Below, piece by piece: positions 1 through 64,000 of a DNA stretch of 64,000 bases. Each line of letters starts with the position of its first letter. Positions within the stretch are counted from its first letter, which is position 1. The position numbers and the translations under genes are program-made. The notes below the pieces were generated by a model that saw only the letters and a program-made list of their open reading frames with translations, had not been told where the DNA came from and made no database searches. The stretch lies in contig OZ244197.1 of assembly GCA_965216785.1 (NCBI GenBank), positions 2,208,001 to 2,272,000 of the forward strand, in the 5' to 3' direction. This DNA is from Thermodesulfobacteriota bacterium (GTDB lineage Bacteria; Desulfobacterota_D; UBA1144; Nemesobacterales; UBA2774).

Positions 1-512
1 AGGGTTTCAGTACCAAGGAGCTCTATTTTATTGCCCTTTTTCTTGTAGTCGATAAGAGGTCCGTCAATGTCGCATGTGTCGCGTAGGTAATTGGTTTTCC
101 CCGTGCTCATTGGCTGGGGGAGTATTACCTCGCCGTGTGGATTGTGCTGCCAGCCCATTTTACCGTCGAAAGCCTGTATAATGACCGCGTCTTTGACTTT
201 GTATTCAACCTTGCATTTGTTGGGATGCATGTATGTGGCCCTTATCGGTACCGACTGACCCATGGAGACCATAACACCGCCCATGCTCATTGTTTTTACT
301 TCTTTCCAATTCTCAAGACCGCCTATGGCTTTGTAATAGTTCTCAAGCACTTGATCGAGGCTGCGCTCCGGCGCGGCGCTCTTTTTGACCGGGGCGCTCT
401 TGATTTCCTGCTTCTTGGAATCACCCTCCTTCTCTGGGTTCTCTTGTGAGTGCGAGGGCGCGGCTACAGTAAGGATGAGAAGCGCTGTGATTATAAATAG
501 ATTACGGAACAT
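1..512 (-). CDS. Exported protein, probably LolA-like/outer-membrane lipoprotein-sorting family; truncated at window edge
   Basis: Not in the ORF track. Hand translation from ATG at 512 (RBS AAAGGAG): MFRNLFIITALLILTVAAPSHSQ...LDQVLENYYKAIGGLENWKEVKTMSMGG...QAFDGKMGWQHNP...DIDGPLIDYKKKGNKIELLGTET; open to position 1. Confidence 0.7.
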   Translation of the reverse strand, partial: MFRNLFIITALLILTVAAPSHSQENPEKEGDSKKQEIKSAPVKKSAAPERSLDQVLENYYKAIGGLENWKEVKTMSMGGVMVSMGQSVPIRATYMHPNKCKVEYKVKDAVIIQAFDGKMGWQHNPHGEVILPQPMSTGKTNYLRDTCDIDGPLIDYKKKGNKIELLGTET

Positions 513-586
513 TTCGGTTGTCTCCTTTGCTTATGTGTAAAGGGAATTAGGTTATAGGAGAAAGATGGCGATTTCAAAGGATTTTT

Positions 587-931
587 TCACTCCCCCAGGC
601 GACGCAGGTTCTCATAGGCGCGCTCAATATGTAGTTTCCAGGGAGTAAGCTCCGGGTGCGCGTTTACGAGACGCTCGAGCTCTTTGATTTTTTCTTCGTT
701 CCCCTGTTGGCTCCAGATTCTAGCTCCGAGCTCAATCGAGGGAATTGTATGTATATCGAATTCTCCATAGTTCTTTTTTGTTTCCTCAATGAGAAGCGGA
801 ACAAATGGGAGGCTCATATCGCAGTACTTGAGCACCATGTCGTCATATCTGTTGCGCACATTCTCTGTGATCATGTTCAGATAGTAGTAGTATTTGTCCA
901 GGTCCTGCGCGCTGTCTGTTTCCTTGGTCAT
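587..931 (-). CDS. Hypothetical protein
   Basis: 114-aa ORF with protein-like composition, co-oriented with neighbours. Confidence 0.6.
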   Translation of the reverse strand: MTKETDSAQDLDKYYYYLNMITENVRNRYDDMVLKYCDMSLPFVPLLIEETKKNYGEFDIHTIPSIELGARIWSQQGNEEKIKELERLVNAHPELTPWKLHIERAYENLRRLGE

Positions 932-995
932 GGGAGATATATAGTACCCAAATATTTTGGTAGGGGGGAATATATATAGGAGTTTGGAGCTGTAT

Positions 996-1610
996 TTATT
1001 TTATTCCGGCCTGCCCGCGGGTGAGGTTCATGATTTCGCTCTTGATAAGCTCTGCTATATCTTGCGGGACATCGGCCGTAACACTGACTTGCTCTGTATA
1101 CACCGGATCGTTAAACCCTATGCCGTGTTTTTCGAACAAGTGCCGCAGGGGGCTCTCAAATTGATAGGGAAACTCGATACTAACGCTCAGCATCGGGACG
1201 CGCTCTACGAGCCTCAGCTTGTCGAGCGCAAGCGTGAGGGTGGCTGAGTAGGCTCTGACAAGCCCTCCGGTGCCGAGCTTCGTGCCGCCGTAGTAGCGCG
1301 TGACGACAGCTGCTACGTCGCCGATGGCTTTGTGCTGAAGGATGCTGAGAATGGGTTTTCCGGCACAGCCGCTGACCTCTCCGTCGTCCGAGTAACCTGT
1401 TTCGGAAGAGCCCTCGGGGCTTCCGATAATGAACGCGTAAGTGTTGTGGTGAGCTCCGGGGTGTGAGTCCGATATTTTTTTAATGAAGCTCATGGCCTTG
1501 TCTTTACTCCCCGCGTGAGTCACCGCGGCGATGAAACGGCTCTTGCTGATGAGCTGTTCTGAGGAGGCTGTGCTTGAGGGAATTTGATATGAAGATTTTT
1601 TATCTGTCAA
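996..1610 (-). CDS. yigZ: YigZ/IMPACT family protein
   Basis: KSRFIA, HNTYAF, SDDGEVSGCAGKPIL and VVTRYYGGTKLGTGGLVRAY motifs. Confidence 0.93.
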   Translation of the reverse strand: MTDKKSSYQIPSSTASSEQLISKSRFIAAVTHAGSKDKAMSFIKKISDSHPGAHHNTYAFIIGSPEGSSETGYSDDGEVSGCAGKPILSILQHKAIGDVAAVVTRYYGGTKLGTGGLVRAYSATLTLALDKLRLVERVPMLSVSIEFPYQFESPLRHLFEKHGIGFNDPVYTEQVSVTADVPQDIAELIKSEIMNLTRGQAGIK

Positions 1611-1713
1611 AGTGAATCCCTGGTAACTTGTGTGATTGTTTAGAGAATATGTGATATATAATGTATGGTATTATCACTTTTTTGTAAAAGCTTGTAACGG
1701 AGGATAGCTAATT

Positions 1714-1959
1714 ATGATGAGAATATATAAGGTTCTGGGTATAGCGGCGTTTCTCCTCTCAATCGGATGCGCCGGGCAGCAGGCAGGGGACGACGGGTTT
1801 GACGCCAGTGTGTGCAACAACATTCCGGTGGGAGTTGAGGCGCTCGCCGCGGCTGACCCTGAAGATAAGGCGTTTAAGATAAGCTGCGCCGACTTGGCGA
1901 GGTGTACTGAGCTAAATGCCTGGGACGCGCCGCCGGACGTACCTTGCACAGGGCCGTAA
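1714..1959 (+). CDS. Small Cys-containing lipoprotein
   Basis: RBS GGAGG; signal peptide with lipobox LSIGC; four further Cys. Confidence 0.6.
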   Translation: MMRIYKVLGIAAFLLSIGCAGQQAGDDGFDASVCNNIPVGVEALAAADPEDKAFKISCADLARCTELNAWDAPPDVPCTGP

Positions 1960-2025
1960 CTCAAAGGCAATAACTTCAGCGTTAAGTATATTGCGACGTA
2001 TTCAGGATATGTGCTTCTTGGGATC

Positions 2026-3516
2026 CTAATCTGTCTTCTTAAATGTGCCGATGGACTCGGTGATGAATTCCGTCACTTTCCCCTCTGCGTTTATAACAAA
2101 AGTTGTGTCGTCCGGCAGGTTAATGAATATCGGCCATTTGAGATGGAAAGTGTCGTAATTCACGTGGGTGAGAGCGCCACTATACTGCGCAGGGCCCGCC
2201 AGGACGCTAAGGTTTCCTTCCTTGAGCACAACTGTAAACTTGCCGTATACATCGTTTTCGTATGTTCCGGTATAACCCCTTAGGTCCAGACTCGGGGGAT
2301 GGGGGCTTCTGACCTTAGGCTCCGGGTCGAAGCTGAGCATTTCGGCGATCTTTTTAGAGCGCTCTTTAATCTCCGCCTGGATGTCGTAGTCCGATTCGCC
2401 CAGATAGCGTTCGAGCACGTAAGCGCGAACAGCTTCGGGCAGGACTGTTAAGTTCATATTGGCGAGCACCGTAATGCCGAGCTTTAGCTCGGGCACGAGC
2501 ACCGTGACAGATCGCATACCGTCAAGAGCGCCGCCTTTTTCAAGAATCTTATGGTTATTCCAATGATAAATGCCCCAGGCGAGTCCGTAGTCAAAACCTG
2601 ACTCCGCGGATATCGGCGGGAGTTCGGCGAACCCGGGCGTGTCCGCTATGATGGGTGTGAATATCTGCTCTACTGTCTCGGGCAAGAGTATTTGCCTGCC
2701 GAGATACTTACCCTGATCAAGCAGCATGATCATATAGTTCGCCATATCGGAAGCAGTGGACGTCATGGCGCCCGCCGGGGCGAGCACGCCTTGCTTGTTG
2801 TAGGGTATGACGCGGGTCTGCCCCTCTATTATTCCGTGCGGGAACGCTGCGTTTGACTGTCTGTCTATAGTGTCTGTGAATCCGGAGCGGTTCATAGCGA
2901 GCGGGCTTAAAAGGCTCGTGCGCACCAGATTTTCCCATGTTGAGCCAGTTGAATTGGCGGCTGTCTCACCGGCGAGAAAGAACCCGAGGTTTGAGTAATT
3001 GGCCTCGTCCCTGAAACTGCACGCGGGCTCGATGAACCTTATCCTCTTAACTACTTCTTCGCGCGTGTAGCCCAGGTGGTCGAACAGGTCTCCTGTGAAT
3101 GCCGGAAGCCCCGTGCGGTGAGAAAGCAAGTCGCGGGCTGTCGTGTATCTTGTGGGATATGGGTCATGGAGAGCGAAATTCGGTACGATGTTTATAACCT
3201 GCTCTTCAAACTCCATGCTGCCTCTGTCTACCGCGACTCCGACGGAGGCCGCTGTGAATGTTTTCGTAACAGACGCCAGCTGGAATATTGTGTTTGCGTC
3301 AACTTTTTGGCTCGATCCGATCTTTCTTAATCCAAAGCCTTTTAGGTAGACGACGTCGTTGTCCTTTACCACGACGACGGAGGCTCCCGGAACGCCGTAT
3401 TCTTTCATCGCCTGCTCTATGAATGCGTCCAGACCTTTTAGCCTGTTGTCCTGGGAATAGGCGTTAAACGGTAGTGTTATGAATAGAGCACATAATATTA
3501 GTGCGGTTAATCTCAT
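2026..3516 (-). CDS. Serine hydrolase (beta-lactamase/AmpC-like) with C-terminal DUF3471-like domain
   Basis: SxxK (ASVTK), LLSHRTG, YSN; signal peptide from MRLTAL at 3516 with RBS AGGAG. Confidence 0.9.
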   Translation of the reverse strand: MRLTALILCALFITLPFNAYSQDNRLKGLDAFIEQAMKEYGVPGASVVVVKDNDVVYLKGFGLRKIGSSQKVDANTIFQLASVTKTFTAASVGVAVDRGSMEFEEQVINIVPNFALHDPYPTRYTTARDLLSHRTGLPAFTGDLFDHLGYTREEVVKRIRFIEPACSFRDEANYSNLGFFLAGETAANSTGSTWENLVRTSLLSPLAMNRSGFTDTIDRQSNAAFPHGIIEGQTRVIPYNKQGVLAPAGAMTSTASDMANYMIMLLDQGKYLGRQILLPETVEQIFTPIIADTPGFAELPPISAESGFDYGLAWGIYHWNNHKILEKGGALDGMRSVTVLVPELKLGITVLANMNLTVLPEAVRAYVLERYLGESDYDIQAEIKERSKKIAEMLSFDPEPKVRSPHPPSLDLRGYTGTYENDVYGKFTVVLKEGNLSVLAGPAQYSGALTHVNYDTFHLKWPIFINLPDDTTFVINAEGKVTEFITESIGTFKKTD

Positions 3517-3726
3517 ATTTTCTCTCCTGCCAAGTTTTATATGTAAAGTATATATCTTACAACGATTGGGTGGGCAATTAAATGCGAGCACCGGATCATC
3601 CATATTTAGGGGGGGGATTGCCGTACTCACTTCTTTCTCAAGCAATCAAACAGGGACGAATTTGTGTTAATTTCCACCGGGGTTTGATATAATTGGGGAG
3701 ATACACGAAAACTTGGAGGTTTTGAT

Positions 3727-4167
3727 ATGAAATTCAGGATAATGCTAACGGTGCTGGCGGGCGTATTTACATTTATGGCGGGCTATGCGGTCTGTGGATT
3801 TTCTTACGCGCAAGAGATGAGCTGCTCTGAGATTCTCGCGAATAAGCAGGACTTGAGAGAGCAATATAAGACTGAGAAACACAACGAACGAAAAGCTTTT
3901 AATAACTGGGACAAGTACTATAAAGAGCTGCACTCGATCGAGTACGGCGGCACCGAAAGACCGCTTGCCGACACGGCAAAAGCATGCCGGGAAGGGAACG
4001 GTCCTAACGAGCACTTTTGTAAAGACGCTTTAAAAAGGTACGACGAGCTTGCGGGGAAAGAGGCTGAGGCCAAAAAAGAGCTGGACGCGACAAAGGAAAA
4101 CGCAGAGCAGCTTGGTGATAATATGAGAGCCTTCAGTCAAAAGGCTAAAGAGAAAGGGTGTGAATAG
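3727..4167 (+). CDS. Exported coiled-coil hypothetical protein
   Basis: RBS GGAGGT, signal peptide, K/E-rich helices. Confidence 0.7.
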   Translation: MKFRIMLTVLAGVFTFMAGYAVCGFSYAQEMSCSEILANKQDLREQYKTEKHNERKAFNNWDKYYKELHSIEYGGTERPLADTAKACREGNGPNEHFCKDALKRYDELAGKEAEAKKELDATKENAEQLGDNMRAFSQKAKEKGCE

Positions 4168-4399
4168 CTCTGCCTAAAGTAGGGGCGGCGGTGTGGATTG
4201 CCGCGCTCACCGCGCTTCCTGGGGTGACAAGCTCCGAGCATTTTTAGGAATGCGCGCTTTGTGTTCCGGAGTTTTCTTAAACGCATTAGAAAATGACAGA
4301 ATTAAAGTCTAAGGTACTATTACCATACATTTTCTATTGTCGGAATTATTTTCATCGGATCGGATTGTGGTAAATCCCGAACATACAACGAGATAAACT

Positions 4400-6631
4400 G
4401 TGTCTAGTGTGAAAAGTGACGGTCAGAGGTACTTAGGTCTTTTCGGAGCTATAGGGGTAGGAGTGGGGGCGATAGTCGGGGGAGGAATATTGGCCCTTAC
4501 GGGAGCGGCGTTTGCGGCTACAGGGCCGAGCGCCGTGGTAGCGTTCGCGCTTAATGGGGTGATTGCGTTTCTAACCGTGCTGAGCTTTTCCGAAATGTCC
4601 GCCGCTTTCCCGGAGTCCGGCGGCACTTATGTGTTCTCAAAAAAAGTTCTGTCTATAAAAGCGGCCTTTGGAGTAGGCTGGGTAATCTGGTTCGCCTCTA
4701 TCGTGGCGGCTGTGCTGTATGCTCTGGGCGCGGGGTTCTTCATCGCAAAAGCCGTCAAAAATATCTGGTTCCTGCTCAGCGGGGCCGATGTGCTTTGGAT
4801 TACGAGCGGTTTTGTCGTTACGGTTATCGCGCTGGCGGCGACCTTGATATACACGGTGAGCTTGGTGTTCAAGCAATCGAGCGGCGGGGCATGGGTGAAT
4901 ATCGGTAAGGTGGCCGTATTCGCAATTCTTTTAATAGGCGGTGTGTGGTATCTGTCCAAGCAGCCGGTTGAGGAATTTGAAACTACGTTTACGCCTTTTT
5001 TCGCTTACGGTGGACTCGGGCTTCTTTCGGCGATGGGCTATTCGTTTATCGCCCTTCAGGGGTTTGATCTGATCTCAGCGGTCGCGGGAGAGATAAAAGA
5101 GCCCGCTAAGGTGGTGCCCAGGGCGATGATGATATCGCTCATGATCGCGCTTGCGATATACCTGCCGTTCCTGATTATTATTGCCGTTACCGGATCGATT
5201 GAGGGCGAGTCCATAGCCGAAGCGAGCGCCCGGCTGCCAGAGGCGATAGTGATTTTCGCTGCAGAGAACTATCTTGGCCGCTTCGGGTTTTGGCTCGTTA
5301 TAGCGGCGGGTGTGCTCTCTATGCTGTCCGCCTTATATGTGAACCTGCTTGCCGCCTCGCGCATCGCTCACAGCATGGCGAGGGACAGGACGCTACCGCA
5401 CAGGCTCGGTGAGCTTAATGAAGAGAGGGGCACCCCGGTAAACGCGGTTATAGTCACGGCGATCATCGTGGTGGTGCTGGTGATCGTGATCCCGGACGTT
5501 TCGGCGGCGGGAGCGGCTGCGAGTCTGATCTTCCTTGTTTCTTTCGCGCTCGCGCATTTAATAAGCATATTGCTGCGAAAAAGGAGCGTGAAGAAGCTTC
5601 CTTTTAAGTCTCCGTTGTTTCCTCTGGTGCCTATTGTGGGGATCGTTACTTGCGTCGGTCTTGCGGTGTTTCAGGGCGTAGTGGTGCCGATTGCGGGTGT
5701 GATAGCGCTGCTATGGCTCATTGGGGGCGGTGTGCTTTACTTTATATTGTTCTCTACCAGAGCGCAGGTGGTGGACGCGTCCGCCGAGGGGTACGACCCG
5801 GACCTGGTGAGACTGAGGGGCAGAAGCCCTCTGGTGCTTGTCCCGATCGCAAACCCTTCGAACGCTCGCGCTATGGTGGCGGTCGCAAGCGCCCTTGCCC
5901 CGCCGTTCACGGGACGGGTGCTGCTGCTTTCTGTCGTTAAGTCTCCCGGGGAAACGTCTGAAGGGGTTGATAGATCTGAAATTATAAACGCCGAAAGCGT
6001 GCTTAATGAGGCGCTCGCAGCCTCGTTTGAGATAGATCTGGTACCCGAAGCCCTGACCACCATAGGTAAAGACCCGTGGTCTGAGATCGTGAGGGTATCC
6101 GCGACGCACGGATGCGAGAGCTTACTCCTAGGTCTTACGGATCTTGAGCAAGACGCGGGAGGGGAGCATATCGAGTATGTCATGAACAGGGTCGACTGCG
6201 ACGTGGTCGTGCAGAACACGCCAACAGGGTGGACGATGCAGGAGGCTAAGCGCGTGCTCGTGCCCGTGGGCGGGCGCGGGGGGCAAGGGGAGCTGCTGGC
6301 GCGTCTCTTGGGTAGTATCTGCCGTACCGGAAACCCCGAGATAACATTTTTAAGAATAGTGCCTGAGGCTACCGGGAGTTATGAACTGGAAAGGGTGAGG
6401 GCGTCGCTGAAGCTGTTCGCTGGCGACCAGCTCCCGTACGGGCGGTATAATCTCAAGCTCGAGAAGAGTGATGATGTGGCGGAGGTTATTAAAGAGCACG
6501 CGTTAGAGAGCGATCTGGTAATTCTCGGGCTCAGGAGGCTCGGAAAGCGTAGAAAATCAATCGGCGATCTCGCGCTTCGGTTAGCGCGCGAGCTGGATTG
6601 CCCCCTCTTGATGATAAGCAGGAAGGGGTGA
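4400..6631 (+). CDS. APC-family amino acid permease fused to C-terminal universal stress protein domains
   Basis: GAIVGGGI, FSEMSAAFPESGGTY, about 12 TM segments, then VLVPIANP and VLVPVGG USP-type domains. Confidence 0.9.
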   Translation: MSSVKSDGQRYLGLFGAIGVGVGAIVGGGILALTGAAFAATGPSAVVAFALNGVIAFLTVLSFSEMSAAFPESGGTYVFSKKVLSIKAAFGVGWVIWFASIVAAVLYALGAGFFIAKAVKNIWFLLSGADVLWITSGFVVTVIALAATLIYTVSLVFKQSSGGAWVNIGKVAVFAILLIGGVWYLSKQPVEEFETTFTPFFAYGGLGLLSAMGYSFIALQGFDLISAVAGEIKEPAKVVPRAMMISLMIALAIYLPFLIIIAVTGSIEGESIAEASARLPEAIVIFAAENYLGRFGFWLVIAAGVLSMLSALYVNLLAASRIAHSMARDRTLPHRLGELNEERGTPVNAVIVTAIIVVVLVIVIPDVSAAGAAASLIFLVSFALAHLISILLRKRSVKKLPFKSPLFPLVPIVGIVTCVGLAVFQGVVVPIAGVIALLWLIGGGVLYFILFSTRAQVVDASAEGYDPDLVRLRGRSPLVLVPIANPSNARAMVAVASALAPPFTGRVLLLSVVKSPGETSEGVDRSEIINAESVLNEALAASFEIDLVPEALTTIGKDPWSEIVRVSATHGCESLLLGLTDLEQDAGGEHIEYVMNRVDCDVVVQNTPTGWTMQEAKRVLVPVGGRGGQGELLARLLGSICRTGNPEITFLRIVPEATGSYELERVRASLKLFAGDQLPYGRYNLKLEKSDDVAEVIKEHALESDLVILGLRRLGKRRKSIGDLALRLARELDCPLLMISRKG

Positions 6632-6743
6632 GTAGTGTAAGAACGGGATTAAACCCCCGGCACTCCAAGCTAATTAGGATAAATATAGTGTTATAATTAT
6701 TTATATCTGATAGCAAAAACGCATATTTATGGGAGGATAGAAG

Positions 6744-7013
6744 ATGTCAATGCCCGCGGATAACCAGCAAAATAACTTTCTTCAAAAGCCGCTTACGATA
6801 GGCGATTGGATATTGACGCTAATAGTGTTGTCAATACCGCTAGTCGGCTTCATTTTTCTTCTTTACTGGGCGCTTAGCAGCACGTCGAACGTTAATAGAA
6901 AGAACTATTGTATCGCGGTGCTCATAATAGGATTAATAATTGCAGCTCTTTTTATAGCGCTTATGTTTTTGGGTGTGTTTGCAAGCTTTATGGGCGAATA
7001 TATGCAGGCGTAA
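6744..7013 (+). CDS. Small two-TM membrane protein
   Basis: RBS GGAGG; GDWILTLIVLSIPLVGFIFLLYWA..NVNRKNYC pattern. Confidence 0.75.
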   Translation: MSMPADNQQNNFLQKPLTIGDWILTLIVLSIPLVGFIFLLYWALSSTSNVNRKNYCIAVLIIGLIIAALFIALMFLGVFASFMGEYMQA

Positions 7014-7173
7014 GTATGGGTTACAATATATTCTTAAAGTAATTTATAGGAATGCGGGGTTTCGCCTTTTACTGTATTTCCTGATACTTCCTGGAAAAGA
7101 AACGTAAGTTTCACAATAATCGACTATTTTAAGTTGCCGAATTTCATCCATATGTTAGCCTGAGTGATCTGTT

Positions 7174-8406
7174 ATGGAGGATCCGAAGAGCATAGGCTTT
7201 CTGAGAACCGTCCCCTTATATATAGTAATATTCATAGGGTTTCTCGGCTACAGCCTTACCATAACCATTCTTACCCCCTTGATACTAAACGACAGCGGAG
7301 GAGTGCTGGCTTCACTGCCGATTGACGCGGACCGCTTGATAGTGCTCGGGATTGTGCTGGCGCTGTATCCCCTGGGGCAGTTCTTCGGCTCGCCCGTGCT
7401 GGGCTCGCTTTCCGATAGGTTCGGCAGAAAACCCGTGCTGCTGGTCTCGCTTACGATTTCCACAATCGGCTATGCCGGGTTTGCTTACGCTCTGTATACA
7501 AAGAACCTTCCGTTATTTATGCTGGTCTCGCTTATAATCGGGCTGTCCGAGGCGAATATCGTAATTGCCCAGAGCGCTATTGCCGACATCAGCACGACCA
7601 AAAACAGAACCCGGATGTTCGCGTATATTAACCTCAGCGCGAGCGGAGCTTTCGTTATCGGCCCTCTGGCGGGCGGGATGCTCGCAGACCCGGGTATCAT
7701 TTCCTGGTTCAGCTATGATACGCCGTACTGGGCAGTGTTCTTTCTCCTCTTCTGCACCACCATTCTTACCTACTCGAGCTTTAAAGAAACAAGGCCCGAG
7801 GGGCACAGAAGAGAGGTCGGATATCTCGAAGCGTTTACGAACCTCGCTAGCGTGTTTGCCTCCGGAAGGTTGAGGGTCATATACTTTATTAACTTCCTGA
7901 TATACTTTGCGATTTTCGGCTTCTTCAGGTCTTTCCCCATGTATCTGGTGGAAGAGTACGGTATGGGGGTTTCGAAGGTCGCCCTTTATATAGCCTGGAA
8001 CGCCGTGCCTGTGGTAATTTCGAGCCTATGGATAATAGGGTATCTGGCCAAGTATTATTCATCGAGGGTAATAACGATTTATTCTTCGATACTTTTCGGA
8101 GTGTCCGCGCTTGTCGTGATTATCCCCGAGCCCGAGTGGGCGCTTTGGGTGACGCTCTTTTTCCCGGGCCTGATGCTTGCCGTGGCTCTGCCGGCGTGCA
8201 CATCGATGCTGTCTTTTATGGTGGTGGGTGAGCAGCAGGGGAGCGTGCTTGGAAACAACCTGTCATTAGAGGTGGGAGCTGAGGTGCTGTCGGGGCTCGC
8301 GGCGGGATTCCTGGCGGCTTATCTGATTGAATTGCCAATGTTCGTGGTTGCGGCAATTGCGATCGGTGCGGGGCTGATGCTCGCTACTATTGTAAAAAGG
8401 GCATAA
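7174..8406 (+). CDS. MFS transporter (TetA/DHA1-like)
   Basis: Motif A GSLSDRFGRKPVL; 12 TM segments. Confidence 0.9.
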   Translation: MEDPKSIGFLRTVPLYIVIFIGFLGYSLTITILTPLILNDSGGVLASLPIDADRLIVLGIVLALYPLGQFFGSPVLGSLSDRFGRKPVLLVSLTISTIGYAGFAYALYTKNLPLFMLVSLIIGLSEANIVIAQSAIADISTTKNRTRMFAYINLSASGAFVIGPLAGGMLADPGIISWFSYDTPYWAVFFLLFCTTILTYSSFKETRPEGHRREVGYLEAFTNLASVFASGRLRVIYFINFLIYFAIFGFFRSFPMYLVEEYGMGVSKVALYIAWNAVPVVISSLWIIGYLAKYYSSRVITIYSSILFGVSALVVIIPEPEWALWVTLFFPGLMLAVALPACTSMLSFMVVGEQQGSVLGNNLSLEVGAEVLSGLAAGFLAAYLIELPMFVVAAIAIGAGLMLATIVKRA

Positions 8407-8523
8407 AGCACTATTGCTGCTATTGCATTTTATTTTTTATCTGATAAGTAGTATTAATTTATAGGTGATAGATAATAAATATGATATAATCAGTGCTAAT
8501 TTAGAATAAGGGAGGATAAAGGT

Positions 8524-9453
8524 ATGAAACTATTTCAAACACTTTGCATAACAGCTTTAATTCTTGTTTTCTCTTCTGGGCTCGCAAGCGCGCAGACTTT
8601 ATTGATTGCTGTGAGGGACTCATGTGATTCCGGAAGCGGGGCGGGAAACGCAACACTTCATAGAGTCGATCCAAATACAGCTATATCGGTACCGATAGGT
8701 GCGATAGATTTTCCTGGTGTGTCGGCAATGGCGCAGCTACCTGACGGGCGTTTAGTAGCGAGCGCTAGAGCGGATGATAACGGGAACAAAATATCTATAC
8801 TAATTGAGGTCAATCCGGCTAACGGAAATTCAAGATTAATAGGTACCATAGGAAATCAGGCGGGGGGAGGCTGCGGCAGGGTGCCGGGTATGACCTACGA
8901 CCCCGTTACAGGCACATTGTTCGGTTTGGGGATTCATTGCGCAAGCCAACCCAGTAATTTTGTACCCCTTCTCCTTAGCATAGATCCTGACACGGGTGCG
9001 GCTACATCAATAGGATCGCTTGACATAGAGAATGCGGGGCTCCCACTTGCGGCTGACAGTAATGGAAACTTGTTTTCAGCCGGGTGTTGCGGACCTGGTA
9101 ATGAATCTTACTCCGTTAATCCACAAACCGGTCTAGCTACTATATTAGCGGACTTAGGTCCGAATGATCCACCGCTCTTTAATTCATATGATTTTCAGCC
9201 CGATACTGGGGTATTGTTCGGGACGCTTAATGACTTTCCGGACGCAGAACTTGCCACGGTAAATCCTTTTTCCGGAGATGTTAATATTATCGGCGATCTG
9301 CCCGATTGCACAGACGGAATAGTATTTTTCCGGAATTTTACAAGACCTATACCTACGCTTTCCGAGTGGGGATTTATAGTTATGGCGGGTCTTTTAGGTA
9401 TAGCTGGAGCAGCTTTCTTCGCTTACAGGAAGAAGCAAGCGCTACAGGGTTAA
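8524..9453 (+). CDS. Secreted beta-propeller-like protein with IPTL-CTERM sorting signal
   Basis: Signal peptide; repeated vdp.TG motifs; C-terminal IPTLSEWG + TM + basic tail. Confidence 0.85.
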   Translation: MKLFQTLCITALILVFSSGLASAQTLLIAVRDSCDSGSGAGNATLHRVDPNTAISVPIGAIDFPGVSAMAQLPDGRLVASARADDNGNKISILIEVNPANGNSRLIGTIGNQAGGGCGRVPGMTYDPVTGTLFGLGIHCASQPSNFVPLLLSIDPDTGAATSIGSLDIENAGLPLAADSNGNLFSAGCCGPGNESYSVNPQTGLATILADLGPNDPPLFNSYDFQPDTGVLFGTLNDFPDAELATVNPFSGDVNIIGDLPDCTDGIVFFRNFTRPIPTLSEWGFIVMAGLLGIAGAAFFAYRKKQALQG

Positions 9454-9483
9454 ATACAACGGTTACAAATTAAAACTTATAAC

Positions 9484-9522
9484 ACGGGCGGGATTGCGTG
9501 ATGCGGTTCCGCCCGTTTTTTT
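9484..9522 (+). terminator. Rho-independent terminator
   Basis: ACGGGCGG...CCGCCCGT stem followed by a T run. Confidence 0.8.
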
Positions 9523-9681
9523 ATATAATCGCTAATATTAATTTATTGTTAAGAAAGTTTGATGATGGGAATAATTATGTAGTATAATCCGGCGTAACCT
9601 GATAATATGAGATGCTGGGGAGCGGGATTTACGCGGGGTTAGATTTTCCGGGATAACAAAATATAATTGAGAAGGTGCGGA

Positions 9682-10341
9682 TTGCTAAACGACAGCTTGA
9701 GGCTTTACCTTGCGGAATTCATAGGGACGTTCATTTTGGTTTTTGTCGCCACGGGAGTGGTGATTGTAAACGACGCCTCGGGCGGGGTGATTACGCACGT
9801 GGGCATTGCGATTGCTACCGGGCTTGTCGTGATGGTCGTGGTGTATTCGATTGGCGACGTATCCGGCGCTCACATTAATCCCGCTGTGACGCTCGGGTTT
9901 ATGCTCGCGAGCCGTTTTCCTATGAGCAGATTCTTTCAGTACCTTTTCGCTCAGTGTCTGGGGGCTGTGCTTGCGAGCCTTGTTTTGAGCTATTTGTTTG
10001 CGGAGCATACGAACCTGGCGACGACCGTACCAAGCGGGCCAGTGCTTCAGTCGTTCTTGATGGAAGTAGTCATTACATTTATGTTGATGTTCGTCATACT
10101 CAGCGTTTCTACCGGGAGTATGGAAAAGGGGATTATGGCGGGTTCTGCTATCGGAGCGTTTATAGGGCTTGCGGTGTTGTTTGCGGGACCTGTTTCAGGA
10201 GCTTCGATGAACCCGGCGCGCTCGCTCGCGCCCGCGATTGTGAGCCTGGACTTCGGTTCCCTGTGGATATATCTGACTGCGCCTTTCGTCGGTTCTGCAA
10301 TTGCCGTAGTTGCCTTCCGGCTTGTGCATAAGCCATATTGA
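9682..10341 (+). CDS. MIP family channel (aquaporin/NIP-like)
   Basis: AEFIGTF, SGAHINPAVT, SGASMNPARS; exact start uncertain (9667 or 9682). Confidence 0.92.
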   Translation: MLNDSLRLYLAEFIGTFILVFVATGVVIVNDASGGVITHVGIAIATGLVVMVVVYSIGDVSGAHINPAVTLGFMLASRFPMSRFFQYLFAQCLGAVLASLVLSYLFAEHTNLATTVPSGPVLQSFLMEVVITFMLMFVILSVSTGSMEKGIMAGSAIGAFIGLAVLFAGPVSGASMNPARSLAPAIVSLDFGSLWIYLTAPFVGSAIAVVAFRLVHKPY

Positions 10342-10457
10342 ACAAACCTCTATTGCCGCTATTGCCTTATCTGGTGAGTAAATTGGCAATAAAAAAACCG
10401 GTTTTTTCGTGACAGTTGTACGTTATATTTAGGTAAAACTGTTAAACGGAGGGAATT

Positions 10458-11000
10458 ATGTATAGATTGAGAAGCCTGTTCGCAGCATTGATATTACTTA
10501 CAGTATTCACCGTGTACTCAGGTGCTGAGGTTTCAGAGGACGCGACGAGCTTTATGTTCGTGCAGACCGCAAAGGGGGTTAAATTTGGCGAGGGTACGAT
10601 GACTCTTAGAGGAGTGGCGCCGTCTATGGTTTTCTTTGCCGACAGACCACAAAGGGCAGCCGGGCACGTGCCGACAAGCCATTTTGTAAATATGTGGAGT
10701 GAGGGTCAGGACAGCTTTAAGGCCGACCCGCCAAACGCCAACCTGTCTATATTGGGTGATAAAGAAGGGGCTACTAATATTGTGGTTGAGCTCATGAACC
10801 CAAGGATAGATGGGGAGGACATTACGTATGATATTAAAGTGCTCGATGGGACACCTCCAAAAGAGGGGGGACTTTCTTCGCTGTTTATTGACTGGTGGGT
10901 AGGGCCGCGCGGCGCAGTATGCCACAGGAATTGGTATACCGGCGGCGCCTGGTGTCATTTCCCCGGGCCGTATTATAGGCCGTATGTGCGTCCTTATTAA
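10458..11000 (+). CDS. Exported conserved hypothetical protein
   Basis: Signal peptide; FFADRP.R.AGH and DSFKADPPNA motifs; aromatic/Cys-rich tail. Confidence 0.75.
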   Translation: MYRLRSLFAALILLTVFTVYSGAEVSEDATSFMFVQTAKGVKFGEGTMTLRGVAPSMVFFADRPQRAAGHVPTSHFVNMWSEGQDSFKADPPNANLSILGDKEGATNIVVELMNPRIDGEDITYDIKVLDGTPPKEGGLSSLFIDWWVGPRGAVCHRNWYTGGAWCHFPGPYYRPYVRPY

Positions 11001-11165
11001 GACTGCATAGAAGGCCGTCTAAATGGGTTACTCAACTGAAAGTATTCGCGCGAGAATGTTCTAGCGCTTTTCTAGTGCCGCTATTGCGTATGGCTTTTAT
11101 TATAAATAAATAAAAGGACATAATATGGTATTGCTTCACTACGCTCGCAATAAGGCAAAAACAAT

Positions 11166-12143
11166 TTAATAAAAATAAGGCATTATGTGTTTGGCTGTGA
11201 GGCGCAGGGACTTTTCTACTTTTTCTAAGTCCGGAGAGCCAAAATTAGAAAGACAGCAAATCTCGCTTATGCCAAGCTGCTCATACTGGACTATGGTATC
11301 AATGCACTCAGAGTACTCGCCTATGATGAAGTGATTCCTAATAATTTCCTTGTACGTCTTTGATTCCTCGTCCAGATCCGTGACGTTCTCATGCCCCCAC
11401 TTTTGATAGAGCTTTAGGAATACGTCCATAAAGTAGCGCTCCACCTCTTCTTTTTCTTCCTGGGTATCTACTACAAAGAATATGCGGTTAAGGGTGGTTC
11501 TCTTGTGTTTAGGGTCCTTACCCAAACTCCTGAGCTCGGAATCGTATACCGAGACCATCCTGAGGATATCGTCTTTTCTCTGTGTGGTGCTGATTACTAA
11601 TTCATCTCCGAGGCGAGCCGCGCGTCTTACGGCGGCGTCAACCGTCGCGCCCATATATATGGGGGGGCTCGGTTTGCGTACGGGCTTTGGGAATAGCTTG
11701 AAGTCTGAGAGATGGGAAAAACTGTTTTGAATGGTAACGCTGTCTTCTGTCCATAGCGCCCTTATTAGACTCACTCCTTCCTCCATTAGTTTCCCCCTGT
11801 TCGCAGGCTCTACATTAAACGCCCGCAGGTCTGTTTCCGAGTATCCGGCGCTTACGCCGAGACGCAGGCGCCCATGAGACTGAGCGTCCAGCATGGCGGC
11901 TTCTTCAGCGACCCTTACGGGATGGTGGAGCGGTAATAGGAGCATGTTTGAGCCCAGCTCAATGTAGTTTGTCTTACTTGCAAGAAATGAGAGTACGTTG
12001 AGAGGGGAGGGGTATAGAGTTCCTTCCGAGTGGTGCTCGTGTATCCAGAGGGCGTCAAACCCCAGGGTTTCCGCCAGCATGGACTGACGGATGAGATCTT
12101 CGAAAAGCTCCTTTGACTGCACGGGCGCAAGGCTGAATCTCAT
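11166..12143 (-). CDS. LLM-class (luciferase-like) flavin-dependent oxidoreductase
   Basis: GFDALWIHEHH, HPVRVAEEAAMLD..S.GRL.LG, PKPVRKPSPPIYMG. Confidence 0.92.
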   Translation of the reverse strand: MRFSLAPVQSKELFEDLIRQSMLAETLGFDALWIHEHHSEGTLYPSPLNVLSFLASKTNYIELGSNMLLLPLHHPVRVAEEAAMLDAQSHGRLRLGVSAGYSETDLRAFNVEPANRGKLMEEGVSLIRALWTEDSVTIQNSFSHLSDFKLFPKPVRKPSPPIYMGATVDAAVRRAARLGDELVISTTQRKDDILRMVSVYDSELRSLGKDPKHKRTTLNRIFFVVDTQEEKEEVERYFMDVFLKLYQKWGHENVTDLDEESKTYKEIIRNHFIIGEYSECIDTIVQYEQLGISEICCLSNFGSPDLEKVEKSLRLTAKHIMPYFY

Positions 12144-12229
12144 ATTGAACTAACCTCCGTTATTTAAAGTAATACAATATAACGGTTTTTGATATTATTT
12201 CAGGGCACTGGCAGCAAGGCAGGGGTGTG

Positions 12230-13111
12230 TTACTTCTTGGATTTTGATTTTTTCTTGAGAAAGAAGGATATGTTATCGTCAAGGAATTCATCAAAGGTCC
12301 TGGGCTGTTTTTCCGTGACTTTATAGACCCAGTCGGTCACTTCATCGCAAATGCCGTCCCCTAGTAATTTATAGAGCTCGGTATATTCCTCAGCTTCTTT
12401 TTCACGGACTCCGGACTCTATCATTCTCTTTTTGAATTCCTTTGGCTTGATGTTTTCGTAGGTAACTTTCTTGCCCAGGGCGTTTGAGAACAGCTCCGCC
12501 AAATCGCCGCAGCTGAGTGATTCCGGGCCTGTTACATCTATTATTTTCTTTTTATGTCCGTTCTGGGTGATGACGTTGGCAATCAGTCTCGCAGTATCCC
12601 TAACGTCGACGTATCCGCATTTGGCTTTGTTGAGGGGCAGATAGATCTTTCTGTCGTCTCTTATTTCGGCGCCGAAGTAGTTAACGAAGTTCTGCATGAA
12701 TATATTGGGTCTAATGATCGCGTACCTGAGCCCTGAATCCTTTAGGTACTGCTCTGATTTGCCGTGCCGTCTGAGGAGCGCCGAGCGGGAATCGGGGTCG
12801 GCTCCTAAAGCGGAATATTTGACCAAGTACTTCACTCCGCATTCTTTAGCGGCGTCAATGAAGTTCTTCTCAAGCTTTACCAGATTGTCACTATTGGGGG
12901 TGAGGAGAAAAGCGTGCTCTACGCCATCGAGCGCTTTCTTGAGAGTCCCGGGTTTTTTCAAGTCTCCCTCGAGATAGCTTATCCTTGAGGACTTGATATC
13001 GGGGGCTCTCTTAAGGTCTTTTACGAGGACGCTGATCTTGTAACCCTGCTTGTCCAGGCGTCTAATAACTCTTTGCCCGGTTTTACTCTCAGCTCCCGTT
13101 AATAGTATCAC
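12230..13111 (-). CDS. NmrA-like/atypical SDR NAD(P)-binding protein
   Basis: ILLTGA, IIRPNIFMQN, YVDVRD, VTGPESLS. Confidence 0.88.
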   Translation of the reverse strand: MILLTGAESKTGQRVIRRLDKQGYKISVLVKDLKRAPDIKSSRISYLEGDLKKPGTLKKALDGVEHAFLLTPNSDNLVKLEKNFIDAAKECGVKYLVKYSALGADPDSRSALLRRHGKSEQYLKDSGLRYAIIRPNIFMQNFVNYFGAEIRDDRKIYLPLNKAKCGYVDVRDTARLIANVITQNGHKKKIIDVTGPESLSCGDLAELFSNALGKKVTYENIKPKEFKKRMIESGVREKEAEEYTELYKLLGDGICDEVTDWVYKVTEKQPRTFDEFLDDNISFFLKKKSKSKK

Positions 13112-13246
13112 TTGTCCAATATTCCTCGGCTATGGATGGATGACTTGAGCAGAGTGTATCAGAATAATATAGCTATGTGAAGACTGTGTGAAAATTAATT
13201 ACCTGAGGCTGTTCAAATATTGTGAAAAGTGTAAATATATAGTGTT

Positions 13247-14437
13247 TTAGCGTGAAAGCGCCGCTTCATATTCGGGTAGTAGAATTTTTGTCCTTTCCGG
13301 TATTTCCCTGTTGAGCCATTTGGTGAATGCCCTGTCCTGCTTGAATTTCTTAAGGGCCATTGTTAACTCTTTCTTTTGTTTTTCATCCGCTTCTATGACT
13401 TTGTTTCCCGCTTTCCTGTCTGAAATATATATTACAAAATCACTGGAGTCCCTGCCTTGCTCGGGCCAGTCAACCACCGAGGACAATGTGCCCGGTTCAA
13501 GAGACTCGGTATAGGAAGCGAGGACCATATACTCTTTCAGATTTGTAAAATTGCGTTTGGCTTCCGCGGTTTCTGAGCGCGGGAGGCGTATTTTCTTAGA
13601 CTCCAGCTCGCCCGACAACGAGGAGTTGCGCTCTTTTTTGGGAGTGTTGCTTAATGTAGCAAGCTCTTCGGCGTCTTGGGGAATGATTATAATGTCAATC
13701 CACCGGGTATTGTTGATCAGGTCATGGAGCCTTTGGGTTTCTTCGGGAGCTACCTTGACCTCAGGGGTTACACTTGTTTTTAAAATGCCCGTAGCCAGAA
13801 TAAGTTTGATGTTTTCTCTGTGGTCTTTGTTTTTAGTCAGGAAAAGAAACTCCTTGATCTCCTCTTGAGACATTTTGTCCACGTCTTCCCATCTCTTGAG
13901 CTTGCCCAGGATTTCCGGATCCTGGGCGTGATCAGTGTAAAACGACCAGGCTTCTTTATTCATACCGAGCGGCTCAAGCTCGTTTTTAGCAAATTCATTT
14001 CCTTTATCTTTATCCTCTCTCCATATATTAAGGCCTTCCAGAATTTTAAGCCCTGTGAGCTGCATCCTGGAGAGGACTTCCTTTTTCTTTTCCGGGGTGG
14101 GGAAGAGGAGTCTCCACTGCCGGTCCGCGTAGGCGTTTACTTCTTTTGTGACAAGGTCCTCTGAGGGAGTGATGTCTCTTTTCTGAATCTCTCTTCGGAG
14201 GACTTCGTCCACAATGCGCTTTCTGAGGAGTACTATCTGGCTTTCAATATCGGCTCCTTCGGGGGTCGCTTCCGGATCTACAAATTTAATCTCCCCTTCC
14301 TGAGTACTAACGCGGCCCCCTATTTCGTCCAGGTAGATTGGGGAGGAGTCAACTGTGGCCACTACAGTTCTTTGCTGAGCTTCGGCGCCCGTAGCTATGG
14401 CAGCGATGAGGATGAAGAGCAGTGTGTGAAATTTCAT
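13247..14437 (-). CDS. Exported protein, SurA/PrsA-like N-terminal region
   Basis: Signal peptide, VVATVDSSPIYLDEI, C-terminal helix ending in KILL; PPIase core not recognisable. Confidence 0.55.
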   Translation of the reverse strand: MKFHTLLFILIAAIATGAEAQQRTVVATVDSSPIYLDEIGGRVSTQEGEIKFVDPEATPEGADIESQIVLLRKRIVDEVLRREIQKRDITPSEDLVTKEVNAYADRQWRLLFPTPEKKKEVLSRMQLTGLKILEGLNIWREDKDKGNEFAKNELEPLGMNKEAWSFYTDHAQDPEILGKLKRWEDVDKMSQEEIKEFLFLTKNKDHRENIKLILATGILKTSVTPEVKVAPEETQRLHDLINNTRWIDIIIIPQDAEELATLSNTPKKERNSSLSGELESKKIRLPRSETAEAKRNFTNLKEYMVLASYTESLEPGTLSSVVDWPEQGRDSSDFVIYISDRKAGNKVIEADEKQKKELTMALKKFKQDRAFTKWLNREIPERTKILLPEYEAALSR

Positions 14438-15015
14438 TGGATAATTATACAGGAAAAATTTATTGAGTCGGCCACTAATGGGTATGGATTCAAAAGTGTG
14501 ATTCAGTTGTGCGCGCTATTACTCTGACGGGGCTCAGTATGAACGGGATTTGCCCGGTGTTTAATCCTGGGACATGGCTGCACAGGGTCCTGAAAGACAA
14601 AGATGGATCTTTAAAGAAGATTCTAGAATAGGGGCGATTTTAAGAAACGCTTTACTTTAAGTCTTTTAGGATGAGCTTGTAATAATATAAGGTATATATA
14701 AAATATGATATCTAACATGCTGATAACACTGGATATTGCACTGAATGTAGAATATTAAATATTCTCTATGAACTATTTTGTTTTTACTTTAACCGGGGTG
14801 CTCGGAGCGGTAATAATTGACTTTAAGTATGTTAAAGCGCTTTATATTGGGCTTATTTGATGCGCGCGCTCTTTTTTGGGTTGGAAATAAGGTATATATG
14901 CGATATATATTTGAGCAAGTGCGGGCAAAGTTAAGTTATAAAAAAAATAGTTGCGACATTGTAATGTTATATCGAGTAAAATAATTATACATACCGATAT
15001 AAAGAAGGTGGCTAA

Positions 15016-16152
15016 ATGGCGGCATTAAACAAATTTTCAAATATTTTTGTGAATAATACCGAATCTGCACCTATGTGGGGAACGGTGATTAGAGCTTTTC
15101 TGGTGCTGACGCTCGTATTGGCGCTAATAGCTCTAATGGCATGCGACGATAGCTCTAATAGCGGCGATGGGGGCGGCAGTGACGGGGGCGGGATGGACGG
15201 AGGAGGTGATATGGGAGGAGGAGGTAGCGGAATCATTGAGGCCGGCGGTAAATTGCCTGACGACCCCGAGACTTTTTCCTATGTGTCCGGAGGCTCAAAC
15301 AGGCAAACTCTTGATTTCTACCGCATTGCCGGTGTAGATTTGCCGACACAAGCCTCAAGAGGTGTTCTTGAAGCGGGGACTAGGCCAGCGCTTGTGTGGT
15401 TTCACGGCGGTGGGTGGGTGATAAACGATAAAACTAACATTGAGCCGATAGCGTTTGAGATCGCGGAGCTTGCGGGATTTCACCTCGTTTCGGTCGGTTA
15501 CAGACTGGCAGGCCCAACGGGCTCTCAGGACCCGTGGCCGGGAATGATACACGAAGTGAAGTCAGCTATCAGGTGGCTAAAGTTAAATTCAGAGATGCTC
15601 GGTATTGACCCCGACTACATATTCACGACAGGCGAGTCCGCGGGGGCGCATTTGGCCGCGATGGTAGCATTGTCAGCTGGAGTGCCGGAGCTCGAAGGCT
15701 CTGTTAACCCGGGAGCGAGCTCGGACGTGGCGGGAGCGGTACTGTTCTACGGGCCTTATGATTTTTCCACAATTGTAGATCAGGGTCTCGGGCTGGTGCT
15801 GGATCAGACCTGCAGCGTTGAGACTCTTAATCCGCTTGCGGTGTGGGCTTTGCTCGACTGTCCTGTGCCCGATAGCGTGCTCGACGCGCTGAGCGGATGC
15901 AGCGCTATGGAGCTTACGCAGTCAAGCCCTGTAACTCATGTGGACGGAGGGGATCCCCCGATTTTTGCCGCCAGCGGAACGGACGATTGTTTTGTGCCGT
16001 TTCAGCAGGTGTTTGATTTGCAGAATGAGCTGAACGCGGCGAATGTGCCAAATGAGGTCTCTGTTACAAACGGCGGTGAGCATGACGTAGAAACGCTAAA
16101 CGTGTCCGCGCAGCAGGTTGTGGACTTTCTTGATGAAAATGCGGGGAAGTAG
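15016..16152 (+). CDS. Alpha/beta hydrolase (HSL/BD-FAE-like esterase) lipoprotein
   Basis: HGGGW, GESAG, D...H triad; lipobox LMAC and Gly-rich linker; start may be 15073. Confidence 0.88.
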   Translation: MAALNKFSNIFVNNTESAPMWGTVIRAFLVLTLVLALIALMACDDSSNSGDGGGSDGGGMDGGGDMGGGGSGIIEAGGKLPDDPETFSYVSGGSNRQTLDFYRIAGVDLPTQASRGVLEAGTRPALVWFHGGGWVINDKTNIEPIAFEIAELAGFHLVSVGYRLAGPTGSQDPWPGMIHEVKSAIRWLKLNSEMLGIDPDYIFTTGESAGAHLAAMVALSAGVPELEGSVNPGASSDVAGAVLFYGPYDFSTIVDQGLGLVLDQTCSVETLNPLAVWALLDCPVPDSVLDALSGCSAMELTQSSPVTHVDGGDPPIFAASGTDDCFVPFQQVFDLQNELNAANVPNEVSVTNGGEHDVETLNVSAQQVVDFLDENAGK

Positions 16153-16364
16153 AGAGCTTCATATTAATCTCAAATTTACTTGAAATAGTATAATGGCGCG
16201 CGGTATTGTCAGTTATTGCCCCGCAAAGATCGTACTGACTTTCCAAATACTAAAAATGTATAAGCAATGTGATTGTGGTTGTGTATAATATTATCCCAAG
16301 AAAATAATTATCAGTCTGAATATAACCGAGTTTAAACTCATACTATTATGGAGACGTATTTGTA

Positions 16365-16856
16365 ATGAAGAAACTGATACTACCGGTATTTTGCGTGCTT
16401 GCTGTTTATTTGATAGGCTGCGGCTCTGAACAGGACGCAGCTGATAAGACGGGTAGCCAAAACGATACTTACGTGAATGAAAAATTCGGGTTTGAGATTG
16501 AGTATCCCGGTAAGGTGCTTTTAGCTCAGGGCGAGTTCGCGAACGGATACGGACAGATATTCGAGTCGCAAGACGAAGCGGCGGTACTTGAAACTTACGG
16601 TAAGTTTAATACTTCTGACATAACTTTGGAGGAGGCATTCGATAAGGCGCAAAACGGTGAGGTTTCCGAAAAGAATCTGGAGGAAGGAGCCAAAAGGTTT
16701 ACGGTGAGCGGTGTACACTCGGGTACTGTTTACAACATTCAGAGGTATCTTATTGATGATGTGTATATAAATTATGAGTTTAGATATCCGGAGGACAAAA
16801 AGGATTATTACGGAGCGATAAACGAGGATATGTTAAAGTCGTTTAAAGTGGAATGA
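16365..16856 (+). CDS. Lipoprotein, PsbP-like fold
   Basis: Lipobox LIGC; YVNEKFGFEIEYP and C-terminal MLKSFK. Confidence 0.7.
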   Translation: MKKLILPVFCVLAVYLIGCGSEQDAADKTGSQNDTYVNEKFGFEIEYPGKVLLAQGEFANGYGQIFESQDEAAVLETYGKFNTSDITLEEAFDKAQNGEVSEKNLEEGAKRFTVSGVHSGTVYNIQRYLIDDVYINYEFRYPEDKKDYYGAINEDMLKSFKVE

Positions 16857-16879
16857 GGGTTTTATAGTACGTACTTTGT

Positions 16880-17956
16880 ATGGAAAGGTTGATATATAAC
16901 ATGTTAAGATCGTTGAATATTTTTACGTTAACGTTTGTCGCGGCGTTTGTGAGTATTCAGCTCTTAGGCGTTGAGTTATCGTACGCGCAAGCGGATAACG
17001 CTCAAACAGACAAACCCCAAATAAATAAATCAGAAGCAGATAAACCAGCCGAGCCCGCTAATGAAGGAGTCGGCCCTGAAGACGAGCTTTTGGATGTTAA
17101 GCTTAAAAAACCCGTTATGTATACATACGTTGAGGACGGGGACGAGAAACATAAGCTTGATTTCTACAGATACATAAGCCCCCGGCCCGGGCTTCGCCCA
17201 GTGCTTATATGGTTTCACGGAGGGGGTTGGGTAAAAGGCTCTAGGGAGTGGATAGACCCGATTGCTTTTGAGATCGCCTCGGTTGGGGAATATAACCTGA
17301 TCTCGGCTGACTACAGACTCGCGGACGATGAACGCGCCCCATGGCCGTTTATTGTCCATGACGTAAAGGCTGTAGTGAGGTGGGTAAAGCTGAACGCAAA
17401 GCAGCTCCGCGTGAATCCAAAGAAAATAATTGTCGGCGGGGAGTCCGCCGGAGCGCACCTGGCGGCGATGGTGGCGCTTTCTTCCGGAGTGCCTGAGCTG
17501 GAGGGCTCTGATAACCCCGGGGTTTCCTCGAGCGTCGCGGCGGCAGTGCTTTTCTACGGGCCTTATAATATGAAGACACTGGCCGAAAAAAAGCAAAAGT
17601 CGATCGAAAAAGGCAGGTGCCGGAAACCCAATTACTCAAGCCCGGTGCTTTATCTCCTGGACTGCCCGAATGTGGATCCGTCAACATACAACATTGACGG
17701 GTGTAAAGAAGAGGACGTGAAGCAGGCAAACCCAGCAACGCATCTTGACAGCGCTGACCCGCCCGTGTTTATCGCTCACGGGAAAGACGACTGTGTCGTG
17801 CCGTGGACGCAGGCAAGGGAGTTTGTGAAAGCCCTTGAAGAAGCGGGAGTGGACCATAAATTTGTTTCAGCAGAGGACGGGGAGCACAGGGTGTGGACTC
17901 TGGATGTGGAGGCCTCTGAAGTCGTAAGGTTTCTTGATAAGCGTATGGCCGAGTGA
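16880..17956 (+). CDS. Exported alpha/beta hydrolase (esterase), paralog of 15016-16152
   Basis: HGGGW, GESAGAHLAAMVALS, HGKDDCVVP, GEH. Confidence 0.9.
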   Translation: MERLIYNMLRSLNIFTLTFVAAFVSIQLLGVELSYAQADNAQTDKPQINKSEADKPAEPANEGVGPEDELLDVKLKKPVMYTYVEDGDEKHKLDFYRYISPRPGLRPVLIWFHGGGWVKGSREWIDPIAFEIASVGEYNLISADYRLADDERAPWPFIVHDVKAVVRWVKLNAKQLRVNPKKIIVGGESAGAHLAAMVALSSGVPELEGSDNPGVSSSVAAAVLFYGPYNMKTLAEKKQKSIEKGRCRKPNYSSPVLYLLDCPNVDPSTYNIDGCKEEDVKQANPATHLDSADPPVFIAHGKDDCVVPWTQAREFVKALEEAGVDHKFVSAEDGEHRVWTLDVEASEVVRFLDKRMAE

Positions 17957-17968
17957 TATAGTCGGTAT

Positions 17969-18847
17969 ATGCTCCTTAATTTTCTGGCCCTGGTTTACGT
18001 ATCCATTGCCTGGGGCTCAGCATTCGTACTGATAAAATTCGCTGAAGAAACTATAGCGCCATTGACCGTGCAGGCGGGTCGGTGCACCATAGGCTTCCTG
18101 GCACTTCTTATTCTTTCGCTCGCGCTGAGGCGGGATATCGCGGGGCACGCGAAGTACTGGTTCGCGTTTCTTGTGTTCGCTATATTGGGAATAGTGTTTC
18201 TTTGGATTACGGTCGCGTTTGGAGAGAAGTACATATCCGCAGGGCTCGCGACCGTGATGGTTACCGTGTCGCCCCTGGTCACTTTCATAATAACTGTATT
18301 TATCACAAGAACTGAGAAATTCAGCATTACCGGTATCTTTGGGCTCGCTTTAGGTGTGGCGGGGCTTGTGCTGGTTGTGGGGATTAAGAATATTTCCGGC
18401 GGAAGCTCGATACTTATGGGCTCGCTTTTAATTATCGCAGGATTCAGCGTGTTCGCCGTAAACGGCATACTGGCGCCGAGGCTGGCAAGCGGTACGGACC
18501 CGATCGCTTCAAGCGCTTACTATACAGGGATGGCGACTGTTTTCTTATGGATATTCGCGCTAATATTCGAGAGTCCGCTCAAAACTCACCTTACACCGGC
18601 CAACTCTGCGGCGGAGATCGTTATGGGCGTGTTCAGCTTCGCAAGCGGCTTCGTCGTTTATTACTGGCTGCTTAACAGGGCCGGGGCGTTTTTTTCCTCA
18701 ATGACTTTTTACCTGATGCCGATCGTGGGAATAGTCGGAGGGTTTCTTATGTTCAGGGAGAAGATAACCGTAACTCAAGTCGCCGGAATCCTGGTCGTTT
18801 TTGCCGGTGTGTATTTGATAAACAGGGCGAAGTTTAAAGAGGGTTAA
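17969..18847 (+). CDS. EamA/DMT transporter (type A)
   Basis: About 10 TM segments; WGSAFVLIKF, ISAGLA, YLMPIVG. Confidence 0.9.
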   Translation: MLLNFLALVYVSIAWGSAFVLIKFAEETIAPLTVQAGRCTIGFLALLILSLALRRDIAGHAKYWFAFLVFAILGIVFLWITVAFGEKYISAGLATVMVTVSPLVTFIITVFITRTEKFSITGIFGLALGVAGLVLVVGIKNISGGSSILMGSLLIIAGFSVFAVNGILAPRLASGTDPIASSAYYTGMATVFLWIFALIFESPLKTHLTPANSAAEIVMGVFSFASGFVVYYWLLNRAGAFFSSMTFYLMPIVGIVGGFLMFREKITVTQVAGILVVFAGVYLINRAKFKEG

Positions 18848-18849
18848 AG

Positions 18850-19731
18850 ATGGCGAAGAATTTTGTAGTGCTACTGTACGTGGCGGGCGTATGGGCTTTG
18901 GCAATAGCGTTTATAAAATTTGAGGAAGCGGTGATTCCGCCTATAACTATTATGGCGGGGCGGGCGCTTTTAGCGTTTCTGACTCTATTTGTCGCTTCAC
19001 TGATAATGAAGAAGGACCTTCGGGGAAATGTTAAGCATATATGGCATTTTCTGGTCTTCGCTATACTGGGGATTACGCTTCTTTGGGTGGGGCTTGCTTT
19101 CGGGCAGGAGTATATATCCGTAGGGCTCGCCTCTGTACTTGTTACCACGCTGCCGCTGATTACATTTGTAATACTGGTGCTGATCCTGCGCCAGCAGCCT
19201 TTCAGAATTGTCGGATTCGCCGGGCTGTTGATAGGGTTTTTCGGGATACTGCTGGTTATAGGAATAGAGAAAGTCCTGCAAGGCGGCTCAACAATGCTGG
19301 GGGTTGTGCTGATAGGCGGCGGGTTCGTGTGTCTTGCGATTAACGGGATATTGGCGGCAAAGTGGGCGAGGGGGATTGACCCCGTAATTACGACTACATA
19401 TTTTCTGGGACTCGGCGCGGTTTTTTTGATCGCGTTCGCGTTTATATTTGAGAGTCCGTTGAAGACTCCATGGTCCGCCGATAACATTCTCTCGGAGCTT
19501 GCGCTCGGGGTGGTATGCACCGCCAGCGGGTATTTTGGGTATTACTATCTGCTTCGGAATTCCGGGGCGTATTTTACTTCTTTTATTTTCTATTTCATCC
19601 CTGTATTCGGACTGGCAGTCGGTTATATTGCATTTCACGAGAGGGTGACAATTGTTCAGATTGTCGGTGTAGTGCTTGTTTTAGCCGGGGTGTATTTGAT
19701 TAACCGAAAGGGGGCTGAGAAGAAAGGGTGA
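18850..19731 (+). CDS. EamA/DMT transporter (type B)
   Basis: About 10 TM segments; SGYFGYYYLL, YFIPVFG. Confidence 0.9.
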   Translation: MAKNFVVLLYVAGVWALAIAFIKFEEAVIPPITIMAGRALLAFLTLFVASLIMKKDLRGNVKHIWHFLVFAILGITLLWVGLAFGQEYISVGLASVLVTTLPLITFVILVLILRQQPFRIVGFAGLLIGFFGILLVIGIEKVLQGGSTMLGVVLIGGGFVCLAINGILAAKWARGIDPVITTTYFLGLGAVFLIAFAFIFESPLKTPWSADNILSELALGVVCTASGYFGYYYLLRNSGAYFTSFIFYFIPVFGLAVGYIAFHERVTIVQIVGVVLVLAGVYLINRKGAEKKG

Positions 19732-19745
19732 AAGAATTTGAGTGA

Positions 19746-19821
19746 TCACCCCCATCCTGACCTTCCCCCCTCAAGGGGGAAGGGAATAGAGGATTAGATC
19801 CTGAAACAAGTTCAGGATGAC
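19746..19821. repeat. REP-like palindrome pair
   Basis: TCACCCCCATCCTGACCTTCCCCCCTCAAGGGGGAAGGG and GATCCTGAAACAAGTTCAGGATGAC; related copies at 21967, 23857, 23891 and 58462. Confidence 0.8.
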
Positions 19822-19825
19822 AATA

Positions 19826-20704
19826 ATGGTTAAAAACTTAATATTACTGATCTATTTGGGAGTGGTTTGGGGCGCCGGGTTTACGTTTATAAAGTTCGGG
19901 CTAAGAGATATGGGGCCGGTTACCGAGATGGCCGTGCGCTCTGTGATCGCATTCCTCGCTCTACTGATAATCTCGATAGTCTTAAAAAAAGATATTAAAG
20001 GTCACGCGAAGTACTGGTTCCCATACCTAATATTCGCGGTGCTCGGGATAGTGACGCTTTGGCTTGCGGACGCGTTCGGGATGGAATACATAACAGCGGG
20101 GCTCGGTTCTGTGATGGTTGCTGTCGCGCCGCTCGTTACCTTCATTATCACAGCGTTCATCTTGAGAGAGGACCGGGTGACCGTACTGAACGTTCTCGGT
20201 CTTTTGGTCGGGGTGCTCGGGCTCGTGCTGGTGGTCGGGATAGATCAGATAGTGGCGGGGGGTACGGTGATCATCGGCGTACTGATTGTAGCCGGCGGGT
20301 TCGTCATTTTCGCGATAAACGGCGTCATAGCCCCAAGGCTGGTGAAAGACGCAGACCCATTGGTTTCCGCGACTTACTTCATCGGGTTTGGATGTGTAAT
20401 TTTACTAATTATCGCATTCATACGGGAGGCTCCTTTAAGCGTCAAGATTACGGAAGACGTGATTATCAGCGAGCTTGGGCTTAGCCTGGTGTCCACGGCT
20501 AGCGGGTTTGTAGTCTTCTATTATCTTCTGGATAAGGCCGGGGCCTTATTTACTTCTACAGTCTTTTATCTCATGCCCGTTTTCGGAATGCTGAGCGGAA
20601 TTGTCTTCCTGGGTGACAGGATCGACGTTACTCAGGCAATTGGAATCGGGGTGGTGCTTTTGGGTATATATATGATTAATAGAGAAAAGTTCAGGAAGGA
20701 GTGA
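19826..20704 (+). CDS. EamA/DMT transporter (type A')
   Basis: Paralog of 17969-18847 (GHAKYWF, APRL, SGFVV.Y.LL); the ATG at 19817 lies inside the REP, so 19826 is preferred. Confidence 0.9.
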   Translation: MVKNLILLIYLGVVWGAGFTFIKFGLRDMGPVTEMAVRSVIAFLALLIISIVLKKDIKGHAKYWFPYLIFAVLGIVTLWLADAFGMEYITAGLGSVMVAVAPLVTFIITAFILREDRVTVLNVLGLLVGVLGLVLVVGIDQIVAGGTVIIGVLIVAGGFVIFAINGVIAPRLVKDADPLVSATYFIGFGCVILLIIAFIREAPLSVKITEDVIISELGLSLVSTASGFVVFYYLLDKAGALFTSTVFYLMPVFGMLSGIVFLGDRIDVTQAIGIGVVLLGIYMINREKFRKE

Positions 20705-20708
20705 AGCT

Positions 20709-21593
20709 TTGCTATTTAACGTCATTTTACTCTTATACATCGCGTGCGTCTGGGCGTTTACGTTCATATTCGTTAAGGTCGAGGAAGTCGCGAATGTGGG
20801 GCCGTTAACTATAATCGCGGGGCGCGCAATTATAGCATTTCTGTGCCTTTTTATAGCTTCACTCATACTTAAAAAAGACCTTCTGGGGAATTTTAAGCAC
20901 ATTGGGAAGTTCTTGATTTTTACTCTTCTCGGTATAGTGGGCCTTTGGGTGACGCTGTCTGAAGGTCAGGAGTATATAAACGCGGGGCTTGCGTCCGTAA
21001 TGGTTACAACGGTGCCGCTTCTGACTTTTATAATCCTGGTATTCGTGCTGAGGGACGAGAGGTTTAGCTGGGTCGGCGTGGGCGGTCTTGTGCTTGGTTT
21101 TATCGGCATAGTGCTTGTGGTCGAGCTAAAGAACATCCTTGCCGGAGGGACGACAGCCGGGGGGTTTTTACTGATTGGATCAGGCTTTGTCATGTTCGCG
21201 GTAAGCGGCATACTGATCGGCAGGTGGGCAAGGAACATAGACCCTGTAGTATCAACGACATACCTTCTGGGCCTAGGCGGGATTATTCTCCTCGCGCTGG
21301 CATACATCTTCGAAAGCCCGCTTACATTCCCGATTACAAAGAAGAACGTCTTGAGTGAGCTTGGGCTGGGAATTCTTTCCACGGCGAGCGGGTATTTCGG
21401 TTATTACTACCTTCTTCATAAGGCCGGTACATACTTTTCAACATTTATATTCTATTTCATCCCCGTGTTCGGGCTGCTCGCCGGGTATCTGGTGCTGGGT
21501 GAGATGGTGAACATGTCCCAGATACTGGGAGTTCTGTTAATCATCAGCGGGGTTTATGTTATTAATTGGGAGAAGAGGAGGGGGAAGGGGTAG
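20709..21593 (+). CDS. EamA/DMT transporter (type B')
   Basis: Paralog of 18850-19731 (DL.GN.KHI, WAR.IDPV, SGYFGYYYLL). Confidence 0.9.
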   Translation: MLFNVILLLYIACVWAFTFIFVKVEEVANVGPLTIIAGRAIIAFLCLFIASLILKKDLLGNFKHIGKFLIFTLLGIVGLWVTLSEGQEYINAGLASVMVTTVPLLTFIILVFVLRDERFSWVGVGGLVLGFIGIVLVVELKNILAGGTTAGGFLLIGSGFVMFAVSGILIGRWARNIDPVVSTTYLLGLGGIILLALAYIFESPLTFPITKKNVLSELGLGILSTASGYFGYYYLLHKAGTYFSTFIFYFIPVFGLLAGYLVLGEMVNMSQILGVLLIISGVYVINWEKRRGKG

Positions 21594-21765
21594 AACCTCC
21601 CAACTTTTTTCTACTTCTACAAAAAGCTCCTTGTGTGATTCTGAGTATTGAGATAGTTTATGTTCTAAGGGATATGCTATATATAAACACTTGATAGCAT
21701 ATTGCTAGTGTGTATATGCTAACAGCAATATTCTCGTGCAATTTAGATTTGAGGAAACTAGCTGA

Positions 21766-21970
21766 TTCTCTTCTTTTGAATGATCAAAAGAAGCAAAAAT
21801 CACCCTCCCAGGCATGAATGACGCTAATAATGAATTACGCAAGTTAAAGTTCACAATTCGGCCCCAGCCCGTGTGAACTTTTTAACACTTACGTTCTTCA
21901 TTTTCTTAACGCTATTCATGCATGTCGGGAAGATTAATACAAAAGCAAATACAAAGACAAAAGATTAGAT
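21766..21970 (+). repeat. Dispersed structured element, copy 1 (candidate ncRNA/MITE)
   Basis: TTCTTTTG-AATGAT-CAAAAGAAGCAAAAATCACC head, long interrupted stem, TTTTCTTAACGCT, GGGAAGAT; homologous to 22839, 24455 and 39386. Confidence 0.85.
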
Positions 21971-22026
21971 TCTGAAACGATACTGAATAGATCCCGGATC
22001 AAGTCCGGGACAAGGTTCAGAATGAC
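21967..22026. repeat. Nested REP palindromes
   Basis: GATTCTGAAAC...GTTCAGAATGAC enclosing GATCCCGGATCAAGTCCGGGAC. Confidence 0.75.
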
Positions 22027-22071
22027 ACTGCCAAGAATGGATGGGGAATAGAGATAAAGGGGGTAGTAGAA

Positions 22072-22323
22072 GTGGATAATTTTTATATAGCTTTTGCGGT
22101 GTATTTGAATTTGATTTTTGTGGCGGCGAAGATTTGGGACAAGATCGGCTGGTCGTGGTTTTGGGTGATGACGCCGCTGATTGTCCTTACCGTGATCGGC
22201 GCTGTAGCGGCTACGGGGCAGGCCGCAAAGAAGAAAGAGCTTCGGGGAAACCTGGTGCAGAACCTTCAAACGCTGAGGGAGATGGTGGAAAACTCGAAGT
22301 CGAGGAGCGGGGACAAACATTGA
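22072..22323 (+). CDS. Small phage-type membrane protein
   Basis: LIFVAAKIWDKIGWSWFWVMTPL resembles the K..G.I.WSWWWV.SP.W small membrane proteins common in phages; adjacent to terminase genes. Confidence 0.65.
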   Translation: MDNFYIAFAVYLNLIFVAAKIWDKIGWSWFWVMTPLIVLTVIGAVAATGQAAKKKELRGNLVQNLQTLREMVENSKSRSGDKH

Positions 22324-22793
22324 TAAAGAGCTCGGGGAGACAGCTCATTTATCAACACATCCAGGAAGCCCTGCTGCATTACTCACGATACAAACGCGGA
22401 GAAGGTGTACCGCACCTGTTGAGAGCCTATCTGGAAACGCTCGAAGAGCAGTCCGTTGTAGCAAACTACGTGCTCGGGCTTAAGCTGCTGGAGCACAAGG
22501 CCGTGACGATGTACCTGGACGGGAAGCGTGTGCGGGTGATACGGAAGGCTGAGGTATTCAAGAAGAATGATGTATCACTTACACAGATACGGGTGTGGAT
22601 TTACGGCGACCGTGAGCAGTTCGGGCTTGTGAACACGATGTTCGGGGTGTTTATGCGCCAGGCCAGTTTTTGCCCGTTCTGTCATGACCAGAAGCGCTGG
22701 GGAGACGGGGGGTATCAGAAGCGTCTTCACGGGAGCGTGTGTCCGCATAGGGAGATGTGGGAGGAGGAGAGGGAGGCTGAGTGTGATGCGTAA
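22320..22793 (+). CDS. Phage-related hypothetical protein with C-terminal CxxC..H..C motif
   Basis: TTG start overlapping the upstream stop (TTGA); CPFCHD...HGSVCPH. Confidence 0.55.
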   Translation: MIKSSGRQLIYQHIQEALLHYSRYKRGEGVPHLLRAYLETLEEQSVVANYVLGLKLLEHKAVTMYLDGKRVRVIRKAEVFKKNDVSLTQIRVWIYGDREQFGLVNTMFGVFMRQASFCPFCHDQKRWGDGGYQKRLHGSVCPHREMWEEEREAECDA

Positions 22794-22838
22794 CCTAGAT
22801 TGCTACAATGTGCATGCAATCTGACAATATGAAATCAT

Positions 22839-23010
22839 TTCTTCTTTTGCATGATCAAAAGAAGCAAAAATCACCGGCTAGGTAGAAATGACGCTAAAAG
22901 TTAATTATTACGGCTAAAGTTCACAATTCTACCCACACCCCGTGTGAGCTTTTTAACGCCGTCCTAATCAACTTTCTTAACGCTATTTCCACATGCCGGG
23001 AAGATTAAAG
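22839..23010 (+). repeat. Dispersed structured element, copy 2
   Basis: Same head, inner AAGTTCACA/TGTGAGCTT stem, CTTAACGCT and GGGAAGATTAA; directly upstream of the terminase small subunit. Confidence 0.85.
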
Positions 23011-23036
23011 GCTACTACAACAACATAAAACAAAAG

Positions 23037-23696
23037 ATGAAAGAGATCGTTGAAAGGAAGGAGTGGGAGAAGAGGGGGAGTGAGACGGGGAAGGCGTATG
23101 AGGGGTTTCGCGTTTACCGGGACATGGGGCCTGCGAGGAGTTTGTCCGCCGCCGCATCGCATGTCGGCAAGTCACTCAGGCTTTTCAAGAAGTGGTCTAC
23201 CGTGCACGGCTGGGTGAAGAGGGCCGAGGCTTATGATGAGTATATGGAGCACCGCTCCCGGGACGTGGTGGAGCGAAAGCTCGAAGACGTAAACCACGCT
23301 CACCTGGATTTGGCGAAGAGCGCGCGCGAGTCTGTGATGGTGCCGCTGCAGGCTCTCCTCAAGAGGATAGAGAAGATAAACGAGGACGGGAATTTTTCGG
23401 CTGAAGAGTTTGAGAATATCCCGGTGGATAAGCTGATTAATATCGCCCGACCTTATGTGAAGCTTGCGCTCGATGTGATTAAGCTCGAAAGGTTACTGTA
23501 CGGGCTGCCGACCCAGACGATTAAGACAGAGGGGACGATAGGGCACGAGGTGAGCCACGACATCAGGGTCGTGAATGAATTTATCGAATCGCTGCCGGAA
23601 GAGGAGCTGCTGCGGATTGTCAGAGACTCGAAAAAACAAAGCGCTAAAGAAAACGGATCCGCTGAGCAAGTACCTGCTGGGCCGGGCAAAGGATAG
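23037..23696 (+). CDS. Putative phage terminase small subunit
   Basis: ETGKAYEGFRVYRDMGPARSL...WSTVHGWVKRAEAYD N-terminal HTH-type region, coiled coil, overlaps a terminase large-subunit start. Confidence 0.7.
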   Translation: MKEIVERKEWEKRGSETGKAYEGFRVYRDMGPARSLSAAASHVGKSLRLFKKWSTVHGWVKRAEAYDEYMEHRSRDVVERKLEDVNHAHLDLAKSARESVMVPLQALLKRIEKINEDGNFSAEEFENIPVDKLINIARPYVKLALDVIKLERLLYGLPTQTIKTEGTIGHEVSHDIRVVNEFIESLPEEELLRIVRDSKKQSAKENGSAEQVPAGPGKG

Positions 23697-23871
23697 CCTG
23701 CTCACCTACACCGAGCTTACTTACCCGAAATACAGGGCCAACTGGCACCACGAGCTGATAATCGAGCGCCTGGACTCGGTCGCAAAGGGGGATATCCGGA
23801 GGCTGATGATCCTGGTGCCGCCGCGCTACGCTCGCAATGACGACTTTGAAAGATGGGATTCCGGGTCGTAG
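23617..23871 (+). pseudogene. Truncated phage terminase large subunit (N-terminal fragment)
   Basis: YPKYRANWHHELIIERLDSVAKGDIRRLMILVPPR matches the N-terminus preceding the PPRHGKS Walker A; sequence switches to REP DNA at 23820 and stops at 23871. Confidence 0.8.
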
Positions 23872-23985
23872 CCCGGAATGACTTATATGTTCACCCCCAT
23901 CCTTTATCCTTCCCCCTGAAATGGGGAGGAGAAAGAAAGGTTAACTAATCCCCCTTTATTCCCCCTTTGCGAAAGGGGGAGATGT
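23820..23985. repeat. Cluster of REP-like palindromes
   Basis: GCCGCGCTACGCTCGCAATGAC; GATTCCGGGTCGTAGCCCGGAATGAC; TCACCCCCATCC..TTCCCCCT; AATCCCCCTTTATTCCCCCTTTGCGAAAGGGGGA. Confidence 0.8.
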
Positions 23986-23991
23986 TGTTGG

Positions 23992-24399
23992 TTATGAGAA
24001 GTGTTTGTAGAGGGTTAGAGCGATGAGGGCGGTGGAGAGTATGAGCAAGATGTTTCGGAATGAGACGCCCAGGATGGCGCGCCGGGTCTGCGGTATGTCG
24101 TATGGCGAGACGATGTTGTGCTCGCCTATGAGCTGAATGGCTTTTGGTGAGGCGAGCGGGATCATGGAGTTACTTTCACATTTGGGGCAGACGCAGGATT
24201 TGATTTTGTACCTGGTGATGGTGTAAAAGAGCGCTATGAAGAATATGATGGAGGCCGGAAACCAGAGGTCTGTGTAGAAAGCTCCGAGCAGCGCGAAGAA
24301 GAATGCCAGGCCCCAGAGGGTGAATTCGGTTTTGAAATTGCCGTAGGAGCTGGAGGCTTCCTCGCCGATGTAGAAGCATTGGGTGCAAAGTTTTTTCAT
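23992..24399 (-). CDS. Membrane protein with two CxxC (zinc-ribbon-like) motifs
   Basis: Start MKKLCTQC at 24399; two TMs, CPKCES, C-terminal TM; the upstream ORF extension lies in the repeat. Confidence 0.7.
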   Translation of the reverse strand: MKKLCTQCFYIGEEASSSYGNFKTEFTLWGLAFFFALLGAFYTDLWFPASIIFFIALFYTITRYKIKSCVCPKCESNSMIPLASPKAIQLIGEHNIVSPYDIPQTRRAILGVSFRNILLILSTALIALTLYKHFS

Positions 24400-24454
24400 T
24401 GTTATTAGGATACCCGGCTTCGTTTGCAACTTCGCCACAGGTAGTTTTAATACT

Positions 24455-24662
24455 TTCTCTTCTCTTGCATGATCAAAAGAAGCAAAAATCACCGACGGTA
24501 CGTAAATAACTAAAAATAGCTTATTCAAACGAAACTTCACAATTCCACCCACACCCCGTGTGAAGTTATAGACGCTTTCATTGCGCAATTTTCTTAACAT
24601 TATTTGCGTAATGTCGGAAGCTTAAAGACAAAAGCAAATACAAAGACAAAAAGATGAGATTC
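24455..24662 (+). repeat. Dispersed structured element, copy 3
   Basis: Same head; AACTTCACA/TGTGAAGTT inner stem; shares the tail ACAAAAGCAAATACAAAGACAAAA with copy 1. Confidence 0.85.
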
Positions 24663-24694
24663 AGTATCGGAGTCTGGGATGACTGCGTAAGGAT

Positions 24695-24768
24695 GAGATT
24701 GCCGCGCTATGCTCGCAATGACAATTAATTACTAATCCTCCCTAACCCTCCTTTGCGAAAGGAGGGGA
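24695..24768. repeat. REP-like palindromes
   Basis: GAGATTGCCGCGCTATGCTCGCAATGAC and AATCCTCCCTAACCCTCCTTTGCGAAAGGAGGGG. Confidence 0.8.
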
Positions 24769-24781
24769 TAAAAAGGCAACT

Positions 24782-25170
24782 CTGTGGTTTTGGGGGTGTG
24801 CCGGAGGTTGGTGAATGGACCCCCGGCACGGCGTAATGAAATAACACAACTTGTGTATTTATTGCGGTATGGTCACTTCTATGGTGACGTCTTCAATGGG
24901 GAAGTTGATACCATTTTCAACTATGATGTCTATTCCCTCGTCTGAATACACCGGAACCATGGACCTGCTGCCATAGCATCTATTGCAACTATCTTCATAA
25001 GATATTGCATACATTAGATTATCTGACGCAAATTCAAACATGCGGACCATGGAAAGCATGACCTCAACGCAGTTGTATCTGGTAGAATACTCAACCAGGA
25101 ACATGCTGGAAACAAGTAACGGCGCTGACCAAGTCATCCTTCTTTTATCGTGATCACCCAACCCAAACAG
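24782..25170 (+). ncRNA. Candidate large, highly structured non-coding RNA (unassigned)
   Basis: More than ten nested stems by eye; G-U pairs favour the + strand; no recognisable tmRNA, RNase P or intron motifs. Confidence 0.45.
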
Positions 25171-25172
25171 CT

Positions 25173-25751
25173 CTAGCTTGCGGGAGGGTTACAAATCTTA
25201 CAGTTATCGTGGTCATGATTATCTACCGAGAATTTTTCGTTAGTATCGAACCGGGCCCCGCAGCACTCTATGAACATTCCCTTTATCATTTCCCTTCCTC
25301 TCTGAACTCTCGACTTCAGCCCCGTGTACGAGAGTCCCATCCGCTCCGCCAAATCCTTTTGCTTAACCCCCTCTATATCGCTCAGTATGAGCGGCTCTCT
25401 ATATTTCTCGGGCAGCCTGTCTATAAATACGTTAAGGCAGTACAGGATGCCGCTTAAATTTTTATCTTCGCCGTTATCTTCTGAATATGAAATGTTCTCA
25501 TCGATCTCAGCGCCTCCCATGTCCTTCTTTCTATAGTAGTCCGTTATAGAATTCCGTACTATCGAGTAAATCCAAGGGGCGAGTTTTTTTTCGTCTTTAA
25601 GTGAGGCGAGGCTCTTGTGGATCTTGATGAATATCTCCTGCGTCAGATCGTCCACATCCTCTGGGCTCCGCACTTTCCCCATCAGATAGGCTCTGATCTT
25701 TTCTGAGAAATCCTCGTATATTCCGTTCATCTCATCTTGCGTCGCTTTCAT
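25173..25751 (-). CDS. sigZ: ECF RNA polymerase sigma factor, SigZ-type
   Basis: DDLTQEIFIKIH, WIYSIVRNSITDYYRK, LPEKYREPL..SDIEG.KQKDLA..GLSYTGLKSRVQRGR, ECC; C-terminal HDHDNCKIC. Confidence 0.88.
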   Translation of the reverse strand: MKATQDEMNGIYEDFSEKIRAYLMGKVRSPEDVDDLTQEIFIKIHKSLASLKDEKKLAPWIYSIVRNSITDYYRKKDMGGAEIDENISYSEDNGEDKNLSGILYCLNVFIDRLPEKYREPLILSDIEGVKQKDLAERMGLSYTGLKSRVQRGREMIKGMFIECCGARFDTNEKFSVDNHDHDNCKICNPPAS

Positions 25752-25827
25752 CTTTCCTACCTTATATATAAGGGTACACACTATATATATGTATTTTTAT
25801 TATAATGTGTACCCCGTTATTTTAAAC

Positions 25828-25932
25828 TTATCCGCAGCATGTAGAGCTTTCACACTTACACTCACAGCGGCACTCCGCTCCGCCGCAGTTCTCACACTGA
25901 CATTCACACTTTACTTTATTATCTTCACTCAT
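25828..25932 (-). CDS. Unannotated metallothionein-like Cys-rich peptide (34 aa, 10 Cys)
   Basis: RBS GGGAGGT; MSEDNKVKCECQCENCGGAECRCECKCESSTCCG*. Confidence 0.75.
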   Translation of the reverse strand: MSEDNKVKCECQCENCGGAECRCECKCESSTCCG

Positions 25933-25968
25933 TTCTGACCTCCCTGAATTTTTTTACTTACATATAGA

Positions 25969-25996
25969 TAGACGGGGGGAGGGTGAAAAAGACGCA
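25969..25996 (-). promoter_or_regulatory. Putative ECF-sigma promoter (TGCGTC-N16-CGTCTA)
   Basis: ECF-like -10 CGTC(TA) with a 16-nt spacer, 36 nt upstream of the Cys-rich peptide and sigZ. Confidence 0.55.
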
Positions 25997-26138
25997 AAGC
26001 ATATTGTAAGTGATATAAATCACAAGATAATACAGCGCAGGTTCCTTGGCTCAGTTTTTTTGCTATTGAAAAATAATTTGGTAATACCAGGGGTCTTCGG
26101 CTAAACTTTATTTTATCTAACAGCGGGAGGCAGTATAA

Positions 26139-26300
26139 ATGAAAAGAACATTACTTACTTTAGCTATAGCTCTGGGTCTCGCGTTTGGCAGCTTCGCTAT
26201 TTTCTCATCCGACTCCTTTGCGTGCGGAGCGGGAAAAGATAAAGGCGCGACTACCGAAGATACCACCCAGACAGACTCAAGCAGCTCAACAGAGTCATAA
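26139..26300 (+). CDS. Unannotated small secreted peptide (53 aa)
   Basis: RBS GGGAGG; MKRTLLTLAIALGLAFGSFAIFSSDSFA-CGAGKDKGATTEDTTQTDSSSSTES*; own terminator. Confidence 0.7.
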   Translation: MKRTLLTLAIALGLAFGSFAIFSSDSFACGAGKDKGATTEDTTQTDSSSSTES

Positions 26301-26323
26301 GAAGCATCTGCAATACAATTTAG

Positions 26324-26370
26324 AAAAAGGCCCTGGATTAGAACGATTGACTACTCAAGGGCCTTTTTTT
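26324..26370. terminator. Bidirectional terminator
   Basis: AAAAAGGCCCT...AGGGCCTTTTTTT between convergent genes. Confidence 0.75.
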
Positions 26371-26381
26371 ATATCCTATAG

Positions 26382-26780
26382 TTACCCTTCAATCTTAAAA
26401 ACCTTTTCGGGCTTTATTTTCATTTTAACCCTTACCTCGCCGGGCTGGCGGTGCGGGTATTCATCCAGTCCCAGATATTTCTTAGCAAGTTGATTAATAT
26501 GCTCGTCTGCATCATCGTGGGATTCTTGGGTCACTTTTCCCCTCACCATAGCCTGCTCATAATGGTTCTCTGAATTTGCGATCGCGACAGCGACGCGGCT
26601 GTCTTTACGCAGATTGTTTGTTTTCAGCCTGCCCTCCGCCGTGTTAATTACGATATTCTCGCCGTCCGAATCTACCCAGACCAGACTCACCTGCGGTGAG
26701 CCGTCCGGCATAACGGTCGCGACGGCCGCGAAGTTCTTGCCCTCGGTACATAGTTCATATACAAAGCTGTCTAGTGACAT
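26382..26780 (-). CDS. PPOX-class (F420-dependent-type) oxidoreductase
   Basis: ATVMPDGSPQVSLVWV, NTAEGRLKTNNLRKDSRVAV, LAKKYLG. Confidence 0.88.
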   Translation of the reverse strand: MSLDSFVYELCTEGKNFAAVATVMPDGSPQVSLVWVDSDGENIVINTAEGRLKTNNLRKDSRVAVAIANSENHYEQAMVRGKVTQESHDDADEHINQLAKKYLGLDEYPHRQPGEVRVKMKIKPEKVFKIEG

Positions 26781-26821
26781 AAGTCACCTCCGCCTTTTTT
26801 ACTTAAGATAATCCCGGATTT

Positions 26822-27586
26822 TTATCTTGCAATCCAGCCGCCGTCTACTGAGAGCATGTTCCCGGTCATAAACCCGATATTATCATCTACCAGGAAGAGT
26901 ATCGAATGAGCAATCTCCTCAGGCTGGCCGAGCCTTCCAACCGGGTGGAGCGATTTCAGGTACTGCTCGGCTGCTTCCCTGTCTTCCACTTTGCCGAAGA
27001 AATCCTCAACAATCATCGGAGTCTCTATAGCGCCCGGGCATATGGCGTTAACCCTGATTCCCTTGTCCGCGTACTCAAGCGCCATGCTCTTTGTAAGCTG
27101 TGTTACTGCGCCCTTTGACGCTACATAGGCCGCGAATCCCGGCATGCCTTTTAGCCCGACAATAGAGGAATTGTTCACAATCGCCCCGTAACCTTTTTCC
27201 AGCATATGAGGTATCGAATGCTTCGACATAAAGTAAGTGCCCTTTACGTTAATGTCGAAAGTCTTTTCCCATATTTCGGTATCGGTTTCATGGGTCCTAC
27301 CCGGCATCAATATCCCGGCGTTATTAAAAAGTATGTCCACGCCGCCGTATTTCCCGATCGTATAATCCACAGTAGATTTACAGTCTTCTTCATTAGACAC
27401 GTCGCACGCTATGTAGTCGATCGTCAGCCCGTTTGACGCAGCCTCTTCCTGAACTTCCTTTAACTTCTCCTCTCTTCTTCCGGTTATTACAACACTTGCG
27501 CCTTCTTTAGCGAAAAGAAGCGCGGTTTCCTTGCCGATTCCTGTTCCGCCCCCTGTGATAATGGCCGTTTTGCCTGATAACTTCAT
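26822..27586 (-). CDS. SDR family oxidoreductase
   Basis: TGGGTGIG, NNAG, YVASK, IRVNAICPG. Confidence 0.93.
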   Translation of the reverse strand: MKLSGKTAIITGGGTGIGKETALLFAKEGASVVITGRREEKLKEVQEEAASNGLTIDYIACDVSNEEDCKSTVDYTIGKYGGVDILFNNAGILMPGRTHETDTEIWEKTFDINVKGTYFMSKHSIPHMLEKGYGAIVNNSSIVGLKGMPGFAAYVASKGAVTQLTKSMALEYADKGIRVNAICPGAIETPMIVEDFFGKVEDREAAEQYLKSLHPVGRLGQPEEIAHSILFLVDDNIGFMTGNMLSVDGGWIAR

Positions 27587-27775
27587 GTATGCCTCCTGGT
27601 GTTTTGGTGTTTTTGTTTTCGATGACTATTAATTTTCAATAGATGCAGGCGGGCAGGAAAATCGTCTGCTTCGCTCGCTCTTGTTATAAAAACTACGATT
27701 ATTTGGAATTACGGACTAACCGGACCAAAAAAATTAATCTCTGGTAACTACAATTAGTATAAGGGGCTTCCCAAA

Positions 27776-28282
27776 CTAGTAAAGCCATTTAGAGTACTCG
27801 GGGTTTTCGTCTTTCATCTCACCGTATAGCCATACCATCCTGTCAAGGAACCAGGTTTTTCCCGCCACGACCAGCGCGAGGCCAAACAGCGTGGGCCACA
27901 CACTGAGCGTGTAAAGGCCCCATACGCAAAAAAGCGCGCCTATCATCGATACTGCGTTGAGGATTTTGATGATCCCACCATGGTGCTTGGGTACAGGCAC
28001 TTTATCTCGCGCTATCCATACGCGCTCTCCAAATACCGCTTTTGAGGCCCAGTTATCCGTAGAGCGGGGTTTTTTGAATATCCTGGGATTGATCCATACC
28101 CAGATTATTGACGCGGCGACAGGAGCAAGGCTCCACCAGCCTATCCACGCGCGGCTCCATATCGAGATTATGAGCAGCGGCAGAGTCAGATACCTCGTCC
28201 ATACGCTCCATGGGTTCGCGTGCCGCTCCCACACCTCGTCGGACATCTTGAATACTGATGCGATTTTGCTTTCAAGGCTCAT
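27776..28282 (-). CDS. Conserved membrane protein (DUF6653-like)
   Basis: WERHANPWSVWTR, WASKAVFGER.W, KTWFLDRMVWLY. Confidence 0.75.
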   Translation of the reverse strand: MSLESKIASVFKMSDEVWERHANPWSVWTRYLTLPLLIISIWSRAWIGWWSLAPVAASIIWVWINPRIFKKPRSTDNWASKAVFGERVWIARDKVPVPKHHGGIIKILNAVSMIGALFCVWGLYTLSVWPTLFGLALVVAGKTWFLDRMVWLYGEMKDENPEYSKWLY

Positions 28283-28372
28283 ACCGCGTTACTCCGCTGC
28301 ATAGTAGAGGCTCCATAACTCAATTATAAACCTGTTAAATGACGGATGGTAAACGTTAGATACTTGGGGGGA

Positions 28373-28750
28373 TTAGTTGAAGGATTTGTCGATGGGCAAC
28401 AGCACGTACTTTTCACCGTTTATAGAGATTGTCTGTTTTTCGTTCTCGACCATCCTGATCCTGAACATCGGAGTCTCGGGGCCGGTGTACTCGGGCACGT
28501 CGTATTTGTGTGATCGACCCGACTCAATGATCTCAAAATAGTGTTCGTTCGTGTACTTGTCAGAGTGGCGCACGAGCACCCTGTCAAGTGTGACATGCAG
28601 GATAACGCACTGAGAAGTATCGCTCATTTTGTGTGAGAGCGGGCAGTAATCTGTATGGCTGCCGCTAAAATACCTGAAAAGGAGCAGCGGGACGAAGATC
28701 AGGATGAAAACCAGAGCGACCCTGGCGATTTTATAAGTGGATATGCGCAT
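28373..28750 (-). CDS. Hypothetical membrane-anchored protein
   Basis: N-terminal TM, 125 aa. Confidence 0.55.
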   Translation of the reverse strand: MRISTYKIARVALVFILIFVPLLLFRYFSGSHTDYCPLSHKMSDTSQCVILHVTLDRVLVRHSDKYTNEHYFEIIESGRSHKYDVPEYTGPETPMFRIRMVENEKQTISINGEKYVLLPIDKSFN

Positions 28751-28910
28751 AAATTCCGACCCTTAAATAACCCGGAATGGATGAATATTCGAATTACCTG
28801 AAATACCGTTCCGGTACCGCTTAATATTTTGTACTTTACGTCCTCAACCTAGATTCGAAGTATAACCCCGTTTCTAAAATTCTGTAATATATGTTCAAAT
28901 ATCCCGTTTT

Positions 28911-29339
28911 TCAGGCAAGCTTGTGCCCATGTAAACATTTCTGAAAACTCTCGTCGGGAAGAAGTCCCAGCTGGTCCCACAGACCCATAAAATCCCAGTG
29001 CTCGTATCCACCCCTTAGTTTCCCGCCAGTGAATTTAGCCATCACGTTGCCGCTGATTGTTACGTCCTCTCCTGTACGCGCATCTTTCGCGTAGCACGAG
29101 CAGAGCGCAGCCAGCCAGTCGCCGTCCTCAATAGCCATGTCTATTTTTATATCGATATTCTTCAGCTGATCGCAGATGAGCTTGTGAAAGCCCTTGAATT
29201 CTTCAAGGTCAATTGCTCTTGACATCCCTATCTGCCCGATCTCCGGGTCAGGGACAAAAAGCTCCTCTATCGCGCCCGCGTCTTCTTGTTCCCATACCCT
29301 CCTGTACCAGTTCTCTAACGCTTCTACTTTTTCAGACAT
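28911..29339 (-). CDS. SnoaL-like/NTF2-fold protein
   Basis: WYRRVWEQED..AIEEL, AIEDGDWLA, EHWDFMGLWDQLG. Confidence 0.82.
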   Translation of the reverse strand: MSEKVEALENWYRRVWEQEDAGAIEELFVPDPEIGQIGMSRAIDLEEFKGFHKLICDQLKNIDIKIDMAIEDGDWLAALCSCYAKDARTGEDVTISGNVMAKFTGGKLRGGYEHWDFMGLWDQLGLLPDESFQKCLHGHKLA

Positions 29340-29361
29340 TTCGCTTTCCTTAACTGTGCTC

Positions 29362-31050
29362 TCAACCCTCTTCTATAAATTCATCCGGCATGAGACGGGC
29401 TTCCTGCCATTTCTCATAACTTCTTTTTGTTAGTTTCTCGGGGCACCCTGAGGATATGTTCTTTATCTCTATAAGTATTTCCATGTCGAGTTTTGCTTCC
29501 CATAGTGTCCCCGTGCCGCAAAGATTGTCCCGGGTAAGGCCGTCTGTGTTTCTAAGATCAGCCTGGTATAGGGATGTCTGGTCAAGCTCCGTATTAACGA
29601 AGCTCGCGCCTCGCAAACCCACACCCAAAAGCAGCGCGCCGTTCAGTTTTGCGTTGGTCAGTGAAGCGCCTTCAAGGTTCGCGCTGTTAAGTTTTGCGTC
29701 CGTGAGGTCGGCGCCGGTAAGGTCCGCGGAGCGAAGCTGCGCGCTGTCAAAGCTGGAGCTGCTTAGGTCCGCGTCAACGAGGCGCGCGCCGTTAAGGTTG
29801 GATCTCTTTAGCTCAGCCCCCCTCATGTAGGCTCTACTCAGATCCGCGCCCTCGAGGTTCGCGTGACTAAGGTTAGAATCTTCCAAAATTACAGATTCCA
29901 AATTTGCTTTCTTTAGACTCGCCTTATGCAGGTCCACCCTTGTAAGTATTGCGTTTTTCAGTTCTGCCTCATCAAGGCTTGCGCCCTCAAGGTCAGTGTC
30001 CCTCAAGTTCACCTGCTCCAAATCAGCCTTCACTAATTTTGCGTTATAAAGGTTCGCCTCTTCAAGCCGGGCGTTTTTTAGCTCCGCTTCACTCAAATCG
30101 GCAAACGACAGATCAGTGCCTTTCAGGTTACTCTGCATGAGGTTCGCATTCACGAGTGAGGCATTGGTCAGTGTGGAGTTGCTAAGGTCCGTATTTGATA
30201 AATTAGCGTTATTGAGCTGTACTCCGGATAAATTGCTTTGTTTGAGGACGGCGTTTCTCAAGTCCGCGCCGTTAAGGTTTGCCCCCTCGAGGTCCACCCA
30301 AAAGTACTGATCGTTTCCGTCGCTTCCTTGTGGAGCGATCGCAAGTATCTCATTTCTAAGATCAAGATTGGCCCAGGCGTACTTTCCCGCGTTAATAGCC
30401 GGCACCATTATACATGCCGCGTACCAGCCTGCTGTAATAATCGCGCATACGGAGAACAGGACTACCAGGTCCCATACATCGTTTGATTTCTTAGGTTTAT
30501 GGATTCTGCTCCAGAAAAGGAATATCAGTAAGAGTGAAGTGAACGTGAGTCCTACTATGATATAAGATATGAGCTCGTCGTGCTTCTTCACATAAATGAT
30601 AGATAGTACAAATAGGGCGGCCGGGAGTGTAAGCCATAAAGACACAGCGGAGAATACAGACTGCACGGCGCCGTAAAAGCCTCCCTCGGCTGCACCGTAC
30701 GTATTCATACCCCATGGAAAAAGCTTATTTTTATCAAATTCTATATTCTGATCTTTACAGTATTGTATAAATTCGGAAACCAGAGTCCTGAGCTTATTCT
30801 GATAGAGCATCAGGTTAATGTACAGAACGATAGCCAGAAAGACTGAAACTATGAAAAACGCTTCCAGCGGAACCGTGAGGTTTAAAAACGGCAGGTTGAT
30901 GTAGCTTGCGCCCAGAGCAAGCTGTTTGTCCTTCACGCTAAGCGCCGTTACAACCAGGTATAACAAAAAGCCGATATATATATAATACAAAAGCCTGGCG
31001 TGTTTAGACGCACTGTCTATGACAGAGAGCATCCGTACTTCGTCTTTCAA
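29362..31050 (-). CDS. Membrane-anchored pentapeptide repeat protein
   Basis: About 5 N-terminal TMs followed by a long A(N/D)LxX repeat run. Confidence 0.9.
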   Translation of the reverse strand: MKDEVRMLSVIDSASKHARLLYYIYIGFLLYLVVTALSVKDKQLALGASYINLPFLNLTVPLEAFFIVSVFLAIVLYINLMLYQNKLRTLVSEFIQYCKDQNIEFDKNKLFPWGMNTYGAAEGGFYGAVQSVFSAVSLWLTLPAALFVLSIIYVKKHDELISYIIVGLTFTSLLLIFLFWSRIHKPKKSNDVWDLVVLFSVCAIITAGWYAACIMVPAINAGKYAWANLDLRNEILAIAPQGSDGNDQYFWVDLEGANLNGADLRNAVLKQSNLSGVQLNNANLSNTDLSNSTLTNASLVNANLMQSNLKGTDLSFADLSEAELKNARLEEANLYNAKLVKADLEQVNLRDTDLEGASLDEAELKNAILTRVDLHKASLKKANLESVILEDSNLSHANLEGADLSRAYMRGAELKRSNLNGARLVDADLSSSSFDSAQLRSADLTGADLTDAKLNSANLEGASLTNAKLNGALLLGVGLRGASFVNTELDQTSLYQADLRNTDGLTRDNLCGTGTLWEAKLDMEILIEIKNISSGCPEKLTKRSYEKWQEARLMPDEFIEEG

Positions 31051-31247
31051 TTTCCGACCCCCCCTGCCTTTGCTTCAAAGCTTATTATAGTAGAAGACGT
31101 ATATATTGTCTAGTGCGGCACGAAGTTATATATTTGATCTCCTTACTCGCTTAGATAGCAGCGTGTACGGTCTGTAGTTAACGTGCAATGTACAACGTTT
31201 TTTTAAAAGACCGGCAGGGGAGGGGTTTGCTTATTTTTCCTAATTCC

Positions 31248-31793
31248 TTAATCAAACCTAAAGCTCCCGACTATTTCATAGCACTCTTGTAGAAGCGAGC
31301 TGTATGAGGGGTAGCAGGTGAAAATCACTTTCTTATCTTTGTCTACGAAGTATATAGATAGCACTTGGTCGTCCCCAAGAGAGCTTTCGTCCTCGGCTCT
31401 TCGCCAAACCTTCTTTGCCTTTTTGCCGTCAATCGTAAAGTTCTCAAGCTTGGTAACGTTCCTTGTCTGAGTTATCAGCTTCCCGAGCGTACCCTTGTAA
31501 TGTGGATACACCCACCCGTCAACCCTGAGCATGTCTCGTGAGAATAGGTTCGGGCTGTCTGCTCTCGCGTCGTCCTTCGGGTAGCTCGTTATGCGAAAGA
31601 AGTTGCCTCCGACCCGCTCTGCCTCGCGAAGAGTTTTGTAGATGTCCATGTAAGTTTCCAGGTGCCAACCCTCGGGGTAGTCAATTGCAAACCCGTGCTC
31701 GCTCTTATAGGTGTTTTCCGCAAGAGCGCTTACAGGGCCTGACATTATGAGCGCGAGCAATATGAAAATCGTAGTGAGATTCTTGTATCTCAT
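31248..31793 (-). CDS. Exported PsbP-like protein
   Basis: Signal peptide; GFAIDYPEGW, IDGKKA, IVGSFRFD. Confidence 0.65.
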   Translation of the reverse strand: MRYKNLTTIFILLALIMSGPVSALAENTYKSEHGFAIDYPEGWHLETYMDIYKTLREAERVGGNFFRITSYPKDDARADSPNLFSRDMLRVDGWVYPHYKGTLGKLITQTRNVTKLENFTIDGKKAKKVWRRAEDESSLGDDQVLSIYFVDKDKKVIFTCYPSYSSLLQECYEIVGSFRFD

Positions 31794-31825
31794 AGCGCAT
31801 AGGATAATAAATGTCCGGGAATTTG

Positions 31826-32101
31826 TTAAGAATAGATAAAAATCATCATCTTGGTATAGTCTTTGTCGGTAAGCATCAGGTTTTCTTTTCCCTCTAGGGA
31901 GCGTATCTCTTCCATTACGCGGGACTTCTCTACATCGCGCACCTCATCCTTATTTAACACCAGCTGTATCTGTGTTTGCTCAGCGAACAGCGCCCGGAGC
32001 TTGATAGATGCCTGGTCGTACTGAAGCCCCGACCCGTCTCCTTCAAGCGACCACTCCATCGACTCCCCGTCCCATATCTCAATCCTTAAATGATTTGCCA
32101 T
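31826..32101 (-). CDS. Hypothetical protein
   Basis: 91-aa ORF in a co-oriented run. Confidence 0.55.
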   Translation of the reverse strand: MANHLRIEIWDGESMEWSLEGDGSGLQYDQASIKLRALFAEQTQIQLVLNKDEVRDVEKSRVMEEIRSLEGKENLMLTDKDYTKMMIFIYS

Positions 32102-32109
32102 TCCCTGTA

Positions 32110-32154
32110 TTCACCTTTTATTCCCCCTTTTTCAAAGGGGGGGTAGGGGGGATT
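32110..32154. repeat. REP-like palindrome
   Basis: TTCCCCCTTTTTCAAAGGGGGGTAGGGGGGATT, related to 23948 and 24734. Confidence 0.7.
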
Positions 32155-32176
32155 ATTATAAATCCTGTACTTTAAG

Positions 32177-32515
32177 TTACTTAACCTTTATAGCCTTCTC
32201 CACGACCTTGCGAAGGTTCTCGTAATCTATTTCGTCCTTATCCCTGAAATTAAGGCATCCCTTCCCGTGTTTGGTTTTCGGGTGTTTCTCTAAATAAGGC
32301 TCGATAAGCTCAAGCGAGCAGGTATATACCGACACGTAATCCTTGCGGTTGGCGATCGATACCCAATTCTCTCCGATCTCAAACGTTGGCATCTTATACT
32401 TCATATTTAGCTTAGTTTCCGGAAGCCACGCTCTTATCCTGTAAAGGAGCTCAGTAAATCTCTCTTTTCTTTCCCAGGGCACCTCAGATAAATACTCTTC
32501 CAAACTCTGTCCCAT
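32177..32515 (-). CDS. DUF1801/YdhG-like protein
   Basis: EEYLSEVP.ERKE, MKYKMPTF, GKGCLNF. Confidence 0.8.
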   Translation of the reverse strand: MGQSLEEYLSEVPWERKERFTELLYRIRAWLPETKLNMKYKMPTFEIGENWVSIANRKDYVSVYTCSLELIEPYLEKHPKTKHGKGCLNFRDKDEIDYENLRKVVEKAIKVK

Positions 32516-32700
32516 AACCTAATTATAACGCATAGCCAACAAACCCATTAGAATTTAAATGAGGTAACACCCGCCTACCTTTATGCTGCCGGGAAGAGCT
32601 TGTCCCCGGCAATTGCCCTGAATGTGTAGTGCTTTTTTAGGCACAAAGAAAAAAGCCGTGCGAATACAAAAACTTTGATACTGCTGTAAAGTGCTTCGTA

Positions 32701-33396
32701 TCAGTCCGGGGAATCCTGTTTGGTAATTACCATAAGCTTGTTTCCACCGCGCTGCATCTCATATTGGACTTGTTTTATTTCCACGTTGTAGCCGTCGCCT
32801 CGAAGCTCCTCCGCTAACTGCTTTATATGAGCTGAGGGGTTGAGCATGAGGTCCAGGAGCGGGAATATCCGTACTTCCCCTGCGATTCGCAGCATCTCGT
32901 AGACCGAACTTTTGTGGAATTCGTAATCGTAGTGTTTTGAGTACAGGAAAAGGAAGTGTGAGCACAAGGCAATGTCAAAGGCGGAGTCTTTAAAATCGAG
33001 TAAAGGAAGCTTGCCCAATAAGTACCTGCCTTCTGCTTTCCCCTGCTCATAATCTTTGAGGAATTTAATAATTGCCTGCTTACGGTGGAGCTTTAAGTGC
33101 TCGGGGGAAGTGTGATAAGCCCAGATCCAGTCGCTTGGGGAAGACGCCACCTGCTCTATAACCTGATCGATCACTTCATAAAACTGCTTTTCGATTTCCT
33201 CACCCGAGAATTCATAAAGTGGGTCGACCGACGTCACTTTATTTCCAAGCTCCTTCATCTCGGCGTTAAAGCTCGCGGGTCCGTCGCCTATGCCTATTAT
33301 TTTTTTATCCAAATCCTTCTCGGTAAGCCCGAACATGAGCCAGTACTCCTCGAGCGATCTTCCTAGAGGGGTTACCTTCTCTAACTTCATTACCAT
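32701..33396 (-). CDS. SAM-dependent methyltransferase-like protein
   Basis: GRSLEEY..MF.L, GDGPASFNAE, FDIALCSHFLFLY, EVRIFPL. Confidence 0.85.
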   Translation of the reverse strand: MVMKLEKVTPLGRSLEEYWLMFGLTEKDLDKKIIGIGDGPASFNAEMKELGNKVTSVDPLYEFSGEEIEKQFYEVIDQVIEQVASSPSDWIWAYHTSPEHLKLHRKQAIIKFLKDYEQGKAEGRYLLGKLPLLDFKDSAFDIALCSHFLFLYSKHYDYEFHKSSVYEMLRIAGEVRIFPLLDLMLNPSAHIKQLAEELRGDGYNVEIKQVQYEMQRGGNKLMVITKQDSPD

Positions 33397-33401
33397 CTAT
33401 G

Positions 33402-33794
33402 CTAAACCTCCCACTTAAATTCACAGCTCTTCCCGGATACAAACAAATACTTCCCGAAATCAGGAAGAAAAAAATAATGCCTGAACGCTTCTTCGTCGCG
33501 CGCTCCGGGGACGCTGACATCTTCTTTCAATGATTCAATTGTACCAGAGTCTGAAATTCTTATCCCCTTTTCCATAGTGCTAAGTATGTCCGTCTCCGAG
33601 TCGTCCAGTATGAAATAAACCAGGTCAAGTACGGTGAGTACGCCCTTTTTAATCTCACTGCCGGTGTCTATATCCAGATATAACTTAAGCTCATAGGATC
33701 TGTTCTTTACAGTTATCATTCTGAGCACCGAGCCCCGAAAACCGTTTGGCAGTTTGTCTTGAACCTCTTGGATGTTCATATACTTAAGCGCCAA
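33402..33794 (-). CDS. Hypothetical protein
   Basis: LPNGF..S.L motif; start may be 33779. Confidence 0.6.
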   Translation of the reverse strand: MALKYMNIQEVQDKLPNGFRGSVLRMITVKNRSYELKLYLDIDTGSEIKKGVLTVLDLVYFILDDSETDILSTMEKGIRISDSGTIESLKEDVSVPGARDEEAFRHYFFLPDFGKYLFVSGKSCEFKWEV

Positions 33795-34512
33795 GCTTGC
33801 GCGCCAGGTCGTTAAAATCCCGGGCCATTATATCAAAGCGCATATCCTCTTCTTCATCCTCAGCTATACCGCCCTGTCCGAACTCTAGCGGTCTCGATAC
33901 ATAGGCGGTACCGAACCCCAGCTCGCCCGCGGCCTCCAGATCATCAGTATGGGCGGCGACCATCATCATCTGCTCCGGACTCAGTCCCAGCAGCCCGGCA
34001 GCGGTCAGATAAACTTCTTTGTCGGGCTTATAGTGCCCGGCAAGCTCTGAAGACAGCACGCAGTCCCAGGTAAGCCCGCCGTATTTTGACAAGTCCACCA
34101 GCAGTGACAAGTTGCCGTTTGATAGAGTCGCGACAGTGTAGCATGAGCGTATTCTCTCAAGTCCCTGTACAGAGTCGGGCCAGGGGGTAAGCCTGTGCCA
34201 TGCGTAATTAAGGTGCTCTATCTCGTCCTCATTTAAGTCCGTAAAATTATATTCCTCAAGAAGCTGCTCAAGCACCATTCTGTGGAGCGTATCGATATCG
34301 GTCCAAGGGAGCTCTCCCTTCCTGACCATATCCATTGCGGGCGCGTAACCTGCGCGCCATTTGTCCGCAAACCCGGCCCAATCGATCACGGTCCCCTTTG
34401 ATATGCCGAATTCCCTTAATTCACGGATTATCGAAGAGCGCCAGTCGACCACCGTGCCGAACACGTCGAACGTAAGCGCTTTAATTTCAGATATGTCTAC
34501 TGGACTGCCCAT
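33784..34512 (-). CDS. Haloacid dehalogenase type II (HAD)
   Basis: FDVFGTVVDWR, LSNGN, YKPD.EVY, MVAAH..DL. Confidence 0.9.
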   Translation of the reverse strand: MGSPVDISEIKALTFDVFGTVVDWRSSIIRELREFGISKGTVIDWAGFADKWRAGYAPAMDMVRKGELPWTDIDTLHRMVLEQLLEEYNFTDLNEDEIEHLNYAWHRLTPWPDSVQGLERIRSCYTVATLSNGNLSLLVDLSKYGGLTWDCVLSSELAGHYKPDKEVYLTAAGLLGLSPEQMMMVAAHTDDLEAAGELGFGTAYVSRPLEFGQGGIAEDEEEDMRFDIMARDFNDLARKLGA

Positions 34513-34536
34513 TATAGTTTAGGTGTTAGGAAAATT

Positions 34537-34962
34537 TTAAGAACCCCGCTCCGCTTTTTTCATCGCATTTGCTATAAACCTATCGGCGTCAACTATAAAC
34601 CTCTCATGCGTACCGGTTGAGATTGTGTCCACCCCGTCGTCCGATTCTATTTGAAAGCTGAGCCGCCTTCCCTCCACCTCGATAAGCTCACCCCTAACTT
34701 TAACGGTTAGCCCAGGGGGCGTTGCCGCTGTGTGGTTTAGGTTTACCGCCGTACCGACCGACATTTGTCTTGGGAAATCAATGTGCTCGTTTATAAACCT
34801 TACGCACGCCCACTCAAACAGCGCGATCATAAAACCGGTGGAGAAGACCTTGGGCATAATGCTCATCTCCTCGGATTCAGGGTATATGTAAGGTACGGTT
34901 TTTGATTCGGGCACCGTGTAGTCAAACTCAAACTTAAGCCCGGGCTTAAGGGTCTCGTACAT
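34537..34962 (-). CDS. Fluoroacetyl-CoA thioesterase (FlK)-like hotdog thioesterase
   Basis: VFSTGFMIALFEWAC, SVGT.V..NH.AATPPG, GTHERF. Confidence 0.85.
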   Translation of the reverse strand: MYETLKPGLKFEFDYTVPESKTVPYIYPESEEMSIMPKVFSTGFMIALFEWACVRFINEHIDFPRQMSVGTAVNLNHTAATPPGLTVKVRGELIEVEGRRLSFQIESDDGVDTISTGTHERFIVDADRFIANAMKKAERGS

Positions 34963-35039
34963 TTGTGTTCCTCCCGCTAACTTGAGAAACTAATATATCA
35001 GATTATACCCTTACGGCAATCGGGCCCGGTTGTTAATAG

Positions 35040-36095
35040 CTAGGTATATGCGTCTTCAATGCATGCGTCAAATTTCATCCGCAGCTCTCCCGCGTCCATA
35101 GCCCCGGGCTCGCCGATGGCGACTATTTGAGTCCTGGGCTCCCGATCTCCCCATTCGCCAAGCTCCGTAATCTCGGTACGTCGCCCCACTATCTGCAGCG
35201 AAAAACGTTTGTCAGGGGCATCGGCCGTGAATACGATGCCCTTACAGCGGTAAACGCTCGCCGGGAGCTCTCTGCGAACCATTTGGCGAAGAGCCTCAAG
35301 TGAAAACGCTCTATCGGACTCGTAGCTCCAGCTATCGAACATCCCTTTTGCGGATTCATGGCTGTGAGAGCGCTCTTTGTCTTTAATCCCGGTGTTGTTG
35401 CTCTCAAAGTATATGTTCGCGGGCTCAAAACGCCCTACCGCGAGCAGTATCTCAAGCGGCACGTCGCAGCGGACCGACTGAACGATCCGCACCCTTTTCA
35501 GATAGTGATCGATCCACTCCTTTATTACCTCTATGTGCTCAGTACCAACAAGATCAACCTTATTAAGAACAACCATATCGGCAAATCCAATCTGCCGGAT
35601 CTTTAAAGAGTTCAGCTCCTCGTTGTCACCGTGTGTAAATACGGCTTCGGCGTCTACAATACAGGTAATACTGTCCAATCGAAGCAGCTTTTCATATTTT
35701 TGATCTAGGAAAGTCATAACGATACTCTCCGGATCCGATACTCCGCTGGCCTCTAGAATTACGTAATCGATTACGTCTTCACGAGTAAGGAGCTGTTCAA
35801 GGGATTTAACTAGATCGCTGCGGATCTCGCAGCAAACGCAGCCGTTTGAGAGGTTTATAGTGTTCTCCTCCACTCCCTCCACAAGCTCTGCGTCAATGTT
35901 GACTGCTCCGAAATCATTAACCAGCACCCCGATCCGAAGTCCGTGGTTTCCGTTCAATATACGGTTAAGCAGAGTTGTTTTTCCGGCGCCGAGAAACCCT
36001 GTCAAAAGCGTGACCGGGATCGGGTTGCGTCCCTCTATGACAATGGGCTCGGTACTTGCGGCAGGCGCTAGTATCTGCTCAGGATTGTTACTCAT
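35040..36095 (-). CDS. COG0523/CobW family GTPase (metallochaperone)
   Basis: GFLGAGKTT, VNDFG, GCVCC, EASG, NKVD, YRCKG; short His stretch. Confidence 0.92.
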   Translation of the reverse strand: MSNNPEQILAPAASTEPIVIEGRNPIPVTLLTGFLGAGKTTLLNRILNGNHGLRIGVLVNDFGAVNIDAELVEGVEENTINLSNGCVCCEIRSDLVKSLEQLLTREDVIDYVILEASGVSDPESIVMTFLDQKYEKLLRLDSITCIVDAEAVFTHGDNEELNSLKIRQIGFADMVVLNKVDLVGTEHIEVIKEWIDHYLKRVRIVQSVRCDVPLEILLAVGRFEPANIYFESNNTGIKDKERSHSHESAKGMFDSWSYESDRAFSLEALRQMVRRELPASVYRCKGIVFTADAPDKRFSLQIVGRRTEITELGEWGDREPRTQIVAIGEPGAMDAGELRMKFDACIEDAYT

Positions 36096-36167
36096 TATTT
36101 CCTCGTTTTTTCTACGCGGCGAGCTGCCCATTTGAGCAGCAGCGCGCCATCGCAGTTGTTCTTGTTG

Positions 36168-37625
36168 TTAGTCCTTGACCTTAATGCCGCGCGCCGCTAA
36201 CATCTCACGTGGATTCAGAGTGATGCCGGGCCATTTTTGAACGGGCTTTCGGTACTCTCCGGGCGGGTAATACTTGTGGGGATCAATCTCCAGATCGCGC
36301 ACAAACTGTTCCTGCTGTTTCTCGCGTGGCAGCCTCGGTGTGGGCAGCTTCATTTCCTCTGGTAGTTTCTCGCCGGGTTTCAGTAACCATCTGGGGTCCA
36401 TTGCGGGCGGTGCGGCTCCTTCGGGCATGAGAGCTTCTCTTGCCCAGATAGCATCCTTTGAAACATTGAGAACCTGGACATCCGGTCCGCCAAACATAAA
36501 CAGACCGTCCCAGTTTGCACGGACTTCGGCCACCGATTCTGCGGCCAGACCGGAGCCCGACCACTCGTAGTGGCAAATGCAGCCGATGCGGGGCTGAGCC
36601 TGCTTAAACAAGTAGCCTGCCGCATAGTACATAGTATGGAAAATGTCGATAGTATATTCCCAGAGCTCAGCCGGTGCGCCCACTTTGATGGCTGATAAGG
36701 CGGGTGTATCAATTGTTCCCTCAGAGACAAAGACGTCCGCTCCTTTCCCGTATTTGGCGGACAGCTCGTCCGGGCGTCCGTCCCCGGTCCATACGAAGGA
36801 AAGTCCCGCGTCCTCCCAGTCAAGCCGGTACGCCGAAGCACCGTCCTTTACGTGCGAGCGCGGCCAGTGCCGTACCACTACTCCGTCTTTATTGTAGCAA
36901 ACGCCGTTTTCCTCTTTCCAATCAAACTCGGTAACATCGATCTCCATACCGTCCCCAACAGGCAAACAGTTGAAGTTCTCTTCGTGCCATCGGTTCATCT
37001 CGCGCATATGCTTTATCATGTGCTTGGTCCCAAGCTCCGGGGTTCTGCCCGATGGTCCGTATACCCTAAGCGGGGTAAAGCCACCTGAAAAAGCGCGGAA
37101 TGGGTACATGTATGGAAGGTCGGCAAAATGGTCTGAGTGAAGATGGCTCAGAAATATATCGTTTATAAGCGGCGCCGGTACCTGAAGCGCTATGGCATTC
37201 TTGATACTTCCATTACCCATATCGAAGAAGAAACGACGAGGCTGCAGTGTTCCGTTGCCTAGCTCTACCAACATGGATGTGCCCGACTGTAATGTCGTCG
37301 GAGGCCAGGGAGTGCTGCCGAGGAAAGAAATTCGCATTTCATTTTTCGGTAGTATTTCAGAGCCGGGGATGTAAAAGTTGTTATTACTAATTGCGGCCCA
37401 GGGTTTGTAGTACTCCGGAAGGCTGACTCCGCCGCCGGGGCGGGGTCCGTAGGGGTTGGTCAGCTGACATTCAGACTCTTGCGCCGCCGAAACGTCCGGG
37501 ATGGACATTGAAGCTGCCGCGGCCCCAGCGGCCACTACCGTGCTTTTCTTGAGAAAATCGCGTCTACTCTGCTCAGGGCTTGGACTTTCACTCTTAACGT
37601 TGGGTTTATCTTTCTTCTCCATCAA
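36168..37625 (-). CDS. Tat-exported MBL-fold metallohydrolase (RNase Z/AtsA-like; resembles the GntH family)
   Basis: SRRDFLKK Tat motif; HLHSDH; RSHVKDG; WTGDGRPD. Confidence 0.82.
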   Translation of the reverse strand: MMEKKDKPNVKSESPSPEQSRRDFLKKSTVVAAGAAAASMSIPDVSAAQESECQLTNPYGPRPGGGVSLPEYYKPWAAISNNNFYIPGSEILPKNEMRISFLGSTPWPPTTLQSGTSMLVELGNGTLQPRRFFFDMGNGSIKNAIALQVPAPLINDIFLSHLHSDHFADLPYMYPFRAFSGGFTPLRVYGPSGRTPELGTKHMIKHMREMNRWHEENFNCLPVGDGMEIDVTEFDWKEENGVCYNKDGVVVRHWPRSHVKDGASAYRLDWEDAGLSFVWTGDGRPDELSAKYGKGADVFVSEGTIDTPALSAIKVGAPAELWEYTIDIFHTMYYAAGYLFKQAQPRIGCICHYEWSGSGLAAESVAEVRANWDGLFMFGGPDVQVLNVSKDAIWAREALMPEGAAPPAMDPRWLLKPGEKLPEEMKLPTPRLPREKQQEQFVRDLEIDPHKYYPPGEYRKPVQKWPGITLNPREMLAARGIKVKD

Positions 37626-37797
37626 TAGCCTCCTTTATAACAATGATAATTTACTAATATGTTACCTGAGAAACATTACGGCGATGCCGGATTGCTTGTT
37701 TCTGAACGTAACCGAAAATAATCAGAGAGTAAATTAGGTGCGAGCAAAGAGAGTGAATGTTCTCTTTACACTAAGTATACTATTTCACTGTTTCACT

Positions 37798-38529
37798 ATG
37801 AATAGATTAATCGCACTTGTAGCGGCAGCTATTTTTATCTCCCTCGTAACGTTCCTGTTTTTCGAGCTCGGCTACGTGCGTTTTAACTATCCGAGCGATA
37901 AGACCTATCCTATCCGCGGTATAGACATATCCCATCACCAGGACGTTATAGACTGGGACGTGCTCACGCGCTCAAACATAGACTTCGCGTTCATTAAGGC
38001 TACAGAGGGCGGGGACCATAAGGACACTAAGTTCGCCGAGAACTGGAGGAGGGCAGGGGACATAGGAATAGTAAGGGGCGCCTACCACTTCTTTACATTC
38101 TGTAAGACCGGGCGCGAGCAGGCGCTTAATTTCATGGAGACTGTCCCTGTGGAAGAGCATATGCTCCCCCCCGCGATTGATCTGGAATTCTCGGGTAACT
38201 GCAGCGCCAGGCCCACAAAAGAGGAGCTCCACAAAGAACTCTCGGATTTTACCGAGCTGGTACAGGAAAAGTACGACCGCCGGCCCGTTCTTTATATAAC
38301 CAACGAGTCCTACAGGGCTTTTGTCGAAGGCGAGGATCTTCCTTACTTTATCTGGATCAGGGATATACGCAGTAAACCCAGGCTCGCCCCCGGGCACGAA
38401 TGGACCTTCTGGCAGTTCACCCATCGGGGCCGCCTCCACGGCATCGACGGCTTCGTCGACCTAAACGTATTTAACGGCACCCGCGAGTACTTCAAGGAAG
38501 TCACACTCCCCCTTAGCTTTGGGTACTGA
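37798..38529 (+). CDS. GH25 muramidase (lysozyme M1-like)
   Basis: GIDISHHQ, FIKATEG, GAYHFF, DLE, WQF, VDLNVF. Confidence 0.92.
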   Translation: MNRLIALVAAAIFISLVTFLFFELGYVRFNYPSDKTYPIRGIDISHHQDVIDWDVLTRSNIDFAFIKATEGGDHKDTKFAENWRRAGDIGIVRGAYHFFTFCKTGREQALNFMETVPVEEHMLPPAIDLEFSGNCSARPTKEELHKELSDFTELVQEKYDRRPVLYITNESYRAFVEGEDLPYFIWIRDIRSKPRLAPGHEWTFWQFTHRGRLHGIDGFVDLNVFNGTREYFKEVTLPLSFGY

Positions 38530-38566
38530 TTTTAGTGGTTTGGATGTAACTAGAGATGTGGATTAA

Positions 38567-39169
38567 TTAAAGGCTTTTCCCGCTTATCCTGTCTTTATAC
38601 TTAAGTATCTCAGAGGACTCGCTTGAGAGCTTTGTGATCCTCTTTAGCTTGCCGGACCTCAGCATAATCTTTGACAGGTAGTAATCGATCACGGGCTCGC
38701 CGTCCTCGGGCTTCTTCTCAAAGGCTACGGTGCAGATAAGCTCTTTCCCGTCTTCTTTCACCGAGCGCAGCTGTATGATCGAGGCCTTCTCGTAAGGAGA
38801 CTTAATATCCACGTCTTCCGTTGTGAATATTTCCAAGGCTTCCCCGGTATCCGTGTCGATCATATCTATAGAATGCCAGTCGTAACCCGTGTATTTATTC
38901 CCTTTCTTACGGACCTTGAATACGTTTACGAATATCTTAGAGTGCTCCGTAGAGAACACGACGTCTTCAAACGTCAGGTTCTCCGTCTCCGGAGTTATCC
39001 TTCTGTATGTGTCGTCCTCAAAGTGTCTCGCGTAAAGGCTCTTTACTCCATAGCCGTCCCCCAGGCCCTTGTAGAAATGCGCCAGGAACTGATCGCCCTC
39101 GGGCTCCATATAGAGCTCCAGAAAACGGTTTTCTTCTGAAATGCCGATATTCCCCCACTGATTAGTCAT
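38567..39169 (-). CDS. Hypothetical protein
   Basis: 200-aa ORF with RBS GGAG. Confidence 0.65.
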   Translation of the reverse strand: MTNQWGNIGISEENRFLELYMEPEGDQFLAHFYKGLGDGYGVKSLYARHFEDDTYRRITPETENLTFEDVVFSTEHSKIFVNVFKVRKKGNKYTGYDWHSIDMIDTDTGEALEIFTTEDVDIKSPYEKASIIQLRSVKEDGKELICTVAFEKKPEDGEPVIDYYLSKIMLRSGKLKRITKLSSESSEILKYKDRISGKSL

Positions 39170-39385
39170 AGCTTCTCCGACCTTCTTCTTAAGTTTCGAC
39201 CGCAGTTAACAGACCCATTCAGCTACAGCAGCCGTGAAAAAAATAAGCAAAAAATGTTAATGTATTGACCCGTTTCTAATTATAATACAACTCCACCCCG
39301 TTTGTGAAGAGGTTATGAAAATTTCTTTGTGTAGTTCCTTATATCGTTTGTTCAAGAAGGGTGCGGTTTTAGAATTTTTTGTTTT

Positions 39386-39683
39386 TATCTTCCGACATAC
39401 ATAAATAGCGTTAAGAAAATGCGGGCAGTGCCCGCAGACATAATGTTTCTACATTCCTAATAAGGTTCATGAGGACTTTATCTGCTTACCCTAACTCATA
39501 AGCCATGTAGAAACCGAATGAATGGACACTATGTGTCCGCGTTAAAAACCTTATACGTGGTGTGGGCGGAATTATAAGGATCATACAACTACATTCATTT
39601 TTAGCCTCATTTATGTGAAGGCGGTGATTTTTGTAATCTTTTAGTAATCCACACTTCGTGTGTGATCATGCAAAAGAAGAGAA
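39386..39683 (-). repeat. Dispersed structured element, copy 4 (expanded, inverted)
   Basis: Reverse complement: TTCTCTTCTTTTGCATGATC..AAAAATCACC..CCTTATA-ATTCCGCCCACACCACG-TATAAGG..TTTTCTTAACGCT..GTCGGAAGAT, with extra hairpins. Confidence 0.8.
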
Positions 39684-39781
39684 TATTTGCAGTATACAAT
39701 CCTTGTCTAACCTAGATTTGAGTGTCGGTTGAAAAATCATCCATTTATCCTGTATCATGAAACAATTGGAGGCGCACTCAA

Positions 39782-40528
39782 ATGGCATACCAAAGCATAG
39801 AAGGCAAAACAGCTCTCATCACCGGCGGCTCAGAGGGTATAGGCTTCGGGATAGCGGAGACTTTTGTCGAGGCTGGAGGGCGTGTAATCATCACCGGGAG
39901 AGACCGGGGGAAGCTCGACTCGGCTAAAGAAAAGCTCGGTGGGAACCTACGGGCAATAGCGCACGACGTCAGAGATACTCAAAGCACTCCAGATCTCATA
40001 AAACAAGTCCTCAAGCGCGACGGCTCGCTCGATATTCTTGTAAACAACGCCGGCACGGGTCTCTATAAGCCCGTCTCCGAGACAACGCTTCAGGAATTCG
40101 ATCTGACGTTCGAGACGAACGTCAGGGGGCTCTTCGCTCTCACGACTTGTGCTATACCAGAGCTGAGGAAGACCCGGGGCTGTGTAATAAATATCTGCTC
40201 GGCAAGCGCCAGGAGGGGGCTTCATACATGGAGCGTATACTCGGCCTCAAAGTCCGCTGTGCTCATGCTCACCGAGCTTTGGGCAAAGGAGCTCTCGCCG
40301 GACGTGCGTGTAAACGCGCTCAGCCCGGGCGGTGTGGACACGGCTATTTTCGATAAGGCTTTCGGAGAAAAGAAGGACGAGGTAATGGAGCGGGTACACG
40401 CTCAGCACCTTATGGGAAAAGCCGGCACGCCAAACGATATAGGAAGGGCTGCCCTCTATCTCGCGACTGAAGATTGGGTTACCGGTACCAATATGATAAT
40501 AGACGGCGGTTTATCCCACAGGATATAG
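39782..40528 (+). CDS. SDR family oxidoreductase
   Basis: TGGSEGIG, NNAG, YSASK, VRVNALSPG. Confidence 0.92.
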   Translation: MAYQSIEGKTALITGGSEGIGFGIAETFVEAGGRVIITGRDRGKLDSAKEKLGGNLRAIAHDVRDTQSTPDLIKQVLKRDGSLDILVNNAGTGLYKPVSETTLQEFDLTFETNVRGLFALTTCAIPELRKTRGCVINICSASARRGLHTWSVYSASKSAVLMLTELWAKELSPDVRVNALSPGGVDTAIFDKAFGEKKDEVMERVHAQHLMGKAGTPNDIGRAALYLATEDWVTGTNMIIDGGLSHRI

Positions 40529-40671
40529 CAAAATCAAAACCATATAACACGGATTACACTACGACAATAGCTAGCGGTTTGAAAACCTCTGCTGTCAAAT
40601 GTGATTTACTGCTTGTGATTCCCCAAAAACCCAAAACCTAAAATTTTTATTAAATAAAATATTATTCCACA

Positions 40672-40745
40672 GAGCCCCGCGAATACATAACCCATGCCAA
40701 GAGGATTGCGTATCCGGTTGACGGGGCTCAGGTTGTAACAACCGG
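40672..40745 (-). ncRNA. Candidate H-type pseudoknot / small RNA
   Basis: Interleaved stems CCGGTTG/CAACCGG and GAGCCCCG/CGGGGCTC in an AT-rich gap between convergent genes. Confidence 0.4.
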
Positions 40746-41086
40746 TTCAGCAATGAGTATATCAAACTTTTTTATTTTTTGCACGTTTTTTGTGAAATTA
40801 TTGAAAAAAAAGCAATCTCCTGAGTAATATCTGACGCTTAGATACCAATATCTAATGAATGCCCTGTCTGATCACACTCTCTGATTCCAGTGTTATTATA
40901 GGTGTTTAAGATTATAAGTTAATCTAAACATTGAGATTATTCTAAAGATGAAAAAACCTTAGATATAGATAGGTTATGAATGGGAATTTTTTTAGGAATT
41001 TGCGGGAAATTTTTACATGAAGAATAAAAGTTTTGCGAATTCTACCTATTAAGGGTTAATTTAAAGGCAGTATTTTGGACTGATCC

Positions 41087-41509
41087 TCAGTTCAGAACCG
41101 GGGTTGCTCCCAGCACCTGAAGCTCGATTGCGTTCATGAACGTAGATCCCGCTCCAATGGTTACTCCGGACTTTAGATAGGTCTTCTTACTCTTTGGCGG
41201 TAGAGTCACGGGCAGCACTCCGACCTCCTGGCTTACAATATTGCCAGCCCCGCCTGTGGACATGGAGGAATAACACACCCTGACCTTCACGTCTTTATAC
41301 TCCACGTCGCTCGTATTCTCGATAGTCACGCTGTGAATGATGGCAACGGCGCTCCACGTGGCGTATACAGACCAGTCAGTGACCTTTATATACCATTGTG
41401 GGTGGGTAGTCATGGAATCCGGGATATAAAGCTTCTCGGCGCTTGCCCCGAGTGTAGATACAACCAGAGCGATAAAAACTAGGGTCCCGGTCAGAGCAGT
41501 TCTATTCAT
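41087..41509 (-). CDS. Exported hypothetical protein
   Basis: Signal peptide; TIENTSDVEYKDV Ig-like pattern. Confidence 0.7.
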   Translation of the reverse strand: MNRTALTGTLVFIALVVSTLGASAEKLYIPDSMTTHPQWYIKVTDWSVYATWSAVAIIHSVTIENTSDVEYKDVKVRVCYSSMSTGGAGNIVSQEVGVLPVTLPPKSKKTYLKSGVTIGAGSTFMNAIELQVLGATPVLN

Positions 41510-41626
41510 ATCATTAGTATATGGGGCCGAGTCTTTATTGGCAATTTTTTATTCTGTTTTAATAATATGCTCGCAATCAGGTAACATTAATCACACTTAA
41601 TCATTTATATATTCAGGAGAGTCGCT

Positions 41627-41890
41627 ATGACAGACACAACAGAAACAACTGACAGAGAAAAAGAGTGGGAGCTCCTCGGGATGGCAATCGAAGACCTCGA
41701 GACCATGGTGAAGAAAAAAGCCGAGCACAGAGGAGTGCCTGTATCAGACGTGCTCATCGACATGCTCGAGTTCGCTCAGACCCAGCTCGATGAGAAGTAC
41801 ACCAACGTCCACCACATATTTAACCGTGTGATCTACGTCCTGCAGAGCGGTATGGTTGTCGACAACCCCAAGCTCAGGGACAAGGACTGA
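41627..41890 (+). CDS. Hypothetical protein
   Basis: RBS AGGAG; 87 aa. Confidence 0.65.
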   Translation: MTDTTETTDREKEWELLGMAIEDLETMVKKKAEHRGVPVSDVLIDMLEFAQTQLDEKYTNVHHIFNRVIYVLQSGMVVDNPKLRDKD

Positions 41891-42188
41891 GTACAAAGCG
41901 CTAAACTTTAACGTATATGCTCTGTTATTTATTCCACACTAAGTATCTGAGGCATATATAGCCGCACTCTTCAGGGTAGGGGTAGAAGAGGTGTTTTTCT
42001 ACCCTCCTGGGGCTGATATCAGTCCAGAGCCTTACTTCCCTTTTTTATGTAATTTATAAACAACCCTTTACATTCCAACCATAGTTTAATATTTATAAAA
42101 CTCCTGTGTTTTATACGTATCAATATTGATATTCATTACCAACTAACAAAACATACCACATAACCCTCTGTTATTATTGGTTATTTGC

Positions 42189-42240
42189 TTGACAGTATCG
42201 TGGGGCGCTGATATTATAATAATGATATTGATTATCATTA
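42189..42240 (+). promoter_or_regulatory. Sigma70 promoter followed by a Fur-box-like operator
   Basis: TTGACA(42189)-17-TATTAT; palindrome TAATGATATTGATTATCATTA (42220-42240) close to the Fur consensus TGATAATnATTATCA. Confidence 0.8.
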
Positions 42241-42292
42241 TGATATTGGGAGTCGTATAGATTCCGTAAATAAACTTAGGAGGAAGGACCAT

Positions 42293-43402
42293 ATGTTGAT
42301 TAACACAGGTAGAAAGTATGTTTTGTTTTTCATATTCGCTCTTGTACTGGCGGTAGGTTGTGATTCCAGCTCTGACAGTAACGGCGGAGGCGGTGGAGGA
42401 GGGGGAGGCGGCAATAACGACGCCTTGATCCAAAGAATAATAGACGACTACGTAGATAACGTAGTCATTTGTACATACGAGCTCCTTTACGAGAGGGCAA
42501 TAACGCTTAGAGAAGCAGTGGAAGCTCTTGAGGCAAACCCGACGGGCAGCACTCTGCAGGCTGCGAGAGACGCCTGGATATCCGCAAGGATTCCTTGGGA
42601 GCAGAGCGAGGCCTGGCTGTTCGGTCCTGTAGACGCAAAGGGGCACGACCCTGCGCTCGATTCATGGCCGGTTAACCGTACGGATCTTGACAACGTACTC
42701 GACAGCGCAAATGACCTGACTCCGGCATTCATCAGAAACCTGGACCCGTCTCTTAAAGGTTTTCACACTGCAGAATACCTCTTGTTTGCTTTTGAAGCGG
42801 ATGAGCTTGGTGACAGGGAATTTGAGTACCTAGTAAGTGTTGTAGGGGACATCGAGCTTACTGCGGAGGAACTGCTCACAGACTGGTCAGAGGGCGACGG
42901 AAACCGTTTCCCCGAGCCTTTCGGTGATGTTATGAAAGATGCGGGGGACAATCAGACCTTCCCATCGCTCGTAAGCGCGCTCCAGCAGATAATCGAAGGT
43001 ATGTCAATCATTGTCGACGAAGTGGCGGCAGGTAAGATAGCCGACCCGTTCGATAACAAGGACGTAGAAGCGGTGGAGAGCCAGTTCAGCTTTAACTCCC
43101 GTGCTGACTTCGCTAACGACATTACCGGAGTGCTGAACGCATACCTCGGTAACCAGCCCGACCTTGGGAAGTTTGGCGACGGAATTATCGATCTTCTGGA
43201 GATTGAGGATGCAGCGCTTGCGGCGCGCGTTGAAGATGAAATCAATGACGCCATAAACAAGATCCTTGCCATTCCTCAGCCGTTCCGTGACGCCATACTC
43301 GACCCTGAAGCCGCTGACGAGATCGTTGCAGCTCAGGACGCGCTCAGAGCGCTGTTCGCAACGCTAAACGGTCCGGTTCTCGACATTATTAACGATCAGT
43401 AA
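42293..43402 (+). CDS. Imelysin-family (peptidase M75/IrpA-like) iron-regulated lipoprotein
   Basis: Lipobox AVGC; WEQSEAWLFGP, LDSWP, GFHTAEYLLF (GxHxxE), ESQFS.NS. Confidence 0.9.
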   Translation: MLINTGRKYVLFFIFALVLAVGCDSSSDSNGGGGGGGGGGNNDALIQRIIDDYVDNVVICTYELLYERAITLREAVEALEANPTGSTLQAARDAWISARIPWEQSEAWLFGPVDAKGHDPALDSWPVNRTDLDNVLDSANDLTPAFIRNLDPSLKGFHTAEYLLFAFEADELGDREFEYLVSVVGDIELTAEELLTDWSEGDGNRFPEPFGDVMKDAGDNQTFPSLVSALQQIIEGMSIIVDEVAAGKIADPFDNKDVEAVESQFSFNSRADFANDITGVLNAYLGNQPDLGKFGDGIIDLLEIEDAALAARVEDEINDAINKILAIPQPFRDAILDPEAADEIVAAQDALRALFATLNGPVLDIINDQ

Positions 43403-43477
43403 CAATCCACATCAAGACCCGGGGCGGCTGAAGGGAGCCGCTTCGGGCACTTGAAATAAGCCAAGGTAGGAAAAATC

Positions 43478-44890
43478 ATGTTTTATAAAATTAAGAGTTC
43501 ATATAGCACAGCCGGAAAGTCCTTACTGTTTCCGGTTCTATTGGTCATAGTATCATTAGGATTAATCGGAGGATGTGGTGGTTCAGGGGATACCGGTGAC
43601 GGGGGCGGTATAGGCATTGTGGTCGATCCCACGGTCCCCGCCGGCGGTGATACCAGCATCGATAACCGCACATCCTTTGCTTTTGAGATGCCGGCGGCAA
43701 ACCTTACGCCCGAGCAGGATGACGACCACTTTCAGGGCGACATTAGGTTCGGTGACGTATTCGTTACAGCGCCCGCTGTGGTAAACCCGGGTCTCGGTCC
43801 TACTTTCAACAACGTCTCGTGCGAGGCCTGCCACACCAAGAACGGCCGGGGCCAGCCGGTGTTCGGTGACCCCAATCTAAGGAGCCAGGCGCTCGTAAGA
43901 GTCTCTTTGCCTGAAGGCGAGCCCGCGGTTCCGGGCGGTAACCCTCCTGTAGAGGGTTTTGGCAACCAAATTCAAGACCACGCCGTGTTCGGCTTGGACC
44001 CCGAGGCTAAGATTGAGCTCACCTATGAAGACGTTCCCGGTGAGTACCCCGACGGAACTCAATATACGCTCAGAAAACCAGTTCTTACCATCACACTGCC
44101 GGACGGCTCGGAGCTTGACGAGAACGTTCTAAGATCAATGAGACTGCCCCCGCCCGTATTTGGTCTCGGGCTTCTAGAGGCGATATCCGAGGACACCCTA
44201 TTCGATTTCGCAGACCCTGACGACGAGGACGGCGACGGCATATCGGGCCGGGTGAATATGGTGTGGAACATTGTCAGGGCAAGGACCGAGGTCGGAAGGT
44301 TCGGCCATAAGGCTTCTAACCCTGATTTAAGACAGCAGTCCTCCACGGCGTACTTCAATGACATGGGGGTCTCAAACCCGGACATCACGGACCCGGGCGG
44401 CTTTACGGACATAGACGAAGAGACCTTAAGGCTGGCCGTGTTCTACGTTCAGAGCCTCGCGGTCCCGAACCGCGCTAAGTCGGACGACCGGGATGTGAAG
44501 AGGGGTGAGGAGTTTTTCTACGGCATCGGCTGCACGGCTTGCCACAAGCCCACAATAGTCACAGGCCAGCACCCCGAATTCGCCGAGTTCTCAAACCAGA
44601 CCATTCAGCCCTTCACCGACCTCTTGCTCCACGACATGGGCGAGGGGCTTGCGGACGGCAGGCCGGACTTTTTGGCCAATGGGCGCGAGTGGCGCACGGC
44701 GCCGCTTTGGGGCATAGGGCTTACCGGAAGAGTGCTTGGAGTAACGAGCTTCCTTCACGACGGCAGGGCCAGGACTGTTGAAGAGGCTATCCTGTGGCAC
44801 GGCGGCGAAGCTGAATCGGCCAAGGAAGGGTTTATGAACCTTTCCGAGCGTGAGCGCGAGATGGTTCTCAAATTTCTAAACACATTATAA
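43478..44890 (+). CDS. Di-heme oxidoreductase family protein (DUF1111)
   Basis: GLGPTFNNVSCEACH, GLGLLEAI, GCTACH, TDLLLHDMG, LHDGRART..EAILWHGGEA. Confidence 0.92.
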   Translation: MFYKIKSSYSTAGKSLLFPVLLVIVSLGLIGGCGGSGDTGDGGGIGIVVDPTVPAGGDTSIDNRTSFAFEMPAANLTPEQDDDHFQGDIRFGDVFVTAPAVVNPGLGPTFNNVSCEACHTKNGRGQPVFGDPNLRSQALVRVSLPEGEPAVPGGNPPVEGFGNQIQDHAVFGLDPEAKIELTYEDVPGEYPDGTQYTLRKPVLTITLPDGSELDENVLRSMRLPPPVFGLGLLEAISEDTLFDFADPDDEDGDGISGRVNMVWNIVRARTEVGRFGHKASNPDLRQQSSTAYFNDMGVSNPDITDPGGFTDIDEETLRLAVFYVQSLAVPNRAKSDDRDVKRGEEFFYGIGCTACHKPTIVTGQHPEFAEFSNQTIQPFTDLLLHDMGEGLADGRPDFLANGREWRTAPLWGIGLTGRVLGVTSFLHDGRARTVEEAILWHGGEAESAKEGFMNLSEREREMVLKFLNTL

Positions 44891-44901
44891 GGACACAAAC
44901 A

Positions 44902-46455
44902 ATGATCAATCGAATAGGTTTAATTCTATTGGCAGCGGTATTGCTGCCATTGCTTTCTCCACTACCGCCTTCTTTTGCCCAGTCCGCGAACCAAAGCGAG
45001 GTTCGGGAGCTAAGACGGATGATAGAGGAGATGAAAAAGCAAAACGAGGAAAAGATAAAAGAGTTAGAGCGGATTAGGGCACAGGACGCGCATAAGATAC
45101 AGTCACTCGAAAACCGCGTCAACGAGCTCACACAAGAGCAGGACGCGCCTCAGCCTCCCTCTTACATTTTGGACAGGCAGCAGCGTGAAGAGTACGTCAA
45201 AGAAATTGAAGAGCAGGAAGAGCGGGATTTTATAGAAAGACTCAACGCGGGCGATAAACCCTACAAAGACCTCTTTGACAAAAGCCCCTGGAAGCTCACC
45301 TGGGGCGGATACGCCGACCTTCTGGTTTCGTGGTTCGATCACGGCCCCGACCAGACCCGCCCCGGTGGCTCAGAGTCGGACTCAAGACTTGAGTTCGATC
45401 TCGCGCGCTTTGTGCTGGAACTCGAGGGCGAGATGTTCGCCGGCCTCGGTTTTGAGGCTGAGATAGAGTTTGAGCACGGCGGCACGGGCTCTGCACTTGA
45501 GCTTGAGTTCGAGGAGTTCGGCGAGTTTGAGCTAGAAGCGGAAAAGGGCGGTGAAGTGATAATCGAAGAGCTTTACCTGAGAAAAAAGTTCGGCGACTGG
45601 GGTAAGCTCAAAGCAGGCCGCTTCTACCTTGCGTTCGGCCTGATGTCATATCTTAACAAGCCCACTAACTACCTGGCCGCAAGGAGGCCGGAGGCAGAGC
45701 TTGCAATCATCCCAGCGGTATGGGACGAGATCGGGCTCAGCTTCGACTACTACGTTAACGAAAACTGGGACCTAACGTTTCAGGTCGTAAACGGTCTTGA
45801 CTCGAGCGGTTTCAGCTCACTTTACTGGGTGCGCGAGGGTCAGCAGAAGAAGTTCGAGTTCATACAGGCGGACGGTCTTGCATTCGTAGGCCGTGTGGAC
45901 TACAAAGTCCCAGACTGGGGTCTTCTGGTCGGTACATCCGCTTACTACGGTTTAAATACCAATGCCAACAGGCCGGAGGATGATCTTGATGGAGTGGATT
46001 CTCCGCTTCTCATTTTAGATGCGCACGCTATATTCAGGCACGAGAAGTGGCGCGCTAGCGGTGTAGCAATGTGGGGACACCTATGGAACGCGGACGAGAT
46101 ATCCGAGCGTAACACAAGGCTTCCTAACAGCCTACAGGCCCCGAGAACTCCTGTATCAGATCAAGCTGTAGCGATGTGGGGTGAGGTGGGTTATAACATC
46201 AACAACCTGGTGGGTCTTGACTACCTCCACCGTCTCGAGCCCTTTGTCAGGTTTGATTATTATGATTCCGTATATAAACCGAGGAGCGACCTCTTCGATA
46301 ACCCCCGTTTCGAGCGCAATGTATTTACCGGCGGCGTTTCATATACGTTTGCCAAGTCGGTATTCATAAAGCTCGATTACGGCTACAGATACATACCTTC
46401 GCCCGATTTCAGGAACGAAAGCACCGTTAACCTCTCTTGGGGGTTTGTGTACTGA
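44902..46455 (+). CDS. Outer-membrane beta-barrel/porin-like protein of the imelysin operon
   Basis: Signal peptide, coiled coil, EIEFEHGGTG, C-terminal WGFVY. Confidence 0.8.
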   Translation: MINRIGLILLAAVLLPLLSPLPPSFAQSANQSEVRELRRMIEEMKKQNEEKIKELERIRAQDAHKIQSLENRVNELTQEQDAPQPPSYILDRQQREEYVKEIEEQEERDFIERLNAGDKPYKDLFDKSPWKLTWGGYADLLVSWFDHGPDQTRPGGSESDSRLEFDLARFVLELEGEMFAGLGFEAEIEFEHGGTGSALELEFEEFGEFELEAEKGGEVIIEELYLRKKFGDWGKLKAGRFYLAFGLMSYLNKPTNYLAARRPEAELAIIPAVWDEIGLSFDYYVNENWDLTFQVVNGLDSSGFSSLYWVREGQQKKFEFIQADGLAFVGRVDYKVPDWGLLVGTSAYYGLNTNANRPEDDLDGVDSPLLILDAHAIFRHEKWRASGVAMWGHLWNADEISERNTRLPNSLQAPRTPVSDQAVAMWGEVGYNINNLVGLDYLHRLEPFVRFDYYDSVYKPRSDLFDNPRFERNVFTGGVSYTFAKSVFIKLDYGYRYIPSPDFRNESTVNLSWGFVY

Positions 46456-46511
46456 GCTTGAGTAGTTGCTTACGGGCCCGGATTATTTAAGCCATAATTC
46501 GGGCCTCCCCG

Positions 46512-47093
46512 CTACTCTATCTCCGATACAAATGGGATGTAAGGAGCCACCGGATCCTCCGGGTCGGTGCGGAACGTCCTGTAACGGTTCAGGAACGTAA
46601 CGTTTGCCAGGGGTTCGTTGTACTCCCCGCGTCTGAAATCAAGCCCGACCTTATTGGCCCCGTAGTAGTCCTCGATCGTGATGAACACCATATCGCCGGG
46701 CTGCAGAGCCCCTTCGTTGAAGTCAACGTTAGACAGCTCACCCTCTATTCTGCCGAGCAGCTTCTGAACACCCTTTGGGTCTACGGTCACGGGGTCAAAC
46801 ACGATGTAAGTGGCAGCGTGGCTGATGGGTTTTTTAATAATTATGACGTTGTAGTCGTCTTTAAAATGATACGCCGCGGCGCTCCCAGGGGGTCTGTACC
46901 AGCCGTAACGCCCGGAAACTATATCGCCGTCGCCCATGTGGTACTTATGGTTTCCCCACTGAGCCGGCCAGTGCACGTCGGCGACCGTACCTACGGCTAT
47001 TGTGTTAGGCGGTGGCTGATGCACCTCTTTTTGTTTGCTGGCGCACCCGCTGCATACTATGAGAATTAACGCGGCAATCGTTAAACGAATCAT
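46512..47093 (-). CDS. Hypothetical lipoprotein
   Basis: RBS AGGAGG; lipobox CSGC. Confidence 0.7.
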   Translation of the reverse strand: MIRLTIAALILIVCSGCASKQKEVHQPPPNTIAVGTVADVHWPAQWGNHKYHMGDGDIVSGRYGWYRPPGSAAAYHFKDDYNVIIIKKPISHAATYIVFDPVTVDPKGVQKLLGRIEGELSNVDFNEGALQPGDMVFITIEDYYGANKVGLDFRRGEYNEPLANVTFLNRYRTFRTDPEDPVAPYIPFVSEIE

Positions 47094-47382
47094 CCAACAT
47101 CCTCCTTTAAAAATCCTGTAATAATTATAGTGTCTTTAATCCGCTTAATACAGCTCTACTTCACTAAATGTAATGTAAAACAAGAGGAAAGTAAAGTAAG
47201 TAACAGAAATAACTGTAAAATCCTATTGAAAAACGTCCTTGTGAGGCTCAGTATGAGCCGAAACAGTCCCTTACCACCCTCCATCATATATCGTGCATCT
47301 TGAATCTTGTATTCCGCATCCAAAACTACGTAGCTTGAAAATCCTATAACTACTTTGATATAATCTCTGTGAGAGCGAAGGT

Positions 47383-48039
47383 ATGAAACAACTTATCAAC
47401 GTATTAAAGAGCGGCTTGGCTGCTGCGATGCTCGCTATTTTTTTGATTGGGTGCGGCGGCAGTCCCAAATCCACTTTCGAGCCCCAAAAGGAAAGCACCA
47501 CGAGCGCGTATGTTGAGCGCTACAGGCTCTACCGCATAGAACGTGGTAAGCAGCTGGTAAACCTCGGGGGCTGCGACAAATGCCACACGCCCAAGATAAA
47601 GACCCTTTTCGGAACAGAATCAGACCCCGAGAGGTTCCTTTCCGGCTATCCTGAAAACGAGCCCCTTCCAGAGCTCCCCGATGAGGAAGTAGGCACCGGA
47701 GAATGGGAAAACGCGTTCTATACAACGGACGGCACCGTTTGGGTAGGCCGCTGGGGCGTGAGTTTCGCGGCGAACATTACGCCCGACCCCGAGACCGGTA
47801 TAGGCGAGTGGACCGAGAAACGGTTCATCGAGTCTTTCCGTGACGTTGATCATATTGGTGAGGGCAGCGCGGCGGGCTCCCCGATGCCGATGAACGCCTA
47901 CTCTCAGCTAAGCGATGAGGAGCTGCGCTCGATTTACCTCTATCTTCAGGCGATAGAACCCATTAATAACAAGGTCCCCGACCCCATACGCCCGGGACAA
48001 ACGCTCTATGATAACGAGGAAATCCAAAACGATCTTTAA
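47383..48039 (+). CDS. Cytochrome c lipoprotein
   Basis: Lipobox LIGC; RGKQLV..GGCDKCHTP; NITPDPETGIGEWT; PMP. Confidence 0.88.
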   Translation: MKQLINVLKSGLAAAMLAIFLIGCGGSPKSTFEPQKESTTSAYVERYRLYRIERGKQLVNLGGCDKCHTPKIKTLFGTESDPERFLSGYPENEPLPELPDEEVGTGEWENAFYTTDGTVWVGRWGVSFAANITPDPETGIGEWTEKRFIESFRDVDHIGEGSAAGSPMPMNAYSQLSDEELRSIYLYLQAIEPINNKVPDPIRPGQTLYDNEEIQNDL

Positions 48040-48178
48040 GAATCACTAATACGCAATTTACGGTTTCTTAACAAAACCCCTTTACATTTTCTCAGAATTT
48101 TGCTATAAATCATTTAATACAGTCTTAAAGCAGTACCCATAATAATTCCGAAAACAAAATTCTTAAAGGAGCAGCGGT

Positions 48179-48214
48179 GGGGTAATAGGTGTAAAAACTT
48201 ATTACCCCTTTTTT
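48179..48214 (+). terminator. Intrinsic terminator located in a 5' leader
   Basis: GGGGTAATAGG...CTTATTACCCC + TTTTTT, downstream of TTTACA-17-TATAAA (48081-48109). Confidence 0.65.
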
Positions 48215-48252
48215 CGTTTTACAAATCCTCCTCCAGCAAGCATACTAAATTA

Positions 48253-48624
48253 ATGATTAACTCCGTTGACGAATTCATCGAAGAGTTCCTAAAGCATAAG
48301 GACAAGGTCAAGTGGTTTCTCCATCAGCCTACTCCAACTGCAAAGCGTACCGACATCAGGGGGATTGATGTGCTATGCAGCCCCATGACCGTAATGTGCA
48401 CCCCTCCGGTGCACCATTACATCGACTATCTCGATCTAGAGGCCGACATTCACCCCACTTTCGTCCGTGTCATCTCGACCGCCGCCGACCACAGCGTCCG
48501 CGCCCTCACCGAGGCTATAGACAAATTCCCAGCAGACAAATTCCCGCACGCCCGCTCAACTGAGGCGCTTGAGCTCCGTAAAAGACTACTTGAGGTCCTC
48601 GAGCTTGAGGAAGTCGGTTTGTAA
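48253..48624 (+). CDS. Hypothetical protein
   Basis: 123-aa ORF with consistent codon usage. Confidence 0.6.
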   Translation: MINSVDEFIEEFLKHKDKVKWFLHQPTPTAKRTDIRGIDVLCSPMTVMCTPPVHHYIDYLDLEADIHPTFVRVISTAADHSVRALTEAIDKFPADKFPHARSTEALELRKRLLEVLELEEVGL

Positions 48625-48787
48625 GTGAGTAATAATTGCTCACACCCTGCATAATTTTCTGACACCAAACACATCTTTCACATATCCGCGGCGGCTTGAA
48701 ATTCATAAAGCCTCAGAATCCTTGCATTAATTTTCACGGCACGGTTCATGCAACTATATTTAATAAAAACATTGGGGAGAGTGTAAA

Positions 48788-49207
48788 ATGGTCAAGAAAC
48801 AGAGTAATGTGCTTAATTTAGAAGAATTAGACGAGAACATGCGTAAGCAGACCGAGTCTGTAAGGAAAAGCTATGTAGACTGGCTTGAGATGAATAAAAC
48901 TATGTGGATGGAGACTTTAAACTCCTTTGACACACAGATAGAGCTTTGGCTCTCTATGCAGCTAGGCTACATGGATTTGATGAAGAACCTTATGGGGTCC
49001 AAACCCGATTTCATGGGTTTAGGCAAGGGGCTCAATCCATACGCGGGACAGTTCGAGCATATAAACGAGCTCAACAAGGAATTTATAGAAATAAAGAAGA
49101 AGAAAGCGGAGAAAGTGGCTAAAACGCTTAAGCAGTATCACAGAAAATCACTTGAAAGCACGCTTGAGGCTTTTGATAAATACTGCGATCTTCTCAGCAC
49201 GTCCTGA
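48788..49207 (+). CDS. Helical hypothetical protein (phasin-like composition)
   Basis: RBS GGGGAG; amphipathic helices; family assignment weak. Confidence 0.6.
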   Translation: MVKKQSNVLNLEELDENMRKQTESVRKSYVDWLEMNKTMWMETLNSFDTQIELWLSMQLGYMDLMKNLMGSKPDFMGLGKGLNPYAGQFEHINELNKEFIEIKKKKAEKVAKTLKQYHRKSLESTLEAFDKYCDLLSTS

Positions 49208-49274
49208 TAGCTGTTATTGCGGGAAAACAGTGTGAGTGCGGCAATCTCTTAGCTGCTGAATACCGCGTCCTGAA

Positions 49275-50075
49275 TCACGTCCTCCACCTGGTAGATATAA
49301 ATTCCACCGCTTCCTGTACATTAAGCCCCCGCGTGCTTACGCCGGTGCGGAGATAAAACCTCATATCGCTGCCTTCTTTTATATACACTGGCCTGTGTGA
49401 AGGTCTTACGATAATTCTGCATACGTCCTTACCGGTAGTGTTGTGAAACACCATTTGCAGGTACTGACATACGTCCGTTCCGAGCTTAGACGCGACAGCG
49501 GCCATCAGCGCCTGCTCAAATCCGTCCCGGTCTTTTTTCTTAAGTATTTTATAATCGTGCTCCAGCCCCGTAATCTCGCCGTCGTCCGAAACGCCTATTA
49601 TCAGTGATCCTCCCTCGCCGTTCATAAAACCGGCCAGGGTCTTCATTATCACTTCCTCAAGCGCTTTATTAGGGCGGGACTCTTTTAAGTCCCAGCGGAA
49701 TGTGGACTTAAACTCGACCACGGCGCTCTCGCCGTGCGAGATGAGCGCGCGCAAATCCTTTTCGAGCTCATCGCTAAGGTGCTTAATTCGCAGAGTGCTT
49801 TTGTATAGAGAGTAGTAAAATAACGCTGACAAAAATCCAATGAAAGCTCCCACTGTGCCAAAGAATATGAGCTTTACCGGGTAGCGTCCCAAAAGCGAAT
49901 GCCAAAGCTGATCGCCGGCGTACGTGAGCGCTTCGCGCATATTGGGATTATCTTCATAAGAAAACACAAACTCGTTTAACGGGATAAGGAATACTATTCC
50001 CACTACGGCGCCGAAGATTACCGGTATTCCAAACAGCAGGGCAGTACGGTCTTTGAATGTATCTTTTGTGTTCAT
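49275..50075 (-). CDS. Membrane-anchored AlbA_2/Schlafen-like domain protein
   Basis: Two TMs then GESAVVEFKSTFRWD, KTLAGFMN.EGGSLIIGVSDDG, YLRTG. Confidence 0.85.
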   Translation of the reverse strand: MNTKDTFKDRTALLFGIPVIFGAVVGIVFLIPLNEFVFSYEDNPNMREALTYAGDQLWHSLLGRYPVKLIFFGTVGAFIGFLSALFYYSLYKSTLRIKHLSDELEKDLRALISHGESAVVEFKSTFRWDLKESRPNKALEEVIMKTLAGFMNGEGGSLIIGVSDDGEITGLEHDYKILKKKDRDGFEQALMAAVASKLGTDVCQYLQMVFHNTTGKDVCRIIVRPSHRPVYIKEGSDMRFYLRTGVSTRGLNVQEAVEFISTRWRT

Positions 50076-50208
50076 CTTAAGGTCCTGCAGCCCTAAGGCC
50101 GGCCGCAATCAAGAAAACTATTATAATGAACTATACGTACTTAGGGTAGATATACACTTTAGCTTTATATATGATAACTATTATAAGATCTTACCGAGGT
50201 GCGTATAT

Positions 50209-50619
50209 ATGGACAATCTCGAGCTCTTAATACCGCTTACCTATATCCCTGGTATAGCCCTTCTTATTATGTCCACGTCCCAGAGGTATATACACATGGA
50301 CGATACTATAAAGAGCTATACGCCAGAGCAGTGCGAGGTTTACGCAGAGAAAGTAAAGCAAGAGCTAAGACGGGCGCATCTGTTCAGAAACAGTCTGATC
50401 GGGTTTTACCTGAGCGTCGTTTTCTTTTCTCTGGGCTCGCTAGTTGCGTTCCTTACGAATAGCTGGGGGATTGAGACTTCCAAAACCATTTTAGAGATAG
50501 CCTCCATCATAGGCGTTGGCCTGCTTGTCTTCTCCGTTATCAGCTTGTCATGGGAGTCCATACTCACACTGGACATTCTCAAGAGGCATGCCTCCGGAGA
50601 GAACGACGACAAAAAGTAG
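50209..50619 (+). CDS. DUF2721-like membrane protein
   Basis: PGIALLIMSTSQRY, LRRAHLFRNSL; RBS GAGGT. Confidence 0.7.
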   Translation: MDNLELLIPLTYIPGIALLIMSTSQRYIHMDDTIKSYTPEQCEVYAEKVKQELRRAHLFRNSLIGFYLSVVFFSLGSLVAFLTNSWGIETSKTILEIASIIGVGLLVFSVISLSWESILTLDILKRHASGENDDKK

Positions 50620-50623
50620 CTCT

Positions 50624-50977
50624 ATGGACGATTTAGACGGCATATTCTCAAGGCTTGCCAAGTCCCGCTTCCGCTCAGGCTTTACACTCAAAGGAAAGGA
50701 GCTCGAGTACCTGAGCGACAAGGGCCTTACGGCAGTCATGCGGCACGCTTCAGATTTTATCGAAGACCGGCTCGCCCCCGCGGATATTCCCAACGACGGA
50801 AAGCAGACGCCCATGAAAAACCACCCTGTTTTCATAGCTCAGCACGCCACAGCCACATGCTGCCGCAAGTGTCTTTGTAAATGGCACGGCATAGCTTCAA
50901 GCGGGCATGCCCTGAACGCCGAAGAAAAAGCATACGTCCTCCGTGTGATAGAAAGATGGCTCACTCCATATCTTTAG
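50624..50977 (+). CDS. DUF4186 family protein
   Basis: RLAKSRFRSGF.L, NDGKQTPMKNHPVFIAQHATATCCRKCL.KWH. Confidence 0.9.
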   Translation: MDDLDGIFSRLAKSRFRSGFTLKGKELEYLSDKGLTAVMRHASDFIEDRLAPADIPNDGKQTPMKNHPVFIAQHATATCCRKCLCKWHGIASSGHALNAEEKAYVLRVIERWLTPYL

Positions 50978-50980
50978 CGC

Positions 50981-51010
50981 CGTCATTGCGAGACGAAGGC
51001 GAAGCAATCT
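50981..51010. repeat. REP-like palindrome
   Basis: GTCATTGCGAGACGAAGGCGAAGCAATCTC, inverted relative of 24695 and 11128. Confidence 0.7.
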
Positions 51011-51187
51011 CCTTCTATCAAGTACCCAAGTCGCAGCCGTGTCATTTCCGAAAAGGCGGCAATCTATAACCTTTGTTGTCACAGCTTACGTTTTTATCAC
51101 ATACCGGCCTGGGATATCTAAAATATTTCACGAAACTCGGATAATATGAGTTAAACTATATGACAATAACGTAAGCAGGGGGTTTTT

Positions 51188-51763
51188 ATGAAATACATAT
51201 TAAGCGCAATATTGGTATTTATGGTAACCGCGGGTATGACTTATGCTCAGTCAGAAGAGCAGCCCGTTAAGACGGACAATTCTGAGAAAATTGAAAAGGC
51301 CGTTAATCAAGAGCGCCCCAGAAGAATGCGCTCTAGACAGTACAGCAGGAGGCTCAACTCTCTGATTAGAAAGTCCAGCAGAGTTGTAAATGATAAGAGC
51401 CAAACTGACGAGCTCGTAAAGATTAGAGAGGAGTATGTTGTCTCTCTTGATAAAAAAGAAGGTGAATATAGAAGTGCCCAATACCAGATACTAGAGTCAC
51501 TTTCAAACGCGGATTTCGATGAGTCTGAGGTAAAAGAGGAATTCAAGAAGACACAAGTTTTGCAAACGGCCATCTTTGAGGAGTATTTAAAAGGACTCGA
51601 CGCTCTAAAGAAGGTTATAGGAAACGAAAATTATAACAGTCTCTATACCATGAGAAGTTGGCAGGGCAAAAAGCCAAAGGCCGATGGTGAGAAGAAAAAA
51701 AATGAGGAAGAATCAAAGACTGAGCCGGAAAAGAAACCGGAAGAAAGCACTGAAGCCAAATAA
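51188..51763 (+). CDS. Periplasmic Spy/CpxP-like helical protein
   Basis: Signal peptide, charged helical body, low-complexity tail. Confidence 0.55.
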   Translation: MKYILSAILVFMVTAGMTYAQSEEQPVKTDNSEKIEKAVNQERPRRMRSRQYSRRLNSLIRKSSRVVNDKSQTDELVKIREEYVVSLDKKEGEYRSAQYQILESLSNADFDESEVKEEFKKTQVLQTAIFEEYLKGLDALKKVIGNENYNSLYTMRSWQGKKPKADGEKKKNEEESKTEPEKKPEESTEAK

Positions 51764-51828
51764 GTAGTTAGCACGCAAAGATAACTTGTAAGCGCGCATT
51801 CAGAAGTGGTCTCATAGATATAATAACT

Positions 51829-52431
51829 ATGATTATCAAACCAACATTCATAGCAGTGCTATTCATCATTTCTGCCGTGTTGCTCTCATGCGCCGGGAGA
51901 GACATAGATGATCCCCTCGAACCCGTAGTGGCCAAGGAGGCGAGCATCCCCGTAACGGCGACAGAGCCCGCGGCCCCAGTGGTGGAAAAAGTGCCTTCTC
52001 GGGAGCTTCCTATATTAAAGAATCAAGAGCCAGAGCCAACAGTCGTTAAGCACGAGGACAATTCCGGCAGCTATGAGGATTCGTGGTCTCTGGTAGCTGA
52101 AGTAAAGGACGAGAGAGTATATACAGTATATGTAGATACCAAGAGCATAGAAAGCAATGAGACCGGGATCGAATCCTGGAGCAAGCTCGTATTCGAAAAT
52201 ACCCAGCGGGATGATGACGGGCTTTCGTATAACGAGGTTCAGATCCGCTCGTCGATAGACTGCCCGGAAAAAACTTATGCATACAACACTTCAAAATTCT
52301 ACAACTCCATAGGCCAGCTCGTCTACCAGGAAGACATCACATACAACCGTAACGATATCACCCCTAATACCCTTAGCGCCTACATAGCGGAATTCGTGTG
52401 CGGTGATGATTATGAAACCGCGGGTGAATAA
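51829..52431 (+). CDS. Lipoprotein with surface-adhesin-E-like domain
   Basis: Lipobox LLSC; YVDTKSI, SIDC, FVC. Confidence 0.65.
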   Translation: MIIKPTFIAVLFIISAVLLSCAGRDIDDPLEPVVAKEASIPVTATEPAAPVVEKVPSRELPILKNQEPEPTVVKHEDNSGSYEDSWSLVAEVKDERVYTVYVDTKSIESNETGIESWSKLVFENTQRDDDGLSYNEVQIRSSIDCPEKTYAYNTSKFYNSIGQLVYQEDITYNRNDITPNTLSAYIAEFVCGDDYETAGE

Positions 52432-52475
52432 ACCCCTTGCAGCGTATGAAGTGCGGCGGCCTCATGCTATAAATT

Positions 52476-52937
52476 TTATTTCCCAATCATCCCCGCGTGC
52501 TTCTCAACCTCATTCTCATCGTAGATGTGCACAACGTCCCACCCGTCCCGGAATAGCCTCTCAGCGACAAAGCTCCTGTGGCACTCCCTCCACTTAAGCT
52601 CGGCGCACATGAAAGCGCAGGTGTTAGTCCCTGCTATCTCTAAAAGCTTGGCGATGCCCTCCTTAAATTCCCCTGACTCCATATACTCTTCATAGCCTCC
52701 TTCTCTAAAACCCCCGAGCTCTTTTATCCAGTGATACCCGATTCCAAGCCCCGGAAGTAACGCCTCCAGATGCTCCCTGTTGAAGCTCGGGTTTCTTTTC
52801 GATCGCGGATAGCTCCTAATATCAACGAGTGCCACAATCTCATGACCCTTCAATATCCGCACCAGCTCGTCAAGGTTTCTGCTGGAATGCCCGATCGAGA
52901 ATATTTTCTTTCGCGAAGCGCCGCTCATTAAATTCAC
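52476..52937 (-). CDS. DUF488 family protein
   Basis: IFSIGHSSR, LVDIRSYPRS, LGG.R, MCAE....CHR. Confidence 0.88.
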   Translation of the reverse strand: MNLMSGASRKKIFSIGHSSRNLDELVRILKGHEIVALVDIRSYPRSKRNPSFNREHLEALLPGLGIGYHWIKELGGFREGGYEEYMESGEFKEGIAKLLEIAGTNTCAFMCAELKWRECHRSFVAERLFRDGWDVVHIYDENEVEKHAGMIGK

Positions 52938-53075
52938 CGTTACTAAAAATCTTATCTACCTGCTATGTATAGCGCAATAAGAGGGAATTCGGGTATGCGT
53001 ATCCCAATTTCTTAAAGACCGTGTATATTACTGTGCTAAACCGAGAATCTTAAGGATCGGAGGATCACTCACACT

Positions 53076-54080
53076 ATGGCCAAGGGCAAACCTATACTCG
53101 TTACGGGCGACAGACCTACCGGAAGACTCCATTTGGGGCACCTCGTGGGCTCACTCAACAACAGAATCAAGTTTCAGGACGACTACGACTGCTATTTCCT
53201 GGTAGCCGATCTCCACATGCTCACAACGCATTACGATAAGGTCGGCGAGGTCGAGCGGAACACGCTTGAAATGGTCATGGACTGGCTCAGCGTTGGGATG
53301 GACCCTGAAAAATCGACTTTTTACATACAGTCTCAAATACCCTACATCACCGAGCTCTACGCGGTGCTCGCCATGATCTGCGGCGTTCCCCGCGCAGAGA
53401 GGATCCCAACGCTCAAGGAGAAGATTCAGGACATGGGGGTAGGGGACAACTACTCTGTCGGGCTGCTCGGCTACCCCGTGCTCATGGCCGCTGACATCCT
53501 GATGTTCAAGGCCGATAAAGTGCCGGTGGGCGAGGACCAGCTAAGCCACGTAGAGCTCACCCGCGAGCTTGCCCGCCGTTTTAACCATCTGTACGGAGAA
53601 TTCTTCACCGAACCCGACCCCGTAATCAGCGAGACCTCCAGGCTTGTGGGTACGGACGGCAACCGCAAGATGAGTAAGAGTCTTGAGAACTGCATTTACC
53701 TCTCAGACAGCGTTAAAGATGTGGAGGGGCGCGTCAGGAGCATGTACACGGACCCAAAACGCATCCGGGCCGATATCCCCGGCACAGTCGAAGGCAACCC
53801 TGTATTCATCTACCACGACGCTTTTAATACCGACATAGAGGAAGTGGATGATTTAAAAGAGCGTTACAGCACGGGCAACGTGGGAGACGTGGAGGTCAAG
53901 AAGAAGCTCGCCAGGGCCATAAACGAGCTGCTCGAGCCCATAAGGGAGAGGCGGAGCTTCTATGAAGAAAGGCTGGATGACGTAAGGGATATACTGCGTG
54001 AAGGCACAAAGAGGGCAAGAGAGACAGCGGCTGAAAATATGGACGCGATTATCACAAAGATGGGGCTCTACAAGCCTTAA
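53076..54080 (+). CDS. trpS: Tryptophan--tRNA ligase
   Basis: TGDRPTGRLHLGH, YPVLMAADIL, VPVGEDQ, KMSKS. Confidence 0.97.
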   Translation: MAKGKPILVTGDRPTGRLHLGHLVGSLNNRIKFQDDYDCYFLVADLHMLTTHYDKVGEVERNTLEMVMDWLSVGMDPEKSTFYIQSQIPYITELYAVLAMICGVPRAERIPTLKEKIQDMGVGDNYSVGLLGYPVLMAADILMFKADKVPVGEDQLSHVELTRELARRFNHLYGEFFTEPDPVISETSRLVGTDGNRKMSKSLENCIYLSDSVKDVEGRVRSMYTDPKRIRADIPGTVEGNPVFIYHDAFNTDIEEVDDLKERYSTGNVGDVEVKKKLARAINELLEPIRERRSFYEERLDDVRDILREGTKRARETAAENMDAIITKMGLYKP

Positions 54081-54223
54081 TCTATTCAGGGCTCCGTACT
54101 GTCTTGCTCTGTCTGATCGTTTTCAGGCTCTTCTTCTTTTCCGCCCGTATTATATCTGTCCAGCAAGAACAGCGCTCCGAACGAAATTATAATACCTATA
54201 GCGATTAAGAGGGTTTTCATTTC

Positions 54224-54841
54224 TTAGTGTTTTGCAAGCGGGCGCCCTTCGATAGTCTCTCTCATCCTCTCAAGAAGAAGCGACTCTATATAGCCGTTTG
54301 ACTCGATCTCATAACCGATCTTCCCAGAGAACGTATAGGGCCTTATCGAATAGTCGATATCTACTTTCGTAATATCCCCGGACTCTTTAATAAGCGCTAT
54401 TTTCAAGTTTTCCTGTGTGAAGACAGTCTGACCCGTATTCGGCCTGTTACGGCCTACTTTATCTAAGTAGTCGTTAATGTCAGAGGTCTGAAGCGCCTTT
54501 TTCGAAGGCCATGTGTAGGTCCTGAAGAGCTTTCCTGATTTTCGGTATACATAGGCTTCCTTTAGCCTTATCACTCCACGGGCCTCGTCAACGAACGCGG
54601 GCGGCCACTGAAGCCACTTTACACTCTCGACAGCGGCGGTCCATACCTCGTTATAGGGCGCTGCGAACTCGTTTGTATTTAGATCTGAGGGTTTTTTGGA
54701 AGGTTTTTTCCTAGTGCTTGTCATTGTGGCCGGAGGGTCTTTTACTTCGTAAGACCTCGGTGTATATACGCTCCCGCCCCCGCAGCCCGCCGCGAAAAGT
54801 ACAGATATTATAAGAAGTATATTTAGTAACCTTGGCCCCAT
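54224..54841 (-). CDS. Hypothetical lipoprotein
   Basis: Lipobox AAGC. Confidence 0.65.
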   Translation of the reverse strand: MGPRLLNILLIISVLFAAGCGGGSVYTPRSYEVKDPPATMTSTRKKPSKKPSDLNTNEFAAPYNEVWTAAVESVKWLQWPPAFVDEARGVIRLKEAYVYRKSGKLFRTYTWPSKKALQTSDINDYLDKVGRNRPNTGQTVFTQENLKIALIKESGDITKVDIDYSIRPYTFSGKIGYEIESNGYIESLLLERMRETIEGRPLAKH

Positions 54842-54924
54842 CGCATTTAAATGTAACACATTTTTCTCACATTACTTATATAAATTTTAAGCAAGTATAC
54901 ATACACTGTATGCCGTGTTGAATT

Positions 54925-55878
54925 CTAACTGCCAACCTCTATAAGCTCCTCAGGATAAGGATGAAAATAAGTCTGTCTGGCAAGATATGACTCGTTGTGC
55001 TTAATAATCCAGGACTCCATCACAGATTGCAGAGCGCCAAGCGTTGTCTTCTCATTCCTGTATTTTTCAAGGAGGTCCAGGAAAAAACTTTTCTCCTTTG
55101 CCGTAAGCGCTTCCGAGAAATACCCGAGTCCGTGCATCAGGACGTTTATATTAGAGCTCCTGCGGGGTGTTTTAGACAGGGCTTTTCTAAGGTGCGCGTC
55201 ATACAAAGTAAGAGTTTCTTCTACTGGTCTGCGCTCCTTGTTAGCGACAATCCGCCCGAGCTCCTTCATCTCCTTTTGGTTATAGGACATTAGAACAAAC
55301 TTGTTGTCGCTCTGAAACTCGACGAGCGCACTCATCGCGGCTTTCTTTTTCGTCTGTCTCCATCTTGCGAGCGTGAATATTCTAGTAAGATAATGCTCTC
55401 TTATCGCGGGGTTCCTAAGCCTCCCTTCATCTTCTATTGCGGCCCCCGGAAATTTTTCAAGTACCTTCTCCGCGAATAGCCCCGGGCCCTTGCCTGTTGC
55501 CGAAGGGTTCTCGGCGTCCGGATACAGCTTCGTATCTTTAATAGCGCACGATGGCGAGCGGTTCTTCAGTATAAACCCGTCCACTTCCCCCAGCGCGCCC
55601 AGGTGCTTATCCGAAAACTCGTTCATAAGCTTGCTAAGGTCCCGCCCGGTAGAGGGCTGGATGAGTTTCCTCATTCCTTTTTTACTCACTATACGTATTG
55701 GGTCTCTGGGAATCCCGAGCCCGATCTCTACCTCGGGGCACACGGGCAGGAATTTGACGTAAGGCTCTAGAGCCTGCACGAAATTGTTGGGGATCATTTG
55801 CCCGTTATAGCGGCACGCGTCAAACTCAAAGCATTTGCTTGTGACAATTATGGGTTTTGGGAATGTTTCACGCTTCAT
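54925..55878 (-). CDS. YbgA-family DUF523+DUF1722 protein
   Basis: CRYNG, PVCPEVEIGLGIPR, ILKNRSPSC, EDEGRL, NVLMH.LGYF, YL..QTYF.PYP; ATGA overlap with the upstream gene. Confidence 0.9.
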   Translation of the reverse strand: MKRETFPKPIIVTSKCFEFDACRYNGQMIPNNFVQALEPYVKFLPVCPEVEIGLGIPRDPIRIVSKKGMRKLIQPSTGRDLSKLMNEFSDKHLGALGEVDGFILKNRSPSCAIKDTKLYPDAENPSATGKGPGLFAEKVLEKFPGAAIEDEGRLRNPAIREHYLTRIFTLARWRQTKKKAAMSALVEFQSDNKFVLMSYNQKEMKELGRIVANKERRPVEETLTLYDAHLRKALSKTPRRSSNINVLMHGLGYFSEALTAKEKSFFLDLLEKYRNEKTTLGALQSVMESWIIKHNESYLARQTYFHPYPEELIEVGS

Positions 55879-56666
55879 TGCACTGTCGAGGTAGATGTGG
55901 CCTGCGAGCCCATGGCGGCGGAACGTATTTCTTCCCACTTACTCTCAAGCACCCTCAGCGCCGACTCTGAAGCCTCGTAATCACCGTCCGCAGCAAGCTC
56001 TATGGCGCGGCGTATCTCGGTAACCGAGTCTTCGTTCTTAAGCGTATCCTGCACTATGTATCCGCAGAGCTCACCGTAATTAAGGAGCACAAACCCAGTG
56101 CCGTCAAATCCGCTCAGCCATCCAAGCAAATTCTCTACGCCTTCCTTGGTTACTGAAAGCATCTCGCCAAGGGTAGGGTAGGCGGACTTTTCCCCAAGCT
56201 CAGAGAGCGCGTCTTCAAGGTCCGCAATAGATTCCTTTAGTCTCTGTGCCGCGTCTTTTACCCTGGTGTTGTAATAGATCGAGTCCTGGTGCACGGCGCC
56301 AAAACCGGTGTGGGTGTAAAAGTATTTCTTTTCGTCCCCTACGTACATTAACAGCCACTCATAGGGCACAAAGTTCTCCGCGCTGAATATGTTCAGATTA
56401 ATTTCCTGGGTAATAGGGGCCAAAAAGTGTTTGCCCTCTTTATCTTTAATGAAAAAACAGTCCCTTATCTCCTCTGCTTCAAGCCCGAGCTCCGCCGAGA
56501 GCGAGCTTCTAAAATCCTCGTACTCCTTCCCGTACCAAGAGGACTGGGGCGTCGCGGGTCCGTCCCAGTACTTCTCGTAAAAATTAATATAGCTCCTCCA
56601 GTAACTCTCCATCTCACCTGTCGATTCAATGGGCTGGTAAACCATCAGCACGCTAATCGCCATCAC
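55875..56666 (-). CDS. Hypothetical protein
   Basis: 263-aa ORF translationally coupled to the YbgA gene. Confidence 0.7.
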   Translation of the reverse strand: MMAISVLMVYQPIESTGEMESYWRSYINFYEKYWDGPATPQSSWYGKEYEDFRSSLSAELGLEAEEIRDCFFIKDKEGKHFLAPITQEINLNIFSAENFVPYEWLLMYVGDEKKYFYTHTGFGAVHQDSIYYNTRVKDAAQRLKESIADLEDALSELGEKSAYPTLGEMLSVTKEGVENLLGWLSGFDGTGFVLLNYGELCGYIVQDTLKNEDSVTEIRRAIELAADGDYEASESALRVLESKWEEIRSAAMGSQATSTSTVQ

Positions 56667-56738
56667 GACCTCACTTGTCTATGTTGTATATCTATATTTA
56701 GTCTAGCGAATTACTGTGAAAATACCTAATGGGCGGGG

Positions 56739-58118
56739 TTAGGAGGTAAAGACGCTGTCTTCCCCGAGCTTGTTAATATAGCTCTCGTCTATCCTGCCGC
56801 CCGAGTACGCTTCCTGGGCCAGGTTGCGCATTTCGTAATGGTTCACGATGGGGCTCACGTAAGGGAGCTTATAGGTAAGGGGATTGTGGATCTTCTCGGG
56901 CTCCACGTCTTCGAGCTCCGGAATGTATTTTTTGATATATATGCAATCAGGATCAAACTTTGTGGATTGAAGAAGCGGGTTAAATATCCTAAAGGGCTTT
57001 GGGTCAGCGCCGCACGAGGCCACCCACTGCCAGTTGCCGATGTCCACTGTCTCGTCATAATCAACAAGGTGCTCGGAGAAATGCTTATCCCCCCAGCGCC
57101 AGTCGGTCAGCAGGTCCTTGGTGAGAAAAGAAGCCACGATCATCCTCACCCGGTTGTGTATCCAGCCTTCCTCCAGGAGCTGTCTCATCCCGGCGTCCAC
57201 AATAGGGTATCCGGTCCGTCCTTCTCTCCACGCCTTGTACCAGCTCTCGTTATTAATCCAGCGGATGCTCCTTCTCTTCTCCTGAAACTCGAGCTCTCTG
57301 GTCTCGGGGAAATAGTGCATGATGTGGTACCAGAACTCCCTCCACGCGAGCTCTGAGATAAATACGTCCGGTTCCTTCGCGCTGTTTACCGCGGACTTAT
57401 ATACTTTCCTTATAGACGTTACGCCGAATCGTATGTAGGGCGACATCCTGGACGTGCCGTCCATAAATGGCAAGTCCCGATTTTCCTTATAACTCTCGTA
57501 ATCAAAGTCCTCGAGCCTCTTCGCTGTAAGTCCGATCGGCCAATGCGTGTTTTCTGTCTGCGATATTCCACTTACCATCTCTTGTGCGGGGGCCATCTCG
57601 ATCGCCGGCGATTTGATCTCATCTAAGTTAAGCTCTAGTATGGTTCTCTTGTTCCTTCCCTGCCATAGCTTATAGAACGGAGTGAATACCTTTCGCTGAT
57701 CGATCTCCGCCGGCGGCACCAGGAAAGTGTCTTCAAACTTTTTATATATAACCCCTGTAGCGCGGCATTTGTGCTCGACTCCCAGGTCCCTCGTTACCCC
57801 GGAGAACCCATACGCCCTGTTCGTATAGACAGAGTCGATCTTATGAGTCTTGATGAGCTCGGGTAATATATCTTCCGCTTTTCCCCTGGCTACATAAAGA
57901 TATGAGCCAAGACTCCTGAGCTCGGCATCCAGGTTTCTAAGAGCGTCCACGAAAAACGCGAGCCTTTTGCTTGTGGATGAATACCGGTTCAGTATCTCAT
58001 CTTCCAGGACGTAAACGGGCAGCACTTCCTTGTTCTCGGTCACCGCGTGGTAGAGTCCGGTATTGTCCTCCACTCTCAGGTCTCTTTTGAACCAGAATAG
58101 CGCCGTGTGGTTTTGCAT
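56739..58118 (-). CDS. phrB: Deoxyribodipyrimidine photolyase (class I/III CPD)
   Basis: WFKRDLRVEDN, TSRMSPYIRFG, WREF, GRTGYPIVDAGMRQL..GWIHNRVRM, GNWQW, RIFNP. Confidence 0.93.
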   Translation of the reverse strand: MQNHTALFWFKRDLRVEDNTGLYHAVTENKEVLPVYVLEDEILNRYSSTSKRLAFFVDALRNLDAELRSLGSYLYVARGKAEDILPELIKTHKIDSVYTNRAYGFSGVTRDLGVEHKCRATGVIYKKFEDTFLVPPAEIDQRKVFTPFYKLWQGRNKRTILELNLDEIKSPAIEMAPAQEMVSGISQTENTHWPIGLTAKRLEDFDYESYKENRDLPFMDGTSRMSPYIRFGVTSIRKVYKSAVNSAKEPDVFISELAWREFWYHIMHYFPETRELEFQEKRRSIRWINNESWYKAWREGRTGYPIVDAGMRQLLEEGWIHNRVRMIVASFLTKDLLTDWRWGDKHFSEHLVDYDETVDIGNWQWVASCGADPKPFRIFNPLLQSTKFDPDCIYIKKYIPELEDVEPEKIHNPLTYKLPYVSPIVNHYEMRNLAQEAYSGGRIDESYINKLGEDSVFTS

Positions 58119-58461
58119 AGCCTTTTAAAATGCTTCCTATATATAAAGGATGTGGTGCCGTAGTTACGGGATAGTCGGGAAATCTCTACCGAAATATGCG
58201 AATATACTACATATATAAGCTATTTATCGATGAAGGCTCTCCCAAAGCACCTACTTCTCCCACTAATATTTCTATTGTACTCGGTTCTGTCCCCAGTCTC
58301 TACAAAAAATATAATTTGATATAAAAAAGTGTCATAACCCGTTTTAAAAAGAGGTGTGTTTTATACCTCCATTAGGAAAAGGTTTGCTTCGATTAAAGCT
58401 GCAAGGGGCAGTCCTGGACTGTACAGAGCTTGCTAAAACCATTATAAGCGCGGTTTCTTCG

Positions 58462-58530
58462 TTTTCCCCTTCCCCCTTGGTGGGGGGAAGGGTTAAGGAT
58501 TGGGGTGATATCTTTGTCATTCCCGCGTGG
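58462..58530. repeat. REP-like palindrome
   Basis: CCCTTCCCCCTTGGTGGGGGAAGGGTTAAGGATTGGGGTGA, inverted relative of 19746. Confidence 0.75.
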
Positions 58531-58549
58531 GGAGCGGATTATGCGCTTA

Positions 58550-59722
58550 TTAAAGATACCCCTTCAACACCTCTCCAGCGCCGGACTGGGCGATCTTCCT
58601 GAGCGCCGCTTTCTCGATCTGCCTAATCCTCTCTCGGGTAACACCGAATCTGCCGCCTATCTCATCCAGCGTGTATGTCGTGTTTATTCCAAGCCCGTAA
58701 CGCATTCTTACGACCTGCTCCTCTTTAGCGCTGAGCTCGGAGAGTGATTCGTCAAGAAGCTCCTTTACCCTTTTGCCGGTAAACGCTCTCTCCTGACTCC
58801 TGATCCCGGGGTCGGGCAGATAGTCCACGAAAGTCTTCGAGCCATCCTTATTCACGGGGTTGTCGAGTGAAAGCACGCTGTCCTTTCCGTCTATTACAGC
58901 CTGCACCAGCTCCACAGGGAGTTTGGCTCTCTTGGATATCTCATCCGGGAGCGGGTTTCTTCCCAGCTCGTCCCTAAGCTCAGACTTTGCTTTAAAAACC
59001 TTTGCCGATTGCTCGAGCACGTAAACTGGCACTTTAATAGTCCTTGTTTTCTCCGCCAGAGCCCTGGTGAGCGACTGGTGTATCCACCACGCGGCATAGG
59101 TGGAGAACTTAAACCCCTTGGTGTGGTCAAATTTGTCAACCGCTCTCATAAGACCCAGGTTCCCTTCCTGCACAAGGTCTGTCAGAGCAAGTCCCCTTCC
59201 CAGGTAACGCTTGGAGATGCTTACGACGAATCTAAGGTTAGAGCGTATGAACTGAGATTTATATGAGTGAGCTTTCTCAGAATAGATCTTATTAAACTTA
59301 TCAAGCTTTCTCAGATGACTCTTGTCTATGCTTGCTGTGGTGTCCTCTCTAAGACTTGAGTCAGTTAACCCCTCGATCTCTTTTTGTATCTCTTTTGCGC
59401 GCCTCTCACATTCCTTAATCTTTGCTCCAAGCTCCTTCTCGTCCGTGGAGGTTAGCAGAGGCTCGGTAAGAAGGTCTCTGAAATAAACATAGAGCACCCT
59501 CTCTTCCTCATACTTTGTCCAGTTCTCTGTGTCGTTGCCGTAGCTTGCGCGCACGGTATTGTTCTTTTCGTCCTCGCTCTCGTCTTCCGAGCTAAAGGTT
59601 TTGTTCTCTTTAACCTTCAATTCATCCCCGTCAGAGTCCGCGAACTCCATATTTTCACTTTCAAACTCTATGTATTCTTCTTCGTTCAATAACCCTTCAA
59701 AATCGATGTTTGTCATGTCCAT
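58550..59722 (-). CDS. Sigma70 family sigma factor (RpoD/RpoS-like, non-primary)
   Basis: SNLRFVVSISKRY, DLVQEGNLGLMRAVDKFD..KGFKFSTYAAWWI, TLDEIG.RFGVTRERIRQIE; acidic N-terminus and divergent region 2.4 (WWIHQS). Confidence 0.9.
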   Translation of the reverse strand: MDMTNIDFEGLLNEEEYIEFESENMEFADSDGDELKVKENKTFSSEDESEDEKNNTVRASYGNDTENWTKYEEERVLYVYFRDLLTEPLLTSTDEKELGAKIKECERRAKEIQKEIEGLTDSSLREDTTASIDKSHLRKLDKFNKIYSEKAHSYKSQFIRSNLRFVVSISKRYLGRGLALTDLVQEGNLGLMRAVDKFDHTKGFKFSTYAAWWIHQSLTRALAEKTRTIKVPVYVLEQSAKVFKAKSELRDELGRNPLPDEISKRAKLPVELVQAVIDGKDSVLSLDNPVNKDGSKTFVDYLPDPGIRSQERAFTGKRVKELLDESLSELSAKEEQVVRMRYGLGINTTYTLDEIGGRFGVTRERIRQIEKAALRKIAQSGAGEVLKGYL

Positions 59723-59819
59723 GGTTTTATCTCTTTTATGAATTCATTGGTTTTAGATGATTTTTTTTGCCAAATGGGTCCGGCTCGCGCCGGACCCTAA
59801 CCCCATCTTATTAATATTG

Positions 59820-60335
59820 TCAATTCGGTATCATTACCGTATCCACAACGTGTATAACGCCGTTACTAGCCATAATGTCTGGCTTTACCACGGTTGCGTT
59901 GTCCACTGTAACGGTGCCGTCGTTAACGCTTATGGGTATATTTTTACCGTTAACGGACTTGGCCTCTTTAAGGTTAACGACCTGCTCCGCGGTTACCTTT
60001 CCGGGCACTACATGATAGGTAAGCACAGCTACAAGCTGCTCCTTGTTCTCAGGCTTAAGCAGGTTCTCTACCGTTCCGTCAGGGAGCTTTGCGAACGCTT
60101 CGTCAGTTGGGGCGAACACAGTGAACGGCCCTTCGCCTTTGAGTGTCTCCACCAGACCCGCAGCCTGTACCGCGGCTACTAGAGTATCGAAAGACCCCGC
60201 CTGCACTGCCGTGTCCACAATATCCTTATTCTCCGCTTCATGACTTCCGGAATGTGAATACACGGTGCCTAATAACAGCACAGTGACTAAAGCTATTAAA
60301 GATACTACCGACCTAGACTTACCAAGTAATCTCAT
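59820..60335 (-). CDS. Fasciclin (FAS1) domain protein
   Basis: [28 protein letters not shown]; signal peptide; RBS AGGAGG. Confidence 0.93.
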
Positions 60336-60428
60336 TTGATTACCTCCTGTAAAGTATTTGTAAAATTTTTGTTCTACTCTTAATCTCATGTTCGTTTTCA
60401 CTGTCTGACTATGCTGAAAATCAACATA

Positions 60429-60476
60429 TGTCTATCGTATGTCTAATAGTATATGCATATGTATAATATATGTCAA
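60429..60476 (-). promoter_or_regulatory. Sigma70 promoter overlapped by CarH-type TnnACA direct repeats
   Basis: Minus strand TTGACA-17-TATACT; TTGACA/TATACA and TAGACA/TAGACA pairs each 11 bp apart. Confidence 0.75.
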
Positions 60477-60628
60477 GCATGTTCTGTTAGGTATAGAAAA
60501 ATTGCATTTTTTCGGTTCTATTTGTATATATCCAATGATATCAGGGCTATTATGATCTGCTTGCGCTATATATAAAGCACAAAGTTCTCTATATATATTA
60601 TTTACGCTTGATTTGTTACCTTAATAGC

Positions 60629-60657
60629 TTGACATATGTTAGACAGTCGTTTAACTT
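60629..60657 (+). promoter_or_regulatory. carH promoter with 11-bp-spaced operator repeats
   Basis: TTGACA (60629), TAGACA (60640) and TTAACT (60651) just upstream of the ATG at 60664. Confidence 0.65.
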
Positions 60658-60663
60658 AACTGT

Positions 60664-61626
60664 ATGGAAATAATAAAGCCCTCTGACGGGAAAAGGTTTT
60701 CAATGAAGGTAGTATCCAACAGAACAGGTCTTAGCGCTCATGCGATTAGGGCTTGGGAAAGGCGCTACGGAGCGGTGAGCCCCGGGCGCGATACCAACAA
60801 CAGAAGGTTCTACAGTGAAAGCGATATAGAACGGCTAAGCATGCTCAAGCTTGCAACTGACGCGGGGTTTCCCATCGGGCAGATCGCGAACTACAGTGAA
60901 GATGAGCTAAAGGAAATTCTCGATAAGCTAAATGTAATAGAGCTTCCGGTAAATAATCAAACTCCCGCGGCCCCTGTCGGAAAACTATCATCCGTAACGA
61001 GCTTTGAGCACTATATTGAATCATACATAGCCGCGGCGGAGCAGATGGACTCTAAGGCTCTTGAAAGTATCATAGTGAGGGCCGAGACAGAGTTTGGTAT
61101 CAACTCTCTTATTGAGAATATCATCATACCCCTACTGGCGCAGATCGGTGAGCTTTGGCGAAAGGGCGAGCTCCGGATAGCCAACGAGCACATGTCCTCT
61201 CACGTAATAAGGACCTATCTCGGAAGCGTCCTGGGCTCTCACAACACCAACCCCACGGCGCCGAGCATAGTGGTATCGACTCCGATTGACCAATGGCACG
61301 ACCTTGGCTCTCTCATTACAGCCGTCATAGCGTCAACGGAGGGCTGGAACGTAACGTACCTGGGGGCGAGCCTCCCGGCGGAGGAAATTGCGGGCGCGGC
61401 GCGCCACAGCGGCTCCAGCGTCGTAGCGCTCAGCCTAATATATCCCTCGGGTGACCCGGTTGTCGTACAGGAGCTGAAAAAGCTAAGACGCTCTCTCAGC
61501 GATTCGGTGAAGATTATAGTTACCGGAAGGGCGAAGGACAGCTACATAGGAGTCCTCGAAGAAATCGGTGCCCTCACTGCTGAGAATTTAGGTGATTTAA
61601 GGAATGTACTTGAATCACTCAGGTAG
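60664..61626 (+). CDS. MerR-family B12-binding photoreceptor/regulator (CarH/LitR-like)
   Basis: IRAWERRYG..P.R MerR HTH; W-x9-EH motif; HDLG and YLG.S.P cobalamin-binding domain. Confidence 0.9.
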   Translation: MEIIKPSDGKRFSMKVVSNRTGLSAHAIRAWERRYGAVSPGRDTNNRRFYSESDIERLSMLKLATDAGFPIGQIANYSEDELKEILDKLNVIELPVNNQTPAAPVGKLSSVTSFEHYIESYIAAAEQMDSKALESIIVRAETEFGINSLIENIIIPLLAQIGELWRKGELRIANEHMSSHVIRTYLGSVLGSHNTNPTAPSIVVSTPIDQWHDLGSLITAVIASTEGWNVTYLGASLPAEEIAGAARHSGSSVVALSLIYPSGDPVVVQELKKLRRSLSDSVKIIVTGRAKDSYIGVLEEIGALTAENLGDLRNVLESLR

Positions 61627-61677
61627 CGGCTCTCACCACTACCTGAGCTTATGCTTATATTTACAAGATCAATCTGT

Positions 61678-62529
61678 TTACGCTTTTTGAGCCTGTTTTC
61701 TTCTCAGGAACCAAATACCGGCAATTCCCATAAATGCGGCGACCGCAATAAATCCCCACTCGTTAAGGGTTGGAATCGTTGTTGCCTCCATCCTGATCCC
61801 AATGGTGCACGCTCTCCAATCAGCTTCACCAAACAGCTCTAATGAAGCCTCTCCGGTAGGTCCGCCTTCAAAACCGGTAATAGTAAATGCGGTTGTCGTA
61901 ACGTTTAGATTCTTGAAGTCGGCGCAGGCTGTAAATTCTGCGAATGAGAATTGTCCCGGACCAAAGAAGCAAGGGTCTTCCTCAGCAATAAACGGGTTAA
62001 ATTCCTCAATACTGTATGTCGCCAGCCTAATGACTTGAGAGCGCGGCTCTGAGATGATAGAAGGCGCTACAGCTTCAGTACCTGTTCCGCTCTGGCAGGC
62101 AACGTCTATAATCGGGTTGTCAACATCCACACCCCTGTACCTGAAGCTCCCCGCGGCGAAAACTAATTGCGGCACGTTCCAGCTGCATGTGATATCTTCA
62201 ACAGCCGCCGTGTCGGTAAAGCTTCCCCAGATACCGTGTACACACCCCGCTCCTCCGCACTGTCCCGTATCGAGCTCAGTCCAGTCGCCGGGCGCAGGCG
62301 GCAAAAACGAATTTGCTCCGAAGCCTGTGGTGGCGCAGGCAATTAAGACGTAATCTCCCGCTTCATCATCGCCGGTTTCCCCGCCGGTCGCTATCGTTCC
62401 GGATGAGAACTCCGGGAAGTTGCTAAAGGCATTCGCGCTGCCGTCTACCACCTCGACAACGGCGTTTGCGTCACTCAGGGCAACCAAAGCGAATAATACA
62501 AATACAGGTAAAACGATAAGCTTTTTCAT
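61678..62529 (-). CDS. Secreted IPTL-CTERM protein
   Basis: Signal peptide; IPTLNEWG + TM + RRK. Confidence 0.85.
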   Translation of the reverse strand: MKKLIVLPVFVLFALVALSDANAVVEVVDGSANAFSNFPEFSSGTIATGGETGDDEAGDYVLIACATTGFGANSFLPPAPGDWTELDTGQCGGAGCVHGIWGSFTDTAAVEDITCSWNVPQLVFAAGSFRYRGVDVDNPIIDVACQSGTGTEAVAPSIISEPRSQVIRLATYSIEEFNPFIAEEDPCFFGPGQFSFAEFTACADFKNLNVTTTAFTITGFEGGPTGEASLELFGEADWRACTIGIRMEATTIPTLNEWGFIAVAAFMGIAGIWFLRRKQAQKA

Positions 62530-62634
62530 TTTATATCCTCCTCAAAGAAATTACGGGCATTATATCATTTCTGGAGAACAATTGATAGGTAAAATAGCTT
62601 TAAACATTAACTATAGTGAATAAAAGGACATAAG

Positions 62635-62662
62635 AGGGGCGGTTGTAAACTAATCCGCCCCT
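62635..62662. terminator. Terminator-like hairpin
   Basis: AGGGGCGG...CCGCCCCT between tandem paralogs. Confidence 0.6.
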
Positions 62663-62688
62663 AAAGTTTTTATATTGGTTGGGTGTTT

Positions 62689-63534
62689 CTAAACTTTTAC
62701 AGTTTGTCTTCTTCTCAGGAACCAAATACCGGCAATTCCCATAAACGCGGCAACCGCGATAAATCCCCACTCGTTAAGGGTCGGGATCGTCGTGGCCTCC
62801 ATTCTGAGCGCTATCGTGCACGCTCTCCAAAATGCCTCTTCGCTCCCCACCACTATTGATGCTTCTCCTGTCGGTCCGTTGGTAAAAAAGAGCTCTGTTG
62901 TTCCCTGCGTTATTACGTTCTGAAATGTAGCCCCGGCTATGGACGTGAATGAACCCGTTGTCTCGTCATTAGTGTTAAAGTGGTCTACTTCGGGGTCCAT
63001 GACGTTACGGTAAGTATATATCCTTGCGACCTGCGAGCCTGCCTCGGTTATCACCGAAGGAGCTACCGCCAGAATTTCTTCACCCCCGAATGCACCGCTG
63101 TTGCACGCGACAGCAATAATCGGGTTATCCTGGTCTACATTATTGTATCTAAAGGACCCAGCGGCAAAAACATCACCCTCCAAATTCCAGTTGCAGGTGA
63201 TCTCTTCTGACGCAGGGTTGTCAGTAAACCGTCCCCAGATTCCCTGGTTGCATATATCGTCTCCGCAATTACCGGTATCAAGGGTTTCCCATGTACCTGG
63301 TGTAGGATCAGAAAATACGGCGCCTAATAAAAAAGTTGTTATACCGCAGGCAACTAGCTCATAATCTCCAACCTGGCCCGATCCGGTAGGGACAACTCCG
63401 GATGTAAAAGGGGGATTGTCGTTTACCACAGCGTTTGAATCCGCGTCATTTACCAGTACGGTTGCTTGCGATTCACTGATTACAAATAGAGCCAGTACTA
63501 GTAATAGCGGAATTATTGTTAATCTTGTCGTCAC
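62689..63534 (-). CDS. Secreted IPTL-CTERM protein, tandem paralog of 61678-62529
   Basis: Shared GIWG.FTD, EITC.WN, FAAGSFRY, WRACTI..RMEATTIPTLNEWG. Confidence 0.85.
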   Translation of the reverse strand: MTTRLTIIPLLLVLALFVISESQATVLVNDADSNAVVNDNPPFTSGVVPTGSGQVGDYELVACGITTFLLGAVFSDPTPGTWETLDTGNCGDDICNQGIWGRFTDNPASEEITCNWNLEGDVFAAGSFRYNNVDQDNPIIAVACNSGAFGGEEILAVAPSVITEAGSQVARIYTYRNVMDPEVDHFNTNDETTGSFTSIAGATFQNVITQGTTELFFTNGPTGEASIVVGSEEAFWRACTIALRMEATTIPTLNEWGFIAVAAFMGIAGIWFLRRRQTVKV

Positions 63535-63629
63535 TTTCGCTCCTCCATATGTTAGTTTTCACGCAATGCTACCACATAATGCCGATTTTTGATACGGATA
63601 TTCCTTGTCCATTTGTGGTTATTAACAGA

Positions 63630-64000
63630 TCACTCATCCACTGTAATAGCCCCCGGAGGTTCGGGAAGCCCGAAAACACCCCACAGGATAATTACAGAAA
63701 GCGCTACAATGACAGGCAGGTTCGGGTTTAGCTGATAGAAATACCCTGCCAGCATTCCCCCTATGGCTGCACCGAAGAACCCGGCCAGGTTATATAGCCC
63801 TGTAGTGGCGCCCCTTTTTTTCTGTCCGACTCTTTGGGTAAGGAATGCGGGGAACAGCGACTGCAGCACTGTGTGGCCCGCGAAATAAGCCATGCCGCAT
63901 ACATAAAGTATCCAGGTGTAGTAAGAATAAGCAGGGTAAATTAGAAAGCTCACAGCCGTAAGTGCCCATGCTCCGTGTGTTACCATCCTCAATGTGCCCC
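63630..64000 (-). CDS. MFS transporter, C-terminal part (start outside window)
   Basis: Multiple TMs; RGATTGLYNLAGFFGAAIGG. Confidence 0.75.
   Translation of the reverse strand, partial: GTLRMVTHGAWALTAVSFLIYPAYSYYTWILYVCGMAYFAGHTVLQSLFPAFLTQRVGQKKRGATTGLYNLAGFFGAAIGGMLAGYFYQLNPNLPVIVALSVIILWGVFGLPEPPGAITVDE

What the first reader, a model, noticed from the sequence alone, without database searches (positions are those of the whole stretch)
21766..24662. Dispersed non-coding element family whose stems covary between copies
Seen: three + strand copies (21766, 22839, 24455) and an inverted fourth (39386-39683). Unpaired parts are conserved: the head TTCTTTTG-(C/A)ATGAT-CAAAAGAA-GCAAAAATCACC, the apical loop ATTC..CCC(A/C)....CG, TTTCTTAAC and GGAAG. 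Stem sequences change but keep pairing. Inner stem: AAGTTCACA/TGTGAACTT, AAGTTCACA/TGTGAGCTT, AACTTCACA/TGTGAAGTT, CCTTATA/TATAAGG. Outer stem: GCATGAAT/ATTCATGC, GAAAT/ATTTC, TACGTAAATAA/TTATTTGCGTA, ACATAAAT/ATTTATGT. Basal stem: TCCC/GGGA, CCGGC/GCCGG, CCGAC/GTCGG. The head-loop TGAT can pair with downstream ATCA (H-type pseudoknot). Inference: selection acts on RNA or ssDNA structure, so this is a multicopy structured ncRNA or a structure-recognised non-autonomous mobile element. From memory the head resembles Flavo-1-type Bacteroidetes repeats (unverified). No cognate transposase or RT is in the window.
Basis: partly seen in the sequence, partly recalled or inferred. Interest (0 to 1): 0.82.

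Follow-up and report, generated by a model that had tools for sequence, protein, structure and literature searches.

The report
Replication-oriented triplex-knot DNA repeat family
The four flagged stretches are copies of a 165-base repeat that sits between genes in three bacterial phyla and, in this host group, piles up around the replication terminus pointing towards it; its matched sequence changes predict a three-stranded knot plus a long hairpin, and it is likely selfish single-stranded DNA copied by an enzyme not yet found.

Summary
Confirmed and much larger than flagged: 16 copies in this Dadabacteria-like genome, up to ~100 candidates in relatives, full-length homologues in Bacteroidota and Fusobacteriota. 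Not Flavo-1; no Rfam match. In 147 members 95% of stem cells pair and 29 of 35 pairs show two-sided changes. New here: (1) the 5' pseudoknot covaries, and its A-rich linker mirrors the hairpin (T-A:A 282/282, C-G:G 11/13 over 70 related heads), the intrastrand-triplex (PIT/BoxC) signature; (2) two internal loops 20 nt apart in 130 of 146; (3) orientation follows the replichore, not the genes: 51 of 52 copies in one relative converge on the terminus, and the flip lies inside this window, between copies 3 and 4; (4) filled/empty sites and swapped internal modules. No Y1 transposase, RT, TnpB or IS110 in the host. Against one simple mechanism: polarity is reversed in two Bacteroidota genomes, the folded strand is undecided, and in Dadabacteria the triplex is only four triads. 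Best reading: REP/BIME-like non-autonomous ssDNA element (0.55). The scan saw a similar knot earlier on other DNA (e1-4433372).

The parts
21769..21932 (+). Copy 1 (core, no plug-in modules)
   Evidence: (E 3e-34 with model R1, which was built with it)
21769..21802 (+). Head of copy 1: hairpin, A-rich linker and loop-tail pairing (predicted triplex pseudoknot)
21806..21930 (+). Long hairpin of copy 1 with two internal loops (5' sides 21823 and 21843; 3' sides 21880-21888 and 21906-21912) and a C-rich apical loop
21968..22026 (-). Nested REP-like hairpins of the CGTC / Ssn-related-motif type behind copy 1
   Evidence: sequence; motif class from PMC11893778 passages
22840..23003 (+). Copy 2 (head 22840-22873)
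23821..23882 (-). Two REP-like hairpins where the terminase large-subunit remnant breaks off
24458..24620 (+). Copy 3 (head 24458-24491); last + copy before the polarity flip
24660..24768 (.). Cluster of small companion hairpin repeats behind copy 3
24000..28000 (.). GC-skew sign change, inferred replication terminus region, between the last + and first - copy
   Evidence: dnaA at 846 kb of G000
39389..39680 (-). Copy 4, first - copy after the flip; plug-in hairpin inside the knot (39643-39662) and a 118-nt three-hairpin module in the 3' arm (39421-39538)
22072..23871 (+). Context, not part of the element: decayed phage gene cluster (phrog_1374 gene, unknown ORF, terminase small subunit, N-terminal piece of terminase large subunit) into whose gaps copies 1-2 fall

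Best explanation
This is a family of 165-base intergenic repeats whose copies come and go between related genomes and line up with the direction of DNA replication; it is likely a non-autonomous, REP/BIME-like mobile element that folds as single-stranded DNA at the replication fork and is copied by a trans-acting enzyme that has not been identified. Shown: copy number, covariation, filled and empty sites, module swapping at orthologous sites, replichore polarity, terminus pile-up in Dadabacteria. Inferred: the head folds as an intrastrand triplex locked by a pseudoknot; the two internal loops, about two DNA turns apart, are binding sites for a protein dimer; insertion or loss happens on the strand left single-stranded at the fork; recombination between copies exchanges the optional hairpin modules; only copies that keep the fold are propagated, which is why stems drift but stay paired.
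For: Polarity: 51 of 52 model hits in G005 converge on 2.25-2.32 Mb, where skew flips and opposite dnaA; 14 of 16 copies in G000 fit, flipping within the window where skew flips; 83 of 84, 43 of 43 and 18 of 18 profile hits on the G-rich strand in three contig pieces. Independent of genes: flank orientations 16/15/10/16 in G013 and 5/6/4/4 in G022. Mobility: of 11 site pairs printed, 9 have the element in G001/G002 and not in G000 (two empty gaps only 9 and 15 bp), and 2 orthologous copies carry different modules. Triplex: 60 of 62 first free positions obey the mirror rule against 33 by permutation; linker equals upper stem minus one in 48 of 70 heads. A mirror repeat cannot be made by polymerase template switching (inference). 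[quoted passage not shown]
Against: No cognate enzyme: no Y1 transposase, RT, TnpB, IS110 or GIY-YIG found in G000 (92% complete), and no Y1, RT, TnpB or IS110 in G013, which holds the youngest, most numerous copies; 0 of 40 loci of such genes carry an element within about 1.5 kb. Polarity is reversed in two closed Bacteroidota genomes (13 of 13 hits, 7 loci) and copies are not piled at the terminus there. The folded strand is undecided (A.C 52 vs G.T 31 on the head-first strand; z-scores -5.8 vs -5.0). In Dadabacteria the third strand is just four A's, so the mirror rule is uninformative there; it is informative in other heads, among them two full-length members (L601, L708). No fixed target duplication or target motif. 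No excision circle seen (contigs only).
Confidence: 0.55

Rival explanations
1. A structured RNA read from the opposite strand, with a pyrimidine-motif triple-helix knot at its 3' end (as in telomerase RNA or ENE elements; recalled), either a stability element or a SINE-like retroelement inserted at forks.
For: Class IV pyrimidine triplexes can form in RNA (PMC4666352); the opposite strand has the lower folding energy in 87 of 88 members as RNA and takes the A.C mismatches as G.U; a few Bacteroidota copies have 16-50 bp flank duplications.
Against: The energy gap vanishes in z-scores; orientation ignores transcription; no RT in G000, G005, G007, G013, G022; the loop that would cross the minor groove is 0-2 nt, short for A-form RNA (own knowledge).
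Confidence: 0.2
2. A domesticated chromosome signal: polar sites around the terminus that slow forks or guide segregation through a host protein.
For: Convergent polarity and 51 of 52 copies in 275 kb of G005, 12 of 16 in 310 kb of G000; fixed 20-nt spacing of two sites; no mobile enzyme found; triplex motifs block polymerase in vitro (PMC4666352).
Against: Not found in many complete relatives (0 hits in 57 of 81 phylum genomes); copy number runs from 1 to about 100; positions turn over within a genus; unrelated small repeats share the same polarity; reversed and scattered in Bacteroidota.
Confidence: 0.12
3. No selection on structure: template-switch correction of quasi-palindromes plus gene conversion keeps the stems paired.
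For: Block changes of whole stems and near absence of wobble pairs; module swapping in place.
Against: Does not produce mirror covariation or the stem-linker length rule, conserved unpaired loops, or the 20-nt spacing across phyla, and does not create new insertions.
Confidence: 0.08
4. An attC-like recombination site of an unknown gene-cassette system.
For: Same-strand copies every 1-5 kb with two protein-site-like loops and a variable tip; attC arrays are oriented by replication (PMC5371416).
Against: Genes between copies face both ways and are ordinary syntenic genes with empty sites in relatives; no tyrosine recombinase on the G013 contig with 68 heads.
Confidence: 0.05

Closest known systems
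Intrastrand triplex repeats PIT / BoxC / TMECO, ITxF classes II and IV (Holder et al. 2015, PMC4666352; abstract and passages read)
   Same: Pyrimidine tract, purine tract, mirror third tract on one strand (class II on the head-first strand, class IV on the other); intergenic, multicopy, no relation to gene direction.
   Different: Only 4-5 triads in this family (ITxF asks for 6 or more); the hairpin loop also pairs with the tail (pseudoknot; the word has 0 hits in that paper's main text); fused to a 125-nt twin-loop hairpin; piles up at the terminus with replichore polarity (E. coli TMECOs lie nearer the origin; 'lagging' has 0 hits there).
REP / BIME / REPIN with RAYT (PMC6006769 abstract; PMC3733652 passages)
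   Same: Intergenic, multicopy, mosaic assemblies of hairpin modules, covarying stems, patchy copy number.
   Different: 165 nt instead of 20-40; no GTAG/CGTC tag of its own; no Y1 transposase in the main hosts and none flanked by the element.
Ssn-related motifs (SRM/NTS) and Ssn GIY-YIG ssDNA nucleases (Chenal et al. 2025, PMC11893778; passages)
   Same: SRM-type hairpins lie near copies on the opposite strand (22 vs 2) and share their polarity; small GIY-YIG genes occur in most element-rich relatives.
   Different: They are separate 25-60 nt repeats; only about 7% of element ends have one within 250 nt by my strict rule, with no side preference; none of 12 GIY-YIG loci carries the element; none found in G000.
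IS200/IS605 ssDNA transposons (PMC5027513 passages)
   Same: Structure-recognised single strand, orientation tied to the fork, no target duplication.
   Different: No TnpA or TnpB, no paired left and right ends, no conserved target tetranucleotide seen.
Flavo-1 RNA (RF01705) and STAXI pseudoknot motif (Weinberg et al. 2010, PMC2864571; table, passages, supplement passages)
   Same: Orphan structured repeats; STAXI is a pseudoknot proposed to act as ssDNA or RNA.
   Different: No covariance-model match; Flavo-1 is a 76-nt single hairpin found beside, not in, the element.
Integron attC sites (PMC5371416; abstract and section 6)
   Same: Folded ssDNA with two protein sites and a variable tip; replication-linked orientation.
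   Different: No cassette structure, dispersed among ordinary genes, carries a knot.

Membership tests
Flavo-1 RNA (RF01705) | Match to the covariance model | tested here: not met
   0 matches in G000 at E<=10 (150 of 380 candidates scored); no overlap with the element in 7 loci
Any Rfam 15 family | Score at gathering threshold over the element | tested here: not met
   RF02421 matches only the flank of a head-bearing Burkholderiales repeat
Intrastrand triplex motifs (PIT/BoxC/ITxF) | Pyrimidine, purine and mirror tracts in class II/IV order | tested here: met
Intrastrand triplex motifs (PIT/BoxC/ITxF) | Triplex stem of at least 6 triads | tested here: not met
   4 triads in the window copies, 5-6 in Bacteroidota-type members, up to 10 in other heads
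Intrastrand triplex motifs (PIT/BoxC/ITxF) | Triplex formed by the oligonucleotide in vitro | not testable with these tools
   needs CD, UV melting, DMS
REP/BIME with RAYT | 20-40 bp palindrome with GTAG/CGTC-type tag | tested here: not met
   165-nt core, no such tag at its ends
REP/BIME with RAYT | Cognate Y1 transposase flanked by the repeat | tested here: not met
   PF01797 in 14 of 41 genomes but not G000, G007, G013, G019, G022; 0 of 8 Y1 loci carry it
REP/BIME with RAYT | Intergenic, multicopy, mosaic of modules | tested here: met
MITE of DDE type | Terminal inverted repeats and fixed target duplication | tested here: not met
   (one Burkholderiales head-bearing repeat is an inverted doublet)
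IS200/IS605 derivatives and omega RNAs | TnpA or TnpB in the genome | tested here: not met
   (TnpB domain 0 of 5 genomes); IscB not searched
IS110 bridge RNA | IS110 recombinase | tested here: not met
   PF02371 0 of 5 genomes
Retroelement (retron, group II, DGR, SINE-like) | Linked or co-occurring reverse transcriptase | tested here: not met
   PF00078 in 9 of 41, absent from the richest hosts tested; one DGR 1.5 kb from a copy in G036
Integron attC arrays | One-gene cassettes in one orientation with an adjacent integrase | tested here: not met
   IntI-specific profile not run
Non-coding RNA gene | Discrete transcript | not testable with these tools
   no RNA holder listed

The most novel reading that the evidence does not exclude
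A cross-phylum class of fork-coupled ssDNA elements recognised by three-dimensional shape (triplex pseudoknot plus two loops on one helix face) and moved by a host replication or repair protein rather than by any known transposase, which in Dadabacteria has built a convergent polar array around the replication terminus that may act on fork arrival.
Probability: 0.18. Interest if true: 0.87.

Novelty: new variant of a known kind. Interest (0 to 1): 0.63.

Why it matters
Intrastrand triplex repeats have been known in bacteria since the 1990s without a function or comparative proof of the fold. Here base triples, a stem-linker length rule and a pseudoknot covary across phyla inside a defined, mobile 165-nt unit, which gives testable oligonucleotides and a bait for the missing protein. 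The strict replichore polarity, with opposite sign in two phyla, makes the question of how transposase-less repeats spread directly testable, and in Dadabacteria it marks the terminus in draft genomes.

Tried and rejected
Rfam: nothing over the element; Flavo-1 rejected. Phage and plasmid collections: no match to copy 2. No RNA holder listed; the one RNA-guess run laid gave nothing; neither says anything on expression. No dif site found (3 weak matches, 0.74 expected), so the terminus rests on skew and dnaA. Clustering ORFs near elements gave no recurring mobility gene. An inverted pair in a viral contig (L636) flanks a Clp protease and a capsid-like gene, not a transposase. Four-helix-bundle (6 of 41) and DUF559 (18 of 41) genes do not track the element. 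Strand assignment by energy or wobble was inconclusive. The script was faulty and was replaced. A head pattern over five Bacteroidota genomes was too strict. K-turn, loop E and single-strand-origin motifs were considered from memory for the internal loop and dropped because the bases do not fit. Literature: ten searches found no description of this element; the library lacks most subscription papers, bioRxiv supplements are closed, and I did not compare against the ITxF tables, the TIR families of PMC3733652 or non-Rfam motifs of later RNA-motif surveys, so a prior listing is possible.
Full report
Observation. The four copies and all listed stems are present and the three short copies fold far better than shuffles. 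The window is G000:C1:2208001-2272000 of a one-contig 3.12-Mb genome, 92% complete. Record titles of pattern matches name Candidatus Dadabacteria and Thermodesulfobacteriota, so the host is taken as Dadabacteria-like. G000 has 16 copies with head and basal stem and 2 head-only fragments. BLAST finds copy 2 in 26 of 41 relatives, with up to 100-139 candidates in two; model R1 finds it in 24 of 81 phylum genomes, among them 15 of 17 other members of the family and 0 of 12 of the most distant family. R1, built from Dadabacteria only, hits flavobacterial loci full length at E 1e-12 to 1e-21, 10 of 15 genomes of that family and Ilyobacter. No Rfam family covers it; Flavo-1 does not.

(a) A 34-nt head: an 8-9 bp pyrimidine/purine hairpin, a 6-nt loop, a short linker of A's and 4 nt that pair with the loop. 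(b) A 125-nt imperfect hairpin: basal stem, second stem, two internal loops of one design (GC-TA-AA on the 5' arm, TT-YTNNAC-GC on the 3' arm), a third stem and a conserved apical loop. The 5' halves of the two loops are 20 nt apart in 130 of 146 members while the letters between change. Pair counts: 94.7% paired, 27 of 39 pairs with two-sided change on the MAFFT alignment; 95.0%, 29 of 35 on 147 model-aligned members; 0 of 500 shuffles; slid controls 39-47%. Relatedness inflates these, but changes span three phyla. (c) Optional hairpin modules plug in at junctions only: between the two knot stems, beside the basal stem, in the apical loop, in the 3' arm. Many end in C-NNN-G three-base loops, which suit DNA (own knowledge). 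In G013 each copy sits in a different mosaic of the same small modules, all in one polarity.

The head is a predicted triplex knot. Of these loci, 82 distinct heads had a hairpin extending beyond the fixed part and a loop of at most 9 nt; the rest were dropped. The linker mirrored the stem: T-A pairs faced A in 128 of 135, C-G pairs faced G in 35 of 39; at the first free position 60 of 62 against 33 by permutation. Over all loci, 70 distinct heads with a loop-tail pairing of 4 bp or more gave T:A 282 of 282, C:G 11 of 13, and a linker one base shorter than the upper stem in 48 of 70 (that search required two A's on each side, and many rows are kin). One base per pair is what a triple helix needs. 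Limits: most informative heads belong to other elements that share only this module; in the window's family the linker is AAAA; two full-length members (L601, L708) do show C:G. The scan noted such a knot before in Selenomonadaceae (e1-4433372), and other notes led me to Holder et al. 2015 (PMC4666352): the arrangement is their class II on the head-first strand (purine motif, which they say cannot form in RNA) and class IV on the other (possible in RNA or DNA). The triplex idea is therefore a known kind; the pseudoknot and the attached hairpin are not in the passages I searched. Energy and wobble counts do not decide the strand.

Orientation follows replication. In G005, 8 copies at 2.225-2.251 Mb are +, 43 at 2.320-2.500 Mb are -, one at 569 kb is an exception; dnaA is at 994 kb and skew flips near 2.26 Mb. 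In G000 12 copies from 1.64 to 2.23 Mb are +, those at 2.248 and 2.504 Mb are -, and two exceptions lie in locally positive skew; the window's skew flips at about 25 kb, between copies 3 and 4. Three contig pieces give 83 of 84, 43 of 43 and 18 of 18 profile hits (pieces, not copies) on the G-rich strand. Flanking genes face all ways in G013 and G022; in G021 and G005 they mostly run with the element because genes there lie on the leading strand. So in Dadabacteria the head-first strand is the lagging-strand template. Against generalising: in two closed Bacteroidota genomes, with rRNA (4 of 5 operons) and rplE on the G-rich strand, all 13 hits at 7 loci have the opposite polarity (two-sided p 0.016 on 7 loci) and are not at the terminus (skew sampled from 20 pieces of 20 kb each). 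This is unexplained; it could reflect insertion bias in one lineage and loss bias in the other, as for attC arrays (PMC5371416), but that is a guess.

Mobility. Twenty loci from G001, G002 and G009 were compared with G000. Of 11 pairs printed, 9 are filled in the relative and empty in G000 (two share one site); in two the empty gap is 9 and 15 bp against 360-420 bp. Two orthologous copies share flanks but differ in modules, so copies are rewritten in place. No fixed duplication: 27 of 160 ends had a 13-nt repeat on both sides against 3 of 160 controls, mostly other repeat modules or tandem copies; a few Bacteroidota copies have longer flank duplications. Copies 1-3 lie in the gaps of a decayed phage cluster that is whole in G021.

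Missing enzyme. Y1 transposase 14 of 41 and RT 9 of 41 genomes, neither in G000, G007, G013 or G022; TnpB and IS110 0 of 5; tyrosine recombinases 5-15 per genome, none on the richest G013 contig; small GIY-YIG genes are common in relatives but none was found in G000; 0 of 40 loci of these and two other gene families hold an element. Neighbouring small hairpins resemble Ssn-related motifs, targets of ssDNA-only GIY-YIG nucleases (PMC11893778, passages); they share the polarity, on the opposite strand 22 to 2, but are not tied to one end. Other DDE, HNH, Y2 and serine families were not searched.

Verdict. Most likely a non-autonomous, structure-recognised ssDNA element of the REP/BIME kind, coupled to the fork (0.55); rivals are an opposite-strand RNA (0.2), a domesticated terminus signal (0.12), mutational upkeep alone (0.08) and a cassette site (0.05). 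It works like REP/IS200-type ssDNA elements and carries a PIT/BoxC-type motif, but fails membership of each. Ten paper searches found no description (listed under Tried and rejected, with their gaps). Papers seen: PMC2864571 (table, passages, supplement passages), PMC11893778, PMC3733652, PMC5027513 (passages), PMC5371416 (abstract, section 6), PMC6006769 (abstract), PMC4666352 (abstract, passages). New variant of a known kind; interest 0.63.

Noticed in passing
window 22072-24378; L031-L033 (G021:C1 239-272 kb): The window holds the decayed end of a phage structural gene cluster that is complete in G021 (terminase, portal, scaffold, major head, tail, endolysin) at the same place beside the EamA genes, in another genus: an old, possibly domesticated (GTA-like) prophage at the terminus, with a copy of the element in most gene gaps.
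   Followed up: partly
L626-L640: Bacteroidota-type prophage contigs also carry the element between structural genes; prophages may be neutral landing ground or vehicles.
   Followed up: partly
L580 4347-7600 (G036:C5): A diversity-generating retroelement (RT, Avd-like gene, template repeat, apparently broken target gene) 1.5 kb from one copy.
   Followed up: no
L600 2507-3011: In Caballeronia the triplex head closes both ends of a 500-bp inverted doublet, up to 18-19 places per replicon; Rfam RF02421 matches its flanks, so that sRNA entry may be part of a repeat.
   Followed up: partly
G000 1.92-2.63 Mb; window 21968-24768: Ssn-type hairpins and other small repeats share the replichore polarity and terminus clustering, with the Ssn-type strand on the leading-strand template, although no GIY-YIG gene was found in G000.
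   Followed up: partly
L584-L589 (G005 2.27-2.39 Mb): GC skew is very strong next to the terminus (about -0.2) and, in G000, strongest in the 300 kb before it.
   Followed up: no
L591, L592, L593: Tandem arrays of the element with periods of about 320, 640 and 270 bp in Bacteroidota.
   Followed up: no
window 17969-21593: Four EamA-like transporter genes in tandem (two scanned); G021 has an element between the first two.
   Followed up: no
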